Shown here: one piece after another, positions 1 through 64,000 of the stretch
How positions within the stretch are numbered: position 1 is the stretch's first letter
Layout: every line of letters begins with the position of its first letter
DNA from: Waddliaceae bacterium
GTDB taxonomy: Bacteria > Chlamydiota > Chlamydiia > Chlamydiales > Waddliaceae
NCBI GenBank assembly: GCA_963724325.1
Contig: CAVRUH010000001.1
Coordinates: forward strand, 288,001 to 352,000
Direction: 5' to 3'
Length of the DNA: 64,000 bases
The notes under the pieces: model-generated
What the model was told of the DNA's origin: nothing
The model's input: the letters and a program-made list of their open reading frames with translations, nothing else
Database searches by the model: none
Made by a program: the position numbers and the translations under genes

Positions 1-110
1 GATTCCTAATCCTGCCCATCCCATACACAACAACCTAAAATATTTTTTACCGTGGAAATCACGGGGAACACAAAAGAAGTCATTAATATCTTGTTATTTC
101 TCTAACATAA

Positions 111-610
111 AACAGGATATGCAGGATCGCAAGCGGCAAGATATGAAGGATTATAGGAAGATGATATCAATTACTTTTTATTTTAAAACAGGGTAAGAAG
201 TTACATATATCATTCATATCCTGCCGCTTGCGATCATGCATATCTTGTTCTTTTAAGGAATAACAGGATATGCATGATCGCAAGCGGCAAGATATGAAGG
301 ATTATAGGAAGATGATATCAATTACTTTTTATTTTAAAACAGGGCAAGAAGTTACATATATCATTCATATCCTGCCGCTTGCGATCTTGCATATCTTGTT
401 CTTTTAAGGAATAACAGGATATGCAGGATCGCAAGCGGCAAGATATGAAGGATTATAGGAAGATGATATCATTTACTTTTTATTTTAAAACAGGGCAAGA
501 AGTTACATATATCATTCATATCCTGCCGCTTGCGATCTTGCATATCTTGTTCTTTTAAGGAATAACAGGATATGCAGGATCGCACGCAGCAGGATAGGCA
601 GGATACGAAA
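111..610. repeat. Tandem array of 151-bp units (3 full plus 1 partial) built from inverted ~37-bp arms (REP/BIME-like)
   Basis: AACAGGATATGCA recurs at 111, 262, 413 and 564. The arm AACAGGATATGCA(G/T)GATCGCAAGCGGCAAGATATGAA is nearly the reverse complement of TTCATATCCTGCCGCTTGCGATC(A/T)TGCATATCTTGTT. Confidence 0.95.
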
Positions 611-633
611 AAAATGGGAATGAAGAGGAATCG

Positions 634-1467
634 TTATTTGGGATGTACTTTTGCTTTAATGCTGTCTTTCCAGTTTGGCATGAAGATGTTTAAAGTATCA
701 TTGAGTTTTTTGTGTGATAGAACTGAATTGGCAGGTCGTTTTGCTGGTGTGGGATATTCTGAAGATGGGATTGGGATCAATTTCACCTGTGTGTCCTTCA
801 ATATTTCTTGAGCGAATTCATACCATGACGTCCTCCCCCCTGCAGTCAGATTGTACAGGCCATAGGCTTCATGATCTAATATACTTGATATAGCTCTAGC
901 TATATCTAGACTGCATGTAGGAGCCCCAAATTGATCATTAACAACTCTTAGTTCCGCTCTTTCTTTAGCTAATTTCAGCATGGTCGAGGGAAAATTTTTC
1001 CCCCGATTCGAATAAACCCAACTGGTTCGAAAGATAAAATATCTTCCCCCAACATTCTCTACAGCCTGTTCACCCAATAATTTTGATTTCCCATATATAT
1101 TTATAGGATCCGGCAAATCAGTCTCCTCATAGGCTCCACTTTTCTTTCCATTAAATACATAATCTGTTGAGAAGTAAATAAAAAGAGAATTGTGCTTTTT
1201 TGCTGCTTTAGCCATTTCTAAAGAAGCCTTTGCATTGATTGTAAAGGCAAGTTCAGACTCCGATTCAGCCTTATCCACATTCGTATATGCAGCGGCATTA
1301 ACGATGATGCTGGGCTTTATCAAGTCAATGAATGGAAAAATTGTCTCAGGCCGTGATAAATCAAGCGTATTTCTATCCGTTCCAATAACCTCTCCATAAC
1401 CCTGTAGAGTATGCATTAAATCAAAACCAACTTGCCCATTTTTTCCGATAACAAGAATTTTTTTCAT
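634..1467 (-). CDS. rmlD: dTDP-4-dehydrorhamnose reductase
   Basis: GKNGQVG, NAAAYTNVDKAESE, STDYVF, YGKSK, VVNDQFGAPT and PTPAKRP motifs. Confidence 0.95.
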   Translation of the reverse strand: MKKILVIGKNGQVGFDLMHTLQGYGEVIGTDRNTLDLSRPETIFPFIDLIKPSIIVNAAAYTNVDKAESESELAFTINAKASLEMAKAAKKHNSLFIYFSTDYVFNGKKSGAYEETDLPDPINIYGKSKLLGEQAVENVGGRYFIFRTSWVYSNRGKNFPSTMLKLAKERAELRVVNDQFGAPTCSLDIARAISSILDHEAYGLYNLTAGGRTSWYEFAQEILKDTQVKLIPIPSSEYPTPAKRPANSVLSHKKLNDTLNIFMPNWKDSIKAKVHPK

Positions 1468-1988
1468 ACAAATACTTTGGCATCCTTCAGAAAGAAACCC
1501 TGTTTATCTTTTTCAGATAAAATAGGAGCGTTTGAGGGCCATTTAATTGCCAATTCAGGATCATCAAATCGGATACAATGCTCATCTTCTTTATGATAAA
1601 AATCAGTGGCTTTATATAAAAAGTCGGCATTTTCAGAGAGCACCAAGAAACCATGGGCAAAACCTTCTGGAACCCATAACATCCTTTTATTCTGTTCATT
1701 TAAAATCACACCCACCCATTGTTTAAATGAGGGAGAATTTTTTCTCAAATCAACTGCTACATCAAAAACCTCTCCGGTTACCACGCGAACCAATTTCCCT
1801 TGTGGATTTTTAAGTTGGTAATGGAGTCCCCGCAAGACGTTTTTTTGTGAACGAGAATGGTTGTCTTGCACAAAAGTCTTGTTCAATTCTCTTTGGTTGA
1901 AACTCTCGAAAAAGAATCCACGATCATCGGAAAAAATCTTTGGCTCAATAATTTTTACATCTGGGATTGTTGTGTCAATTATTTTCAT
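1464..1988 (-). CDS. rmlC: dTDP-4-dehydrorhamnose 3,5-epimerase
   Basis: DDRGFFFESF, VQDNHSRS, LRGLHYQ, QGKLVRV and GFAHGF motifs. Confidence 0.95.
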   Translation of the reverse strand: MKIIDTTIPDVKIIEPKIFSDDRGFFFESFNQRELNKTFVQDNHSRSQKNVLRGLHYQLKNPQGKLVRVVTGEVFDVAVDLRKNSPSFKQWVGVILNEQNKRMLWVPEGFAHGFLVLSENADFLYKATDFYHKEDEHCIRFDDPELAIKWPSNAPILSEKDKQGFFLKDAKVFV

Positions 1989-2939
1989 TTAAGGTACCTT
2001 TTTTAGAAAAAAACAATATAAATTTCTGATTATGCCATGCTTAAAGAATCGATGCTTTAAGGAAAGGTACTTACATTTCAAGATACTTGCGCTTTCCATT
2101 GCTGCATAGTCCGAAATCATTTCTAAATTTTTTTCCGGTAATATATGTTCATAACGATCAATCATGGCATAGGCTTGAAAGGATTTTTGATTGATATTTG
2201 TAGAGCGATTTTTTAACGCCAGCATAATCTGTTCTATTGTTTTGTACTTTCTGGCTCCCAGTGTGTTTTTTCCATGCTGACGATAAAGTATTATGGGACT
2301 TTTCACAATGCCAATATGCCCGCAGGCAGATGCCACGAGCCCAATCCACCAATCATGCATAATGCTTTCAGGTGCGATAGGCTTTGCTAAATCAGCAAGC
2401 GGTCGATTTAGCATCATGGTACATCCTGTAACCTCATTTTGAACCATAATTCTATTCAAACGAAATCCTTCGCTTGGTTTTAAATGAATGTACTTCCAGA
2501 AGGATTCTGAAATTACTTTTAGATCCTGATCAACAACAATCAAATCGCCATGAACCAATAGAGGTACTTCTTTGCCATGCAGCGATTCCATCTCTCTCAT
2601 CTTCGCTATTGTTACTTGGATTTTGTCTGCTAACCAAACATCATCCTGATCGGAAAACATCACATAAGGGGCCCCAGAACTGCTTAACAAGTGTGAAAAA
2701 CTGCCGATAGCTCCGCGGTGTACTGAGTCTTCAATCAGTGTAATCTTACCTGGATGCCTAGCTATATAATCATGCACAATTGCCAACGTGCAATCCTTTG
2801 AACCATCATCCCGAATGATCAAATGGAAATCTTGATAACTCTGATTCAAAATCGAATCAATTTGTTCTCTCAAAAACCTTTCGCCATTGTAAGTCGCAAG
2901 CAGGATGTCGATATTAAACGTAGACGGAATAATCGGCAT
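1989..2939 (-). CDS. GT2 family glycosyltransferase (rhamnosyltransferase-like); start uncertain, ORF track gives 2981
   Basis: LLATYNGERFLREQIDSIL, IRDDGSKD, FSDQDDVW, MHDWW and YRQHGKN motifs. Confidence 0.88.
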   Translation of the reverse strand: MPIIPSTFNIDILLATYNGERFLREQIDSILNQSYQDFHLIIRDDGSKDCTLAIVHDYIARHPGKITLIEDSVHRGAIGSFSHLLSSSGAPYVMFSDQDDVWLADKIQVTIAKMREMESLHGKEVPLLVHGDLIVVDQDLKVISESFWKYIHLKPSEGFRLNRIMVQNEVTGCTMMLNRPLADLAKPIAPESIMHDWWIGLVASACGHIGIVKSPIILYRQHGKNTLGARKYKTIEQIMLALKNRSTNINQKSFQAYAMIDRYEHILPEKNLEMISDYAAMESASILKCKYLSLKHRFFKHGIIRNLYCFFLKKVP

Positions 2940-3495
2940 ATTGCAATAACTCTCTGTCACCTGCACTGTCTCCATAAGCATATAAAATGTAATTTTTATT
3001 CTCTCCCATCAGCTGCTTCAACCTAACAACCTTTTCTGGACCTCGACAATTTAATCCTTTAAGTTTTCCAGTCACCCTACCTTCTTTGTCAATATCAATG
3101 ATTGAAGTCAAAGCGGCGTAAAATCCCATAGATTTTCCCCAATATTCGAGATAAGCATCCATTGATGCACTCACCAACACACACAAATGCCCTTGCTGTT
3201 GATGCCATCGAATCTTTTCGATCATCTCGGGCCTGACCTTTATTCCATGCTTCACGTATTTTTCACCCATCAAACGCAATTCACTCAGAGGCAAACCTCC
3301 ATAAAATTGCTTCAAAATCCTTTCCTTAACTGTTTGACGGGTACTTAATCTGAAAATAAATCCGATGAACACAGGCAGACACAAAAATAAGTTAAAATTC
3401 GCCCCAATAAAACCATGGGTAAAAAAAAGAAAAGGGAGCAGCGAATCCCTGTATGTAATCGTTCCATCAAAATCAAATGCAGCTACAGTTTTCAT
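2914..3495 (-). CDS. HAD-IB family hydrolase
   Basis: FDFDGT, LVSAS, NCRGPEKV and AYGDSAGD motifs. Confidence 0.88.
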   Translation of the reverse strand: MKTVAAFDFDGTITYRDSLLPFLFFTHGFIGANFNLFLCLPVFIGFIFRLSTRQTVKERILKQFYGGLPLSELRLMGEKYVKHGIKVRPEMIEKIRWHQQQGHLCVLVSASMDAYLEYWGKSMGFYAALTSIIDIDKEGRVTGKLKGLNCRGPEKVVRLKQLMGENKNYILYAYGDSAGDRELLQYADYSVYV

Positions 3496-3549
3496 ATGTG
3501 ATAGATTTTAAGGAAAAAAACGATAAGATGCTATATAATCCAGAGTATT

Positions 3550-4512
3550 ATGAAAAAAAACGTCTTAATCACAGGTGCTGCCGGTTTCATCGGATTTCAC
3601 CTAGCAAAGAAATTGCACGACCGAGGGGACTTGGTTACAGGCTACGACAACTTCAATGATTACTACACCCCAAAACTCAAACTCGACCGTACAAACGAAC
3701 TGCGTAAAGCAGGTATAACAATTATAGAAGCGGATGTATGCGATGCTGTCTCACTAGAGAATACAATCCTAAATCATAAAATCACACACATCGTCCACCT
3801 GGCTGCCCAAGCAGGGGTCCGCTACTCGCTCATCAACCCCCACGCCTATATCAAAAGCAATATTGAAGGATTTTTGCAAATTTTAGAAACTTGCAAAAAA
3901 CACGAGCTCCCACTTATTTACGCCTCTTCATCTTCTGTTTACGGAAACAACACAAAAATTCCCTTTGCAGAATCCGATAAGACCGATCAACAAGCAAGCC
4001 TCTACGGAGTGACAAAAAAAAGCAACGAACTTATGGCCTATAGCTACCACCACCTCTATGGGATGCCAGTAACAGGCCTCCGCTTTTTCACCGTCTATGG
4101 CCCATGGGGACGTCCTGACATGGCCTATTATTCTTTCACCGAAGCAATACTATCAGGAAAAACGATCGAAGTTTTCAATGAAGGGAAAATGAGCCGCGAT
4201 TTCACCTATATCGATGACATACTCAATGGCACAACCGCCGCTTTGGATCTCAATGCCCCCTGCGAAGTTTTTAATTTAGGAAATAACCACCCCGTACAAC
4301 TTCTTGATTTTATTAAAATTATTGAGGAGGCCGCAGGGAAAAAAGCGAATTTAAAATTTTGCCCGATGCAGAAAGGCGACGTCGAAAAAACATATGCCAA
4401 TATCGAGCATAGTCAACAAAAATTGGGCTTTCAGCCTCATACTTCCATAGAGGAAGGAATAGCTAAATTTGTAGATTGGTACAAAGAATATACAATTTTC
4501 CTTTCCAAATAA
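3550..4512 (+). CDS. NAD-dependent epimerase (UDP-glucuronate 4-epimerase-like)
   Basis: TGAAGFIG, HLAAQAGVRYS, ASSSSVYG, YGVTK and RFFTVYGPWGRPDMA motifs. Confidence 0.92.
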   Translation: MKKNVLITGAAGFIGFHLAKKLHDRGDLVTGYDNFNDYYTPKLKLDRTNELRKAGITIIEADVCDAVSLENTILNHKITHIVHLAAQAGVRYSLINPHAYIKSNIEGFLQILETCKKHELPLIYASSSSVYGNNTKIPFAESDKTDQQASLYGVTKKSNELMAYSYHHLYGMPVTGLRFFTVYGPWGRPDMAYYSFTEAILSGKTIEVFNEGKMSRDFTYIDDILNGTTAALDLNAPCEVFNLGNNHPVQLLDFIKIIEEAAGKKANLKFCPMQKGDVEKTYANIEHSQQKLGFQPHTSIEEGIAKFVDWYKEYTIFLSK

Positions 4513-4561
4513 TAGGCAAAAAAATACTATCTGGACTAGACATTTTACAGGAAACTTTGTA

Positions 4562-5188
4562 ATGCGGTACCTATCAATTTTTATTCTACTCATTTCTCTA
4601 GCAAGTTGCGCCCGTTTCGGCTACTACTATAATGGTCGTGGAGCATCCCAAGTGGATATTAGCGAGGTCTCTCGCGAAATTCTAGTTTATAGCGCCAAAC
4701 AGTATCACGACAAGTTGCTGTTTCTTGATGACTCTGTCGTCTACTACGATGACACAATTCAAGGAATTCGCCTCGATTTCACCATACAACCCATCTACGA
4801 CAATCTTTGGAGCACAAGAGAACTCATGGTTGATACTGTCGAAGGCTTTCTGGAAAAAATTAATAATAACGATAAGATCGTCGCTCAAATGGAACACTAT
4901 CCATTTACGGCGGATGACCTGGAAGTCATCATTAAGTTCAGCACCTATTTTGGAAAATATATTGATACTCAAGTATCAGCCTTTGCCATCCTCTACGGCG
5001 GCGTTGTAAGCTACTACACTTTTACAGCCCTTGACTGCACTCAAGATTGTTATGACCGTCGCATCGAAAATTACTGGCAAAGTAAGATGTTTGTCGAGTA
5101 TAATCGCGAGGGAAAGAAGGAAGTGGCGCCCAAAAAGAGTGAATTTAAAACACTCTTTGAAACAGAAAGGTATGTCCCAGCAAAGTAA
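4562..5188 (+). CDS. Putative lipoprotein, unknown function
   Basis: 208-aa ORF with a hydrophobic signal peptide ending in the lipobox LASC. Confidence 0.7.
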   Translation: MRYLSIFILLISLASCARFGYYYNGRGASQVDISEVSREILVYSAKQYHDKLLFLDDSVVYYDDTIQGIRLDFTIQPIYDNLWSTRELMVDTVEGFLEKINNNDKIVAQMEHYPFTADDLEVIIKFSTYFGKYIDTQVSAFAILYGGVVSYYTFTALDCTQDCYDRRIENYWQSKMFVEYNREGKKEVAPKKSEFKTLFETERYVPAK

Positions 5189-6729
5189 TGTCAATTGATT
5201 TTCTCCGGCACAATCTCATTGAGATTTGTGCCGTCTCCAATTCAAAAAATGGAGGCAAAATTGTTACCGATAAAAGCGGTTCTAATATCTATAATCGTGC
5301 CACTATTGTTGGAGCCGTCGGGAAGTATTCTGACAGCCAACGTCTCATAAGTGCCTTCCAGAAGACTGAACAGGCATTTATCAATGAATTAGCGACAGTC
5401 CAAGGGCACGCAACATTATACAAGACTTATCTTACACGCAAAATGAATACCCTGGTCGTTAAAGAAGAGGACTACCATAAGGCACGCGAAGGAATCATTG
5501 CATGGCAAAATTCCACAAAACAATTTTATAAGACGAAATGGTTCGCTGCTATTCAAAACTTATGTGCCCCTTATTCTAACAACCTGTCATTTTTAACAAT
5601 GCCAACTTGGTCATTTACATTCCTAGAACGCATCATTAATCTAGAAAAAACATGCCGCGGCCCCTTACCCCTGGAATTGATTTATAGATTAGCGAAAGAA
5701 GAAGATTGCAAAGAATACGATTGGATTCAATTAATTAGATGGCTTTCTAAATTCGAAGACATACACCCTTTGCAGAAGTTTTTTCTAGCACTGGACAATC
5801 TCATCGGAAAAGATAATATTGTCAAACTTCAAATCAACTGTTTAAACAAAGGCTGCGATATTTTTGAGAAAAATGATCTCAAACATTTGGCATGGAGAAA
5901 AACTTTGAAGTCAGGTCAAACCATTGATGGCTATACCCTGTCAAATCAAGTTGGGGAAAAAGTCGGAGCTCCTGATGGGCAAATATTTTTTGATATTGCA
6001 AATCACCCTAAAAGACTATTTATGGTTGCTAACAATTGCTGTTGTCTTGAGATTCAGAAATGTTTGTCTACAGACATAGACTTTGCAGCCTCGCATGGAT
6101 ATGAAGGCCTTCCTTCGCCCGTATTTTACTTCATAGACCCCAATGGCAGGTATGCTATCGTAGAAAAATTTCTGACCAGCATTGAAGAACGAACCTGGAT
6201 CACTGAAGGGAAAAGATTTGCAAAGGAAGACACCCCTTATGCAAAATTGATCAGCATTTATGTACAGCAGATGCATAGCACACAACGGATGTACTCTTTT
6301 CTAGATCCAAAATATATCATGCTTAGGCAGCTCAGAGATGGATTGAATTTAGTATCAGTTAAGTTGTCTAATAAAAAATACTATAATTTTATAAAGGTCG
6401 AAAAATTTATCTATGATTGCTCTAAAAGAATTCTTCCGGTATTCATGAATATCATGAAATGGTCGGGCCTGAACAGAACACCTGAAGCTCTTTGTTTTAA
6501 AAAAATTATAAAAAAAACAATAAACGGTAAAAATCCTAACATTCCTGACATCGTTGCCAAATATGAATTTCCAGGAAAGAAGGTTATAAACAGAGCCCAA
6601 GAACTCATCCCTGAAATTATCCGTCTAAGAAGGATTCTAAAGGCTGAACGCCTCAATTATTTGTGGGAAAATACTGGTTCCTACAGCTTCCTCTGGCCGA
6701 CAATATCCGAAGAAGCAGATTCAATGTGA
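5188..6729 (+). CDS. Hypothetical protein (513 aa)
   Basis: Long ORF coupled to the upstream gene by TAATG. No confident motif. Confidence 0.65.
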   Translation: MSIDFLRHNLIEICAVSNSKNGGKIVTDKSGSNIYNRATIVGAVGKYSDSQRLISAFQKTEQAFINELATVQGHATLYKTYLTRKMNTLVVKEEDYHKAREGIIAWQNSTKQFYKTKWFAAIQNLCAPYSNNLSFLTMPTWSFTFLERIINLEKTCRGPLPLELIYRLAKEEDCKEYDWIQLIRWLSKFEDIHPLQKFFLALDNLIGKDNIVKLQINCLNKGCDIFEKNDLKHLAWRKTLKSGQTIDGYTLSNQVGEKVGAPDGQIFFDIANHPKRLFMVANNCCCLEIQKCLSTDIDFAASHGYEGLPSPVFYFIDPNGRYAIVEKFLTSIEERTWITEGKRFAKEDTPYAKLISIYVQQMHSTQRMYSFLDPKYIMLRQLRDGLNLVSVKLSNKKYYNFIKVEKFIYDCSKRILPVFMNIMKWSGLNRTPEALCFKKIIKKTINGKNPNIPDIVAKYEFPGKKVINRAQELIPEIIRLRRILKAERLNYLWENTGSYSFLWPTISEEADSM

Positions 6730-6730
6730 A

Positions 6731-8017
6731 TCATTCATTGCTGGAGTTAAACCATTTATTTACTATCGCAAGAGCAATGGCCCCTCCTGCGAGGGCGACT
6801 AACCCATATTTTACAGTCGTAGTAATGCCTAATGCTTTCGAAAGGACATTCATTCTACCTTTATTTCTAGAGAGTGTTGCCGTTTTTAAAGCTTGAAATA
6901 ACAGATTGGTATTATTTTTGACCTTTTCCAGTTCAAGGAGCTCTGTCATAAAATCTTCTGTTTCAGATTCTACAGCGTAGTCCAAAGCAGTCATTTTTTT
7001 ATTTGATGCCCTTGACGGATCTGCTCCACCACATATTAAAATTGAGAAAGTCAAATAGGCACATTTTTGGATCGAAATCATCAAAGGCGTAATTCCTTCC
7101 AAATCGGGTTCATCAATATTTACTTCATTCGAAATCAAAGTGTAAATTAGTTCCGTATTGTTGCCCTCTGCAGCATAATGAGCCAAAGTTTTATCTACAT
7201 TCGGTCCGAATTTCTCTTTAAAGTTTGTATTAGGAGCGACAAACAAATTAAAGAAATCCATATTAATGCTTGCAGCCAGAGCTATTGGTTTTTCTCTGCT
7301 GCTATTTGATTTATTTCGGTTAGCCTTTTTTTCTATGAGCAACTCAACAACACTTTTGCTTTTAGCTTTACAGGCAGCTGTCAGAAGCGTTTGGGTCTCA
7401 CTTCCTAAGCGTTGTTTAGGATTCGCTCCCAACTGGATTAAAGTTTTTACCATCGTTAAATTACCGACTCCACAGGCAGGAAGCAGGCATGATTGAATGA
7501 CTTCATTTGAAGGAATTTCTCTTTTTAGAATATATTTGAATGCTTTTATCGAATTGTGCTGCGTTGCCAGTTTTAAATCTTTGATGTATATGATAAAAAT
7601 TGTTTTGAATATTAAAAGTGAAGAGGTATTAGGCAAGTGTGCGTCGAGCGATTTTAGAAAGGGAATCAATTTGATATTATTTTCGAAAAGTTTGCAGACA
7701 GTTCTTTTTATATCTGTAATGCGTTCGAGTCTTGGCAAATAAGCTCGCATTTCTTCTGCATGGAAGATTGGCGAGCGTTTAGAAACAATATCATGATAGA
7801 TTTTTGTGATTTGCAAAACCAATATAGTTGTTTCCTCTTTCTGCCTTACTCGAATACCTAAGGAATAAAGTAAGGCAAAGGAAATGCAGTCGACGGCTGT
7901 TTTCCATCTTTTGCAAATACTGCGCACGTTTGCAAGACCAACAGTATCGAAATCTTTAAAGACCATATAACATATGTCTGCATGCAGCAACAGTCTATTG
8001 TCTGTGTCGACGCTCAT
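6731..8017 (-). CDS. F-box plus ankyrin repeat protein with C-terminal hydrophobic anchor (putative effector)
   Basis: N-terminal LHADICYMVFKDFDTVGLANVRSICKRWK is F-box-like. Ankyrin motifs TLLTAAC, TLAHYAA, GITPLMIS and TALDYAV. C-terminal YGLVALAGGAIALAIV. Confidence 0.8.
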   Translation of the reverse strand: MSVDTDNRLLLHADICYMVFKDFDTVGLANVRSICKRWKTAVDCISFALLYSLGIRVRQKEETTILVLQITKIYHDIVSKRSPIFHAEEMRAYLPRLERITDIKRTVCKLFENNIKLIPFLKSLDAHLPNTSSLLIFKTIFIIYIKDLKLATQHNSIKAFKYILKREIPSNEVIQSCLLPACGVGNLTMVKTLIQLGANPKQRLGSETQTLLTAACKAKSKSVVELLIEKKANRNKSNSSREKPIALAASINMDFFNLFVAPNTNFKEKFGPNVDKTLAHYAAEGNNTELIYTLISNEVNIDEPDLEGITPLMISIQKCAYLTFSILICGGADPSRASNKKMTALDYAVESETEDFMTELLELEKVKNNTNLLFQALKTATLSRNKGRMNVLSKALGITTTVKYGLVALAGGAIALAIVNKWFNSSNE

Positions 8018-8117
8018 TTAGTCAATGTAGGTTGCAACATCATACCCACCATTTTTTTTACCATGCTTGACACATACAACTTATTATTATTTTTTGCAAA
8101 GTTTAACGTAAATTGGT

Positions 8118-9545
8118 ATGATTCAAGGAATGACATATGTAAAAAATAAATACTTTGCAGTCCTAGTCTTGCTTCTTCTATTGAAGGCAGTTTTGTTCTT
8201 TTTATGGATTCCGCACACCGAGATGGGTTTGGCCCCTGATGAGGCTCAATACTGGACCTGGAGCAAGCATTTGGATTGGGGATATTATAGTAAACCCCCC
8301 GGAATAGCCTGGCAGATTTGGCTGGGAACTGAAATTTTCGGTGATACAGTGCTCGGGGTCCGTTTTATGTCGATTATTCTCTCGACAGCACTCTCGCTTG
8401 CAGCCTTTTTTCTTGCTAAATCGTGCTCTCTTAAAGACGACGCCTCATTTTGGGCTGCCGTTGCATTAACTTTCACTCCAATAGGACTGATTTCTTCCTT
8501 TCTAGCAACAACCGACGGGGGAATGCTCCTTTTCTGGACCCTCTCCTGCGCTTGCTTTCTATCGACTGGCAACTATTATCTTACCGGTTTAATGATTCTT
8601 TGCGGGGCTCTTTTTAAGTGGCCGATTTACCTTGTATGGATACCAATTATTCTCTTTGGAAGTAAGAATAAGCATGTCATTGGAGGACTTTTTCTTTCGC
8701 TTCTCGGTCTTTTCCCTTCGGTGGTGTGGAATTATTCGCACGACTGGGTGACATTCAAGCATGTGTTGACCCAAAGTACCGGAGGGAGCGCACGGTCAGA
8801 ACTAAAGGGTAATTTTTTTGAATTTTTGGGGTCTCAAATAGCTATTTTTTCTCCTATTCTTTTTGTGTTGCTCGTATTGGCATTTATTTATCTCATCAGA
8901 AACTACAAAAATGTGCCGCGCCAGATCCAATTCTGCGGGATATTATCTTTGTCTGTGCTGGTCATCTTTTTGGGCATGTCATTCGTGACCAAAATGCAAG
9001 GAAATTGGTGTCTATTTGCCTATCCAACAGCCTTTGTCTTAATTGCCTGGTATGAGCGATCATGGTCTACTGCTTTTTCTAGGTTAAAATGGGGAATTCT
9101 AGTTGCACTTATTTTAATTGCCATAGTCATTGCCTTCAACCCTTTTAAGCAAACTTTGGGTTGGAATGGCATTAGTGATGCACTCATTGAAACTGGCTAT
9201 GATCCAAAAACTGAGTTTCTTTTCGGTGATAAATACCAAACAACGAGTATTTTAAGTTTTTATGGCCCTGAACAACATCGAGCTTATTTTTTAAATCTTC
9301 AAGGAACAAGAAAAAATCAATTTTTATTTTGGCCGAGAATGCCTCAAGAACAGAAAGGCCGCACAGGGTATTTTGTTCTTTTCGAAAAGGTGGCTCCCGA
9401 GGATTATGTAAAACTCCTACAAAAATACTTCTCAAAGGTAGAATATTTAGGAGCCAAACAGCTAACCAACTCTGGCAAAACAGCTTATATCTTCAAATGC
9501 ACCAATTACAATGGCGAAGAACCCCCAGATCCAAACCTATTCTGA
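8118..9545 (+). CDS. ArnT/PMT-like (GT39/GT83) membrane glycosyltransferase
   Basis: PDEAQYWTWSKHLDWGYYSKPP motif and many transmembrane segments. Confidence 0.85.
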   Translation: MIQGMTYVKNKYFAVLVLLLLLKAVLFFLWIPHTEMGLAPDEAQYWTWSKHLDWGYYSKPPGIAWQIWLGTEIFGDTVLGVRFMSIILSTALSLAAFFLAKSCSLKDDASFWAAVALTFTPIGLISSFLATTDGGMLLFWTLSCACFLSTGNYYLTGLMILCGALFKWPIYLVWIPIILFGSKNKHVIGGLFLSLLGLFPSVVWNYSHDWVTFKHVLTQSTGGSARSELKGNFFEFLGSQIAIFSPILFVLLVLAFIYLIRNYKNVPRQIQFCGILSLSVLVIFLGMSFVTKMQGNWCLFAYPTAFVLIAWYERSWSTAFSRLKWGILVALILIAIVIAFNPFKQTLGWNGISDALIETGYDPKTEFLFGDKYQTTSILSFYGPEQHRAYFLNLQGTRKNQFLFWPRMPQEQKGRTGYFVLFEKVAPEDYVKLLQKYFSKVEYLGAKQLTNSGKTAYIFKCTNYNGEEPPDPNLF

Positions 9546-9586
9546 ACTTGATGAAGTTTCCTATATGGCGATTGTCTTCACTTATG

Positions 9587-10576
9587 TTATTTAGGGAGCA
9601 TTAGTGAAAGTTCAATTGTCCTTCTTAGACCATCTTGAAAGGTATATTCGGGATGCCAGCCGAGTTCTGATTTTATTTTAGAACAATCGATGGCATAACG
9701 GAAATCATGCCCGGGGCGGTCATGAACAAAAGTGATCAGTTTTTTATAATCCTGGGGATTTTTATTAAGAGTTTTCGATAACACAAAAATAATTTGATGT
9801 ACCAAATCAATATTGGACCATTCGGACTCTCCTCCAATATTGTATGTTTCACCCTTTTTTCCCATTTTTAGCAACATCCAAAGAGCCTTTACATGATCTT
9901 CTACAAAGAGCCAATCGCGCACATTTTTTCCATCACCATAGATAGGAAGGGGGTTTTCATTAAGACAATTTGTAATCATTAGGGGAATGAATTTTTCTGG
10001 ATATTGATAGGGGCCATAGTTATTGCTGCAATTTGAGATGCAAGTCGATATGTTATACGTTGTAGTATAAGCCCTTACAAAATGGTCAGAAGCCGCTTTT
10101 GAGGCCGAATAAGGTGAATTTGGTTTATAAGGAGATGTTTCCGAAAAATATCCAGTTTCGCCCAAGCAACCATATACTTCATCTGTGGAAACATGGTGAA
10201 AATGTATATGAGGAAGACCCCTGACGACTTCAAGCAATGCGAATGTTCCCATGATATTTGTTTCGAGAAACTGCTGTGGGCCGGAGATGCTGCGATCGAC
10301 ATGACTCTCGGCAGCAAAATGGATGATAGTGTCGATTTCTTGTTCGACGCAAAGATGCTTAACAAGAGTCTGATTTCTAATATCCCCTTTTTGGAATGAA
10401 TAACGGGGATCGCGTTCTACTTCCTTTAAATTGTCTAGATTTCCCGCATAAGTTAGAGCGTCAAAATTGACAATCATCCCATTGAATTCGGGATTCTTTA
10501 ATAGGTATCGAATGAATGCCGAACCGATAAAACCGGCACCGCCCGTCACTAATATATTTTTTGGATTTCTAAACAT
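9587..10576 (-). CDS. rmlB: dTDP-glucose 4,6-dehydratase
   Basis: [38 protein letters not shown] and [12 protein letters not shown] motifs. Confidence 0.95.
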
Positions 10577-11441
10577 TTTTACTTCCTAAATGTACAAGGT
10601 ACTGTCCATAGGCGCTTTTACCGAGATTATTACCTAGACGCATTAATTCCTCGCGAGTGATAAATTTCTGTCTGTAGGCGATTTCTTCTAGGGCTGCTAT
10701 GAATAGCCCCTGGCGCTCCTCGATCACCTGAACAAACTGACTAGCCTGCATCAAGCTTTCATATGTTCCTGCATCCAGCCAGGCAAAGCCTCGACCCATG
10801 ACGTTCATATAGACCTGATCTAATTTCAGGTATTCATTATTGACATCGGTGATTTCAAGTTCTCCTCTTGTGGAGGGTTTTAAACTTTTGGCTATCTCTA
10901 CGACTTGATTATCGTAAAAATAGAGTCCTGTCACAGCCAAATTGGACTTAGGATGCTTCGGTTTTTCTTCGATTGAAAGAACTTTTCCATTTGCATTGAT
11001 TTCGGCGACGCCGTAACTGCTTGCATTTTTCACCTCGTATCCAAAGAGAGTAGCCCCGCTCTTCCTAGACTGTGCATCGGCAAGTAATGGTCCAAGGTGA
11101 TTGCCATAAAAAATATTATCTCCGAGAATCAAACAAACAGGATCTTGGCCGATGAATTTCTCACCGATGATGAAAGCTTCGGCTAATCCATTGGGTTTTT
11201 CTTGAATTTCATAGGTAAATTTGACTCCATAATTAGAGCCATCGCCTAATAGACGTTGGAAGAGGAATTGTTCCGCCGGCGTTGTGATGATTAGAATGTC
11301 TTGAATACCCGCCATCATTAAAATTGATAAAGGATAGTAGATCATGGGCTTATTATAAACAGGCAATAATTGTTTTGAGACACTCAAAGTGAGCGGGTGA
11401 AGCCTCGTCCCGCTGCCGCCTGCTAATACAATCCCTTTCAT
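10569..11441 (-). CDS. rmlA: Glucose-1-phosphate thymidylyltransferase
   Basis: [33 protein letters not shown] and RGELEITD motifs. Confidence 0.96.
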
Positions 11442-11637
11442 GCTCCAATCCCGCTATAAATATTACAGATACTCTACTTAGTTCCCGACCTATTTGTCAA
11501 TCCTTCTGGAGTAAATAAAATAGATATTTACAAAAAGTAACCAAAAATGCATTTTGAAATTATGACATTTTTCTATTTTTAGGAGGATTTTTCGTGTTTT
11601 TCTTGATAAATATGATTATTTGAGGTAACATTTTTCT

Positions 11638-12906
11638 ATGATTATAGAATTTTCAACAAAAAATTTCAGGTCTTTTAAAGAGTTGGCAACTCTTTCTCTA
11701 GAAGCCGAATCTCTAAAAACAGGAAAAAACGGTCTTATTTCCACTGAATTTGAGATGGAACTTCTTCCCACGATTGGAATCTTTGGCCATAATGCAAGCG
11801 GTAAAAGCAACCTTATTAAAGCTCTTATGTATATGCAATGGGCAATGCTCAACTCAGATTATCTTAATCAGCCCACAACGAAATTTCCATTACTTCAACC
11901 CTTTCTTTTAAATGTTGAGAGTTGTAAGGAACCCTCCTTTTTCCAAATTGTCCTCTGGGACAAAGAAAATAGCTCGGAATATCGATATGGATTTGAAATC
12001 AATTCAGAAAATGTCGTTAGCGAATGGTTAGAAACATTTGCTAAAGTTAAAAAAAATCGACGACGTAGAATGATTTTCCTTAGAAAGGGCCAAGAATTTC
12101 CTGAATTGGATGATAGCGTTAAAAACAGTGTAGGTCATTTGGTCAATAATGTGAGACCCACTGCTTTAGCACTAACAGTTTTTGCTCAATTCGCTGATCC
12201 TATTTCTTCGCAAGTTATAAAACTAATGAATCGACCTAATTTTATGATATTTGATGGGGGAGCAATAGATCCAATGGGATATGCCTTGCAACAATACCAT
12301 GAAAATCCCGAGTTTGCAGTTAGAGTACTGCAATTGCTAAAGAAATTAGATTTAAGTATCCAGGACCTTAAAGTTACTCGAGAACCATTCACTGAAGCCC
12401 ATCTAAAAATTATTCCTAATGAGTTAAAGTCCCTTTTCAATCAACCAAGCGATATATTTCGAGCTGTTACTCTTCACAAAATGTATGGATCTTCAGAAAA
12501 AAATCACACTGTAGAATTTGATTTCAATAATCAGGAATCATTTGGAACTCGACGTTTGTTTGTCCTAATGACTTTACTAGTACAGATTTTGGATATAGGA
12601 GGAATTTTTGTTTTGGATGAACTTGGTTCTAGTATTCATCCTTTTATGAGCAGAGAAATTGTTGCTTTATTTCAAAATCACAATACAAATCCTAAAGGAG
12701 CGCAACTTATTTTCTGTAGTCATGAAACTTATTTGCTCTCAAACCAGGTAGGATTACGACAGGATCAGATTTGGTTTACAGAAAAAAATGCGCAAGAAGA
12801 AACTGTTTTGCATTCATTATCTGAATACAATATGCGAAGTGAATGCGAATTTGAAAAAAACTATCGTCAAGGTCGCTTTGGTGCAGTTCCTGTGATTTGG
12901 TCTTAA
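11638..12906 (+). CDS. AAA_21/RloA-like ATPase (abortive infection or defence associated)
   Basis: NFRSFKE, Walker A GHNASGKSN, ESFGTRR, Walker B VLDELGSSIHP, QLIFCSHE, DQIWF and GRFGAVP motifs. Confidence 0.85.
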   Translation: MIIEFSTKNFRSFKELATLSLEAESLKTGKNGLISTEFEMELLPTIGIFGHNASGKSNLIKALMYMQWAMLNSDYLNQPTTKFPLLQPFLLNVESCKEPSFFQIVLWDKENSSEYRYGFEINSENVVSEWLETFAKVKKNRRRRMIFLRKGQEFPELDDSVKNSVGHLVNNVRPTALALTVFAQFADPISSQVIKLMNRPNFMIFDGGAIDPMGYALQQYHENPEFAVRVLQLLKKLDLSIQDLKVTREPFTEAHLKIIPNELKSLFNQPSDIFRAVTLHKMYGSSEKNHTVEFDFNNQESFGTRRLFVLMTLLVQILDIGGIFVLDELGSSIHPFMSREIVALFQNHNTNPKGAQLIFCSHETYLLSNQVGLRQDQIWFTEKNAQEETVLHSLSEYNMRSECEFEKNYRQGRFGAVPVIWS

Positions 12907-12920
12907 GGGAATTAACCGGA

Positions 12921-13589
12921 ATGCCTAAGCGAAAACAAAAAATAGAACCCTGGCATCTCCGAAAGGAAAGAAAACGCAAAAAACAGATCTTCCCTTTTCG
13001 CAAACGGTACTTGATCTGTACAGAGGGTAAGACAGAAGCGATCTACTTTAGTCACTATAAAAGTTCTACTGGACCCATTGTCGTTCCATTAGATAAATCT
13101 GATCAAAAAGTTAGCTTGGTCAAAAAGACAATAGAAGAAAAAAATACAAGAATCTTAAATGGGGAATTTGATGCAGAAATTGATGAAGTTTGGGTTGTGC
13201 TAGATCGCGATGCAGATCCCCTAAATAAATTTGATAAATCTTATTTTAATCAAGCTTTAGAACTTGCAAATGCAAATAATATTTTCGTTGCATACTCTAA
13301 TGATGCGTTTGAATTATGGCTCCTCCTGCATTACCAAGATCTATGGACGGCGACTCATCGAGATCAACTTTATAAAATGTTATCCATACATAGAAATGGA
13401 AAATATGAAAAAACGGACTGTTTATATGAAGAAATCAAGGACTTCAGAACAATCGCAATAAAAAGGGCTAAAAAATTATTGAAGTTAATAAAAACAACCG
13501 CGAACACCAACCCTTCAACAACTGTTCACATTTTAGTTGAAAAGCTTTTAAATGAACCTGGATATCGAGAAAAAGATCCAATACATTGA
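12921..13589 (+). CDS. RloB family protein
   Basis: LICTEGKTEAIYF, VWVVLDRD, SNDAFELWLLLHY and NPSTTVHILV motifs. Directly follows the RloA-like ATPase. Confidence 0.85.
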   Translation: MPKRKQKIEPWHLRKERKRKKQIFPFRKRYLICTEGKTEAIYFSHYKSSTGPIVVPLDKSDQKVSLVKKTIEEKNTRILNGEFDAEIDEVWVVLDRDADPLNKFDKSYFNQALELANANNIFVAYSNDAFELWLLLHYQDLWTATHRDQLYKMLSIHRNGKYEKTDCLYEEIKDFRTIAIKRAKKLLKLIKTTANTNPSTTVHILVEKLLNEPGYREKDPIH

Positions 13590-14974
13590 ATGACTCCAAG
13601 TATAAGTAAAAAAATCACAAAGGAACTTTTCACTAGAAATAATTCGATGCTTAAGGGAAATTTCAAGAAATAAAATGAAAGTATTATGGAACTTCCGAGA
13701 AGGGCAGTGTTCGTTGCCAGTTTTCTATTCTCTAATGGAATGGGATGCAGCCTTTGACTATGATAAAGATAATAAATCATTAATACGCCATATGAAATAA
13801 ATGTTGCAAAAGCTGCTCCCAATGCACCTTGAGAAGGAATCAGCATGTAATTAAGGATGACATTTGTGATGGCTCCCCACCAAGCCCCATATGCCAAATA
13901 TTTAGTCTCCTTTTTCAATGAAATGCCAATCGTACTAAATTCTGTCGTTCCAAAAAGAATGATTCCTGCAACACTGAAAATGACAATCGCATTAGCATCG
14001 CTAAATTCCCTTGGGGTTGTATAAGCAAAGAACTCTGGAGAAAACAGCATGAGGCATGTTCCACATAATATCAACACAAAATACCATGAAGTAAACACAC
14101 GGCTGTACGTGGAAGCATAATCTTCCGCGCTTTCATATAATTTATAGGCATGGGGATTCCAAGACTGTCCGAAAGCAGTCTTAAGCATCATGAGAATTAA
14201 CGAAATTTTTAGAGCAATACTATATAATCCCAATTCATGCAATGTACTGAGTTCGCCTAGCATCCATCGATCCATAGAGTTGAATACCCAGAAAGCAACC
14301 CCGGTAATAATAAATGGGCTGCCGAACGACATAATTTCTCTCACAAAATGTACGTCAAACCTCCATGTAAGCTCATTTTTGATGAACCATAACCCAATGG
14401 GAAGAACCAAAATGCTGGCGATGAAGGCTCCTAAAATAAATCCCGTGATTCCCAAATTGAGCCCCGCCACCAAGAATAGCCCACAGGCCACATTGAATGT
14501 GTTAAAACAAAGAGTGTGCAAAGAAAACTTCCATGGTGAAAAATTAAGTCTCAGAACACAAGAGGCTAGGATGCTGATTTGGGTAGGGATGATGGTTAAA
14601 ATTGAAAATACAATGTAATGCCATTCAAGAAGAAATTTATCATAAAGGGCAATACGAAGGGGATAAAGAATAGAAATAAATGCCAAAGAAAGTGTCAATG
14701 AGGAGATCAGAAGAAATAATAGACTTGTTGACACCAAGACTTTTCTTCGTTCGTGGGAAATCCCTTCTTCAAAGTAGTATCGTTGAATGGTATTGTGAAC
14801 ACCGCCGTAAAAGACTGAAAGCAACCCGCTAATAGTTAACGTCAATCCGATGGTTCCAAATTCCTCCACACTCAACAAGTGGGCAAAAATTGGAAACGTG
14901 CAGAAATTTACAAACCTGAACACCACATCGGCCAAGCCATAGATCATCGAATCTTTTAATACCGCTTTCAGCAT
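13526..14974 (-). CDS. Wzx-like oligosaccharide flippase
   Basis: Highly hydrophobic 482-aa protein. KDSMIYG..., DRWMLGE..LGLYSIA and LIPSQGALGAAFAT are typical of the MOP family. Confidence 0.88.
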   Translation of the reverse strand: MLKAVLKDSMIYGLADVVFRFVNFCTFPIFAHLLSVEEFGTIGLTLTISGLLSVFYGGVHNTIQRYYFEEGISHERRKVLVSTSLLFLLISSLTLSLAFISILYPLRIALYDKFLLEWHYIVFSILTIIPTQISILASCVLRLNFSPWKFSLHTLCFNTFNVACGLFLVAGLNLGITGFILGAFIASILVLPIGLWFIKNELTWRFDVHFVREIMSFGSPFIITGVAFWVFNSMDRWMLGELSTLHELGLYSIALKISLILMMLKTAFGQSWNPHAYKLYESAEDYASTYSRVFTSWYFVLILCGTCLMLFSPEFFAYTTPREFSDANAIVIFSVAGIILFGTTEFSTIGISLKKETKYLAYGAWWGAITNVILNYMLIPSQGALGAAFATFISYGVLMIYYLYHSQRLHPIPLENRKLATNTALLGSSIILSFYFLKFPLSIELFLVKSSFVIFLLILGVIQCIGSFSRYPGSFKSFSTKM

Positions 14975-15118
14975 TCAATGGATTATACCGGCGCCCGCCA
15001 ACTTTGTCCACTGTCATGCAAAAGTAGGTACAAAAAATCACGAAAAACGAGACTAATACTCCGAAAGCTTTTTAGTCGACTAGTAAATTTTTGCAAAATT
15101 AGGTAAAATTGGGAACTT

Positions 15119-15304
15119 TTGAAATCTGTGGATGATACGACAGTGTGCTGGCCAAATGAGGTGGATTTTTGTCCTGACGTATTATACGAAATAGGAAAGT
15201 CAGTTAAGGTGGTCAAAACAAGTCCAAAAACTCCACGAAGAAAGGTATCGCCCATCACTCATACACGCAAATCTCTTCCGGCAATGCATACAAAATCAAA
15301 ATAG
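15119..15304 (+). pseudogene. Fragment of a DUF2442-like (TA-associated) gene
   Basis: TVCWPNEVDFCPDVLYE resembles the C-terminal motif of DUF2442 proteins. The N-terminal half is missing. Confidence 0.55.
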
Positions 15305-15317
15305 ATCAATTCATACC

Positions 15318-16007
15318 TCAAAGAGAAACAACAGTCCCGTTACGGCTTGGGGTTTTGTCTCTTCTGTAGGAGAAAAATTTGTCTGTGTCGGAAAAGGTAT
15401 CCATTTCGGCTAGCTGTATATGATGAGGAAGGATGCCTACCTGTTGCAGCTGCAAGCGGCTGATCGCCCAAAAATCAAAATAATAAGGCTTTACCTGAAA
15501 TTCCCAAAAGGACTCAGGAAGCTCTTGCTTGTAGTTAATGAATTGCGCATTTTCAGGACCTAGGCTCGGCGAAATAGCAACCAATAAGTCTTCAGGCTTT
15601 GTATTGAACTTGTTTTTCATATATTGTGCAGTTTCCGCATAGATATTCTGCACGCTGCCTCGCCAACCCGAATGAACATTTGCCAAAATACGATGAATTG
15701 GATCATAAAAAATTGCAGATTGGCAATCGGCGTGGCAAATAATTAGACCCAATCCGGGAACATCTGTCACTAAGGCATCACAAAATGGAATGATTTTGTC
15801 ATCAGCAAAATAAGCAACCTCTTTTCCATGACACTGTTTTGAAGATGATACAGAAGTAATCTGCAAGGCTTGCATCACACTATTTTTCGCAACGCTATTT
15901 CGAAAATCCAAGTCGCCGTTTTTGAGGAAAACTCCGTGCTTCAGCCCCTCATTCGCCAATAATTCAAATTCCAGCCAGTGAATGTCGTCTTGTTTTCGAT
16001 ATATCAT
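15318..16007 (-). CDS. pgeF: YfiH/PgeF family protein
   Basis: QCHG, DALVT, HADC, HSGWRG and FFSYRR motifs. Confidence 0.88.
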   Translation of the reverse strand: MIYRKQDDIHWLEFELLANEGLKHGVFLKNGDLDFRNSVAKNSVMQALQITSVSSSKQCHGKEVAYFADDKIIPFCDALVTDVPGLGLIICHADCQSAIFYDPIHRILANVHSGWRGSVQNIYAETAQYMKNKFNTKPEDLLVAISPSLGPENAQFINYKQELPESFWEFQVKPYYFDFWAISRLQLQQVGILPHHIQLAEMDTFSDTDKFFSYRRDKTPSRNGTVVSL

Positions 16008-16024
16008 TATATTATAGTGATGAT

Positions 16025-17557
16025 ATGAAAACAGAAAGAGAAAATCAACTCGAAAAACTGCAGCGCGATTCTTTTGACATTCTTGTCATTGGAGGGGGCG
16101 CTACAGGAGCTGGCATCGCCTTGGATGCTGCTACACGGGGCTATAAGGCGGCATTAGTCGAAGCAGAAGATTTTGCATCGGGAACTTCAAGCCGCTCCAC
16201 AAAGCTTCTTCATGGGGGTGTCAGGTATCTTGAGGAAGCCGTCAAGCATCTCAACATCAATGAATTCAAAATGGTCAAACATTCTCTCCACGAACGTTCT
16301 ACATTGCTTTCGATTGCCCCGCATCTGACCAAATTGCTTCCCATTTTCATTCCAACCTATACTTTATGGGATAAATTCTATTATGGCATTGGAATGAAAA
16401 TCTACGATCTTATGTCAGGGTCACATGGATTAAAATCGAGTCATTTTGTCTCCAAGAAGGAGTCTCAAAAGCTTTTTCCATTATTAGATGACAAAAATCT
16501 GAAAGGAGGAATCATCTATTACGATGGGCAATTTGATGATGCTCGCATGAATATCAGCCTCGCTATCACTGCGGCTTCCTATGGAGCAGCCATTGCAAAT
16601 TATGTTTCTGTAGTAGCCTTGAAAGAAAATGGGGCCATCGTCAAAGACAAATTCTCCGGCAAAGAATGGGAAATTCATGCCAACCTCATAGTCAATGCCA
16701 CGGGTCCCTTTGCCGACAGTATTAGACTCATGGACAATCCACATACTCCAAACGTAATGAAAGGAAGTGCAGGAACTCATATTTTGTTAGACCGCTCGTT
16801 CTGTCCTCATGAAACAGGAATTCTCATTCCCAAGACACCCGACGGTCGAGTTATCTTTATTTTGCCATGGGAAGAAAGCACTTTAGTTGGAACCACTGAT
16901 ATTCCAGCGAAAATTGTTCAAGATCCCCAACCTACCGATGAAGAAATTGAATTTCTCCTTAATACCATTAATAAATATTTAAGTCGCCAGGTGACTCGTG
17001 CTGATATTAAATCGAGCTGGTGCGGGATTCGTCCATTGGTGCAGGAGAATAGTACAACGGAGACGGCAAAATTAAGCCGAGATTATAAAATTGAGGTTTC
17101 AACAACAGGACTTTACTCCATTATGGGAGGGAAATGGACCTCATATCGTTTGATGGGGGAAGATCTTCTCAATACGGCGATAACTAATGGTGATTTACCC
17201 TTTAAAGGCAAATGTGTGACCAAAATAACGTCTCTTGTTGGTGCGCAAAATCCGCTTCCTGTATTGGAAACCAAGCTTGATGCTGATATCATTGCTCATC
17301 TTTTGCATGCCTATGGAGACCGGGCTGATCAGGTAGTTGAAATCGCTGAATCGGGTTATTCCCAAAGGCTGGCAATTGGCTATCCATACATTGAGGCCGA
17401 GGTGATCTACGCCGCAAAACATGAATATGCCTGCACAGAGATGGATGTTTTATCTCGCCGCACCCGTCTTTTCACGCAAGACGAAGCAGCAGCACAAGCT
17501 GCAATTCCAACAGTCCGAAAACTTTTATCCGCCTTAAAATTCTTGACTCCATTTTAA
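16025..17557 (+). CDS. glpD: FAD-dependent glycerol-3-phosphate dehydrogenase
   Basis: IGGGATGAG, DFASGTSSRSTKLLHGGVRYLE, DDARM, NATGP and GGKWTSYR motifs. Confidence 0.93.
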   Translation: MKTERENQLEKLQRDSFDILVIGGGATGAGIALDAATRGYKAALVEAEDFASGTSSRSTKLLHGGVRYLEEAVKHLNINEFKMVKHSLHERSTLLSIAPHLTKLLPIFIPTYTLWDKFYYGIGMKIYDLMSGSHGLKSSHFVSKKESQKLFPLLDDKNLKGGIIYYDGQFDDARMNISLAITAASYGAAIANYVSVVALKENGAIVKDKFSGKEWEIHANLIVNATGPFADSIRLMDNPHTPNVMKGSAGTHILLDRSFCPHETGILIPKTPDGRVIFILPWEESTLVGTTDIPAKIVQDPQPTDEEIEFLLNTINKYLSRQVTRADIKSSWCGIRPLVQENSTTETAKLSRDYKIEVSTTGLYSIMGGKWTSYRLMGEDLLNTAITNGDLPFKGKCVTKITSLVGAQNPLPVLETKLDADIIAHLLHAYGDRADQVVEIAESGYSQRLAIGYPYIEAEVIYAAKHEYACTEMDVLSRRTRLFTQDEAAAQAAIPTVRKLLSALKFLTPF

Positions 17558-17600
17558 TCATCATTTAGGTTTGAAATAATTCAATAATGAGGAGAATAAG

Positions 17601-19142
17601 ATGATTGTTCAAGAAGCATATTTCAGATTAGCAACGCGGCAAGAAACTGTGAAAGCCAAAGGCGATTGCCTTGAACAAAGACTTTCAAGCATTTGGCAAG
17701 GGATTAACTACATTCAAGGTACGATTGACCTTTTGTGGAAAGGTGCAGACCTTTTAGCTTGGGATACACCTCCGACCCTAAAAGCAGCGCATTGGATCAC
17801 TAAACAGCTAGGCTGGGCTCCACACCACGACCTCTTTAAAGAAACAATGAATTATCGTTATGAAAACTATAAGCTTATTCCGATGCACACACACCAAATA
17901 ACAAATGAAGTTGTCATGAAAGCCTTTTTTAAGGAACATCGAAATGATGAAATTTTTACTCCTAATAAGTCATTTAAAAAGCTATTCGAGATCGTAAAAA
18001 AGACATTTCCTGAAACACAATTTACAGAAGAAGACCTCATATTAACCTGTGGCAAGGATTCCACCAAATTTTATCACAAGTTATTTGCAGACCCAATGAA
18101 AGGCGATTGGATGAAAGAAATCATTAATAAGGAAGTCCAATTAGCATTTAAGGACTGGACAGCACGCTGTGCCAACAATCGTTACATCAATATCACTGAG
18201 GAAACTCGAGTTCTTGCATCAAGAATCATCAGCCGCGTTTTATTCGGTCAAAAACAAGACGATATAAGACTTTGTAATTCATTAAATTTTATCAGTAATT
18301 TTTCCGTAAAAGAAATGACAGGAAAAGCTACAGCGGAAGATCGAATAAAGTTTGGTAAAGCCTTAAATGACTTGCGAATTGCCACAGGTATAATTATTTG
18401 CAGTAGGCATCCGATACCCCTTTTTGGTGAAAAACTTGAGACCCCTCCACCTCAACGAAAAGAAGACCCTGACATAGTAATAGAAACGTTTCCTCCTGAA
18501 GAGCTGGAACATTTTAAAGAAGCATCCAAAAATATTGGAGATGCAGAAAGTGACATCTACCGTCAAAGAAAGGACAATGGCATTCTTAGCCATGCAAAAA
18601 TGCAAGCAATGATATTCACTGCACTTTTCGCAGGGCAAGAAACTACGGCTGTTTTGATGGGCCATATAATGGCACAGCTTGGTATTAACCCGGAACAAGT
18701 TGAACGCTTAAATCAAGATAGTATCATGAATATCTTTACTAGATCCATTCATGATTTTACTCCTGCATTTGCCGTAGGACGGGTAGCAAGGGACAATATT
18801 GTCCTTGAATATAAGTTAGAAGGTGAAAACAAATTCAGAAATGTCTTCTTTCCTAAAGACGATATTTTAGCCGGACGTATCATCACTATAGCGGAAAAAA
18901 CTATTCTTCCTGAAGAAGGCAAACTGCCACCCTATTCAAAATGGAAGCCTTTTGGTGGCGGACTGCATAGGTGTCCCGGAGAAAACCTTGCTGTTAATGA
19001 GGTTTCAGCTTTAATTGAAGAACTCAAAAAAGGCTATAAAATTACAATGCATCCCGATGTAGGCGAACTCAAAAAGCTTGGAAGGATTACCTTGCAATAC
19101 GACCAGGACATTATCGTTCACATAGAAAAAATTGATAACTAA
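17601..19142 (+). CDS. Divergent cytochrome P450
   Basis: I-helix AGQETT and heme-binding PFGGGLHRCPGE motifs. Confidence 0.8.
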   Translation: MIVQEAYFRLATRQETVKAKGDCLEQRLSSIWQGINYIQGTIDLLWKGADLLAWDTPPTLKAAHWITKQLGWAPHHDLFKETMNYRYENYKLIPMHTHQITNEVVMKAFFKEHRNDEIFTPNKSFKKLFEIVKKTFPETQFTEEDLILTCGKDSTKFYHKLFADPMKGDWMKEIINKEVQLAFKDWTARCANNRYINITEETRVLASRIISRVLFGQKQDDIRLCNSLNFISNFSVKEMTGKATAEDRIKFGKALNDLRIATGIIICSRHPIPLFGEKLETPPPQRKEDPDIVIETFPPEELEHFKEASKNIGDAESDIYRQRKDNGILSHAKMQAMIFTALFAGQETTAVLMGHIMAQLGINPEQVERLNQDSIMNIFTRSIHDFTPAFAVGRVARDNIVLEYKLEGENKFRNVFFPKDDILAGRIITIAEKTILPEEGKLPPYSKWKPFGGGLHRCPGENLAVNEVSALIEELKKGYKITMHPDVGELKKLGRITLQYDQDIIVHIEKIDN

Positions 19143-19147
19143 AAAAA

Positions 19148-19190
19148 GGACATAGAGGACCTAAATGCCGTTTTTAGGTCCTTTTTGTCC
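19148..19190. terminator. Hairpin after the P450 gene (terminator or small palindromic repeat)
   Basis: GGACATAGAGGACCTAAA pairs imperfectly with TTTAGGTCCTTTTTGTCC. Confidence 0.55.
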
Positions 19191-19194
19191 CTTA

Positions 19195-19326
19195 CGCATC
19201 AACTAAAAAAAAATTTTAACACCGAGTTCACAGAGAAAATAGAGGGGCACAGAGCTATTTTATACTCAATGATCTCTCTTGTGTTCTCTCGTGTTCTCTG
19301 TGGTAAAAGATGTTTTAGGTTGGTGC
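19195..19326. repeat. Imperfect long inverted repeat with ~9-nt CACAGAG-type subunits
   Basis: Left arm has caccgag/cacagag/cacagag, right arm has gtgttctct repeats. The reverse complement of the right arm resembles positions 31-84. Confidence 0.65.
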
Positions 19327-19562
19327 ATATGCCCACTTTTCTTTAAAATGGGGAAAGTAGAGATGACAATAGATAAGATCCCACGATATTCCTTTTCAAT
19401 TTGAAGGAAAATCTTTATATTGGATTTTTTGCTTTACAGTCAATGAAAAAAATGAAATTTTCTGAAGTTACTTGTGAATATATTTAGGACGCCAAAATTG
19501 GAATCAAAGCAATAGCAAATGCAGCAATTCCAAGAGTGCGAAAATTGTTAACTGAAGGAAAT

Positions 19563-19868
19563 TTATAGTAAGTGGCGAGGCCTGTAATAGCCCTTGTCTA
19601 CAACTTCTAAAAGACGAGAAGCCGCGTGGCTGGGAACACGTCTTCCCGACTCCCAAGATTGTACAGTTTTAAGACTAACGTTGAGAAATTTAGCAAATAG
19701 ACTTTGAGGATAGTGTAATTCTGTACGGATTCTCTTCACTTCTTTTGCAGTATAACTTGCTGCTGGTTCAGGAACTTCAATCTCATGTATCCTTAACTTT
19801 TTTTTACCTTTTTGGTGATCGAGAATATCACCTAAACCTTCTTTAAGAAGGTCAAACATCTCACCCAT
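19563..19868 (-). CDS. HigA-like XRE/HTH antitoxin
   Basis: QSLFAKFLNVSLKTVQSWESGRRVPS helix-turn-helix. Lies downstream of a RelE/HigB toxin. Confidence 0.88.
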   Translation of the reverse strand: MGEMFDLLKEGLGDILDHQKGKKKLRIHEIEVPEPAASYTAKEVKRIRTELHYPQSLFAKFLNVSLKTVQSWESGRRVPSHAASRLLEVVDKGYYRPRHLL

Positions 19869-19895
19869 TTTGAACTCCTTTTTTGATGAGTTTAA

Positions 19896-20213
19896 TCATA
19901 CTAAGGACAACCGCTTTTCATCAGAGGTCAAATCCTCTTTCACGTTTTTGGGGTACAACACCACAAGATACGTTATTCCTACATCGGGAAAATCTAAATA
20001 ATCAATTCGAAAACCACCACTTTTCCCCTTATTGGTTGATCTCAGACGAATTTTCCTCAAGCCTGCCATACCAGTAATGACTTTCCCAAGTTTAGGATTT
20101 TGAAGTAGCTCCTTTTCAAAGTCTACAAAATCATCTTCTAAAAGTTTCCTTTCTTCAACTAATCGATCATAGATTCTGGTAAAAACTGTGGTCTGAATAA
20201 ACATTCGCTTCAT
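19896..20213 (-). CDS. HigB-2/RelE-like toxin (possible frameshift near the C-terminus)
   Basis: FIQTTVF, GLRKIR, KGKSGGFRIDY and YPKNVKEDLT motifs. Confidence 0.85.
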   Translation of the reverse strand: MKRMFIQTTVFTRIYDRLVEERKLLEDDFVDFEKELLQNPKLGKVITGMAGLRKIRLRSTNKGKSGGFRIDYLDFPDVGITYLVVLYPKNVKEDLTSDEKRLSLV

Positions 20214-20280
20214 AGCCTAATTGTACTACAAGGTAACATAAAAAGTCAAATATAAGTGTCCTGGAGAAAACCATTCTTTG

Positions 20281-21387
20281 TCATCTTCTGCGATGTTGTT
20301 CTTGGATGGTTTCCATGAGGGAAAGATAGGAGTCGTAGCGGATGGGGGAGATGTTCCCTTTTTCGACTTCACCTCTAACCACACAGCCTGTTTCGTGGGT
20401 GTGTGTACAATCTGGATATTTACAGTCTTTTGAATGCTCCTGGATTTCGTTGAAATAATGGCGTACCTCGTCTGGAGCAAGGTCCCAGACCCCAAAACTC
20501 TTTATTCCTGGAGTGTCTATGCACCAACCACCAAATGACAATGGCACTAACTGAGCTGTAGATGTAGTGTGCGCCCCCTTTTTTGTCCTTTTTACTGTTT
20601 CTCCAACAAGAAAATCATGACCGCCAATAGCATTAATCAAAGAAGATTTACCTGTTCCAGATTGACCCGAAAATACAGATGCCTTTCCTTGCATAGCACC
20701 ACGAAGGGCATCCATCCCTTCTTGTGTCACAGTACTCACAGGATAAACCGGAATTTCAGCTTCTTTATATGCCGACAACAACTCTTGGAACAAATCTGCC
20801 TCATCAGGTGAATCTTTCAAAAGATCTATTTTATTAATCACTATAATAGGAGTCATATTCCCTTTGCGGGCAGCTATGATGTATCGATCAATCAAAGATG
20901 TTTTCAAGGGTGGAGAAACAACCGAAGCGGTTATTAAAACCTGGTCGATATTCGCCGCAATGAGCTGCTCCTTTCGTCGAGACAGATTATCAGCACGAGA
21001 CAGAATAGATTTCCTGGGCTCCACCTCGGAAATAATCCCTTCGTCCTCCGAGACTTTCTCGTAAAAAACAAAATCGCCTACAGTGACCAAATTTTTCGAG
21101 AGATTTCTCTCCTTTTTGAGGTTGCCTCTTAATGAACAAGTAATATTGCGTCCCTCGTGCTCAACAACCATTCCCCGCGAAGTTACTGAAAGTACTCTGC
21201 CACGGCAAAGATCTTTGGTTGAAATACGCTCTTTTTCTTTAATATCGGTTTTCTTGTATTTAGAACGATCCTTTGCAGAAAGACGCTTTCTTTCTTTTCT
21301 ACTCTGTTTTAGGGAATCGGAAAAGTACTCGTCCTCAATAGGACAGGCTACCCAGCGCTTCGGATTTTTTTCATCTTTATCGTTCAT
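20281..21387 (-). CDS. rsgA: Ribosome small subunit-dependent GTPase A
   Basis: AANIDQ, NKIDL, GQSGTGKSSLIN, HTT, DTPG and the Zn finger CKYPDCTHTHETGC. Confidence 0.95.
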   Translation of the reverse strand: MNDKDEKNPKRWVACPIEDEYFSDSLKQSRKERKRLSAKDRSKYKKTDIKEKERISTKDLCRGRVLSVTSRGMVVEHEGRNITCSLRGNLKKERNLSKNLVTVGDFVFYEKVSEDEGIISEVEPRKSILSRADNLSRRKEQLIAANIDQVLITASVVSPPLKTSLIDRYIIAARKGNMTPIIVINKIDLLKDSPDEADLFQELLSAYKEAEIPVYPVSTVTQEGMDALRGAMQGKASVFSGQSGTGKSSLINAIGGHDFLVGETVKRTKKGAHTTSTAQLVPLSFGGWCIDTPGIKSFGVWDLAPDEVRHYFNEIQEHSKDCKYPDCTHTHETGCVVRGEVEKGNISPIRYDSYLSLMETIQEQHRRR

Positions 21388-21409
21388 AGTTGAATTATAA
21401 CATTTTAAA

Positions 21410-22141
21410 TTATTGATTTACAAGACAATACATCAAAATTCCCCCAGCAACGGCAACATTTAAAGACTCCATTTCTCCCGACATTGGAATAGCTACCTTG
21501 GTACAGAATTTACGTGCCTCTTCGGATAGACCATGCGCCTCATTCCCCACGACCAATGCAATTTGTTTAGATTTTTCTGAACTTACATCCTTGCCTCCCA
21601 TATCAGCTGCTATGGGTTCGAGCTTGTTTTCCTTAATTAATTCGATTAATTCCTCCCAATTTCCCGTCCTAAGAGGCAATCGAAAAGTTGCCCCTTTTGC
21701 GGCCCTAAGCGCCTTATCATTATAAGGATCGCAGCTGTTATGAAGGATATAGGCTCCATCCCAACCTAAAGCCAACGCCGTGCGAAGCAGTGTCCCCATA
21801 TTTCCAGGATCGCTGACTCCATCAAGCACCAAAACATGCTTTTTATTTTTAAGAGTGGCTAAGGGAGGCAATTCTACTTCCGCAGCAATTCCTTCCGGAG
21901 CTTCTAATCCGGTAATTTTCTTCATGATTGACTCGGTCACTATGAAACATTCTTCAAATTTCAAACCTTTAGGGGGTTCTCCAACTACTAAAAGAGTCTT
22001 TATCGGGATTTCCTTAACAAGATTCTGTCCGACAATCAATGCCCGCTTTTGTGCATGTCTATAGCTGCTGCTTGTCCTGAGCTTATGGAGGTGTTTAACG
22101 AGAGGATGTTGCAGGCTGGTGATAGGCTTCATGGATTCCAA
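21410..22141 (-). CDS. TrmH/SpoU family RNA methyltransferase
   Basis: DPGNMGTLLRTA, GNEAHGLS and IPMSGEMESLNVAVA motifs. Confidence 0.92.
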   Translation of the reverse strand: MESMKPITSLQHPLVKHLHKLRTSSSYRHAQKRALIVGQNLVKEIPIKTLLVVGEPPKGLKFEECFIVTESIMKKITGLEAPEGIAAEVELPPLATLKNKKHVLVLDGVSDPGNMGTLLRTALALGWDGAYILHNSCDPYNDKALRAAKGATFRLPLRTGNWEELIELIKENKLEPIAADMGGKDVSSEKSKQIALVVGNEAHGLSEEARKFCTKVAIPMSGEMESLNVAVAGGILMYCLVNQ

Positions 22142-23328
22142 AATGTACTCTGTTTGAGTTTGGCAATAATTTTCTGGGGATCGTGCAGATCCTGAGTAAT
22201 AGCGATTCTTTCGCCCTCTTTAATTAGAGCTCCCATTTGTTTTCCTGGGAGAATGCCCTCTTCTTGCAGCAGCTTAGCGCTGACGAGAGGGGTCTTATGG
22301 ATGATTCTATCAATATGCTGCTCAAGCTTCTTTCTTTGGTTATGATGATGGTGGAGAAATGAGGAAGGTTCGTGGGCTGCAATCGCCTGCAGGATAAGTT
22401 GTGAGCGGGGGTCAGCATAGAAATAGACCCAATGAACAGGATCAGTTATTTTCTTGCCGCGGTCCATAAATTCAACCAATTCCATATCTTTGGCGCTCAC
22501 CTTCAAATAAAAACATATTTCGAGAAACCTTTCCAGGGGTGCATTTGGAAATAATTCCATAATATAGAGAATTGTTGGGCAATCCTGAGGAAATTTTGCA
22601 AAAAAGGCGGTGCATGCCTGTATTTCGTGCAATGGTTTGTGTTTTAGAGAAGTAAATATCTGTTGCAATAAACCAAAGCGATGAAGGTCGATAATGCAGC
22701 GGTCGAAGTGCTTTCCTTCTCCCATTTTCTTGAGCTCTTGCCAGATTCTTTCCATTGCAACGGCGGGGAAAAGAGTATGTGCATTTTTTTTGATTGCTTC
22801 TTCGGTCTCAGGGTCGATTTTGAAGTCAAAACGGGAGGCTATGCGCACAGCGCGAATCATCCGCAAGCGATCTTCCACAAATCTTTCATCGGGATTGCCG
22901 ATAGCTCTGACTAGGCGCCGAGCGAGATCGTCTTTGCCCCCAACAAGGTCGATCACTTCGTCTTTTAATGGATCGTAAAACATTCCGTTGATGGTGAAGT
23001 CGCGTCGTTGGGCATCTTCTAATGGAGTTGACATCTCAATTTTTGATGGTTTTCTTCCATCGAGGTATTCGATATCTTTTCGGAAGGTGGCTACTTCGAA
23101 AGGCATTCCTTCTTTCAAAACGATCATCACTCCAAAAGCTGCACCGACAGGAACAGTTTTCGGAAAAATTTTGGCGATTTCTTGAGGTGTAGCGCTCGTG
23201 GCAATATCGACATCTGCGGAGGGATGGCCAAGCAAGTAGTCCCTGACCCATCCCCCGGCAAAATAGGCCATATAACCGGCATCTACCAAAGTATTCACAA
23301 TTTCTGTCGCAAGTCTACGCGCTCTCAT
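22129..23328 (-). CDS. CCA-adding tRNA nucleotidyltransferase / poly(A) polymerase family
   Basis: AGGWVRD, DVDIAT, EVATFR, DAQRRDFTING and EDRLRMIRAVR motifs. The start is placed at MRARRL (23328). Confidence 0.92.
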   Translation of the reverse strand: MRARRLATEIVNTLVDAGYMAYFAGGWVRDYLLGHPSADVDIATSATPQEIAKIFPKTVPVGAAFGVMIVLKEGMPFEVATFRKDIEYLDGRKPSKIEMSTPLEDAQRRDFTINGMFYDPLKDEVIDLVGGKDDLARRLVRAIGNPDERFVEDRLRMIRAVRIASRFDFKIDPETEEAIKKNAHTLFPAVAMERIWQELKKMGEGKHFDRCIIDLHRFGLLQQIFTSLKHKPLHEIQACTAFFAKFPQDCPTILYIMELFPNAPLERFLEICFYLKVSAKDMELVEFMDRGKKITDPVHWVYFYADPRSQLILQAIAAHEPSSFLHHHHNQRKKLEQHIDRIIHKTPLVSAKLLQEEGILPGKQMGALIKEGERIAITQDLHDPQKIIAKLKQSTFWNP

Positions 23329-23572
23329 ACACCCATGATATATCAAAATGCCATAAATTGCGAAAAGTTATCGGTTATTTCTAAACCTGAGGAAAAAGTT
23401 CTTGCAAGCCTTGTTGCCATGGGTAACAGGTAACATGTTCGAATTTTTTCGTGAATCGATCCTGACTCAATGTACTCCGGATTTACGGTTTAATCAAGCA
23501 TTTTCATGTAATTTCCGGAATGAACTCCGGAAATACGGGGTATAAAATTAATCAGATATTCAAAAGTATATC

Positions 23573-23601
23573 TTGTGAACATTATGTACATTTGGTACAA
23601 T
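23573..23601 (+). promoter_or_regulatory. Sigma70-type promoter overlapped by TGTACA-like operator repeats of the TA operon
   Basis: TTGTGA-N17-TACAAT, with overlapping 9-nt-spaced TGAACA/TGTACA/GGTACA. Confidence 0.6.
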
Positions 23602-23630
23602 AGAGGCATACAGTACAAGGGGTTAGTTCT

Positions 23631-23897
23631 ATGGAAACCATTTCATGTAAAGAAGTCAGGGATCACATGGCTGAGGTCGTTAATCAAGTGGCCTATGGTC
23701 ATAAACGCTACACTTTAACACGCCGTGGCAATGAACTTGTCGTTCTTATCTCCTTTGAAGAATGGCAATCTATTGAAAAAGCTCTTCAAGAACGTGAAGA
23801 TGAGAGAGATATTCGGGATGCCGAAGCTGCAATGAAGCGCATAAAAAAAGATGGCGGAATTTCACTTGAACAAGTCAAAAATGACCTCGATTTATAG
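23631..23897 (+). CDS. Phd/YefM family antitoxin
   Basis: ISCKEVRDHMAEVVNQV and YTLTRRGNELVVLIS pattern. Lies upstream of relE. Confidence 0.88.
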   Translation: METISCKEVRDHMAEVVNQVAYGHKRYTLTRRGNELVVLISFEEWQSIEKALQEREDERDIRDAEAAMKRIKKDGGISLEQVKNDLDL

Positions 23898-24161
23898 ATG
23901 TACAAAATCATTTTTGATAAGGAAGCGAGCAAATCCCTAAAAAAATTGCCAAAACAGGAACAATCTCGAATATTAAGAAAAATTGAGGCTCTTTCTCAAA
24001 ATCCACGGCCAATTGGAGTAAGTTCTCTTCAGGGAAACTGGCATGGATTTTTCAGATTTAGAATTGGTAATTATCGAGTTATTTACAACATAGAAGACAA
24101 AATTCTCACAATATGTATTGTTAAGATTGCCCACCGTGGAAATGTTTATCAAGAAAGATAG
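23898..24161 (+). CDS. RelE/ParE family toxin
   Basis: MYKIIF, NPRP, FRFRIGNYRVIY and IAHRGNVY motifs. Confidence 0.9.
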   Translation: MYKIIFDKEASKSLKKLPKQEQSRILRKIEALSQNPRPIGVSSLQGNWHGFFRFRIGNYRVIYNIEDKILTICIVKIAHRGNVYQER

Positions 24162-24343
24162 TTCTAATTCAATACTTTGCCATCACTTTATTATGGATTT
24201 GTTCTTGTGGTAAATGTCGGTTAAGTTTTTTATGGTGATGTTAGTTGGTTTTTTAATTCGCTTATGTGTATCGATTTTTTAGTTATTGGACAGAGAACGT
24301 TTTCGGTTGAATTGAGTTTTTTAAAATAGTTAGATAGGGCATT

Positions 24344-25507
24344 TTACAAGTTTGTTAGAAATTTTATAAAGACATCAATACAATTTTCTTGAGGATTCAT
24401 TTTCAATTGAATGAACTCCATGCACTTTTTCCAGAACTTATATTCCTCATCACAAGGTTTGTAATAATTCATTTTCCTCTCTGTATGGATCAGCAGATCT
24501 TTTCCTATTTCGTTTTCAACTCCAAAATTTGTACGCTCTATTAGAATTTTAGCAAGTTCTAATCCATGACAAAAATCTAAGACAAAGATTGGTGTTTTAA
24601 AGTTAATCTCAGCTATATTTACATCGATGCGCTTGTCATTTAAAAGTATCATTGCAGCTTCACATTTCTGATGATGCATTGATGTTAATAATAGAGTCTT
24701 ACCACCACCATAATCTTGATTTACGTTAATACGATCATCACTTAGTAATATTTTTATAATTTCAGTATTGTTTCGTCGACATGCAGCCATAAGAGGACTG
24801 TCGTCTCTATAGATTTTATTGACATCTATATCTTTGCAGCTCAATAAAACTCTTACAACCTCTGGACATTCACAGAGAACCGCTTCAAGCAGTGGGACTC
24901 TACCTCCATTCACGTCGGTTCTAGGGTCATTAATTAACAACTGGGCAATAGCCGGTTCTCGGGCATAGCACAGGGCAGTAAAATTTATGCTATTCATACA
25001 ATTAACATCAGTTATTGACTCTTTTAACAACTCCACTACAATGTCAGGTCGTTTATTATGAACTGCCCAAATTAATGGTGTCTCTCTCAAATTTCCAGCT
25101 TTTGCGTTTACATTCGTAACACCATTCGCAAGTAATTCTTTAACCTCATTTATATCTACTTTATCGTTTGATATCAGGGTGTTTATTAATTGTCGTGTTG
25201 GGCCCTCCTTGTCAGCTTGTTCTATTACAAATAATATTTTTTTGCATTTTTCTAATATTCTATTTCTATCTTCGACTAGATCATATTTTGATAACATCTT
25301 ATTAACGGGAATGCAAAATACATTCACATCCTCATAATAATGGGGCGAAAGATTGGATATCCCTTTGCTTATTTCGTTTATTTTATCGAAAATCTCCCAT
25401 ATTTCTTTCATTTGAGAATTTGTTAATTGCCTTTGCTCAATAATGTCATAAATTTTTAGTATTGAGATGTTCGGTATGGTGGGGTTGTTTTGATATAATG
25501 GGTTCAT
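24344..25507 (-). CDS. Ankyrin repeat protein (putative effector)
   Basis: TPLIWAV, TALCYA, PLLEAV, SPLMAAC and several D(I/V)N ankyrin repeats. Confidence 0.85.
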   Translation of the reverse strand: MNPLYQNNPTIPNISILKIYDIIEQRQLTNSQMKEIWEIFDKINEISKGISNLSPHYYEDVNVFCIPVNKMLSKYDLVEDRNRILEKCKKILFVIEQADKEGPTRQLINTLISNDKVDINEVKELLANGVTNVNAKAGNLRETPLIWAVHNKRPDIVVELLKESITDVNCMNSINFTALCYAREPAIAQLLINDPRTDVNGGRVPLLEAVLCECPEVVRVLLSCKDIDVNKIYRDDSPLMAACRRNNTEIIKILLSDDRINVNQDYGGGKTLLLTSMHHQKCEAAMILLNDKRIDVNIAEINFKTPIFVLDFCHGLELAKILIERTNFGVENEIGKDLLIHTERKMNYYKPCDEEYKFWKKCMEFIQLKMNPQENCIDVFIKFLTNL

Positions 25508-25508
25508 A

Positions 25509-25724
25509 CTACAACTTCTTTTTTGTAAATGTAGTGTTGGCAGCCTTTTGGAGGGCGCCCCAGTGGCCGCGGTCGAGCCAGCCGTGGGAGCCGTTCCAGT
25601 ACATGTAGAACCAGAAGATTCCCCATAGAGGAAGAGTATAATAGACTAGCTTTAGCCAGCCTGGGATTTTTTTGTCGTAAGAGTTGATGTTTGCGTCGCC
25701 ATATTCTTCGATTTCATGATCCAT
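25509..25724 (-). CDS. Small membrane protein resembling the N-terminal segment of CcoP
   Basis: HEIEEY...DKKIPGWLKLVY resembles the CcoP N-terminal IxEYDNPLPxWW segment. No CxxCH. Confidence 0.6.
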   Translation of the reverse strand: MDHEIEEYGDANINSYDKKIPGWLKLVYYTLPLWGIFWFYMYWNGSHGWLDRGHWGALQKAANTTFTKKKL

Positions 25725-25882
25725 TAGTCATCTCCTTTCATCATTTGATCTTTAGCACCTTCATCCATATCCAGGCGCCCTTTTCTCCAGAGGTACAAGA
25801 AGACAAGGATGGTGCTTCCTGCGAGGGCTAATAATAAAGAATAATGAAATATCGCTCCATAGATTCCACTGCCATCTCTCAT
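25724..25882 (-). CDS. CcoS/CcoQ-like small membrane protein (52 aa, not in ORF track)
   Basis: MRDGSGIYGAIFHYSLLLALAGSTILVFLYLWRKGRLDMDEGAKDQMMKGDD. ATGA overlap with ccoO and TAATG overlap with the next gene. Confidence 0.7.
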   Translation of the reverse strand: MRDGSGIYGAIFHYSLLLALAGSTILVFLYLWRKGRLDMDEGAKDQMMKGDD

Positions 25883-27057
25883 TTTCGTTTGCCCTCAATG
25901 ATATCGAGTGTGTTTACTGGATCTTTTCCTAACCACCAGGCCTCTGTAGGAGGGGTGATGCGGGTCCCTTTTGTCATCAGGTATTGGAATAGTGCTTCAA
26001 ATTTATAATTTGGGATGTTTGTGGTGCGTTTTTCTGTGCCTCTAGGATCATAGTCGAAGAAATGTTGGAATGAGGGCATGATAGATCCCTTGCTGGCTGT
26101 TTTTGGGGACCAAAAGTGTGACTGATGCCAGTCGCGGCTTGGACGCTTGACGCCGACTCGAGAAAGGTCGGGGCCATTGCGTTTGGTTCCTGGGAAGGTA
26201 ATCTTTTGGTAGATGTATTCATTGGCGGAGGAAGGTGGAGCTGGGAATGAGTCTGAACCATTGAGAGTTACATCTTGAATGAGAGTTCTAGTTTGGTCGG
26301 TGTGGCAGTACCAGCATCCTTCGATAGCGTAGAGATGTTCTCCATACTGGATCATTTCTTTTCGCGAACGGAATCCTAGCGGATGTTGTTTGAGTTCATT
26401 TATGTTTGCGACTGACTTGCCATTGATTGGATCGTATTTCCAACCTTCTTGGCCTCCAAATTTAAAAAATGCGATCTTGAATTCAAAGGGATTATTGACA
26501 TAGATGACCCCCCGGTCTTTATGGAATTCCTGTTTAGTGGTTTCGTCAAGTATCACGAAATCTTTATCGATCCAATCCTCGATGATCCGATCGATCTGGG
26601 CAACGGCAAAAGCTTCATCACCTGAAGGAATAAAGAGTTCAAATACATCGTAGGAAGCATTTTGATTCTGTTCTGCGGGGCGGCGGAGCAAGATTAGTTG
26701 AGATGTGAGCTTTAGTTTTTGGTCTCCCAATTTTGTTATATATTTTTCGAGTTCGGGAGGCGCTATGAAACGAAGGGCTTCTGATTCTTGAAAGGCTAAT
26801 AGAGTGAAGTCTTTTTTGAGGTGGTAGACAGCTTGGAGAGCTGTACTATCGCTGCGCAGGGTGCTGAGGTAGATATTTGGATCAGCAACTTCGTACATTT
26901 GAACCTGATATTGACTTGTGGGTTGCGTCCAGGTAGGGTCGATATAGCTTGGTGCAATGAGGGTGACGCCGACGGCTCCGGAAAATAGGAGAATAATCCC
27001 TATAATCGTTAAAATTGCTGAAAGTTCAATTTTGTAGGCCCAGTGGTTTGAACTCAT
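25879..27057 (-). CDS. ccoO: cbb3-type oxidase subunit II (CcoO-like, with large insertion)
   Basis: N-terminal TM helix, EGCWYCHTDQTR, GTKRNGPDLSRVG and GSIMPSF motifs. Confidence 0.85.
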   Translation of the reverse strand: MSSNHWAYKIELSAILTIIGIILLFSGAVGVTLIAPSYIDPTWTQPTSQYQVQMYEVADPNIYLSTLRSDSTALQAVYHLKKDFTLLAFQESEALRFIAPPELEKYITKLGDQKLKLTSQLILLRRPAEQNQNASYDVFELFIPSGDEAFAVAQIDRIIEDWIDKDFVILDETTKQEFHKDRGVIYVNNPFEFKIAFFKFGGQEGWKYDPINGKSVANINELKQHPLGFRSRKEMIQYGEHLYAIEGCWYCHTDQTRTLIQDVTLNGSDSFPAPPSSANEYIYQKITFPGTKRNGPDLSRVGVKRPSRDWHQSHFWSPKTASKGSIMPSFQHFFDYDPRGTEKRTTNIPNYKFEALFQYLMTKGTRITPPTEAWWLGKDPVNTLDIIEGKRK

Positions 27058-28460
27058 GCGGACACCTCTTCAGGTTTCAACATAATTGTATTAAAGATGT
27101 TAATGGCAAAAATGATATTGGCGATAAGTATGATGCCTCCTCCAACGCCTCTTAGAATCCACCAAGGTCTCATATCGGCAACAGTTTGGAGGAATGGAAG
27201 AACGCTCAGAGCAGTATGATGTTGTGCATAGGTTGAACCATCGGCCCATGTGGACCATTGCATCCCTTGATAGAATCCGCCTACAGATAATGCAAAGAGA
27301 AATGGGATTGTACCAATGATATTAAGTCCAAAATGCCAATCGGCCATCCGCTCAGACCATAATGGTTTTCCCGTAATCACCGGAATGCATTGGTAGATTC
27401 CGGCAAAAGCAAAAAATGTAAAGGTAGCATAGAGGGAAATATGAGAGTGTCCGATAACCCAGTCTGTTTTGGAGGTGATTTCGTTAATGTTTCTGAGGGC
27501 CATCAGGGGGCCCTGAATGCATGTGATGAAGTAGAACATGGTTCCCATGATGATAAAACGAACGGGAGCGGATTGAGTGTATTTTTTCCATTCTGGAAGG
27601 ATCGTATAGAACAGATTATGGACCACGGTGAATACTGGGATGAAAAGCCAGATGGAAAAAATCACGGCGACCGTTTGGAGCCATTGGGAAATGGGTCCAT
27701 GCATCATGTGGTGGGCGCCAATCCAACCATAGACAAAGGCGATGGACCAGAATCCAATCATGGACATTTTATGACTATATATAGGGGTATTAGCAAGTTT
27801 TGGGAGGAAGTAGTATGCAGCTGCGAGACCCATAGGAGTAAATATTAGACCAACTAGGTTGTGCACGTAGAACCAACTCACATTAACTCGTGAAATCCCT
27901 TCTGGGACAAAATTTATTCCATAACTACCGACCAGATAGGTGAAAGTGGCCCAAATAAGAGTTCCCATAGCATACCAAAGGGAAACGTACATTTTTTGAT
28001 ATTTTCGAGTGAATATGGTCATAAAAATATTTATTCCCACTAGCACCCAAGCTATTACAAAGATCGGTTTTACTGGGATCCACCAGACCCAATTAGGCAG
28101 TTCGGCATATTCCCAACCGAAGTTGGTGCCCCATGGATAGGAATAGACTCCTGTGACAAGACTTAGCCACCAGAGAGCGATAGAGCAATAGGCCATTCTG
28201 GAGCTCCAGATGGACACACCGCATAGTCTGGGGACGAAGTAGTAAAAAAAGCCAACACCCACTGAATAAAGCCATAGAAGAGCTACAGAACCCACATGTA
28301 TCGGGCGAATTTTTCCGAAATGAATGTATTCTCCAGAGAAATAATCGGGAAATATGAATGTGTTGAAGGCAATGAAGGTGCCGATGGTCATTCCAAGCAG
28401 CATAAAGATGATGGCTGGATAGATCATGAGCTTTACTGGGAGATCATCATACTTTGTCAT
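27054..28460 (-). CDS. ccoN: cbb3-type (C-family) heme-copper oxidase subunit I
   Basis: FGKIRPIH, EYAE, WFYVHNLVG, PIYSH, FVYGWIGAHH and TDWVIGHSH. Six His ligands and the helix VII Tyr are present. Confidence 0.9.
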   Translation of the reverse strand: MTKYDDLPVKLMIYPAIIFMLLGMTIGTFIAFNTFIFPDYFSGEYIHFGKIRPIHVGSVALLWLYSVGVGFFYYFVPRLCGVSIWSSRMAYCSIALWWLSLVTGVYSYPWGTNFGWEYAELPNWVWWIPVKPIFVIAWVLVGINIFMTIFTRKYQKMYVSLWYAMGTLIWATFTYLVGSYGINFVPEGISRVNVSWFYVHNLVGLIFTPMGLAAAYYFLPKLANTPIYSHKMSMIGFWSIAFVYGWIGAHHMMHGPISQWLQTVAVIFSIWLFIPVFTVVHNLFYTILPEWKKYTQSAPVRFIIMGTMFYFITCIQGPLMALRNINEITSKTDWVIGHSHISLYATFTFFAFAGIYQCIPVITGKPLWSERMADWHFGLNIIGTIPFLFALSVGGFYQGMQWSTWADGSTYAQHHTALSVLPFLQTVADMRPWWILRGVGGGIILIANIIFAINIFNTIMLKPEEVSA

Positions 28461-31400
28461 GTGTCAATTCCTTAAAGATGGTGCGTTGTTTTTCTCTGAG
28501 CTGTTTTGCTTCGTTGAATCCCTTTTGGATTTCAAATTTTAGCTTATCTGGGAGATTTAGGGTAATTTGATCTGCTAAAGCTTCGATTTTTTCTTCCTTT
28601 TTAGGATCGTATGTTGCATCTAATTTGCCATCTTTCATGAAATAGGTGATGCTATCAGATGAAATAAGATCTAAAAGTATCCGTAAAGGATTTTCCACAA
28701 ATGATTTACCAATGAGCACGATTCCGATAACTTGGTAGATGTATCCTTCTTCTTTTACGGTTTTTTTGAGTTCTACAAGAAGTTTATCGTCTTCTTGTTG
28801 CGTTTTAAGCAGGGGGAGTAGATTGAGCTCCTCTTTATAGAGGTCGAGTTTTTCCTGTGTTGTTGAAGCAGTTTCTTGCCGCATTTTCAAGTCGGTAATT
28901 TGTTGCTGATACTTATTGAGAATTGCGTAACCAGCAACCCTGGCATCGTCGATAGTTTGATCGGCCCGATCAAACTTTTCATATAAAGCATTAAATAATT
29001 TATCTCGCTCATCTTGAGATTCACTTAATGAGCGGATGAAAATTACTAATTGAGCTCTTTGGAGCGACGTTGTTTGATCTCCCCAAGGAATCATAGCAGT
29101 TCCTGGAACGCCATATTTGATGGAACGAAGCAATCTCAAATCATCTTTGGAGTCAATCCAGTGAAGGTTTGTCAACATTCTGGGCTTTGCATCAAACATA
29201 GTACCTGCTCGGTATCCGGTGCCATCGGCTTCAATTCCATGACAAACGGAACAGTTGAGTTCGAAGAAACTTTGCCCAGCTTTAATATTTTCTTCAGTGA
29301 AATACTTTTTCTTAAAGTAGTATACATTTTTATCGGAACCTCCAAGGGTATTTGGAGCAATATCAAATGTTTCTTCTACTTCATCATCTAATGTTTTTGG
29401 AGCTTCTTCAGCGGCGTTTAGCATGCCAACTTTTGATTTGGCTTCTTTGAGTTCGAAAAATTCAGGGGGAGGCCCTGATTTTAGCTCGCCTTTTTCCAGT
29501 TTCATTTCCTTTAAGGCCTCTTGAGGGCTATATTGCCATTTTGGAACATCTTTTGAGCTCTTAATGACCTCGCCTCCAAGCAATGAAGAAAATAGCCAGT
29601 CGACAAGTTGTTTTATTTCCTTCTCTGAAATAACAGGAATACCATCGGCGGTGGCTTTATCGGTTGCAGCTTCCCCCCAAGGCGGCATAGGGGTTCCCTT
29701 TACACCATGAATGATCGAATTGATGACGTTTTCTTTTGTGAAATTTCGAAGGAAATCGGCATTTCTCAAGTTTTTGGGTATAGGATAGATCCATTGTGCT
29801 ACAGGACCGTCGCCATGAAGGTATTCGCCATGGCATTGAGAGCAGTAAGTTTGATAGGCAACTTCTGGACTGAAGCCCTTCTTTTCCCAAATTTCACGAA
29901 CTTCATCTCTATTTTTCTTGCCAAGAGTATCTAACATATAAGTCAGAGCATAAAATTTGCTGTCGTCAAAAGGAAATGCAGGCATAATAGAGCGTGCGAT
30001 ATGTCGGCTCGGTTTGCGAAAGTGTTCGATGAGCCATTCATCTGAACGATAGACTCCAGACCAATTTGGTCGAGGTCCAACAATGCGTCCAAGGCCATAT
30101 TCTTGGATAAATGTCATGAGAACACGACGGATTCTTTCTGTCCATGCCTTATCATTCTGTTTGGTTCGCGATGCATATCGAAATGGCGTGTAATATGATT
30201 CAATCAATTGCGGATATTGACTCTCAATTTCTTCAAGAATAGAATTTTCACGTACATTATCCACAATTCTTTGGTCAATTTCGGATGCATTGTCTTCAAT
30301 CACTTTTACAATTTCTGATCCCACAATTGTTTCCGGAAACAACTTTTTAAACCATTGCGTCTCATTATAACGGGTGTCAAAATTGTCGTTTTTCTTGACT
30401 GCGCTATAGCCTGCATTCGATTCAAAACCTTTCAGACGGTGACATGCAGCACACCCTTCAGTAGCAAATATGATCATTGAATGACGAAGATCGTGCAGCA
30501 TAGCTGGATTTATAGGCTTTTCAATTTCAACTTTTTCTCCTCCATCCCACTTCATGATTTTTTTGCGATAATCGGTTTCTGATCTCGATTTTCCTCTTCC
30601 ATTTTGTGCTAACATGAACGTCATTAAATCTTCGAGTTCAGGATGATCCAATCGATAATTAGGCATAGTGGAAGTACGGAGGTCCCCCTGAGGCCAAACC
30701 ATTTTTTCCTTGAGGTACCAGGGATACCTCGACCCTGCATTGGTAAGTTCTGGTCCCACACCTCCACGAGAAATTCCATCGACGCGGTGGCAGGCATAAC
30801 AGGCCTGTGCTACAAATAATTCCTCACCCCGATCGAAATGCTTGAGACCCAATTCTCCACTTTTTTGCAAGTGACATTGCACGCATTTTGCGTCGATAAG
30901 ACCGCCTACATAAATTGGGGTTGTTTGGAACAACAGACTGTGTCCGGGCTTGTGATTGAATACTTTGGCAAATAATGGATCATTTTTAGGATCAGATTCA
31001 GTAAATACAGGCATTGGCCCCAAGAATTCTTCTTCATATTGATCATCAAAAACAGGTCCGTGGGCATTCATTGTTGTCAAACCTCGACCATTTCCATTGT
31101 GACATGAGGTACACCCATATTCTTCCATAGGATGGTATTCAAAAGGACGTGTTTCTTTGCCTATAAGTGGATGCATGCGAAGCACTTTTGTCACATCGTA
31201 GGTATTTTCTCCAACCGTAACAGTCTTAAGTGCTTTAAGCTTTTCAGCTTCTTTAATTTTCCCTTCTTTCTCATAGGCGAGAATTTTTTCATCTACCATT
31301 TTCCAGACGTAGTCTTCACTCGTCGGAGAAAAATGTTTATATTCCAAGGCTAAGTGGCATGAAGTACATCGGTCTATTGTTGGATTTCCCTTATCTTCCT

Positions 31401-31608
31401 TTTCAAAAACTATTTGTTTTATCCCGAAAGTAAACGGAGGAGGCGGTTTCCCGCTCGATTCAGATCGCAATTTCTCCAAATCCCAATAAATATCTTGATA
31501 GGTTTTATACTCGGGGAATATTTCTCTATAGAAAAAAGCTCCAAAAAAAACGGTTGCGACAACACCTAAAGAGATCAATGCCAATTGATAGTAATATTCG
31601 GATCTCAT
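28447..31608 (-). CDS. Membrane-anchored multiheme cytochrome c (7 CxxCH, ~1053 aa)
   Basis: CTSCH twice, CVQCH, CYACH, CAACH, CSQCH and CSVCH. The start at MRSEYYY lies just after the cytochrome b stop and is followed by a TM helix. Confidence 0.88.
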   Translation of the reverse strand: MRSEYYYQLALISLGVVATVFFGAFFYREIFPEYKTYQDIYWDLEKLRSESSGKPPPPFTFGIKQIVFEKEDKGNPTIDRCTSCHLALEYKHFSPTSEDYVWKMVDEKILAYEKEGKIKEAEKLKALKTVTVGENTYDVTKVLRMHPLIGKETRPFEYHPMEEYGCTSCHNGNGRGLTTMNAHGPVFDDQYEEEFLGPMPVFTESDPKNDPLFAKVFNHKPGHSLLFQTTPIYVGGLIDAKCVQCHLQKSGELGLKHFDRGEELFVAQACYACHRVDGISRGGVGPELTNAGSRYPWYLKEKMVWPQGDLRTSTMPNYRLDHPELEDLMTFMLAQNGRGKSRSETDYRKKIMKWDGGEKVEIEKPINPAMLHDLRHSMIIFATEGCAACHRLKGFESNAGYSAVKKNDNFDTRYNETQWFKKLFPETIVGSEIVKVIEDNASEIDQRIVDNVRENSILEEIESQYPQLIESYYTPFRYASRTKQNDKAWTERIRRVLMTFIQEYGLGRIVGPRPNWSGVYRSDEWLIEHFRKPSRHIARSIMPAFPFDDSKFYALTYMLDTLGKKNRDEVREIWEKKGFSPEVAYQTYCSQCHGEYLHGDGPVAQWIYPIPKNLRNADFLRNFTKENVINSIIHGVKGTPMPPWGEAATDKATADGIPVISEKEIKQLVDWLFSSLLGGEVIKSSKDVPKWQYSPQEALKEMKLEKGELKSGPPPEFFELKEAKSKVGMLNAAEEAPKTLDDEVEETFDIAPNTLGGSDKNVYYFKKKYFTEENIKAGQSFFELNCSVCHGIEADGTGYRAGTMFDAKPRMLTNLHWIDSKDDLRLLRSIKYGVPGTAMIPWGDQTTSLQRAQLVIFIRSLSESQDERDKLFNALYEKFDRADQTIDDARVAGYAILNKYQQQITDLKMRQETASTTQEKLDLYKEELNLLPLLKTQQEDDKLLVELKKTVKEEGYIYQVIGIVLIGKSFVENPLRILLDLISSDSITYFMKDGKLDATYDPKKEEKIEALADQITLNLPDKLKFEIQKGFNEAKQLREKQRTIFKELTHDKV

Positions 31609-31609
31609 T

Positions 31610-32935
31610 TTAATGCCTTGAAAAATTTTCGGTCCATGGCCATATCCATCCCCAGTTTGCCCCTCGGAAATAGGTGCCAATAATAATTAAAATCCCTTGC
31701 CATGTCATAAATAAGGTATACAAAAAAATTGCCAAATAACGACTTCGGTGGAACCAGACCCCTTCTCCCTTAGGATTGCGATCTAAATAGGGAATTGCCA
31801 TCAACCCAACTACCATCAGCCCAGGTATTGCAACTCCGCCCCAGAAGGCATCATAAGCAACCATTTCCTGCAATCCTAAGAAATACCATGGAGCTTTCGA
31901 CGGATTCGGGGGTTTGGTCGGATTTGCCGGTTCCTCAAGAGGTGCATCGATAAATGAAAGCCCCAGCACAAGCACTAATGAGAATAAAAATGCCACCATT
32001 TCCGCCCGCAACAAATGCGGCCATGTAAAAACAAAGTTATAAGGTCCCTTGTCAACCTGCGGACAAGTGCCTCGCACAAGTTCCATGAGCCCATAAGTAC
32101 GCTTGACGCCTGGAGCAAATGATTCCTTTGTGTCAGAACGCTGCACCACTCGATACGGATCGGGCATAATTTTTTCAGGAGGACGCGATAACCCGCCATC
32201 TTTGCGAATTCTCCAAAAATGAACGCCAATCAACGTACCTGTCAACAAAGGCAACGCGGCAACATGCAGAACATAAAAACGAATCAAAGCATCCTGTCCT
32301 ACGTTTGTGGAAGCCAAGAGCATCACGCGGTTGACATTGTATTCAAAACCTGGGAGATTCGGAGCATATCCGGCAATATTAGTACCTACAGTAATAGCCC
32401 AAAAGGCAAGCTGGTCCCATGGGAGCAGATATCCAGTAAACGAAAGAATCAAGGTCAAAACCATCAAAATGACTCCCACAGCCCAGTTAAACTTTCGCAT
32501 TCCTTTATATGATCCCGTATAAAATACACGAGACATATGCAAGAAGACAAAGAGGACCATCATGTGGGCGCTCCATCGATGCATATTGCGGAACATCATG
32601 GCAAAAGGAGTCGTATCCTGCCAATCCTTCATAATATCAAATGCCCGATCCTCAGCAGGGATGTAATAAAACATCAAAACTACACCTGTAATCGTCAGAA
32701 GAAGAAACAAACTTGCACTGATTGTTCCCAAGCCTAATGTATAAAAAGGATCAAGAGAATTCTTATGGCATTTCACTGGATGAAAATGGAGGAAAAAGTT
32801 TTTAAAGACAATTTCTGAACGGTCAACATCATTATTTGGATAATTATGACGAAAAATGGAACGGACAAAATCCCTCGGAAGATTTCTTAAATGTTGTCCC
32901 AAAGTAGGTTTTGGCTTCCCTTTTAGTGCAGTCAT
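31610..32935 (-). CDS. petB: Cytochrome b of a Rieske/cytb complex (b6 and subunit IV parts in one chain)
   Basis: RNMHRWSAH, FLHMSRVF, TGYLLPWDQ, RFYVLHV and GVHFWRIRKDG. The PEWY position reads KAPWYF. Confidence 0.9.
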   Translation of the reverse strand: MTALKGKPKPTLGQHLRNLPRDFVRSIFRHNYPNNDVDRSEIVFKNFFLHFHPVKCHKNSLDPFYTLGLGTISASLFLLLTITGVVLMFYYIPAEDRAFDIMKDWQDTTPFAMMFRNMHRWSAHMMVLFVFLHMSRVFYTGSYKGMRKFNWAVGVILMVLTLILSFTGYLLPWDQLAFWAITVGTNIAGYAPNLPGFEYNVNRVMLLASTNVGQDALIRFYVLHVAALPLLTGTLIGVHFWRIRKDGGLSRPPEKIMPDPYRVVQRSDTKESFAPGVKRTYGLMELVRGTCPQVDKGPYNFVFTWPHLLRAEMVAFLFSLVLVLGLSFIDAPLEEPANPTKPPNPSKAPWYFLGLQEMVAYDAFWGGVAIPGLMVVGLMAIPYLDRNPKGEGVWFHRSRYLAIFLYTLFMTWQGILIIIGTYFRGANWGWIWPWTENFSRH

Positions 32936-32943
32936 AATATTTC

Positions 32944-33456
32944 CTAAGCAACTGGCGTATACCAGGCTTCATCCCAATTTAGCGTTGTTTTATTCTTATC
33001 TACCATCAAGTCGCCCGAAGCACCTTTAAATACATGAAAAAAAACCAAGGGCAGTGGAGCCGGCCCACCTGTGTTTTTCCCATACCGATCATATGTCGAA
33101 CCATGACATGGACAGGCATAACCTGTTTCCACCATATTAACGGTGCATCCCAAATGAGTACAAACAGCCGTTTGGACTCTCACCTTTCCCGACAATGTCT
33201 CAATAAATACTTTTTGCTTCGGATTAAACACTTTGCCATCGCGCGATAGAACTTCCTCTGGTCTTCCAATCGAAAATACACTTGGAGGTATTTTCATCGC
33301 ATTCGGATAGAGAAATCCAAGTAAAGAGGCATTAAATACTCCTCCCGCTCCCAACAAACATGCGCCGGCTCCCATCAATGCTAAAAATGACCTGCGAGTA
33401 ATCCTAGGATCATTATCGTCCTTGTCGATATTCAGCGAATTCCTATATTTCGGCAT
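32944..33456 (-). CDS. Rieske 2Fe-2S protein with Tat signal
   Basis: [20 protein letters not shown] and GPAPLPL motifs. Confidence 0.93.
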
Positions 33457-33594
33457 CTAATCCGTCTCCTCATTACGAAACATCTGGTACTTAACGTCCT
33501 CTGGATCCTCAAATTGTCCATTTCGCAGATAATAGATATAAATCAGCATCCCTGACAATGCAAATGAAATCGTTCCTGCTAAATACAAAATCAT
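33457..33594 (-). CDS. CcoS-like small membrane protein (45 aa, not in ORF track)
   Basis: MILYLAGTISFALSGMLIYIYYLRNGQFEDPEDVKYQMFRNEETD. TM helix plus a GQF(D/E)D motif, and it abuts both neighbours. Confidence 0.75.
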   Translation of the reverse strand: MILYLAGTISFALSGMLIYIYYLRNGQFEDPEDVKYQMFRNEETD

Positions 33595-35465
33595 TATCCT
33601 ATCCACCTAAAAGAGTAATTCATTGCATCCATTGTTACCGCCTGTGTAGGGCATTTTTCAGCGCAAAGTCCGCATCTAATACATAAATCTTCATTTTTTA
33701 ACATAGCTGACCCCATTAAATCCATCTCTTCTTCATTCATACTTGCTGAATCCACTCCATATAGGTTGTCAACAGCTTTTCTAAGGTTTCCTTCTCCTAA
33801 ATCGAGATTCAATTTACTAATCGGAATCAATTTTAAGCAGTTACAAGGGCATACATCGACGCATCCATTGCACTTAATGCACAATTCTCCATTAAAAACA
33901 GGGCTTACATGACACTGTAGACACCGATTTGCCTGTTGATGCGCTGCTTCTGGAGTATAATTATTCTCTACCATGTCATTATTATGGATTCGTTGACTTA
34001 CAGGAAGCATTGTAGGCAGCGCCCACTTAGTTCTAAGATATGTTTTATCTCGAATTGGTGTGATCTCTGTAAATTCTCCCACAAACTCACGATAAGGAGT
34101 CGTACCTCTAAGGTCGGCATCTATGGCTCTTGCGGCATCCTGCCCATGCCGTATGGCTGTGATAAATAACGCTGGTCCAAAGGCAGCATCCCCTCCTGCA
34201 TAAATTCCAGGCACCGATGTGCGCCCTGTTTGTCTTTCAGTTTGTATCACACCTCGATCGATTTTGAGTTTTTCCTTATTTTTCCATCCATCGAGAAAAC
34301 TTGCATCCATCCCTTGACCAATAGCTAACGCAATAGTGTCGCAAGGAATGACATATTCAGTATCAGGTATCACTTGCGGATTAAATCTTCCATTATGCTC
34401 AAAGAGCCTTAAAATGCGTTCTACGCGCAGCCCAATTACTTTTCCATCGGGACCTCGTTCTATAGCTTTCGGAGCAACTCGATTTATAATCGTGATCCCT
34501 TCTTCAATGCCGTCCTCGATTTCAAATTCATCAGCTGTCTGCTCATCTCTCGATTCCAAACAAACCATCGTAACTGTCTTAGCCTTATTTCTTACCGAGG
34601 TACGGGCAACGTCAAAAGCAACGTTTCCACCCCCGACGACAACGATATGTTCTCCTATTTTCCATTCACCATCAACGCACCTCACTGCCAAATAATCAAT
34701 ACCACGGATGATGTCCGGAGCATCCGCTCCAGGAATAGGCAAATCCCTCGATTTCCAAAGTCCAACACCCAAAAAAATGGCATCATAATTCTCTTCAAGC
34801 TCATTCAAGGTGATGTCTCGACCTACTTTTTGATTACACAAAACTCTAGCACCCAGGTGTTCAATGGCATGGCACTCATTTAAAGGAATGTCTTTCTTTA
34901 ATCGATACGGAGGCACCCCATAAATCAACATGCCTCCAGGCAAAGGCATCATTTCGTAAATATCAACAGCATAACCTAGGCGGAGCAAGTCATGTGCAAC
35001 AGCATAAGAAGCAACTCCTCCTCCTACACAGGCCACCTTCAACCCATTCGGAGTAGGTTTCGTAGAACCCCGAGAGTAACTCATTTCCAATGATTTAATA
35101 TGAGCTTCCTCATCCAACCCAAACCATTCATCCAAAAATCTCTTTTGAGCTCTGATGGTCAATGTCTTATCAACCCGATCTCGTCGACAAGATGTTTCAC
35201 ACGGCGCACCGCAAATCATCCCGCAAATAGAAGCAAAAGGATTCGGTCCCCTCGCAATTTTATACCCTTCAAGATAATTCCCTGCATGCAAGGCAATCAT
35301 GTAGGCTCTGGGGTCTGTATTGACAGGACACCCATCCCGGCAGTCAATCTGCCGAATATAATAGTCTAAATCCGGTATGACCACATCGTAAATGTCCCTA
35401 TATGCAGCTTTTACCTGTTCGTCCGACAACGCAAACTCCCCACATTTAAACTGGAAATTTACCAA
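33594..35465 (-). CDS. GltD/NfnB/DsrL-like FAD/NAD(P) oxidoreductase with C-terminal 2x[4Fe-4S] ferredoxin domain
   Basis: CRDGCP, CGMICGAPCETSCRR, GGMLIYGVPPYRL, GGGNVAFD, AGGDA, RCLQC, CIKCNGCVDVCP and CIRCGLCAEKCP motifs. Confidence 0.9.
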   Translation of the reverse strand: MVNFQFKCGEFALSDEQVKAAYRDIYDVVIPDLDYYIRQIDCRDGCPVNTDPRAYMIALHAGNYLEGYKIARGPNPFASICGMICGAPCETSCRRDRVDKTLTIRAQKRFLDEWFGLDEEAHIKSLEMSYSRGSTKPTPNGLKVACVGGGVASYAVAHDLLRLGYAVDIYEMMPLPGGMLIYGVPPYRLKKDIPLNECHAIEHLGARVLCNQKVGRDITLNELEENYDAIFLGVGLWKSRDLPIPGADAPDIIRGIDYLAVRCVDGEWKIGEHIVVVGGGNVAFDVARTSVRNKAKTVTMVCLESRDEQTADEFEIEDGIEEGITIINRVAPKAIERGPDGKVIGLRVERILRLFEHNGRFNPQVIPDTEYVIPCDTIALAIGQGMDASFLDGWKNKEKLKIDRGVIQTERQTGRTSVPGIYAGGDAAFGPALFITAIRHGQDAARAIDADLRGTTPYREFVGEFTEITPIRDKTYLRTKWALPTMLPVSQRIHNNDMVENNYTPEAAHQQANRCLQCHVSPVFNGELCIKCNGCVDVCPCNCLKLIPISKLNLDLGEGNLRKAVDNLYGVDSASMNEEEMDLMGSAMLKNEDLCIRCGLCAEKCPTQAVTMDAMNYSFRWIG

Positions 35466-35751
35466 GGTAACGGATTATTTTAAAGGTAAATTAAAAACAC
35501 AAGATATTGAATTGCTGTACAAGATAAGCTCGCTGGAATGAGTTCAATGCACTTGAATTAAAAAAAATTACTAAGTTAAATTTAAATATAAGCCATTTAT
35601 TTTCAATTAGTTAAAAATTTAAAATGCACTGTAAGACATAGATACTCTAACTTTATTAGTTAAAAAAATTATTACATATGTTATTATGAAGTTAAGTAAC
35701 AAATGTTTTAGGTCCATCATAAAAATCTAAAGCCTTCAGGGAGGTTGTACA

Positions 35752-35913
35752 ATGTCAACTCATGAGAGGAATAAAATAAAAGGTGCTACGATGATCGAGT
35801 ACGCAATCATCGTGGGTCTGATTGCTATCGCAGTCACCGCCATTGTAACCACATTGGGTAAAGATGTTAAAACATTATTTACTACAATTGACACGGCTGT
35901 AAAGGCTGCATAA
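35752..35913 (+). CDS. flp: Flp/type IVc pilin 1 (53 aa, not in ORF track)
   Basis: MSTHERNKIKG/ATMIEYAIIVGLIAIAVTAIVTTLGKDVKTLFTTIDTAVKAA carries the G-x4-EY Flp motif. GGAGG RBS. Confidence 0.93.
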   Translation: MSTHERNKIKGATMIEYAIIVGLIAIAVTAIVTTLGKDVKTLFTTIDTAVKAA

Positions 35914-36031
35914 GGAGAAATGATATATTTGTTAAAAAAAATATTTTATATGTTATATGTTATTTAGAGTCATAAATCGGCAAAAAGATTGCTGATCGAC
36001 AAATTTAGAAAATAACCATAAGGAGGTTTGT

Positions 36032-36193
36032 ATGACAAAGTATTCAAAAAATAAAATTAAGGGTGCTACAATGATCGAATATGCGATTATCGTAGGCTTG
36101 ATTGCTATTGCAGTTACTGCCATTGTGACAACATTGGGTAAAGATATTATAACACTATTTACCTCAATCGATACAACTGTAAAAGCTGCTTAA
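36032..36193 (+). CDS. flp: Flp pilin 2 (53 aa, not in ORF track)
   Basis: MTKYSKNKIKG/ATMIEYAIIVGLIAIAVTAIVTTLGKDIITLFTSIDTTVKAA. AGGAGG RBS. Confidence 0.93.
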   Translation: MTKYSKNKIKGATMIEYAIIVGLIAIAVTAIVTTLGKDIITLFTSIDTTVKAA

Positions 36194-36208
36194 TAGCAAA
36201 CACATACT

Positions 36209-36236
36209 TTTAAGGCCTGTCTTAACAGGCCTTAAA
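36209..36236. terminator. Hairpin after flp2
   Basis: TTTAAGGCCTGT-CTTA-ACAGGCCTTAAA is a perfect 12-bp stem. A degenerate copy follows flp3. Confidence 0.7.
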
Positions 36237-36274
36237 TTAATTTAAATTATTGCTAAATAATCATGGGGATTTAT

Positions 36275-36436
36275 ATGACAAAGTATTCAAAAAATAAAAT
36301 TAAGGGTGCTACAATGATCGAATATGCGATTATCGTAGGCTTGATTGCTATTGCAGTTACTGCCATTGTGACGACATTGGGTAAAGATATTATAACACTA
36401 TTTACCACAATCGACACAACTGTAAAAGCTGCTTAA
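36275..36436 (+). CDS. flp: Flp pilin 3 (53 aa, not in ORF track)
   Basis: Near-identical duplicate of flp2 with one S to T change. Confidence 0.92.
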   Translation: MTKYSKNKIKGATMIEYAIIVGLIAIAVTAIVTTLGKDIITLFTTIDTTVKAA

Positions 36437-36474
36437 TAGCAGAAATATACTTTTAAGGCTAGTCTTGACAAGCC

Positions 36475-37188
36475 TTAAATTATTTTTGCCAATATTAGGT
36501 AGTTTGCCATTATGGCGACAATTGTTGCCGAGCAAGCGTAGGGAACTTCTTTGTATAGGAAGTTCTCTTCATCATTTTTCTTGTTCAACAGTACATTTAG
36601 AATGTTCGTAACAATTAATAGAACCAAAGAAATGGCTAGGATGGGGATTAATAACTTGACTCCCACGCATGCGCCTATTCCCGCATTCAATTTGAAATCT
36701 CCAGGATACATTCCCTCCATACCCCGAAAATGGCGATAAATCTCATTAAACATCCAAAAGATGCCATATCCGAAAATTGCCCCTGCAATACTTTCTGAAG
36801 GGCTGATAATAATCGAAAAAAGAGAACCGATCAACCCTAGCCACACAAAAGAAAGTGTCAATTGATCGGGTAGTATTCCATATTCGTAATCAGTAAAAAA
36901 GCAACATATCAGAATGCAATTAGCAGATAATAGAAAAATAAGGGATATCTCAAGGGGAAAAATCAATGCTGAAAAACCAAAAAGAATTGCCATTAGCCAC
37001 TGGAATAAGAATATTTTTGTGGTTTTTGGAATTTTATCTTGAAAAAACCACCCTATAATATTGCGGGGCTCTCGACCCTCATCGCATCCCTCAAGAAGGA
37101 TTTCTGGGAGAAATTGAACCGTCAGCCCCATAAACCGCCCGGTAAAATATCCCAAAATCATCGCTAAAATGGTATTCAATAAAATCAT
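36475..37188 (-). CDS. A24 family prepilin peptidase
   Basis: TDYEYGILPDQLT and GMYPGDFKL aspartate motifs, hydrophobic, adjacent to the flp genes. Confidence 0.85.
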   Translation of the reverse strand: MILLNTILAMILGYFTGRFMGLTVQFLPEILLEGCDEGREPRNIIGWFFQDKIPKTTKIFLFQWLMAILFGFSALIFPLEISLIFLLSANCILICCFFTDYEYGILPDQLTLSFVWLGLIGSLFSIIISPSESIAGAIFGYGIFWMFNEIYRHFRGMEGMYPGDFKLNAGIGACVGVKLLIPILAISLVLLIVTNILNVLLNKKNDEENFLYKEVPYACSATIVAIMANYLILAKII

Positions 37189-37403
37189 AAACTCGATATA
37201 TCAAAATAACATTTTTTTAAGCAAGCTTGATGCTGTAGAAAATTTTAATATTTATATTATTAATGTACGTAGATTTGGAATGAGGCATAGGAGGGCTGCC
37301 TATTTTTTCTTATGCTTCCTGTGATTTTTATTTCTAGATGACCAATAAAAATTGTAAAAAAATAATGTATTTGTTATGGCTATCTTCAGGAAGATATAAA
37401 TAT

Positions 37404-37817
37404 ATGAAAAAAATTTTGGGACAGTCAATGATTGAATTTGCAATAATGCTTCCTATTTTGATATTACTCGTGACTGGGATTCTTGAATTCAGCATACTTT
37501 TTTATGACAAGGGAGTCATCAGCAGTGCAAGCAGAGAAGGTGCACGGTATGGCATTACGAAAGGCAGCTCAGGCTACCCAACGGCGGCTCAGGTAATTAC
37601 TTACACCAAGACATTTTGCAATAATAATCTCATTACTTTTAGTTCAACTGCTACTTCCCCGACGGTTACTGCTACTCCATCCCAAAGCTCTCCTGTAACG
37701 GGAAGCTCTTTAACTGTCACTATAGGTTATACGTATAAAGATCTTATCCTCCACAACCTCATAAATGAATCGCAGACATATAATTTATCTGAATCTGCAA
37801 CCATGATTTATCAATAA
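37404..37817 (+). CDS. tadE: TadE-like minor pilin
   Basis: GQSMIEFAIMLPILILL..GILEF and ASREGARYG motifs. Confidence 0.9.
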   Translation: MKKILGQSMIEFAIMLPILILLVTGILEFSILFYDKGVISSASREGARYGITKGSSGYPTAAQVITYTKTFCNNNLITFSSTATSPTVTATPSQSSPVTGSSLTVTIGYTYKDLILHNLINESQTYNLSESATMIYQ

Positions 37818-37826
37818 GAGAAGAAA

Positions 37827-39092
37827 ATGGACAAAAAATTAGGAAAAAAGAAAAAAGGCAGTGTGATGATACTACTAGCGATCCTTCTCCCCTCGCTTTT
37901 AGGATTTACCTCAATGGCTATCGATGTAGGAAATATCTATTTCGTTCATAATAAAATGCAAACTGCGGCGGATGCTGCAGCTTTAGCAGCAGCTACTAGT
38001 GTAAACACAATCACACCCGGAAATAATTCTAGCGCTTCTACCTTAGCACAACAGATCGCAACCAAAAATAATTTTACAAATGGCTCTAACAATACTGTAG
38101 TCACCGTCTCTATTCCCCCGGGCAATCCCTATGGGCATTCTAGTTCTTATGCCAATAATTCAAATTATGCGCGAGTCCAAATCAGCCAACCGGTCGCCCT
38201 ATTTTTTGGAGGCTTCGTGGGGATTTCTACAATGGCCGTTAGCACCAATGCCGTTGCAGGTCCAGGTTCAAGCGCTCCAGTTGTTGTTTCCTTAGCAACT
38301 TCAGGCAGTGGACTGAATATACAAGGTAGCTCCTCGATTACCGCGGTTGGAGGCACAATCAATGTGAATTCAACCAGCTCTAGTGCAATAGTACTCACTG
38401 GAACATCTACCATAACAGCAAGCCAAGTTAACGATGTCGGAGGTTTTAGCGGGTCTACAAATTATGTTCATGGGACATTAAATCAAAACTATTCTACACC
38501 TGCATCGGATCCATTTGCTAGTATCTCTACACCATCAGCGCCATATACTTGCAATTACACAAACTATAATGCCGGCGGAGTCACTGTAGCAACACTATCC
38601 CCCGGCGTCTATTGCGGCGGAATTAATATCGGGGCTAGTGCTAAAGTAACATTTAATCCAGGCTTATATATTATATATGGAGGTGGTTTCAGCGTCAGCG
38701 GCGCCGCTACAGCAACTGGTTCAGGCGTCACATTTTTTAATACAGGCACTGCCAGTGGTACATATAAATATGGCGGCATAACTGTGGCTGGTTCAGCTGC
38801 AGTAACACTTTCTGCCCCAACTTCTGGCACATACACTGGAATGTTGTTCATGCAAGCCCCCCAAAATACCGTTGCAGCATCACTTTCTGGAGCTACAAAT
38901 AGTTTTTATGAAGGAAATTTGTATTTTCCAGGCGCAGCCATAACAATTTCGGGAAGTTCAAGTTTAGCACAACCTGTTGGTATTACCGCGGCGCAAAGTA
39001 TTAATATAACCGGTGCAAGCAGTATAACATTTACCAATTCATATGGTGGAGGATCATCTGTCAGCAGCAGCGGCATTGTGTTGTATGAGTAA
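37827..39092 (+). CDS. tadG: TadG-like pilus tip/adhesin protein
   Basis: KKGSVMIL, AIDVG and MQTAADAAALAAA Tad N-terminal motifs, then a Ser/Thr/Gly-rich beta region (PGVYCGG). Confidence 0.85.
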   Translation: MDKKLGKKKKGSVMILLAILLPSLLGFTSMAIDVGNIYFVHNKMQTAADAAALAAATSVNTITPGNNSSASTLAQQIATKNNFTNGSNNTVVTVSIPPGNPYGHSSSYANNSNYARVQISQPVALFFGGFVGISTMAVSTNAVAGPGSSAPVVVSLATSGSGLNIQGSSSITAVGGTINVNSTSSSAIVLTGTSTITASQVNDVGGFSGSTNYVHGTLNQNYSTPASDPFASISTPSAPYTCNYTNYNAGGVTVATLSPGVYCGGINIGASAKVTFNPGLYIIYGGGFSVSGAATATGSGVTFFNTGTASGTYKYGGITVAGSAAVTLSAPTSGTYTGMLFMQAPQNTVAASLSGATNSFYEGNLYFPGAAITISGSSSLAQPVGITAAQSINITGASSITFTNSYGGGSSVSSSGIVLYE

Positions 39093-39099
39093 CGAATAC

Positions 39100-39513
39100 C
39101 TACTCATAAGTCATCATAGAGGTTGCAGTTAAAAGATCATTTTTATTAGTTGCAATCCAATTATACAGAATGAGACCGCCATAGGTATAAGAAACTTTGA
39201 CAGTAATCGTAGAGCCTTGTACTGGCGGGGTGGCAGATGTCGATACAGCAACCGTAACAGTTGAAGAACTTCCGAATGTAATCAAGAACTTGCCGCAATA
39301 GTTTTGTATAAATGTATTAACCTGAGCACTAGTCGCAAATGGGGTAGAATTGACAATCCCATATCTAGCCCCTTCCTTAGCAGCATTCGTAATTATAGCT
39401 AAATCATAATACATGACGCCGAATTCAATAATTCCGCAGATTAATATCAATAACAACGGAGTAATAAGAACAAATTCGATTAATGCTGTGCCAAAACTAG
39501 ATTTTTTTTTCAT
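39100..39513 (-). CDS. TadE/F-like minor pilin
   Basis: GTALIEFVLITPLLLIL..GIIEFG and AAKEGARYG motifs. Confidence 0.88.
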   Translation of the reverse strand: MKKKSSFGTALIEFVLITPLLLILICGIIEFGVMYYDLAIITNAAKEGARYGIVNSTPFATSAQVNTFIQNYCGKFLITFGSSSTVTVAVSTSATPPVQGSTITVKVSYTYGGLILYNWIATNKNDLLTATSMMTYE

Positions 39514-39521
39514 TTTTTATT

Positions 39522-41066
39522 CTACCTAACCGAGTTATTGACCTGAATAAACAAAGGAGCGAACACAAAAAACAAAAAGAGCGGGAAAAATGAGAGTACA
39601 ATAATCGGAATTACTATCTGGCCAAGTGTTACAGCCTTTTTCTCAATAAGAGTCATTTTCTTTACTTGGTAACCGTTAGTCATTTGAATCACCTCGTGAA
39701 CAATCGATTCTCCGTGTGTAGGGGCAATTACCATGATTTCGCAAAAATCTATAATGGTTTGAAATGGAAGCTTTTCGGCAAAACGCTGCCAGGTAACGGA
39801 ATGCTTTTCTCCGCATTCCATCGCGAATTTGACTCTTGTCAGCTCCTGCATCAATAATCTTGGAGCCGATTCCTTAACAGAATCTTTTGCAAATTGAAGG
39901 GCCATAATTGTGTTCAAACCTGCATTTAGACCAATTACAAAGACCCGAAGCACATCGGGAAAAGTTTCTACCGTTCTGACCAATTGATCTTCTACAAGTC
40001 CCTTTAATACGTATATTGCAAGCTTATAAGCGATTATTCCTCCCACCAAATATCCAACTATAAGAGCCCCCATGCTTGTTGCATACAGGGAAAAAACGTA
40101 GGTCATGGCAAAACCGCCAAAAATCGGCATGCAATGATAGAGATTCTTTTTCCATGGACTCCAGTCAAATCCAGAATAATCCATTAGATCATCTACGGTC
40201 AATTTTTTACCTTCAAGAAAGTGCTGGGTAAAGCTTCTCAAAGCAAATGTCTTAGCAAATTCCATCCCGGTGATGCGTGACATGACAAATATTCCGACTG
40301 CTGCCCATACAATCAAAAATATAAAATAGGGTTTTAATTGAGGAGAAAATAATTTTGTAATTTGATCTCGAAGCATCAAAGAGAGTGCCAGAAAAATAAA
40401 GACGAACATGCCTATGGACATTCGAGCATAACTACTGCCTGCAGCTAAAATTGTCCGAATTTTTTCTTCCGATTCCTCTTTGACAGTCAAGGCTTCGGCA
40501 ATTTTCTTTAAAAGCGGACTGATGCCTACGCCAAGATCATGATATTCTTCTAAAAGCGATATCATGTAACTTAGGCCAGTATTAGGAAAACGTTCATCCA
40601 AACGACGCAATAGTCCTCCAAGCTCAATTCCTAAGGCATTTTTTATCATAAGTTCATTAAAAGCAATTTTAATTTTTCCTTTAAGATAATATGCAGACTG
40701 CTCAAAAGCTTGCTCAAGGGTCATTCCAACTGATAGTCCATTAGCAAGAGCATCGGCAAAAAATGGGATGGAGTGGGCAGTTACTAATCTTTCTTTTTCA
40801 GTTATTTTTAGACGCCAATTATAAAAGTAATAAACAGGAGGAAAATAGACAAGAACCATCCAATATTCAAAATTTACTCCTGCAACAGCTGCCAAAAATA
40901 GAAAATAGGCAAAAACGCAATTTATATATGTCCATGAAACATTAATCTGCGGATCCATAAGATAATCATTCACCATGCCGCCAATTAATGATGCTTCAGT
41001 CACTTTTTTAACACCCATTGCCTTTGATCTAAGCGACTTGTGCTTTTTTAACGACAGGGTTTTCAT
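39522..41066 (-). CDS. Fused TadB-TadC inner-membrane platform (two T2SSF domains)
   Basis: Domain 1 IPFFADALANGLSVGMTLEQAF and domain 2 FPDVLRVFVIGLNAGLNTIMAL lie in one 514-aa ORF directly after tadA. Confidence 0.78.
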   Translation of the reverse strand: MKTLSLKKHKSLRSKAMGVKKVTEASLIGGMVNDYLMDPQINVSWTYINCVFAYFLFLAAVAGVNFEYWMVLVYFPPVYYFYNWRLKITEKERLVTAHSIPFFADALANGLSVGMTLEQAFEQSAYYLKGKIKIAFNELMIKNALGIELGGLLRRLDERFPNTGLSYMISLLEEYHDLGVGISPLLKKIAEALTVKEESEEKIRTILAAGSSYARMSIGMFVFIFLALSLMLRDQITKLFSPQLKPYFIFLIVWAAVGIFVMSRITGMEFAKTFALRSFTQHFLEGKKLTVDDLMDYSGFDWSPWKKNLYHCMPIFGGFAMTYVFSLYATSMGALIVGYLVGGIIAYKLAIYVLKGLVEDQLVRTVETFPDVLRVFVIGLNAGLNTIMALQFAKDSVKESAPRLLMQELTRVKFAMECGEKHSVTWQRFAEKLPFQTIIDFCEIMVIAPTHGESIVHEVIQMTNGYQVKKMTLIEKKAVTLGQIVIPIIVLSFFPLFLFFVFAPLFIQVNNSVR

Positions 41067-42400
41067 TTTGCCCTCTCATCTTTAATGTTGAGCAGCTCTA
41101 AATAATCTTTCAAAAGGCCTGATGTTACGAGTTTATTATAATTTTTCATTGTAGGTTGTACGTTAAACTGCTTGAATTCTCCGACGAGCTCCTCCGCAGT
41201 GATCTTTTCAATTTCAAATTTAAAAATTTCTTCAATCACAAGCTCTCCTTTCATACTGCAAGATACTTGAGAAATTGTCATGACTCTTCTAGCACCACTG
41301 ACGAGTCTGCTAACATAAATAATCAAATCAAGTGCACTTCCAATTTGCTGCTGAATGCTTTCGACAGAAAGAGCATATCTAGCCATTAAAATCATGTTGA
41401 GTAATCGAGAAATAACTTCCTCAGCACCACTAGCATGCAGTGTGACCATAGAACCATCTTGCCCGGTGTTCATAGCATGCAACATGTTAAATGCTTCGGC
41501 TCCTCTCAATTCCCCCAAAATTACACGGTCAGGACGCATACGCAATGCGTTAATCATGAGGTCAGCCTGAGTTACAGCTCCCTTTCCCTCAGGGTTCGGA
41601 AGCCTTGTCAACAAACGTACGGTGTGATGGTGAACCAATTCAAGTTCGGGCGTATCTTCAATTGTAATCATTCTTTCCCCGTGTCTAATCGAGGTTAATA
41701 ATGAGTTCATCAACGTCGTTTTTCCCGAACCAGTACCCCCGCAGACAGCAATGTTAAAACGAGCCTTAACAGCTATTTGGAGCAGACGCGCCATAGTTTC
41801 CGTGAGTGCTCCAGTTTCGACAAGACGATCGAGATTCAACTTCGAGAATTGATATTTTCGTATCGAAACTTTAATACCATCTATAGCAACGGGTGGAATG
41901 ATTGCATGGATACGGCTTCCATCCTCTAATTGAGCATCAAAGTAGGGAGTTCCTAAGTCAAGGTGCCTTCCTGCCTTCGACGCGACCCTTTGCACCAACC
42001 GAAAAATGTGTTCGTTATCAAGAAATCGAACATTTGATTTTTGAATTCTTCCAAGCTTTTCAATATAAATTATATCAGGTGAGTTCACATAGATATCAGT
42101 TATGTCTTCGTCTCTGAGTAAAGGCGCCAGCGGTCCAAATCCTGTGACCTCATCATAAATTGCGTCAACCAGCTTTTTGCTTACTTCTCCCTTAGGAAGC
42201 ACTTCACTAGTTGCAATAAGTTGTTCAATGTGGTGAAGCAAATAGAGATTTAGAGCTTCCGGATCATCTTGGAGTTTATCAATTTGATTATAGTTAAGAC
42301 TTTCGAGCAACTGCGTATGGACATAATGAACCTGTTGTAAAAATTCGAGATCCACTTGATCTTCTTTTTTTATTTCAGTTTCAGGAGTTGTCATATACAC
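41063..42400 (-). CDS. tadA: TadA/CpaF pilus assembly ATPase
   Basis: GFGPLAPLL, GGTGSGKTT, IEDTPEL, NALRMRPDRVILGELRG and AMNTGQDGS motifs. Confidence 0.95.
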   Translation of the reverse strand: MYMTTPETEIKKEDQVDLEFLQQVHYVHTQLLESLNYNQIDKLQDDPEALNLYLLHHIEQLIATSEVLPKGEVSKKLVDAIYDEVTGFGPLAPLLRDEDITDIYVNSPDIIYIEKLGRIQKSNVRFLDNEHIFRLVQRVASKAGRHLDLGTPYFDAQLEDGSRIHAIIPPVAIDGIKVSIRKYQFSKLNLDRLVETGALTETMARLLQIAVKARFNIAVCGGTGSGKTTLMNSLLTSIRHGERMITIEDTPELELVHHHTVRLLTRLPNPEGKGAVTQADLMINALRMRPDRVILGELRGAEAFNMLHAMNTGQDGSMVTLHASGAEEVISRLLNMILMARYALSVESIQQQIGSALDLIIYVSRLVSGARRVMTISQVSCSMKGELVIEEIFKFEIEKITAEELVGEFKQFNVQPTMKNYNKLVTSGLLKDYLELLNIKDERAK

Positions 42401-42522
42401 CTAATTGTTTTTTAAAATGTCACCATACCTGAACGTCATAATGCAAGTAAATATTTTTCTTGTTGCATCGATCCGATCAAATCGTTATTGTTACCTTTTA
42501 AAGAAAAAGGACAAATAATTTT

Positions 42523-44136
42523 ATGGCTCGAGACAGATTACTTTTCCTGATATCCTTCGCTCTTCTAGGGCTCGTAGGCGCCTTTCTATTCCGCCGCGAC
42601 GAAAGACCCCCTGTTGCCCTGGCACAAGTTCAAGATCTGCCAAAAGATAAAGACGGCCCTGCACAAGTAGTTCAGCCTGTTGACCCAAATGCAAAATCTC
42701 GCAATCATGTGTCGGGTAAACTTGCACCAGGAAAACGTGCTGTTCCTTTTGAACTCAATGCCAGGTCAGGCATCGCCCAGTTTATGACCCCTGGCATGTA
42801 TGTGGATCTTACATTTACATCAAAACCAGATTCCGGTTTTGGCTCTGTAAGCTTAAATTTAATAAAAAATGTCCGTATACTTGCCATCGGCGTCACCGTC
42901 GACGGTGTGGCCGTTGAAAAGAATACAACTGGATTTAAACCGAATTCACCTATTGAAGTATTACTTGAAATGACACCGAAACAAGCCGAAATTCTCTCTT
43001 TCGCAGAAAGGGCCGGCATAGTCTCTCTTGACCTCATGGATACCGAACAACCTGAGGAAAAGGGTAATTTTATTGAATCATTGTTAGATGCAGACTCAAC
43101 GGGTGACTTTCAATCAGCTTTGATAACTTACATGATGCGCGGCCTATTCTCCAACGTTAATATTTATGTCCGCGCTACACCCAAGGGATATATTGTCTCA
43201 GGAAAAGTGCCAGATCCGCAAATGGCAGGAAAAATAATTGAAGTTCTCACAAAGCTTTCACCAGGTGGAGATACCGCTATTGTCGACCTTATGGAAGTCG
43301 ATCCCCAACAAGTGCTCATATGTGTAAAAGTAATGGAAGTGACAAAAAATATCATGGCAAACTCAGGACTCAACTGGCAACTATTATATCAAAACGCTGG
43401 AGAAGTCGTGGGTGTTGCATCATTTTACCCGCCCTCGGGAACACAAAGTGCTGCATATCTTTTGAGCGGCAGCGGTATTAACTTCGGTAAATTTGCTCTT
43501 TCTTACCTAATAAATTTGCTTCAACAAGATAATGTCGGCAAAGTACTTGCTGAGCCCAATTTAACAACTGTATCCGGTGCCACAGCTCACTTTTTTGCAG
43601 GTGGTGAATTCCCAATTCTAATTCCACAAGGCGGAAACCTCATTGGAACCGTAACTGTAGATTTTAAAAAATTTGGCGTCCTTCTGGATTTTACCCCAAC
43701 GGTAGATCTTAACGGCCTCATTACCATGCACATAGTACCCGAAATTAGCACCATTGACCCAAGCCTTAGCGTTACGCTGCAAGGTTTTGTTATTCCTGGA
43801 TTAGTCACTAGACGGGTAGATACAGTGGTAAAATTGTGGCCAGGACAATGCTATATCATAGGAGGAATGCTCCAAGATGAACTTACGGAAGAGGATAGTC
43901 ACCTCTTCGGGCTAAGCAAACTCCCCGTCATAGGCGCTCTATTCAGCTCCAAATCATATCAAGACCAGCAAACTGAATTAGTACTCATAATTACCCCCTA
44001 CCTAATAACAAGCGAAAAAGAAGAACCTTGCGAGACTGCCTGTGAATACCTTCAAAGAGAACAAGAAAGTTTTGATTTAGAAGTTGAGTATCAAATTGAA
44101 GAATGTACTATTGAATCATTTATGTTTGGAACTTAA
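42523..44136 (+). CDS. Fused RcpC/CpaB and RcpA/CpaC secretin
   Basis: N-terminal part PGKRAV..GIAQFMTPGMYVDL, NVRILAIG, LEMTPKQAE..L (RcpC-like). C-terminal part QVLICVKVMEV, LAEPNLTTVSG..F.AGGEFP, FGVLLDFTP, KLPVIGALF, TELVLIITP (secretin). Confidence 0.85.
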   Translation: MARDRLLFLISFALLGLVGAFLFRRDERPPVALAQVQDLPKDKDGPAQVVQPVDPNAKSRNHVSGKLAPGKRAVPFELNARSGIAQFMTPGMYVDLTFTSKPDSGFGSVSLNLIKNVRILAIGVTVDGVAVEKNTTGFKPNSPIEVLLEMTPKQAEILSFAERAGIVSLDLMDTEQPEEKGNFIESLLDADSTGDFQSALITYMMRGLFSNVNIYVRATPKGYIVSGKVPDPQMAGKIIEVLTKLSPGGDTAIVDLMEVDPQQVLICVKVMEVTKNIMANSGLNWQLLYQNAGEVVGVASFYPPSGTQSAAYLLSGSGINFGKFALSYLINLLQQDNVGKVLAEPNLTTVSGATAHFFAGGEFPILIPQGGNLIGTVTVDFKKFGVLLDFTPTVDLNGLITMHIVPEISTIDPSLSVTLQGFVIPGLVTRRVDTVVKLWPGQCYIIGGMLQDELTEEDSHLFGLSKLPVIGALFSSKSYQDQQTELVLIITPYLITSEKEEPCETACEYLQREQESFDLEVEYQIEECTIESFMFGT

Positions 44137-44138
44137 TT

Positions 44139-44543
44139 ATGGATAATCCAGAAATTATTGCAACTTTAAAAAAGGTAAGCGTATTCTCTAAACTTTCCTA
44201 TGAAGCCTTAGAAGACATCGCAGGAGTAATGGTTTTGGAAAATGCCTCAAAAGGGGAGGTGATTTTCAACCAAGGAGATGAAGGTGATGGCTTTTATATC
44301 GTTGGGCAAGGATTAGTTTGCATTACACGCGATGGCAAAGAACTAGCCCGTTGCCAATCCTGTGAGTTCTTCGGAGAACTTTCACTCCTTAACAACGCTC
44401 CAAGAGCTGCCACAGTCACAGCTCTGGAAGATACTCAGTTATTATTTCTCAATAAGGAAGACTTTAATGACCTAACAGAGGTCTTTCCCGAAATACTAAA
44501 AATCTTCGTCAAATCAGCCCTCTCCTACCTACGCAAAACCTGA
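44139..44543 (+). CDS. Stand-alone cyclic nucleotide-binding domain protein
   Basis: IFNQGDEGDGFYIV and FFGELSLLNNAPRAATV motifs. Confidence 0.9.
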   Translation: MDNPEIIATLKKVSVFSKLSYEALEDIAGVMVLENASKGEVIFNQGDEGDGFYIVGQGLVCITRDGKELARCQSCEFFGELSLLNNAPRAATVTALEDTQLLFLNKEDFNDLTEVFPEILKIFVKSALSYLRKT

Positions 44544-44547
44544 ATTG

Positions 44548-45018
44548 TTAAGGCCCAACGGTGTACGTAACGGTGTTTGTTGCATTTGTTACGGCCATGG
44601 CTTCGACTGTTGCACATAAGCAATAAGTAATAGTGAGTCCCGATTCTGCAACATTAGTAACCCCAGAGACTAAACTTTGAGGCGTAGTAGTAAGAATTAC
44701 CTCCGAAGCAGACGTCCCTCCTGAAGGGGCAACTAAACTAGCTCCCAAAGTGACCCCCGTCGGTAATGTCGAATCCAACGAAGCATAAATATTTCTTCCA
44801 GTATTGTTAGTCGTGATAGCATAACTAGTTGAAGAATCCAGACACATGGTTGGTGGTTGACCTGGTGTAGCTGCACCTACAGATAAAGTTGCTGGATCAC
44901 CAGAAATAGAAATACAATCAATTGAACCCACAGAATAGGTAATATTGGCTGTACAATTTGTCGCACTGAATAATTGTTGAGTTATAAGCATGGATAAGAG
45001 TAATAAAATATTTCTCAT
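44548..45018 (-). CDS. Secreted Thr/Ser-rich beta protein (possible fimbrial or surface subunit)
   Basis: Signal peptide, beta-strand composition and terminal TNTVTYTV. Confidence 0.55.
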   Translation of the reverse strand: MRNILLLLSMLITQQLFSATNCTANITYSVGSIDCISISGDPATLSVGAATPGQPPTMCLDSSTSYAITTNNTGRNIYASLDSTLPTGVTLGASLVAPSGGTSASEVILTTTPQSLVSGVTNVAESGLTITYCLCATVEAMAVTNATNTVTYTVGP

Positions 45019-45097
45019 AAGAACTCCATTTTAAAAGAATTTATACTACAATTCAATCAGTAATGGATTAAAGTATTTATTACAATGTTTTTCTTCT

Positions 45098-47809
45098 CTA
45101 CCAGTTGTTAACCGGGAGCAATGAGCTTGGATGGCTAATCACAAAATTAGTGAAATTATCGCTGCCCTGAATGATATCAACTACACCTTCCCTGCAAAAG
45201 AATTTTGGTATTCCCCATACATAACTAATTTTGATCAGTAAATGTTCATGCTCATCATTTATGACCCAGTTTAAATCTCCGACGTTAATTAATAAAGGCA
45301 ACTTCTTAACATCACAAATACACAATTCTAATTGATAAGGATTCACCACTTGAATGCCCTCCTCAATAAGGGCTAGACGCAATTTTTTCGCCAGAACTGA
45401 TGGACTCAATTCATCACATGGTATAACCCTAAATAATTTCTCTAATGCTTTAGACAAAATTTTAATCCCTAGGCGTGCTAAAATCTGAGTCAAATCATTT
45501 AAGCTAATAGACACCTTCGAAAATTCATCCTCTATGATATCTTTTACAAGCTGAATGTGATCATCGTCTGTATGGCTGATAAGTTCATCTCTAAACATAG
45601 CAAAAGTCATATTACCCTTGTCAGAAAAGTATGATGTCATTTTTTCCGTCGTGATTCTATCTTTGGCAAATCTCTTAATGACATTTCTAATAAGTTGAGG
45701 GGACACAAGACTAGCCAACCTTTTCTTAGCTGGATCAAACATAGTTTCTTGAATAAAATTACGGAAAGAATTTCGATACTGCAATAAAAGCTCCCAACAA
45801 CTTGGAGTAAGGGTCCACGAATGGTTTCCTCTTGTAGATATCAATATTTTTGGAGCACGGCGAATGTTATCGAGATTCATGGATTGCATCCATTTTAACA
45901 AATTTTCTAAAAATTGATAGGGCGAAAGGCATTGATCTATCCGATGCTTAGATATTTCAATTCCATATACTAACCTAAGAGAAATACTTTCTATCCCTCC
46001 TCTCTGATTCAATATCATCAAATCTGCTTTCTTCAAATCCTCAGCCTCAATTTGTTCATCTTTTATTTTTTTAGCACAAAAATTTGCCAAATATGTTTTA
46101 TATCTTTCGGATTCAACCACCTTAAGAATTCCTTTCTTTTCCTGCTCCCTGCTCCTTCCAGTAAAAGAAAGTTCCTTGATGGCCTCTTTTACTACTTCTA
46201 TTACCACATCTTTCAAGTCTGAAATGGAATAAATAAGATGATATCCTCCACGACTATCTAACGAAATGACTCGCAAAGACCTTTCTAGCAGTCTAAATAA
46301 GGCCTCTAACTTTTTTCCACTTCCTTTTAAACCTCTAATTTTCTGAGTCCCTACCCAAAGTTCACCTCCCTCAAAACGGACACCACTTTCACAACGATTT
46401 TCCAACCACAATTGAGCACTTAATTTGTCTTCAATTTTCGTTCGCACATCTTTTTGAAGTTTTAAATATCCACCATCTTCAATCCCCGCAATGCAAGCCT
46501 CAATAACCTCATGCCTATGTTTTGTATCAATAGAGTTCGTATACATGAATTCAATAAGAGCAACTTGCATGTGCATCAACCCACTATATTTATAGCAATA
46601 AAACATCTGTTCTACAAAACGCCCCTCTTCCGCAACATTCAAAAGCTCTTTTAATGTTACTTTCGGCTTTTTCCATTTAATAGTTTCAGGCAGGTCCAAA
46701 ACCCCCCTCATATGTTGTATAGGCACAGCCCCCTTAATTTTCACAGGATCTACAAATATTTCAAAATCTTTTGAATTCGACAACCGCTCTTCAATCAAAG
46801 GACAAATCGGTATCGAATTTAATTCCCCCATTAAACAATGACCAGTCTTAAGCCAGTCTAATATCTTATTAAAAACGTCATAGGTGTTGTTTTCAGTCGC
46901 GTAAATCAAAGAACTAACCGCATAGCAATTAGGCGTATTTTCCTGTCTGACATCTGCAAAAAGAGCCATCAAACAATCATAAAAGACATGAACAGATTCA
47001 ACCCCTTCGATCCTGGCCAGCTTCAAATCAAGCCTTATAAGATCTTCTAGTGACTTATGAACTGTGACCTTGCTGTTGAAGAGCTTTTCAAAATTGTTAT
47101 CGGAAAGAATCTGCCGTACAATAATAACGATATGTGCCGCGTGTTCCGGCTGTAGATATTTTACAATTTTATGACAAGCCACTGTGAGAACAGTCTCAAT
47201 TGCAACAAGCCCTCCTCGATTAAAAACCTGCATAGATGTTAATGCCATGTGAGCAAATGCCCTCAACAAATAATGGGTTGCTCCATTCGGAATTCTAGAA
47301 TCTAGTTCATTATCCTTATGACTTCGTATATACGAATCCGCTTCTTTTTGAAGTACCTTTGCACGGTATGCGACAAGCAACTCTTCGTCAGGTATATCAT
47401 TTGAAGAATCCAAATAAAATAATATCATTCCTAATTCTGATATTTTATAATCGTAATCGCCATTATACAAAAGGCCTCGAATTCTAATTCGACATTTTTC
47501 ATTTAATTCAACATTGTCGAGTCGATACAACATTTTTTCTATTTCCATTACCTGATCGCGAATAGCAAAAAAGTTTTTGACATTAACTCCAAAAGGTGGA
47601 AAAGAAAAATTATATTGATAGTTTTTGAACAAGAACTTGTCAGTTATTTCAATAGTCACTGGGACATCGACCTCAGCTGGTAATTCATCCAGACAGATCA
47701 TCCTTACTTTTCGCACGGTGTGTTCTAATTTATCCAGATTTTTTAAAGGACTTGTCCACTTGCCATTTTCATTTTTTTCAAAAGATCTATCAAGAAAATT
47801 TGCTATCAT
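45098..47809 (-). CDS. Large hypothetical protein (903 aa)
   Basis: Long uninterrupted ORF with no recognised motif. Confidence 0.7.
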   Translation of the reverse strand: MIANFLDRSFEKNENGKWTSPLKNLDKLEHTVRKVRMICLDELPAEVDVPVTIEITDKFLFKNYQYNFSFPPFGVNVKNFFAIRDQVMEIEKMLYRLDNVELNEKCRIRIRGLLYNGDYDYKISELGMILFYLDSSNDIPDEELLVAYRAKVLQKEADSYIRSHKDNELDSRIPNGATHYLLRAFAHMALTSMQVFNRGGLVAIETVLTVACHKIVKYLQPEHAAHIVIIVRQILSDNNFEKLFNSKVTVHKSLEDLIRLDLKLARIEGVESVHVFYDCLMALFADVRQENTPNCYAVSSLIYATENNTYDVFNKILDWLKTGHCLMGELNSIPICPLIEERLSNSKDFEIFVDPVKIKGAVPIQHMRGVLDLPETIKWKKPKVTLKELLNVAEEGRFVEQMFYCYKYSGLMHMQVALIEFMYTNSIDTKHRHEVIEACIAGIEDGGYLKLQKDVRTKIEDKLSAQLWLENRCESGVRFEGGELWVGTQKIRGLKGSGKKLEALFRLLERSLRVISLDSRGGYHLIYSISDLKDVVIEVVKEAIKELSFTGRSREQEKKGILKVVESERYKTYLANFCAKKIKDEQIEAEDLKKADLMILNQRGGIESISLRLVYGIEISKHRIDQCLSPYQFLENLLKWMQSMNLDNIRRAPKILISTRGNHSWTLTPSCWELLLQYRNSFRNFIQETMFDPAKKRLASLVSPQLIRNVIKRFAKDRITTEKMTSYFSDKGNMTFAMFRDELISHTDDDHIQLVKDIIEDEFSKVSISLNDLTQILARLGIKILSKALEKLFRVIPCDELSPSVLAKKLRLALIEEGIQVVNPYQLELCICDVKKLPLLINVGDLNWVINDEHEHLLIKISYVWGIPKFFCREGVVDIIQGSDNFTNFVISHPSSLLPVNNW

Positions 47810-47907
47810 AATAACACCACCTAATTAATTAATAAAAATATAAACAGAAACTCATTTATGCACAATTACTTTTAACGAAAGTCGCTTATTATGATAAACT
47901 TAAGACC

Positions 47908-48894
47908 CTAACGATTCTCAAATGAGAATGATGTGATAAGCTCTTTGACCTCTTCTATACACGAGGCTTTGCTTATAGAACCTCGAAATTCCCGCGCGTT
48001 GCGCGACTTAGTGAAATACCAACACCCTACCCTGCGCATGTCGATTAATGCCCCAAGTTCAGACTTATAGGCAATAGAATGATTAAAATGCTCCAAAAGA
48101 CTGCTTCTGCGCTCTTCAACGCTCCGTTCTATGCCCTCAAGGCCATCAAAATAACGGATAATATCCTCAACAATCCAAGGATGCCCCATAGTCCCTCTAG
48201 ACACCAGCACCGCATCACAACCCGTATATTCAAAAATTCGCTTAGCGGCATCAGGATCAAATACATCGCCATTTCCAATAACCTTGATATCTTTGGCAAC
48301 ATCTTTGCAACTTTTAATATGATCCCAATTCGCTGGCCCGGTATATCCCTGTTGGCGCGTCCTGCCATGAATTGTAATTGCCTTTGCACCAGCCTTTTCT
48401 GCAATCTTAGTGACCTCAGGCGCCACTATCGAATTCTCATCCCACCCCGTCCTAATCTTCACCGTCACAGGAATCTTCACAGCAGCAATCATATTAACCA
48501 ATATTTCACCAATCATCTCAGGATTTTTCAATAATCCCGAACCACTTCCATCTTTCGTCACCTTGTCTACAGGACAGCCGCAATTCAAATCAAGAACATC
48601 AAACCCTTTTTCTTCAATCATTCTAGCTGCTTGAGCCGCAATTTTGGGATTGCTGCCGACAAGCTGACCACCAATAGGCCGCATAGACTCATCATAATCA
48701 AGCATGGACAACGATCTCTCATTACTCCTTATGATTGCGTCCATTTTCACCATCTCACAATACATCAAGCCCGGATTAAATTTAGCCGACATCATCCGGA
48801 ACGGATAATCGGAACATCCAGCAAGCGGAGCATAAAAAATGTTATTCGGCAGGACAGTGTCCCCTAAAGCAAATGGTCTTTTCAGGTATTTCAT
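47908..48894 (-). CDS. dusB: tRNA-dihydrouridine synthase
   Basis: APLAG, DLNCGCP, PVTVKIRTGW, IHGRTR and GNGDV motifs. Confidence 0.93.
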   Translation of the reverse strand: MKYLKRPFALGDTVLPNNIFYAPLAGCSDYPFRMMSAKFNPGLMYCEMVKMDAIIRSNERSLSMLDYDESMRPIGGQLVGSNPKIAAQAARMIEEKGFDVLDLNCGCPVDKVTKDGSGSGLLKNPEMIGEILVNMIAAVKIPVTVKIRTGWDENSIVAPEVTKIAEKAGAKAITIHGRTRQQGYTGPANWDHIKSCKDVAKDIKVIGNGDVFDPDAAKRIFEYTGCDAVLVSRGTMGHPWIVEDIIRYFDGLEGIERSVEERRSSLLEHFNHSIAYKSELGALIDMRRVGCWYFTKSRNAREFRGSISKASCIEEVKELITSFSFENR

Positions 48895-48895
48895 A

Positions 48896-49156
48896 TTAAT
48901 AAAACAGTTTGATTATAAGTTGGTTAACAAATGAATTTATGACTCCAAGACTCAAGAATGCGAAAACAGGACTAAAATCCATCATTCCCAATGGGGGTAT
49001 AAATCTTCTAAAAAAATTTAGATAAGGATCCGTGTAATAATTGATAAATTGCATGACCCTATACTGTTGAAATTCAGGAACCCACGAACCCAACACTCTG
49101 ATGAACAACATCATCGTGTACACAAAAAACAACCTGTCAATAATAATGATTAGCAT
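48896..49156 (-). CDS. yggT: YggT family membrane protein
   Basis: RVLGSW and TDPYLNFFRRFIPPLGMMDFSP motifs. Confidence 0.9.
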   Translation of the reverse strand: MLIIIIDRLFFVYTMMLFIRVLGSWVPEFQQYRVMQFINYYTDPYLNFFRRFIPPLGMMDFSPVFAFLSLGVINSFVNQLIIKLFY

Positions 49157-49267
49157 ATTTATCTATAATTTTATATAACTAGTGTCAGATATTTGACAGT
49201 ATTTGTCAATGATTAATTACTGAGAATTGCATGCCGTGGGACTCGGCATGCCGCAAAAACGGACATC

Positions 49268-50053
49268 ATGTTAGAAATTTATACAACCAACATCCTCTGG
49301 GTATTCGTACTCATGACCTACTTTTGGATCCTCGGAACCCGAATTAAAAATATAAGTGTAGTCGACATTGGATGGGCCTTCGGATTCGTCGTCTGCGGCG
49401 TTAGCGCTGTTGTTTTTGGACAAGGCGATCCATTAAAGAAAGGAATTCTCCTTCTCATGGTCCTCATTTGGAGCCTTCGTTTGGGATTCTATCTTATAAA
49501 AAGATTCCGTCTCAATTACGAAGACCCCCGCTATACTCAAATAAAAAAGAACATGGGAAGCAAATGGATAAATTCAAAAATATTACTTATGTTCTTATTT
49601 CAAGGGTTTTTGGTCGTCGTTTTATCCACTCCATTTGTCATTGTTTCTACAAATTCAATCTCCAATTGGAGCATTTTCGAATTTGCAGGTATTCTGATTT
49701 GGACTATCGGTCTAATTGGAGAAACCATTGCCGACCAGCAAATGTCAAAATTTAAAACCATCCATAAGGGTTCGAAAAAAGTCTGTGATATAGGCCTGTG
49801 GAGATACTCAAGGCATCCCAATTATTTCTTTGAATGGGTGATTTGGATCGGATTCTCCCTATTTGCTCTGCCTGCATCATATGGATGGACATCTATCATT
49901 TCAGTCGCCATCATGTATTACTTGCTCAGATACCTCTCTGGAGTCCCCCCATCCGAGGCCCAGGCCCTAAAAACCAGGGGGCGTGCCTACAAAGAATATC
50001 AATCAAAAACTAGCATTTTCTTCCCCCGCATGCCTAACGGGCGTCAACAATAA
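49268..50053 (+). CDS. DUF1295 / steroid 5-alpha-reductase-like membrane protein
   Basis: VDIGW, WSLRLG, EDPRY, ETIADQQ and GLWRYSRHPNYFFEW motifs. Confidence 0.88.
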   Translation: MLEIYTTNILWVFVLMTYFWILGTRIKNISVVDIGWAFGFVVCGVSAVVFGQGDPLKKGILLLMVLIWSLRLGFYLIKRFRLNYEDPRYTQIKKNMGSKWINSKILLMFLFQGFLVVVLSTPFVIVSTNSISNWSIFEFAGILIWTIGLIGETIADQQMSKFKTIHKGSKKVCDIGLWRYSRHPNYFFEWVIWIGFSLFALPASYGWTSIISVAIMYYLLRYLSGVPPSEAQALKTRGRAYKEYQSKTSIFFPRMPNGRQQ

Positions 50054-50073
50054 CCGTCCCTACCCAGCAGCAG

Positions 50074-50148
50074 CATCCTTCATATCCTGCCGCTTTGCGA
50101 TCATGCATATCTTGTTATTCCTAGGGATAACAGGATATGCATGATCGC
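50074..50148. repeat. Palindromic repeat copy A (right arm truncated)
   Basis: CATCCTTCATATCCTGCCGCTTTGCGATCATGCATATCTTGTTATTCCTAGGGATAACAGGATATGCATGATCGC. Confidence 0.9.
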
Positions 50149-50162
50149 TCTACCCCCAACCC

Positions 50163-50297
50163 CTCTTTTGACAAGTCAAATATTACATCTTCCCATCCTT
50201 CATATCCTGCCGCTTTGCGATCATGCATATCCTGTTATCCCTAGGAATAACAAGATATGCATGATCGCAAAGCGGCAGGATATGAAGGATGGGAGGA
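50163..50297. repeat. Palindromic repeat copy B with 27-bp leader
   Basis: Leader CTCTTTTGACAAGTCAAATATTACATC followed by a ~105-bp near-perfect hairpin centred on CCTAGG. Confidence 0.92.
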
Positions 50298-50309
50298 AAT
50301 GATGGTTAT

Positions 50310-50717
50310 CTATATGCTGTGGGTGGCATAATGGTCAGGATGATAAAGCCTCCTGTATTCCACTTTTCGTTTTCCAAAATTAACCAGCAGCCCTATATAT
50401 GTATCGGAAACTTTCAGATAGTTGATTAATTGTGCTTGGTGTTCGCCAAGTAACGATTCACAGCATTTCAATTCAACAATTACAACACCATTAACAACAA
50501 TATCTGCAATATACAAACCTATTTTCCTTCCCCTGAATAACACTTCAAACCTTTTTTCTACTTCTACCTCAAATCCCTTCTCTTTTAAAGCAATGAAAAG
50601 AGCATTTTTATAAACCGATTCTAAAAAGCCAGAACCAAGCTCATTCATCACATCAAAACAGCATCCCAAAATTACTTCAGTTTCATTCGACAACAGCGAC
50701 TGACCATTTTGCATCAT
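50310..50717 (-). CDS. GxxExxY protein (PD-(D/E)XK nuclease superfamily)
   Basis: LGSGFLESVYKNAL, ADIVV..VIVELK, HQAQLINYLK and GLLVNFG motifs. Confidence 0.93.
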   Translation of the reverse strand: MMQNGQSLLSNETEVILGCCFDVMNELGSGFLESVYKNALFIALKEKGFEVEVEKRFEVLFRGRKIGLYIADIVVNGVVIVELKCCESLLGEHQAQLINYLKVSDTYIGLLVNFGKRKVEYRRLYHPDHYATHSI

Positions 50718-50762
50718 TTTCTATTTCCCACATTTATCGATGATACATTTTACACAAAACCG

Positions 50763-50905
50763 CTCTTTTGACAAGTCAAATATTACATCCTCCTATCCTC
50801 CTATCCTTCATATCCTGCCGCTTTGCGATCATGCATATCTTGTTATTCCTAGGGATAACAGGATACGCATGATCGCAAAGCGGCAGGATATGAAGGATGG
50901 GAGGA
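50763..50905. repeat. Palindromic repeat copy C with the same 27-bp leader
   Basis: Direct repeat of copy B, starting 600 bp downstream. Confidence 0.92.
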
Positions 50906-51029
50906 TAAGATGAAATAATGATCGCTTAATTGCCGTGAGCTACCTCGAACCTGTACCCCTCTTTTATCTTGTAATAACTATCACTGATGGGATATGATGT
51001 TAATTTAATATGAGGACGTAAGAACATAG

Positions 51030-52733
51030 ATGCGAGAAATACCAACGGCATACCACACATTAGGGCTGCAACTAAGTACATCGTCTATAAAAGGGGCAGA
51101 ATTAATCCTGCGAAAAAATATACCTCAACTCATCGAAACATTCGAAGTCAATGTAAAGCCGCTTTACATTGGAGATGAACAAAATAAATTAAAGACATTG
51201 CTAAGCAAGACACTCACTATAACTTGCCTAGAGACCTCTGAGGTTCTGGCTAGAACGCTTGAGCTAGAACTGACTAAGGAAAATGACATCGACGCTGTGC
51301 TAGAGTTCCAGGCTGAGCCATTGTTACCCTATCCAACAAATGAAGGACTCATCGACCGCATCATTGTTGAGAAAGAAACAGAAGGGACATCCCTAACTGT
51401 TGTGGCTGCAAGAAAGGACTTCGTCGCAAAGCACCTAGAAAGATGGCATGAGTACGGAGTTGAGCCCGAAACTATCAGTTGCATCCCCGCCGCGCTTGCT
51501 GAGTTTTCAAAATATTTTTGTCCCATCGATACCGCGCATCTTGTAGTATATTTTGGAGAAGACTCAACAACATTTGCTTTAGTTAAATCTGGGAAGCTGC
51601 TATCAGCACAGTCACTCAATTTTGGAACTAATGACCTTATGAAGGCATTCTCCGAAAACACACATATTACTCCAAATGCCATTTTGGGAACGTTTTCAAA
51701 ACTTGATTTCGCAGAATTCGACAGGGAGCATTATCCTAAACTCACTGCTGCCATCAATGGATTTACACTGGAAGTTGCTAAGAACTCCATGTCGCTTATC
51801 AAGAAATTTCAAGAATACGAAGTATCTAATGTCTTTGCTACAGGAGAAGGAGCGACACTGCTCAATTTTGTAAAAGTTATTTATCAGAATCAGAAATTAA
51901 CTCCGCTGCAGCCCCTCGTAAAATCAGAATTTCAAACCACTCCAGAAACGCTTCACAAATATGCCATACCTATAGGAGCCGCCCTGTCGGGACTTCATGG
52001 AAATAACAACGGGATAAACTTCCGGCAGAATGAATACAGTTATCCTCACCCCTGGAAAAGACTGCAAAAACCTTTAATCGCCTACTTTTCCCTGTGCATC
52101 GGTGTTGCCCTATCCATTTATCTAGTCGGCAACGCTTATGTTGCAAAGCAAGACGATAATTTACGAACCGAGTATGTCCACCTCTTAGCATCGATGAAAA
52201 AGCCCTATAGTCAATTTGAAACCGAATTTCTTGAAGCAACACAACCCAATAAGAAGCCAGAAACGGCAAAGGTTGATATATTAAGCCTATCACAGAACGA
52301 TATCCTATACCGCCTCGATTTCCTTAAGAAAGAGCTCAATAGCACACCAGACATGTTTCCATTACTCCCAAATATTCCACGGGTCACCGATGTTTTGGCA
52401 TGGTTATCGAATCTCCCTGCGGTGAAAGCAGCATCTGAATCATCGGAAATAGAAGATAGCAAGATACAGCTTACTAGTTTTAGCTATAAGATGATGAAAC
52501 GTCCCGAATTTAATAAGAAAAAGGAACCCTATCAGGCTAAAGTTGAACTAGAATTTACTACAGCCGTTCCGAGAAATGCACGAGAGTTTCATGATGCCCT
52601 GTTGGAGCCCAATAATTTTGTTGACCCCACAGGAGAAGTCAAGTGGAATGCTGAGCGTGGAAAATATCGAGTTTCTTTCTTCCTGAAGGATAAAACGTAT
52701 TATCCTTCAAAGTCCGGGGGTTCCAGTGTTTAG
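51030..52733 (+). CDS. PilM/GspL-like membrane-anchored protein
   Basis: N-terminal LGLQLSTSSIKGAEL (actin-like pattern), FQAEPLLPYP, INFRQ followed by a TM helix. Confidence 0.6.
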   Translation: MREIPTAYHTLGLQLSTSSIKGAELILRKNIPQLIETFEVNVKPLYIGDEQNKLKTLLSKTLTITCLETSEVLARTLELELTKENDIDAVLEFQAEPLLPYPTNEGLIDRIIVEKETEGTSLTVVAARKDFVAKHLERWHEYGVEPETISCIPAALAEFSKYFCPIDTAHLVVYFGEDSTTFALVKSGKLLSAQSLNFGTNDLMKAFSENTHITPNAILGTFSKLDFAEFDREHYPKLTAAINGFTLEVAKNSMSLIKKFQEYEVSNVFATGEGATLLNFVKVIYQNQKLTPLQPLVKSEFQTTPETLHKYAIPIGAALSGLHGNNNGINFRQNEYSYPHPWKRLQKPLIAYFSLCIGVALSIYLVGNAYVAKQDDNLRTEYVHLLASMKKPYSQFETEFLEATQPNKKPETAKVDILSLSQNDILYRLDFLKKELNSTPDMFPLLPNIPRVTDVLAWLSNLPAVKAASESSEIEDSKIQLTSFSYKMMKRPEFNKKKEPYQAKVELEFTTAVPRNAREFHDALLEPNNFVDPTGEVKWNAERGKYRVSFFLKDKTYYPSKSGGSSV

Positions 52734-53352
52734 TAATATTCCAAAGCAAAGAGTGTTGCTTTACTTGCTTATTCTAGGGATTATTCCCTCTATTTTTACT
52801 TTCATGAATGTTTATGGTAAAATTAAAGAAGTAAGGGCAGCGCAGGAACAAGTTGCCATGTTAGGCGACCAAGCCTTTATTCTTGAAAAAAAGCAATCGG
52901 TGAATATAGCAGTAAAAGAGTACTACATGGACTCAGAACACTTCTACCTCGATAAATATCTGGAAAAGCTAAAATTTCTTGAGCCCGAAATTGAAAGTTT
53001 GCATAAGCTTGAGAGCAATAAAAATTTTGCCGGCGACGAAAATGTCAAACAGCGGATCGAATTCCTTTCTGGAGATGGCAACTCCATGCTCTTTTCTGAA
53101 GGCAATATGCAATCGTATCAGTATCTACAAGAGACAATCGCCACACTCGTCCATCCGGTCGAAGTCAATCTTTCCGACCTAAAAAAGGTACTAACTATGA
53201 TTGAGGGGATTGACATTCCGCCAAATGTTTCGCCCTCGGAAAGACCGCAATTGATAATTCTTGATCTACGCTTGGATAGAAAGGACATTACTTTTAATAA
53301 CCAAGTTTTTGTTTTAAACCTAAAACTCTTAGTACGTGAATATACGCCATGA
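52726..53352 (+). CDS. Membrane-anchored hypothetical protein
   Basis: GTG start overlapping the upstream gene and an N-terminal TM helix. Confidence 0.65.
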   Translation: MFSNIPKQRVLLYLLILGIIPSIFTFMNVYGKIKEVRAAQEQVAMLGDQAFILEKKQSVNIAVKEYYMDSEHFYLDKYLEKLKFLEPEIESLHKLESNKNFAGDENVKQRIEFLSGDGNSMLFSEGNMQSYQYLQETIATLVHPVEVNLSDLKKVLTMIEGIDIPPNVSPSERPQLIILDLRLDRKDITFNNQVFVLNLKLLVREYTP

Positions 53353-54614
53353 AATACCTTTACTTAGTACCTTTACTATTTTGCGCCAGTTGTTCAACCA
53401 TGGATTACGGAAATAATGGCCCGCAACTGACAACCATTAATATTATCGACCGAAATGGAATGTCGGAAACGATCAGTAATCCAGATCGATTAAAACAATA
53501 TTCAAATGTTGACTTCCTTAAACAGCAGCCTTATCAAAAAGTTCTGCAAATTTATAACCGCGATGAAATGGGGGACATTGCTTCATTCGTGACGAGTTAC
53601 CATCCCAATGGACAGCCTAAACAGTATCTAGAAGTTGTAAACACAAGAGCATTTGGTAATTATAAAGAATGGCACCAGAATGGGACCCTAAAATTGAATG
53701 CAACCATTATTGGCGGAGAGCCTGATATTAGCCCGTCAGCCGCAGAAACATGGCTCTTTGATGGCCAAGCACTTGCTTGGGACGAAGAAGGAAACTTGAT
53801 TGCGGATATCAGTTACCTCAAGGGAAACCTTCATGGAGACAGCATTTATTATCACGCGAATGGAAAAATCTGGAAGAAAATCAATTATGTCTCCAATGAG
53901 ATCACTGGGACTTTTGATCTTTATCTCGAAAATGGAATGCTTCTACAATCTACAGCCTTTCAATCTGGCGAGAAAGAGGGAAATTCGGTTCGCTATTGGG
54001 AATGCGGCAGGATTGCCTCCAAAGAGGAATATGTTGATGGCAGGCTTATGAAAGCTACCTACTACGATATTGATTCCAATATTGTTTGCCAAATCACAAA
54101 TGGAAATGGGTTTAAAGCAGTATTTGGAAAAGAAATTATCTCTGAATTAGACGAATATAAAGAGGGCATCCAAGAAGGAATCGTCAAAATCTTTGGATCA
54201 GACCAGTTGGTATTGCGATCGCATCACATCAAAAATGGGATCAAACATGGGGAAGAAATTGAATACTACGATACCCCGGCTATCCGAAATCTGCCAAAAC
54301 TGTCGATCAATTGGCATGAGGGAAAAATACAAGGCACTGTAAGAACCTGGTATGATAATGGCATGCAAGAAAGCCAGCGAGAGATGAGCAATAACAAGAA
54401 AAATGGAATTGCGTCCGCTTGGTATCGCGATGGAAGCTTAATGATGCTTGAGGAATATGAGCAGGGAAAGCTTACAAAAGGCGAGTATTATAGAAAGAAA
54501 GATCGTATGCCGATAACTACAATAGAGTTAGGGGAAGGCGTGGCCACTATGTTTGACTCGGAAGGAAACTTCGTCAGAAAAATCAACTACCGCAGCGGAA
54601 TACCTCTTGGATAA
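53349..54614 (+). CDS. MORN-variant/YwqK repeat lipoprotein
   Basis: Lipobox-like ASC and repeated (W/Y)(Y/H)xNG...G motifs. Confidence 0.8.
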   Translation: MKYLYLVPLLFCASCSTMDYGNNGPQLTTINIIDRNGMSETISNPDRLKQYSNVDFLKQQPYQKVLQIYNRDEMGDIASFVTSYHPNGQPKQYLEVVNTRAFGNYKEWHQNGTLKLNATIIGGEPDISPSAAETWLFDGQALAWDEEGNLIADISYLKGNLHGDSIYYHANGKIWKKINYVSNEITGTFDLYLENGMLLQSTAFQSGEKEGNSVRYWECGRIASKEEYVDGRLMKATYYDIDSNIVCQITNGNGFKAVFGKEIISELDEYKEGIQEGIVKIFGSDQLVLRSHHIKNGIKHGEEIEYYDTPAIRNLPKLSINWHEGKIQGTVRTWYDNGMQESQREMSNNKKNGIASAWYRDGSLMMLEEYEQGKLTKGEYYRKKDRMPITTIELGEGVATMFDSEGNFVRKINYRSGIPLG

Positions 54615-54624
54615 CTATTTAGAA

Positions 54625-55053
54625 ATGAAAGTCGTAGAAATTAGTCAGCCCGAAGGGGACTCCATCCAACTTTTTCCTGCCTTTTTATCAGGGGTTCAGG
54701 CCGGTTTTCCATCGCCAGCAGATGATTATATCGAAAATAGGTTGAACATCAATGATCTTGTCATTGATCATCCTGCCTCCACATTTTTCGTTCGCGTTGA
54801 AGGGGAATCCATGAAGGATGCCAATATTCAATCTGGAGATATTCTTGTTGTTGATCGTTCTATTGAGGCCGCAAATGGAAAAATTGTTATCGCCATCATC
54901 AACGGTGAATTCACCGTCAAGCGATTCCAAAAAAATTCCTCCGGCACGTTTCTTATTCCAGAGAATCCAAAATTTCCAACCATTAAAATTGAAGAAGATA
55001 CCGATTTTCAAGTTTGGGGAATAGTCACTTTCGTTATTCACAAAGCACGATAA
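54625..55053 (+). CDS. umuD: DNA polymerase V accessory subunit (S24 peptidase)
   Basis: [31 protein letters not shown] and WGIVT motifs. Confidence 0.92.
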
Positions 55054-55055
55054 CT

Positions 55056-56309
55056 ATGTTTGCTCTCATCGATTGCAATAACTTTTACGCATCGTGCGAA
55101 AGAGTATTTAATCCAAAATGGAAAAATAAGCCTATCGTTGTTCTATCCAATAACGACGGATGCGTCATAGCCAGATCAAATGAAGCAAAAGCTCTTGGAA
55201 TTCCAATGGGCGCCCCATATTTTCAATTCAAGGACCTCATGAAGGCTCATGACGTTATTGTATGCTCCTCAAATTTTACACTTTATGGAGAAATGTCAGC
55301 ACGGGTTATGCAAACTTTGAGGCAGTTCTCACCTGATGTGCAAATTTACTCTGTCGACGAGGCTTTTCTTATCCTTGAAGGAGAAAACCTAAAAGAGCAA
55401 GGGTTGAAAATCCGGGAAACTGTACTTAAATGGACTGGAATCCCTGTTTCTGTCGGCATTGCACGCACCAAAACTTTATCAAAAGTCGCCGGAGAACATG
55501 CGAAAAAAAATACGTCTACGCAAGGTGTATTTATTTTGCATGGATCCGAACAAGTCGACTCAGTTCTCGATGATTTACCCGTTACAGAACTGTGGGGAAT
55601 AGGAAATCGTTTGGGAAAGAAACTCAACACTTTAGGAATATTTACAGCAAAACAATTTAAAGATGCTAATGACCACCTCATCCGCAAACATCTCACTGTC
55701 GTAGGTCTGCGCACAGCCATGGAATTGCGCGAAATTAGCTGCCTTCCACTAAACGAAATACCAGCTCCAAAAAAATCAATAACACACTCTAGAGGCTTTG
55801 GAAGGCCAATCGATTCTTTTGATGAATTATGCGAATCCATTTCCACATATGCGGCTGAGCTGGAGAAAATTCGCTCCCAAAATACGCTTGCAACAGAAAT
55901 GACGGTATTCATTGAACTTCATCCTTTTCGCCGTGATGTCCCCAATAGTTTCTATTCCAAAATCATTTTTCCCCAACCTACAAACTACACTCCGCATCTA
56001 ATTACCTATGCAAAAACTATTCTCAAACAACTATATATAGCTGGAAATAGCTATCGAAAATCTGGCATCATCCTCGATGGCTTGGTACCCGATGATTGCT
56101 TTCAACAAGATCTATTTTCTTCTCCAAATATCAGTAACGAAAAACAAAAATCTATTATGTCGACAATTGATCAAATTAATGCTGATTTCGGCTACGACAT
56201 CGTCCATTCTGCTGCCGAAGGCGTCATCAAAGGGTGGGACATGAAACGACAACTCCGAACCTCACGCTTTACAACTCGATGGAATGAACTGCTCACCATA
56301 AAAATCTAA
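55056..56309 (+). CDS. umuC: Y-family DNA polymerase V catalytic subunit
   Basis: [33 protein letters not shown] and RFTTRWNEL motifs. Confidence 0.93.
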
Positions 56310-56379
56310 TCGACACGATTCCCAATTTTCCGTATTCTATATAATCGAGCATTAAATCAAATTTCAGGAGAAATAAGTT

Positions 56380-57438
56380 ATGTCACAACAACCCGATAGC
56401 GAACGCAAAAAAGCCTTGGAGCTTGCGGTCGGCCTCATAAAAAAACAATTTGGCGATGGCGCCATTATGACCTTAGGACAACGCCCTGTGCATGAAGCCA
56501 GCGTCATTGAAACCGGAGCCCTTGCACTTGATGTCGCTCTCGGCATCGGCGGCGTTCCCAGAGGGAGAGTCGTAGAACTCTATGGTCCCGAATCTTCAGG
56601 TAAATCAACCTTAGCTTTACATATCGTAGCCAACGCCCAGAAAAAGGGAGGGCTTGCAGCCTATATCGACGCAGAACATGCACTGGATCCCGGTTATGCC
56701 GCAAAAATTGGAGTCAATATTGACGACCTCATTATCTCGCAACCAGATTGCGGAGAAGAAGCACTTAATATCGTTGAAATGCTTGCCCGTTCAAATGCGG
56801 TTGATGTCATTGTTATTGACTCAGTGGCTGCATTAGTACCTAAGTCTGAATTGGAAGGTGAAATCGGTGATGCATTCGTTGGTCTCCAAGCCCGCATGAT
56901 GTCCCAAGCTCTTAGAAAACTAACAGCAACCCTTTCGCGAAGCAATACCTGCGCCATTTTCATTAACCAAATCCGTGAAAAAATCGGCGTGATGTATGGC
57001 AGCCCAGAAACAACAACAGGTGGCCGCGCCCTGAAATTCTATTCGTCAATTCGTATGGAAATCCGCAGAGTTGGCGGCATCAAAGGGGCCGACGCAAAAC
57101 CCGATGGAGCTAAAGGAACAGAAACTTCAGAAGTTGGCAACCGCGTAAAAGTAAAAGTAACTAAAAACAAGATGGCGCCTCCATTTAGATCCGCAGAATT
57201 CGATATTCTCTTCAACGAAGGAATTTCCCGCACCGGTTCGGCAATTGATATGGCAACCGAACTCAACATCATCGACAAAAAAGGTGCCTGGTTCAGCTAC
57301 AACGGCGCCCGTCTCGGCCAAGGCCGCGAAGCAGTCCGTGAAGAACTCAAAACCAATACAAAGCTTCTCCAAGAGCTCGAACAACTCATCATGGAAAAGT
57401 ACAAAGAAAAATCCAAAGCCGCCCCCGTCGAGGCCTAG
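56380..57438 (+). CDS. recA: Recombinase RecA
   Basis: [40 protein letters not shown] and GGRALKFY motifs. Confidence 0.98.
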
Positions 57439-57448
57439 CAGCGACCCA

Positions 57449-57478
57449 GCCCTCTCCTTACAACCCTAAGGAGAGGGC
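57449..57478. terminator. Hairpin downstream of recA
   Basis: GCCCTCTCCTTA-CAACCC-TAAGGAGAGGGC is a perfect 12-bp stem. Confidence 0.7.
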
Positions 57479-57481
57479 ATC

Positions 57482-57615
57482 ATCATCTCCCATCTTCTTC
57501 TATCCTGCCCATCATGCCGCTTGCGATCATGCATATCCTGTAAATTCCAAGGAAAACGGGATATGCATGATCGCAAGCGGCATGATAGGCAGGATGGAAG
57601 AAGATGGGAGATGAT
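57482..57615. repeat. Palindromic repeat copy D (~134 bp) between convergent recA and ispA
   Basis: ATCATCTCCCATCTTCTTC...GCCGCTTGCGATCATGCATATCC...GGATATGCATGATCGCAAGCGGC...GAAGAAGATGGGAGATGAT shares its core with copies A-C and the 151-bp array. Confidence 0.92.
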
Positions 57616-57617
57616 TG

Positions 57618-58490
57618 TTATTGACTGATGTTATTTATAAGTTGAAGTAATTCATCACTGTTGAGGGGAAGCTGCTTAAGCGAACGCTCAAATTCCCTAA
57701 GTTCCACGTGGAACATTTCTAAAGCTTTCTCATAGCCCAGAAGATTTGCCATGTTGATCTGCCTTTCATTAGTAATGTCCTGTTGCATATCCCCTAGATC
57801 GTCTCCAATTTGAAATGCCATGCCAAAGTGATAGGCCGTTTTTTTCACCTGATCAACTAATTCTACAGGTCCGCCCCCGAAAAGCCAGCCGAACATGAAA
57901 GCATTCTCAAAAAGGGAGACTGTTTTCATTTCCATGACCTCCCGAATAGTTTTTTCGGTAAGATCCGGAGGATAAATATCCAAGAATTGACCACCAGTGG
58001 CTCCAAAAACACCTGAATTGTGAGCAGCATTTCCTAAAGCCAAAATTCCAATTTCGTGCCCTCGTGATGCAAACGCAAGTGTCGAATTATTAACGACTTG
58101 CGCATTTCTTGCAATGCATTCATTTCCTCCAGCGATCAAAGCATAGGTAACCAAAAGAGCTGTTGCCTCTCCATAAACCTTATGAACGCTCGGCTTTTGT
58201 CTGCGCTCGTCATCGTCATCCATCGAAGGAAGATCGTCAGCAACTAAAGAGGCTGTATGAAATAATTCAAGTGAAAGAGCGGCATATGACACATCCGAAC
58301 CGAAGCCGAGTGCCTTGGCGACCATAAGTACAAGCGCTGGACGGAAACGCTTCCCTCCATTCGTCAGAGCATAATGGCAAGCTTCCGCAAGCTTATTGCT
58401 AGAACCAAATAGCGAAAGATTTTCTTCGATGATCCGTTCCACTGCAGCCTGATATTTCGAGAGAATATTTGTGTTTTTTAAGATTGGCAA
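57618..58490 (-). CDS. ispA: Polyprenyl (geranyl/farnesyl) diphosphate synthase
   Basis: GGKRFRP, SLVADDLPSMDDDDERR, GGQFLD, KT and FQIGDD motifs. Confidence 0.9.
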   Translation of the reverse strand: MPILKNTNILSKYQAAVERIIEENLSLFGSSNKLAEACHYALTNGGKRFRPALVLMVAKALGFGSDVSYAALSLELFHTASLVADDLPSMDDDDERRQKPSVHKVYGEATALLVTYALIAGGNECIARNAQVVNNSTLAFASRGHEIGILALGNAAHNSGVFGATGGQFLDIYPPDLTEKTIREVMEMKTVSLFENAFMFGWLFGGGPVELVDQVKKTAYHFGMAFQIGDDLGDMQQDITNERQINMANLLGYEKALEMFHVELREFERSLKQLPLNSDELLQLINNISQ

Positions 58491-59119
58491 ATGAATCCTC
58501 CTATATTTTTACAGGGATGACAAAGAGTGTTTTTACATAAGATCGTCCCCGGATTCATTACTGAATTACAGCCGGTTTGAGCATCATCGCCAACAATCGC
58601 CCCAAATTTCTTAAGTCCGGTATTGAAGGACACATCATCGACATGCACCTTCACAGAGCCTCTATCGAACCTCAGGTTCGCACAAACCGTGCCAGCCCCT
58701 AGGTTGATGCGATTTCCAAGAATAGTGTCCCCAACGTAAGCAAAATGAGCCGCATGAGCATCGTTCAAAAAAACAGCATTCTTAACTTCTGTGTCATGAC
58801 CAATCACACAACTGTCACCGGCAATCAAGTTGCCGCGGATGTAAGCCCCCTGACGGATCGAACAATTTTTCCCAATCACACAAGGGCCCTTGATATAAGC
58901 TCCTGGTTCAACGATTGTTCCAGAACCTATCGAAATACTTTCAGGGTTAACGAGATGTGCACCATCGGGGATTGGCACCTCGATTTTTCCAAGCTTCAAC
59001 GATTTAAGATAGGAATCAATTTTGGAAATCGCCTCCCAAACATAGGTGATATCTGCAAACAAGCTTGCGTGCTCGAACGAATTCAGGTCGAAAAAGTAAG
59101 AAGGTTTGAGCTTGTCCAA
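58478..59119 (-). CDS. GlmU C-terminal-like hexapeptide acetyltransferase
   Basis: Left-handed beta-helix repeats, AAHFAYVGDTILG and NLGAGT motifs. Confidence 0.85.
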   Translation of the reverse strand: MDKLKPSYFFDLNSFEHASLFADITYVWEAISKIDSYLKSLKLGKIEVPIPDGAHLVNPESISIGSGTIVEPGAYIKGPCVIGKNCSIRQGAYIRGNLIAGDSCVIGHDTEVKNAVFLNDAHAAHFAYVGDTILGNRINLGAGTVCANLRFDRGSVKVHVDDVSFNTGLKKFGAIVGDDAQTGCNSVMNPGTILCKNTLCHPCKNIGGFICQS

Positions 59120-59169
59120 TCTATGATCTCGGTTTTTATACTAGATTTTGAACGGAATCATGAATAATT

Positions 59170-59720
59170 TCAACACCTTCTTTAGAAGAATAATATAAAT
59201 ATCTCTTTTTTCTTCTTCTTCAGAGCCTGTGGAAATGTTGACAACCCTTATGTTTCACGAGAGAATCCTGCCGTTCATAACTGTTTCACAAAGTGTCTAT
59301 AACCTCGAGTTTATGAACAAAATTCAGTTGTGAACTGATCCATGAACAATTCTATGAACTAAAAAGGGGTGGGTTATGAACCATTTCTGTGGAAAAATGA
59401 AAAATCTAAGGATCGACGAGTTCGACAGCCCCTAAAGAAGAAGAATACTAGTATATCTTATTTCTTCTTCTTCAGAGGCTGTGGAAAAGTTGATAACCCC
59501 TTGTTTTTCCGAGTAAAACCCTCTGTTTATAACTCGTTCACACCTTGTTGATAAAGCTTGACTTGTGAACAAATTTTCATTGTGAACGAAACCATAAACA
59601 AAGTTATCAACCAAAAAACGGGTGTTATGAACAGGAATTGTGGAAAGATAGGGAAAAAGGACCAAAATGACCAAAGAAATATAGGGATTATTTTAGATCC
59701 TTTTTATCTTGTCTTGATAA
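59170..59720. promoter_or_regulatory. Probable chromosomal replication origin oriC
   Basis: Non-coding stretch of ~650 bp with clustered DnaA-box-like 9-mers: TGTGGAAAA at 59388 and 59480, TGTGGAAAT at 59228, TGTGGAAAG at 59639, TGTTGATAA at 59546 and several TTATGAAC. AT-rich segments lie next to the boxes. Confidence 0.75.
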
Positions 59721-59771
59721 TCCTTTTTCAAATAATATGACCCTCCAGCCTAATTCTAGATAGGGAAAATA

Positions 59772-60302
59772 ATGAATAAAAATATAGTTGAAACAACTCA
59801 CCATCAAACTTTTGAGTCACTAAAACAAGAGGAAAATGGTTGCGAATTTTGGAGCGCCCGCAAATTGTCGAAGGCCCTTGAATACTCTGAATATCGTCAC
59901 TTTTTACCAGTCATTGAAAAAGCAAAAGAAGCCTGCAAAAACAGTCGTAGCATTATTGAGGACCATTTCGAGGATATCCTCGATATGGTCGAAATAGGAT
60001 CCGGGGCACAGCGTCGCATTTCAGACATACGATTATCACGCTATGCATGCTATTTGGTTGTCCAAAACGGTGATCCGGCTAAGCCGGTAATAGCCAATGG
60101 CCAAACATACTTTGCGATGCAAACGCGTCGGCAGGAACTTGCTGACAATCCAAGCTTCCAACAGCTAAAAGAAGATGAAAAGCGTCTCTATCTTCGAAAC
60201 GATCTTCGGGAAAACAACAAAATACTCGGAGAAACAGCTCAACAGGCTGGCGTAGAAACGAGCGTTGATTTTGCCATATTCCAATTGAAAGAAATTAACT
60301 AA
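59772..60302 (+). pseudogene. dinD: DinD-like DNA damage-inducible protein, C-terminally truncated
   Basis: FWSARKL, LSRYACYLVVQNGDP and QTYFAMQTRRQE motifs. Similarity appears to stop at DFAIFQ after 171 aa. Confidence 0.75.
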
Positions 60303-60316
60303 GAAGGAGATATATC

Positions 60317-60658
60317 ATGACAAAAAGTTATAAAGAAATTACAGCTGACATATCCGTTTCGCTGGCAAAATTGCGAAAAGAGATCCCCGATGTAATGAAT
60401 GGTTTTGGAGCATTGGGCCAAGCTGCCGCAAAAGATGGAGCTCTTAACAAAAAGACTAAGGAGTTAATCGCCTTGGCCTTAGGCATAGCCTCCCGTTGTG
60501 ACGGATGCATTGGCTTCCACACACAAACATTAGTGAAGTTAGGTGTTACCCGTGAAGAACTTCTCGAAACCCTCGGCATGGCCGTTTACATGGGCGGAGG
60601 CCCCTCGCTTATGTACGCCGCAGATGCACTCAAAGCTTTTGAAGAATACACGATGTAA
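60317..60658 (+). CDS. Carboxymuconolactone decarboxylase/AhpD family protein
   Basis: GALNKKTKELIAL, RCDGCIGFH and MGGGPS motifs. Confidence 0.9.
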   Translation: MTKSYKEITADISVSLAKLRKEIPDVMNGFGALGQAAAKDGALNKKTKELIALALGIASRCDGCIGFHTQTLVKLGVTREELLETLGMAVYMGGGPSLMYAADALKAFEEYTM

Positions 60659-60787
60659 AAAATTGTACAAAGTTGATTTCATAAAATACTTCTAATTTTT
60701 TATGTTGTTTGTTAAAATAAATGTTTTTTTTATTGAAAATAAAATATATAAAATGTTATTGTGATAAATAACAGAAATGGAGAGAGT

Positions 60788-61027
60788 ATGTCAATAATAA
60801 AAAAAACATGTAGATCGTTAGTGGTTATTGCAACCACTATATATTCCTTCTTAAATTTGGATGCTTCGGCTATAAAACAACAAAAAAATGGAACCACCTG
60901 GATTAATGTAAAGCTCGACAGTAATACAATGGACTATTTAAAGAATATTCAGTCGTTAAAAGGTAAATGCGATGGGTGTAGCACTGGACCCAAAAAGGAT
61001 GGATGGGATGGAGATTGCTCGGGGTAA
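60788..61027 (+). CDS. Small protein with hydrophobic leader and Cys/Gly/Asp-rich tail
   Basis: 79 aa with GGAGAG RBS, ending KCDGCSTGPKKDGWDGDCSG. Confidence 0.65.
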   Translation: MSIIKKTCRSLVVIATTIYSFLNLDASAIKQQKNGTTWINVKLDSNTMDYLKNIQSLKGKCDGCSTGPKKDGWDGDCSG

Positions 61028-61033
61028 TAAGCT

Positions 61034-61540
61034 ATGATTTCAAATAATGATTTATTGAAAAATTATCTTCCACTGAAGATGGAAAAGTATTTTTATAAAA
61101 AACTTCCATCGGAAAATCCTGAAAATATTAAATTGAAAATTATTGAGTTTTTGAAATATGTCTTATTGTCTGAATATAGTGGTGGCCCAATTCCGTTTTC
61201 AAATGAAATAGATGAGATTTGGCATTTATGGATTTTGCAAACCAGACAATATCAGGAATTAATGAATGCCTTACCACACAAAAGATATTTTCATCATTGT
61301 TCCAATTCCTATTATGATCCGGGAGAAAACATGGTCGATCAAGAAACCGAAATTAATCGTCAGATCTCAATTTTAGTTTCTTACATATACTCTTTTGGAC
61401 CATTCAAAGAGGCAGTGCTCCATTTTTGGCCCACAGCCCTCAATTTGTATCACTTGCATGAAGATAATCTTGAAAAAATGAATACTTACTTGATATCTTT
61501 GGGTAAAAAGTCAGACTCACGTTCTTCTTCGACAGAATGA
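61034..61540 (+). CDS. GRDP/DUF1399-like domain protein
   Basis: EFLKYVLL, PFSNEIDEIWHLWILQTRQYQE and YFHH match the P-S-x-x-D-x-x-WH-x-x-IL-x-T-x-x-Y...HH pattern. Confidence 0.65.
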   Translation: MISNNDLLKNYLPLKMEKYFYKKLPSENPENIKLKIIEFLKYVLLSEYSGGPIPFSNEIDEIWHLWILQTRQYQELMNALPHKRYFHHCSNSYYDPGENMVDQETEINRQISILVSYIYSFGPFKEAVLHFWPTALNLYHLHEDNLEKMNTYLISLGKKSDSRSSSTE

Positions 61541-61766
61541 TTTGGTTGTAAGTGAAAAGAGCCGGACCTGCAATAGGCATAAATGAATTATGCCTAATGA
61601 TGGCCCAGCCCCATTTCTTAATCCATTAGTAAATTTGGGAGGACAAATCTGATCTCAAGAGATTTTAGATAAATCGTTTGATTATAATCATCTTCATTTC
61701 CTAGCATCATGGAAAGCAACAGCTGCCTGCCCCTTTATAAACGGTGAAATAGACAAATCGGGTCGA

Positions 61767-62417
61767 ATGGATGAAGAAATATTATGTAAGAAAGCTCGTA
61801 TTGAAGAAAATATTCAAGATCGTAAACTAGCTCGAAACTACCTGAGAATGGTAAGATTATTAAGAGTCCCCACGTTTGAATGCAATCAGCATGAATGTGA
61901 TAGAGCTATAATGTTGCTGGCATATGTATTAATTCAGTCTAACTCGGTAAAGTTTAGACAGTTAACATTATCAAATGTGATTGATTTAACTGTTTCTTCA
62001 TTCCCCACTGATTATATATTCCCAATTTATAAGATTACATCGATTGGGAAAAAAGTCTTTAGTTTTGATAACGATCTATTAAATAAATTGAATGATAATT
62101 GTGATGTTAAAAAATTCCGTATTGGAAACTTTGAGGAAGTTGCGCGAAAGATTTTGTTTTATGATTCGGATAATAATTATAACCCTGGGCACAAACAATA
62201 TATTTTAGAAATCGATGATTTGACTGAGGTTCCATTTGAGTATGAGGCAGCACGCACTATCTATGCAATTTGGAAGTTTCGAAAGGATTCATGCTTCAGA
62301 GGGATGCCAAAGGACATTGTAAATAAAATTATAAACATTGTGATGTACAATCCAAGTCTAAAAGCCAAGCTGATAAGAAATATTGATAAGTTAATTCCAA
62401 GATATAACGTTTATTAA
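61767..62417 (+). CDS. Hypothetical protein with C-terminal F-box/BC-box-like motif
   Basis: 216-aa ORF with FRGMPKDIVNKIINIV near the C-terminus. Confidence 0.55.
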   Translation: MDEEILCKKARIEENIQDRKLARNYLRMVRLLRVPTFECNQHECDRAIMLLAYVLIQSNSVKFRQLTLSNVIDLTVSSFPTDYIFPIYKITSIGKKVFSFDNDLLNKLNDNCDVKKFRIGNFEEVARKILFYDSDNNYNPGHKQYILEIDDLTEVPFEYEAARTIYAIWKFRKDSCFRGMPKDIVNKIINIVMYNPSLKAKLIRNIDKLIPRYNVY

Positions 62418-62442
62418 GTTAGCCTTTCTATTGAAATAAATG

Positions 62443-64000
62443 TGTTAGCGCAAAATAGAAATGATCCCTTTCCGACAAATTAGAAATGATCCCTTTCGAG
62501 ACATCTTCATTATAGCATAAAACCTTTTATTTAACATCTATGTAGTTTTAAGACTTGAACGTAAAGATAAACACTTCAGGAGAGGTTTGCAAAGGGGGCG
62601 AGGAGCCCCCAATTATTTGGGTGTCCAGAGGGCCCTGCCCTTTGGCGCAGGGGAGGGCGAGGGGGGCGCGGAGCCCCCCTCGCCCTTTTGCAGGGACGAG
62701 TCTGAAGTTATAAGCTTATAGTTAGCACCTTTCCATTGTTTTGGGATTAAGCTTATGTCTTTTCCAAGGGTGACCTTTTCCAGGGTTGTGTTTAACTCTT
62801 TCCTTCCAATTCTTAAGCCTTTCTTCTTCAGTTACTTGATTTGGCTTATATGGTAAATCATCAAATATTTGATATTCAATCATTATCCCCTGGTATTGAA
62901 ATATCAATTCATTATCAAGAGTCGTAATGGCAACAATCATTGCCCGTTTTAGTGCCTCCCGTAGATGTTCGGGTGGATTAAGTTGATAAGTTATCTTATT
63001 GTATTGAATTTCTAGGTTTTGTGTTACTTTACATTGTTCCTTTTTACAAAGTGTGTACTTTAAAGACTGGTTTTGCTTTAATTTGCGATGTGCATTGAAA
63101 GTGTTGGCGGGTTCAACCCTGAACCGTTTGTTAAAGTTCTCGATGAAGTTAGGCAAAAACTTATTGGCTTCTTTGATAGTGGAGATACCTGCAATACGCA
63201 TCTCCCATACCAAACGTTCTTGAAGAGTTCCAAAGACCCTCTCAATGCGCCCTTTTGCTTGTGGCGAATGAGCGAAAATTATTTTTACATCAAGCTCCTT
63301 CATAGCTCTTGAAAATTGTGTTTCGGCCCCCTCTTTTCCACCTTGATTAACTTTAAAAGTCCCTCTTTTGTCTGCGTAAAGATTAATAGGAAGTCCTCTA
63401 CTCGAAAAATAAGGCAAACATGTTTGAAAATATGCCTCGGTCGTCTCTTCCTTAGCAAAATATGCACCATAAATGGTTGAGGATGCATCATCAATCAGGA
63501 GATGGAGATGACATTTTGCCCCTCTTTCTTCAAACCACTTATGGTTTGATGCATCAATTTGTACAAGTTCTCCTTCACATTCCCTTCTTTCTCTACGTTG
63601 ATGAATGCTTTTTTTAGACTTCTTTGGGGTCCATAAATGGTACTCAATCATTAACTGCCTTATGAATTCCGATGAATATTTGATATCATGTGCTTCTTCA
63701 AGTTTCTCCGAAATGAATAAAGGGGCGAAACCCTTGTAATATTCACTAATGATTTTCTCTATTTGTTGGCGTCTTTCAAGGGGAATGGCACGGTTACTTT
63801 TTTTACCTCGTTTCTTGGATGCAAGGCCTTTTGCACCTTCAATTTTGTACTTGGCCCACAGCCTTTTAGCCTGTGGATAAGATATACTTAAAAGTGCAGA
63901 TGCCTGCTTTAGGCTAATTACTTTAGATTTGACATTCTCGAGCGTCAATGCTCTTTGAATCTCCTTAGAGCTCATAAAAAGATCCTCCAATTTTACCTCC
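62443..64000 (-). mobile_element. ISNCY/IS1202-like insertion sequence (upstream end lies outside the window)
   Basis: Terminus TGTTAGCGCAAAATAGAAATGATCCCTTT with a second TAGAAATGATCCCTTTC subterminal copy, plus a DDE transposase. Confidence 0.75.
62722..63990 (-). CDS. ISNCY family DDE transposase
   Basis: N-terminal HTH, GELVQIDASNHKWFE, IDDAS, LYADK, TQFSRAM and HSPQAKGRIERVFGTLQERL motifs. Confidence 0.92.
   Translation of the reverse strand: MEDLFMSSKEIQRALTLENVKSKVISLKQASALLSISYPQAKRLWAKYKIEGAKGLASKKRGKKSNRAIPLERRQQIEKIISEYYKGFAPLFISEKLEEAHDIKYSSEFIRQLMIEYHLWTPKKSKKSIHQRRERRECEGELVQIDASNHKWFEERGAKCHLHLLIDDASSTIYGAYFAKEETTEAYFQTCLPYFSSRGLPINLYADKRGTFKVNQGGKEGAETQFSRAMKELDVKIIFAHSPQAKGRIERVFGTLQERLVWEMRIAGISTIKEANKFLPNFIENFNKRFRVEPANTFNAHRKLKQNQSLKYTLCKKEQCKVTQNLEIQYNKITYQLNPPEHLREALKRAMIVAITTLDNELIFQYQGIMIEYQIFDDLPYKPNQVTEEERLKNWKERVKHNPGKGHPWKRHKLNPKTMERC

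Follow-up and report, generated by a model that had tools for sequence, protein, structure and literature searches.

The locus under study lies in a window of 64,000 nucleotides (the whole stretch of DNA that was analyzed) and consists of a small gene of the GxxExxY family set among three hairpins and two copies of a short leader, with a DUF1295 gene and a PilM-like gene as neighbours of the cassette. The sole ORF within the cassette is this 135-aa nuclease, and no DDE, HUH, serine or tyrosine recombinase was found in it. The window also holds the same palindrome core at two places with no gene in it. The features are listed below, hairpin energies having been obtained by folding as single-stranded DNA:

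111-610, no strand, gene-less array with a period of ~151 nt (segment 205-306: -40.7 kcal/mol, z -12.1)
50074-50148, no strand, hairpin 1, a right-truncated copy of the palindrome (-21.9 kcal/mol, z -8.2)
50163-50189, no strand, leader copy 1, 27 nt, between hairpins 1 and 2, no gene alongside
50187-50297, no strand, hairpin 2, a 111-nt palindrome (-58.3 kcal/mol, z -16.2)
50310-50717, minus strand, GxxExxY gene, 135 aa (PF13366 5e-38, TIGR04256 4e-38)
50747-50774, minus strand, promoter-like TTGTCA-16-TAAAAT, ~30 nt upstream of the GxxExxY start (10/12 matches)
50763-50789, no strand, leader copy 2, 27 nt, between the 5' end of the gene and hairpin 3
50796-50906, no strand, hairpin 3, a 111-nt palindrome (-56.0 kcal/mol, z -16.9)
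57482-57615, no strand, lone gene-less 134-nt palindrome with the same core (-69.3 kcal/mol, z -17.6)

Hairpins 2 and 3 are inverted with respect to each other: 108 of 111 positions match when one of them is reverse-complemented, and the centre is flipped. The half of hairpin 2 nearest to the gene is a canonical arm, i.e., phased 9-mers ending in ..GAT around the mini-hairpin CGC-AAA-GCG. A first-pass annotation of this DNA had placed the gene between two direct repeats, each a 27-bp leader plus a ~105-bp hairpin. This stands for the leader, which is direct and exact in both copies, and fails for the palindromes, which measured 111 nt and have their asymmetric centre flipped between hairpins 2 and 3. 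The third, truncated copy that it had placed at 50074 is hairpin 1, where the left arm is whole and the right arm ends after the core GATCGC; its centre is oriented as in hairpin 3, to which it is identical at 73/75 positions (71/75 for hairpin 2). Both identical copies of the leader are at the GxxExxY locus, a search allowing up to 4 errors found no third one in the genome, and copy 1 is read as the leftover of an adjacent unit whose gene was lost. A rule of matching termini in each unit fitted the three hairpins of the locus; the array at 111-610 breaks it and the rule was dropped. Three metagenome DNA runs that contained small shares (0.07-0.13) gave, over 48800-52200, just contigs of 151-283 nt at a depth of 2-3, with no joints.

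The protein is a member of PF13366 / TIGR04256 (130.4 bits, cut-offs 22 for Pfam and 35 for NCBIfam). Its motif residues are G30-x-x-E33-x-x-Y36, D72, E82-x-K84 and Q96-x-x-x-Y100; G30, E33, Y36, D72, E82, K84 and Y100 are invariant in 46/46 aligned sequences and Q96 nearly so; the active site is intact. The predicted structure (pLDDT 90.5) had Cas4 SSO0001 (E 7e-5, TM 0.50), LHK-Exo and lambda exonuclease as its closest Foldseek matches (4ic1, 3syy, lambda exonuclease and 4r5q being the best matches). The D..ExK core and the Cas4 / lambda-exonuclease-like fold agree with the PD-(D/E)XK superfamily to which the family had been assigned in the first pass. With the Cas4, lambda exonuclease and RecB nucleases (4ic1, 3syy, 3sm4, 4r5q) the protein shares the fold, D..ExK and QxxxY, the last being the motif that marks these families. 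However, the match is moderate (TM ~0.5; 11-25% identity), a likeness at the level of fold and not orthology, and GxxExxY is a minimal domain of 135 aa with no CRISPR or recombination-gene context. Sequence search of the PDB gave no match at E <=1, none of the PADLOC defence-system models matched at E <=0.01, and prediction as a homodimer scored 0.00 against a mark of 0.42. Relatives of the protein are found, by record titles, in at least seven phyla. The survey PMC3424549 gives GxxExxY (PF13366 / TIGR04256) as a family of unknown function.

We have compared the flanks of related genes, the arm score being that of the strongest local inverted repeat formed by one flank with the other. Inverted arms scored >=27 at 17/20 chlamydial loci and >=45 at 14/20 (the window plus 19 picked loci, arms having already been seen for two). 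For relatives from other genomes the values were 66/74 and 57/74, the 74 being those of 80 relatives with at least 250 nt on either side; the two sets share three loci. Control ORFs of 110-180 aa from the genome of the window (G000) reached 27 in 4/383 cases and 45 in 2/383, one of these two being the GxxExxY gene itself. With arms at 17/20 and 66/74 loci against 4/383 controls, the link between gene and repeat exceeds chance, and the enrichment of the repeat at GxxExxY genes, on which the first-pass proposal depended, is borne out, the repeat lying on both sides here and inverted arms flanking the gene at most of these other loci. Arms did not rise above the control level at 3/20 chlamydial and 8/74 wider loci, and the second GxxExxY gene of G000 scored 21, no better than controls. 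Since related genes in many bacteria are packaged alike, the gene and the palindromes look like one system, apparently a repeat system with the layout of REPIN/RAYT and a different enzyme.

The same figures argue against mere coincidence, i.e., a REP-like repeat spread by a RAYT-like gene or by a serine recombinase that happens to flank an unrelated nuclease gene. G000 does have both a RAYT-like gene and a serine recombinase associated with the palindrome, and just one of its two GxxExxY genes is flanked by the repeat. However, the RAYT-like Y1 gene (G000:C5:207304-207846, the only PF01797 match of the genome) is flanked by a different hairpin, with 31 copies in the genome, which answers the first-pass question of whether a RAYT or IS200-type enzyme elsewhere carries these repeats. 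The serine-recombinase element (1.9 kb, six copies, all inserted at the same arm position) interrupts the arms and does not carry them. Besides, the same core arms are present at a relative in G001, a genome of the same genus, and at fragments of the gene in G018, a genome from a different family. We regard such a coincidence as very improbable.

Within an arm, 9-mers that end in ..GAT (consensus NNNCAGGAT) follow one another in phase around a mini-hairpin with a 3-bp stem, CGC-AA(A)-GCG; the outer end of the arm is often (T)AACAGG(G)AT. In the genus of the window each arm is doubled to a full palindrome. The mini-hairpin pairs in 75/75 cells, and in 5 rows its middle pair is A:T instead of G:C, with changes on both sides; other cassettes have mini-hairpin stems of 4-7 bp, and G041 has the variant CGT-TT-ACG. 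Such compensatory changes would also suit an RNA structure. An RNA-level element would resemble the intervening sequences of 23S rRNA, which carry an S23p / four-helix-bundle ORF: the arms would pair in the transcript and the stem would be processed (e.g., by RNase III) or would terminate, controlling or insulating the gene, with the gene-less copies as terminators or processing sites. Here too a long and very stable inverted repeat encloses a small ORF in its loop, and copies are dispersed in genomes, at gene 3' ends. The promoter-like site inside the arms, whose -35 hexamer falls within leader copy 2, is only a weak hint, since two sites were found and 3.6 were expected in shuffles, i.e., not above chance. 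Against these similarities, the cassette is between protein genes and not in rRNA, and its ORF is PF13366. The palindromes are near-perfect to the centre with no T run after them, and terminator-like sites at the locus numbered 0. The Rfam search of the locus gave no family at threshold, only generic microRNA-precursor hairpins below it. An RNA-level role would also leave unexplained the multiplication of copies and the co-variation of arm and nuclease clade described below, and we consider it improbable.

In the window the core was matched 5 times with an extra T and 8 times without it, with 0 expected from 100 shuffles. Counting gave six complete and two partial hairpins, in keeping with the at least seven in 64 kb announced by the first-pass annotation, and the core is present without the gene at both places that it had pointed out. 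At 111-610, past the 3' end of an RmlD-like gene, same-core palindromes are interleaved with a spacer of 80-81 nt (S81), of which there are 50 copies genome-wide. The palindrome at 57482-57615 sits where the recA and polyprenyl-synthetase genes converge, with the 3' end of one on either side. S81 is a doubtful candidate for a relic of cassette ends: the likeness to the 3' flank of the GxxExxY gene, seen by eye only, is confined to its first ~35 nt, and the middle 46 nt had no match among the fetched GxxExxY loci. With up to 3 errors allowed, the core has 262 half-sites in the whole of this chlamydia-like genome; they are spread over 86 loci and include 70 close convergent pairs, and 235 of the 262 fall outside crude genes, while the genome is 87% coding. 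Its ~130 gene-less palindromes are the same arms minus the gene. Of about 2010 crude intergenic gaps, 86 bear the core, and convergent gene ends are over-represented among them (37/86 repeat loci versus 344/2010 gaps), an excess that would also fit terminator-like hairpins retained for the use of the host.

These numbers also fit an order of events in which the hairpins came first, as an independent palindrome family (terminator-like or self-propagating), and small mobile genes, GxxExxY included, insert by preference at their tips or are tolerated nowhere else; the arms would then be a target outside the mobile unit, and the nuclease might act as a homing-type enzyme on that hairpin or have an unrelated job. 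Hairpins exceed the gene by ~130:1 in G000 and their loci favour convergent 3' ends. The palindrome serves the serine-recombinase element as an insertion target, as its six copies at one arm position demonstrate, and the syntenic site of G001 downstream of recA carries a different palindrome. We consider this order of events unlikely, though a more serious contender than an RNA-level role. Two observations speak against it. One is that the homology between cassettes in unrelated contexts takes in the arms and ends at their outer edges. The other is that arm type tracks protein clade over at least seven phyla and inside single genomes, something not expected from passive landing. In the version in which the nuclease picks its own hairpin, this explanation merges with the one that we prefer, a matched pair of nuclease and arms.

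The tree of 46 proteins has two clades, split at 100% SH-aLRT, one with CAGGAT-type 9-mers as arm units and the other with CACAGAG-type units. The GAT clade (36 rows) has 29 arms of GAT type, four of other types, three without arms and none of AGAG type; the AGAG clade (10 rows) has seven of AGAG type, three others and none of GAT type. The co-variation between repeat and protein suggested as a check in the first pass is thus present, arm type mapping on the 46-protein tree with one change, which amounts to one deep contrast, the AGAG-type clade being sampled from chlamydial relatives only. G001 has both kinds of arm, and in G018 full genes have AGAG-type arms while fragments like the subfamily of the window have core arms, indicating that the arm travels with the gene and not with the host. 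In the cross-genome count core half-sites numbered 193 in G000, 230 in G001, 54 in G041, 81 in G042 and 106 in G043, and were absent in 36/41 relatives. High numbers of the core are confined to genomes with a core-armed gene; G044 and G045 have such a gene but just 3 and 5 half-sites. A generic pattern of three CAGGAT units had matches in 9/41 relatives (e.g., 22 in G005, 19 in G013 and 23 in G037).

Cassette homology across differing contexts stops at the arms. In the comparison of loci L069 and L071 the match spans 682-1121 and the arms lie at 680-712 and 1086-1118. One genome has a 544-bp unit twice with 99.4% identity. At the single duplicated unit inspected for target duplication (L069 versus L072, in another genome) none was found, and this unit reaches ~85 nt past one arm. 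The nearest DNA relative of the window gene in G001 is at a different locus with the same core arms. The syntenic G001 site has no cassette and the neighbouring DUF1295 gene is also missing there; as the DNA of the two genomes is only ~70% identical, gain and loss are indistinguishable in G001, and the comparison of G000 with G001 gave no empty site or insertion footprint. The GxxExxY genes that are truly multi-copy were moved by something else. In G007 about 35 identical copies are passengers in an IS630-like element carrying the whole cassette, and in G018 the fragment copies sit inside larger repeated mosaics. The latter were set aside as proof of arm-driven spread, their flanks being repeats of two or three kinds.

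Among known systems, REPIN/RAYT (REP doublets with REP-associated tyrosine transposases; PMC3116915, PMC3337134) is the one to which the first-pass annotation had likened this layout, and the likeness holds, with inverted flanking arms and gene-less intergenic doublets. In both, an enzyme gene is flanked by inverted palindromes (here in single copy for the subfamily and arm type of the window), gene-less intergenic hairpin doublets are many, each arm has its own small stem-loop, and repeat and enzyme appear to be matched. They differ in that the enzyme here is a RecB/Cas4-like PD-(D/E)XK protein (PF13366) and not an HUH Y1 transposase (PF01797), the arms are phased 9-mer arrays, and the RAYT-like gene of G000 stands apart from the cassette and has another hairpin. 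Related GxxExxY cassettes are found at differing loci in several phyla, whereas REPIN-RAYT systems are described in one published abstract as mostly vertically inherited. A search of the literature returned no description of a GxxExxY gene with this palindrome layout, and the REPIN/RAYT-like layout with a GxxExxY enzyme is real and apparently unpublished.

Elements of the IS630 family have miniature derivatives (IS/MITE pairs), and the cassette resembles such pairs as a unit with terminal inverted repeats whose gene-less derivatives are more numerous. However, it holds no transposase of a known class, the one pair inspected showed no target duplication, and the genuine IS630-like element of G007 carries the cassette as a passenger. 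Homing endonuclease genes of PD-(D/E)XK type exist as well. As with them, a nuclease gene here lies inside its own possible target, and copying without target duplication would fit break-and-repair homing. Differently from them, there is no intron or intein and the presumed target is a multi-copy palindrome, mostly empty.

The data show a GxxExxY cassette, i.e., a gene for a small RecB/Cas4-like nuclease set in inverted arms. The reading that we prefer, and about which we are evenly divided, is that nuclease and arms form a matched pair that would work by break and copy. As in REPIN/RAYT, with another enzyme fold, the nuclease would recognise the arm, either by its repeat units and mini-hairpin, presented as single-stranded or extruded DNA, or by its outer AACAGGAT end, and would cut there. 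The break would be repaired by copying from another arm-bearing copy, which may spread or maintain the arms, gene included or not, without target duplication, and selection would then retain copies chiefly at gene 3' ends. That the nuclease acts on the arms is inferred. A wider version is doubtful: GxxExxY nucleases might drive a class of mobile hairpin cassettes not described so far, cutting their own arms or empty palindromes of the same type so that arm-homology repair copies the arms into the break, whether the gene comes along or not, and seeds intergenic palindrome families in many phyla, with no DDE, HUH, serine or tyrosine recombinase. With the matched pairing, the orphan GxxExxY family gains a definite candidate substrate. 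Should the link prove functional, populations of palindromic repeats in bacteria would have, beside RAYTs, a second and mechanistically different partner. Many unannotated intergenic hairpins would then be explained, and nucleases with an arm specificity readable from the genome could be obtained. In the window, the last codons of the GxxExxY gene (..YHPDH..) themselves look like a degenerate inner arm.

We have analyzed the GxxExxY locus of the window in the context of the whole Waddliaceae genome to which it belongs (an assembly of 2.37 Mb in 11 contigs, 40% G+C). As the first-pass annotation had described, the gene lies between palindromes, together with a truncated third copy and a repeated 27-nt leader, and the gene-less copies were also found, in an array at 111-610 and as a palindrome at 57482-57615.

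Features at the GxxExxY locus (window positions)
49268-50053, plus strand: DUF1295 gene, one neighbour of the locus
50074-50148: hairpin 1, right-truncated palindrome copy; ssDNA fold -21.9 kcal/mol, z -8 against shuffles
50187-50297: hairpin 2; folds as ssDNA, -58.3 kcal/mol, z -16 against shuffles
50310-50717, minus strand: GxxExxY gene, 135 aa (PF13366 5e-38, TIGR04256 4e-38)
50796-50906: hairpin 3; folds as ssDNA, -56.0 kcal/mol, z -17 against shuffles
51030-52733, plus strand: PilM-like gene, the other neighbour

The flanking units had been taken for direct repeats, which is true of the leader (identical copies at 50163 and 50763, no third copy in the whole genome) but not of the palindromes. 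Hairpins 2 and 3 are complementary at 108 of 111 positions, and the asymmetric centre of the palindrome alternates between neighbours, with hairpins 1 and 3 in one orientation and hairpin 2 in the opposite, indicating that the palindromes act as inverted arms across the gene.

The closest relatives of the protein in the genome collection were from Chlamydiota. In the alignment, G28, G30, E33, Y36, D72, E82, K84, Y100, G109, L110 and R123 were invariant in all 46 sequences, and H93 and Q96 nearly so. The nearest Foldseek match of the AlphaFold model (pLDDT 90.5, pTM 0.83) was Cas4 SSO0001 (4ic1; E 7e-5, TM 0.50), followed by LHK-Exo, lambda exonuclease, Cas4 4r5q, MGME1 and AdnAB, with weaker matches to Hjc-type resolvases. 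The active site is intact and the modelled fold is that of a nuclease. The sequence search of the PDB retrieved no relative, no defence family of PADLOC matched the protein, and the part of the survey PMC3424549 dealing with PF13366 gives its function as unknown. The subfamily of the window has two conserved Cys-Cys pairs (C19-C20 and C85-C86, the second directly after E82-x-K84), absent from the subfamily with CACAGAG-type arms.

Each half of a palindrome carries one copy of a 22-nt core (a half-site). Allowing up to 3 errors, we found 262 half-sites at 86 loci over the whole genome, 140 of them forming 70 close convergent pairs, i.e., hairpins, with a modal inter-core loop of 22 nt. Many of the remaining ones had the reversed layout, core, spacer of 36-156 nt and core, which is the arrangement found around the GxxExxY gene. 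The commonest spacer between such outward-facing arms is non-palindromic, 80-84 nt long and present in 50 copies in both orientations (window 140-219, 292-371 and 442-522, and about 47 further places); its middle 46 nt, also in 50 copies, had no match in any locus fetched from other genomes. With crude gene predictions, 235 of the 262 half-sites fell outside genes in a genome that is 87% coding, and of the 86 loci, 37 lay in convergent, 42 in tandem and 7 in divergent gaps (background 344, 1328 and 338), indicating enrichment at the 3' ends of genes and depletion at promoters. At the site of the same-genus genome G001 (ca. 70% DNA identity) syntenic to the lone palindrome of the window, downstream of recA (C1:955880-956260), there is a different, much longer palindrome of ~380 nt and a short terminator-like hairpin.

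The core represents a local form of what we call the GAT-type arm, which in the chlamydial subclade of the window is laid out as CAGGAT-NNN-CAGGAT, a mini-hairpin and G-CAGGAT. The commonest mini-hairpin was CGC-AA-GCG (20 of the 33 arms found), followed by CAC-AC-GTG (6 arms), and the variants CAC-AA-GTG, CGC-TTC-GCG, CGCC-TTC-GGCG, CGCT-TC-AGCG and CGCCATG-AAA-CATGGCG also appeared. Among 25 distinct arms of equal length pairing was kept in 75 of 75 cells, all slid controls pairing less well, and in five of these arms the middle pair was altered on both sides; the many CGT-TT-ACG copies of the relative G041 have the inner pair altered on both sides. These paired changes, which represent few independent events, suggest that the short stem formed within each arm is of importance.

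As arm score we took that of the highest-scoring local inverted repeat shared by the two flanks of a gene, with 250 nt outside and 60 nt inside per side.

Loci with an arm score of at least 27 and of at least 45
Control ORFs of 110-180 aa in the window's genome: 4/383 and 2/383 (median 19, 99th percentile 26); the two at 45 or more are the GxxExxY gene itself and an ORF within the hairpin array next to the RAYT-like gene
Chlamydial GxxExxY loci from 14 genomes: 17/20 and 14/20; picked from a larger match table, the arms of two being already known
Relatives of the window protein with at least 250 nt on both sides: 66/74 and 57/74; drawn from 80 loci of the genome collection, three being also among the 20 chlamydial loci

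Inverted arms are therefore enriched beside GxxExxY genes, mostly abutting the ORF (gaps of -40 to +70 nt), and a coincidence of repeat and gene is hardly credible. A search of the window's genome gave one more full GxxExxY gene (C5:248284-248640), which has no flanking core and no significant arms (score 21). There is also a weak partial PF13366 match (C1:510825-511013, 22.6 bits, covering profile positions 54-113); the 542-aa open frame around it may encode a larger protein that contains a related nuclease domain.

The co-variation of repeat and protein that had been put forward as a check was borne out. We built a tree from the window protein, 35 of the 80 loci (selected to give a wide spread) and 10 loci of relatives, 46 proteins in all after four rows with stop codons had been dropped, and it split into two deep clades (SH-aLRT 100%). 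In the clade of the window, which spans Chlamydiota, Thermodesulfobacteriota, Chloroflexota, Acidobacteriota, Armatimonadota, Verrucomicrobiota and Pseudomonadota, 29 of the 36 rows had GAT-type arms (phased ..GAT 9-mers), four had others, three had none and none had the CACAGAG type. The second clade (10 rows) had seven CACAGAG/CGCAGAG-type arms, three others and no GAT-type. One change on the tree explains the labels, a single contrast for which no statistic is given. G001 has both kinds of gene side by side, and the relative G018 has CACAGAG arms on full genes and core arms on fragments resembling the window's subfamily, indicating that the arm goes with the gene and not with the host. The main rival explanation, that the hairpins came first and the gene landed in them, seems unlikely to us, and it merges with recognition of the arms by the nuclease should every nuclease home to a hairpin type of its own.

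We searched 41 genomes of the order with the core pattern and counted 193 half-sites in the window's genome, 230 in G001, 8 in G006, 8 in G018 (four beside GxxExxY fragments), 1 in G031 and zero in the other 36. Five more genomes with a core-armed gene had 54, 81, 106, 3 and 5 (shorter pattern, reversed control 0). In this comparison, which takes no account of kinship among genomes, the core has expanded only where a matching gene is present, but not everywhere one is.

Cassettes (gene plus inverted arms) 82-88% identical in different assemblies had no common flanks, and homology stopped at the outer arm ends; between loci L069 and L071 the match spans 682-1121 and the arms lie at 680-712 and 1086-1118. 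One assembly has a 544-bp unit twice (99.4% identity), extending ~85 nt beyond one arm, and no target duplication was visible at this one pair. The site of G001 syntenic to the window locus has neither the DUF1295 gene nor the cassette, and the closest DNA relative of the window gene in that genome, 69% identical with the arm included, is on another contig. Two multi-copy cases are cautionary for arm-driven mobility. The ~35 GxxExxY matches of one identical score in G007 are passengers of an IS630-like element, 99.9-100% identical in the six loci fetched, in which the ORF still has 32-nt arms of its own. In G018, CACAGAG-type arms surround the last ~50 codons of a GxxExxY gene in a unit 97-100% identical at 11 of 11 sampled loci (L020 over 251 nt only), and the flanks are of just two or three kinds, indicating that these fragments sit within larger repeated mosaics.

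Multi-copy elements in relatives
L004:1915-3674 (G007): IS630-like element of 1760 bp, with a 345-aa DDE_3 transposase and a complete arm-bracketed GxxExxY cassette
G007 C10:138181-140304, C21:41149-43272 and C15:40101-42224: IS630-like copies interrupting Y1_Tnp (IS200-like transposase) genes
L013:542-917 and ten more G018 loci (L014-L023): 376-bp unit

The REPIN-like reading of the first-pass annotation stands as regards the layout, the repeat population and the match between arm type and protein clade. For its remaining part we see about an even chance: the GxxExxY nuclease would recognise and cut its own arms, and homology between arms would then guide a repair that copies them, with or without the gene. 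Such cutting and copying would account for why most copies lack the gene, why centres are flipped and why no target duplication is seen. In its layout the cassette comes closest, among described systems, to REPIN/RAYT, yet it lacks the Y1 enzyme that defines them; one aspect each is shared with IS/MITE pairs, homing endonuclease genes and 23S rRNA intervening sequences. A role of the arms at the RNA level, similar to that of intervening sequences, is in our view improbable. Our literature searches found no link between the GxxExxY family and repeats; what this window contributes is the genus-specific core with its mini-hairpin, the genome-wide census with controls and the two further systems that follow.

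A RAYT carrying the GxxExxY palindromes from elsewhere had been raised as a counter-explanation. The sole PF01797 match in the genome is a RAYT-like Y1 ORF of 180 aa (C5:207304-207846; 29.9 bits, cut-off 23), and it is followed by another hairpin, arranged in tandem with a period of ~106 nt and present genome-wide in 31 exact copies; ORF and array together span C5:207304-208400. The counter-explanation is therefore not borne out, and what we see resembles a classical REP/RAYT-type system alongside the GxxExxY palindromes. Screening the genes beside the 86 core loci gave one recurrent neighbour, a 1.9-kb large serine recombinase element (domains Resolvase, Recombinase and Zn_ribbon_recom).

Serine recombinase copies in the window's genome
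C1:24003-26015
C1:440969-443011, C7:230190-232137, C7:256987-259204 and C7:114273 (approximate)

All six copies are inserted at the identical position within a palindrome arm, between ..GATCGCAAGCGGCA and CAGGATA.., indicating that the palindrome family is the attachment target of this element and not its cargo.
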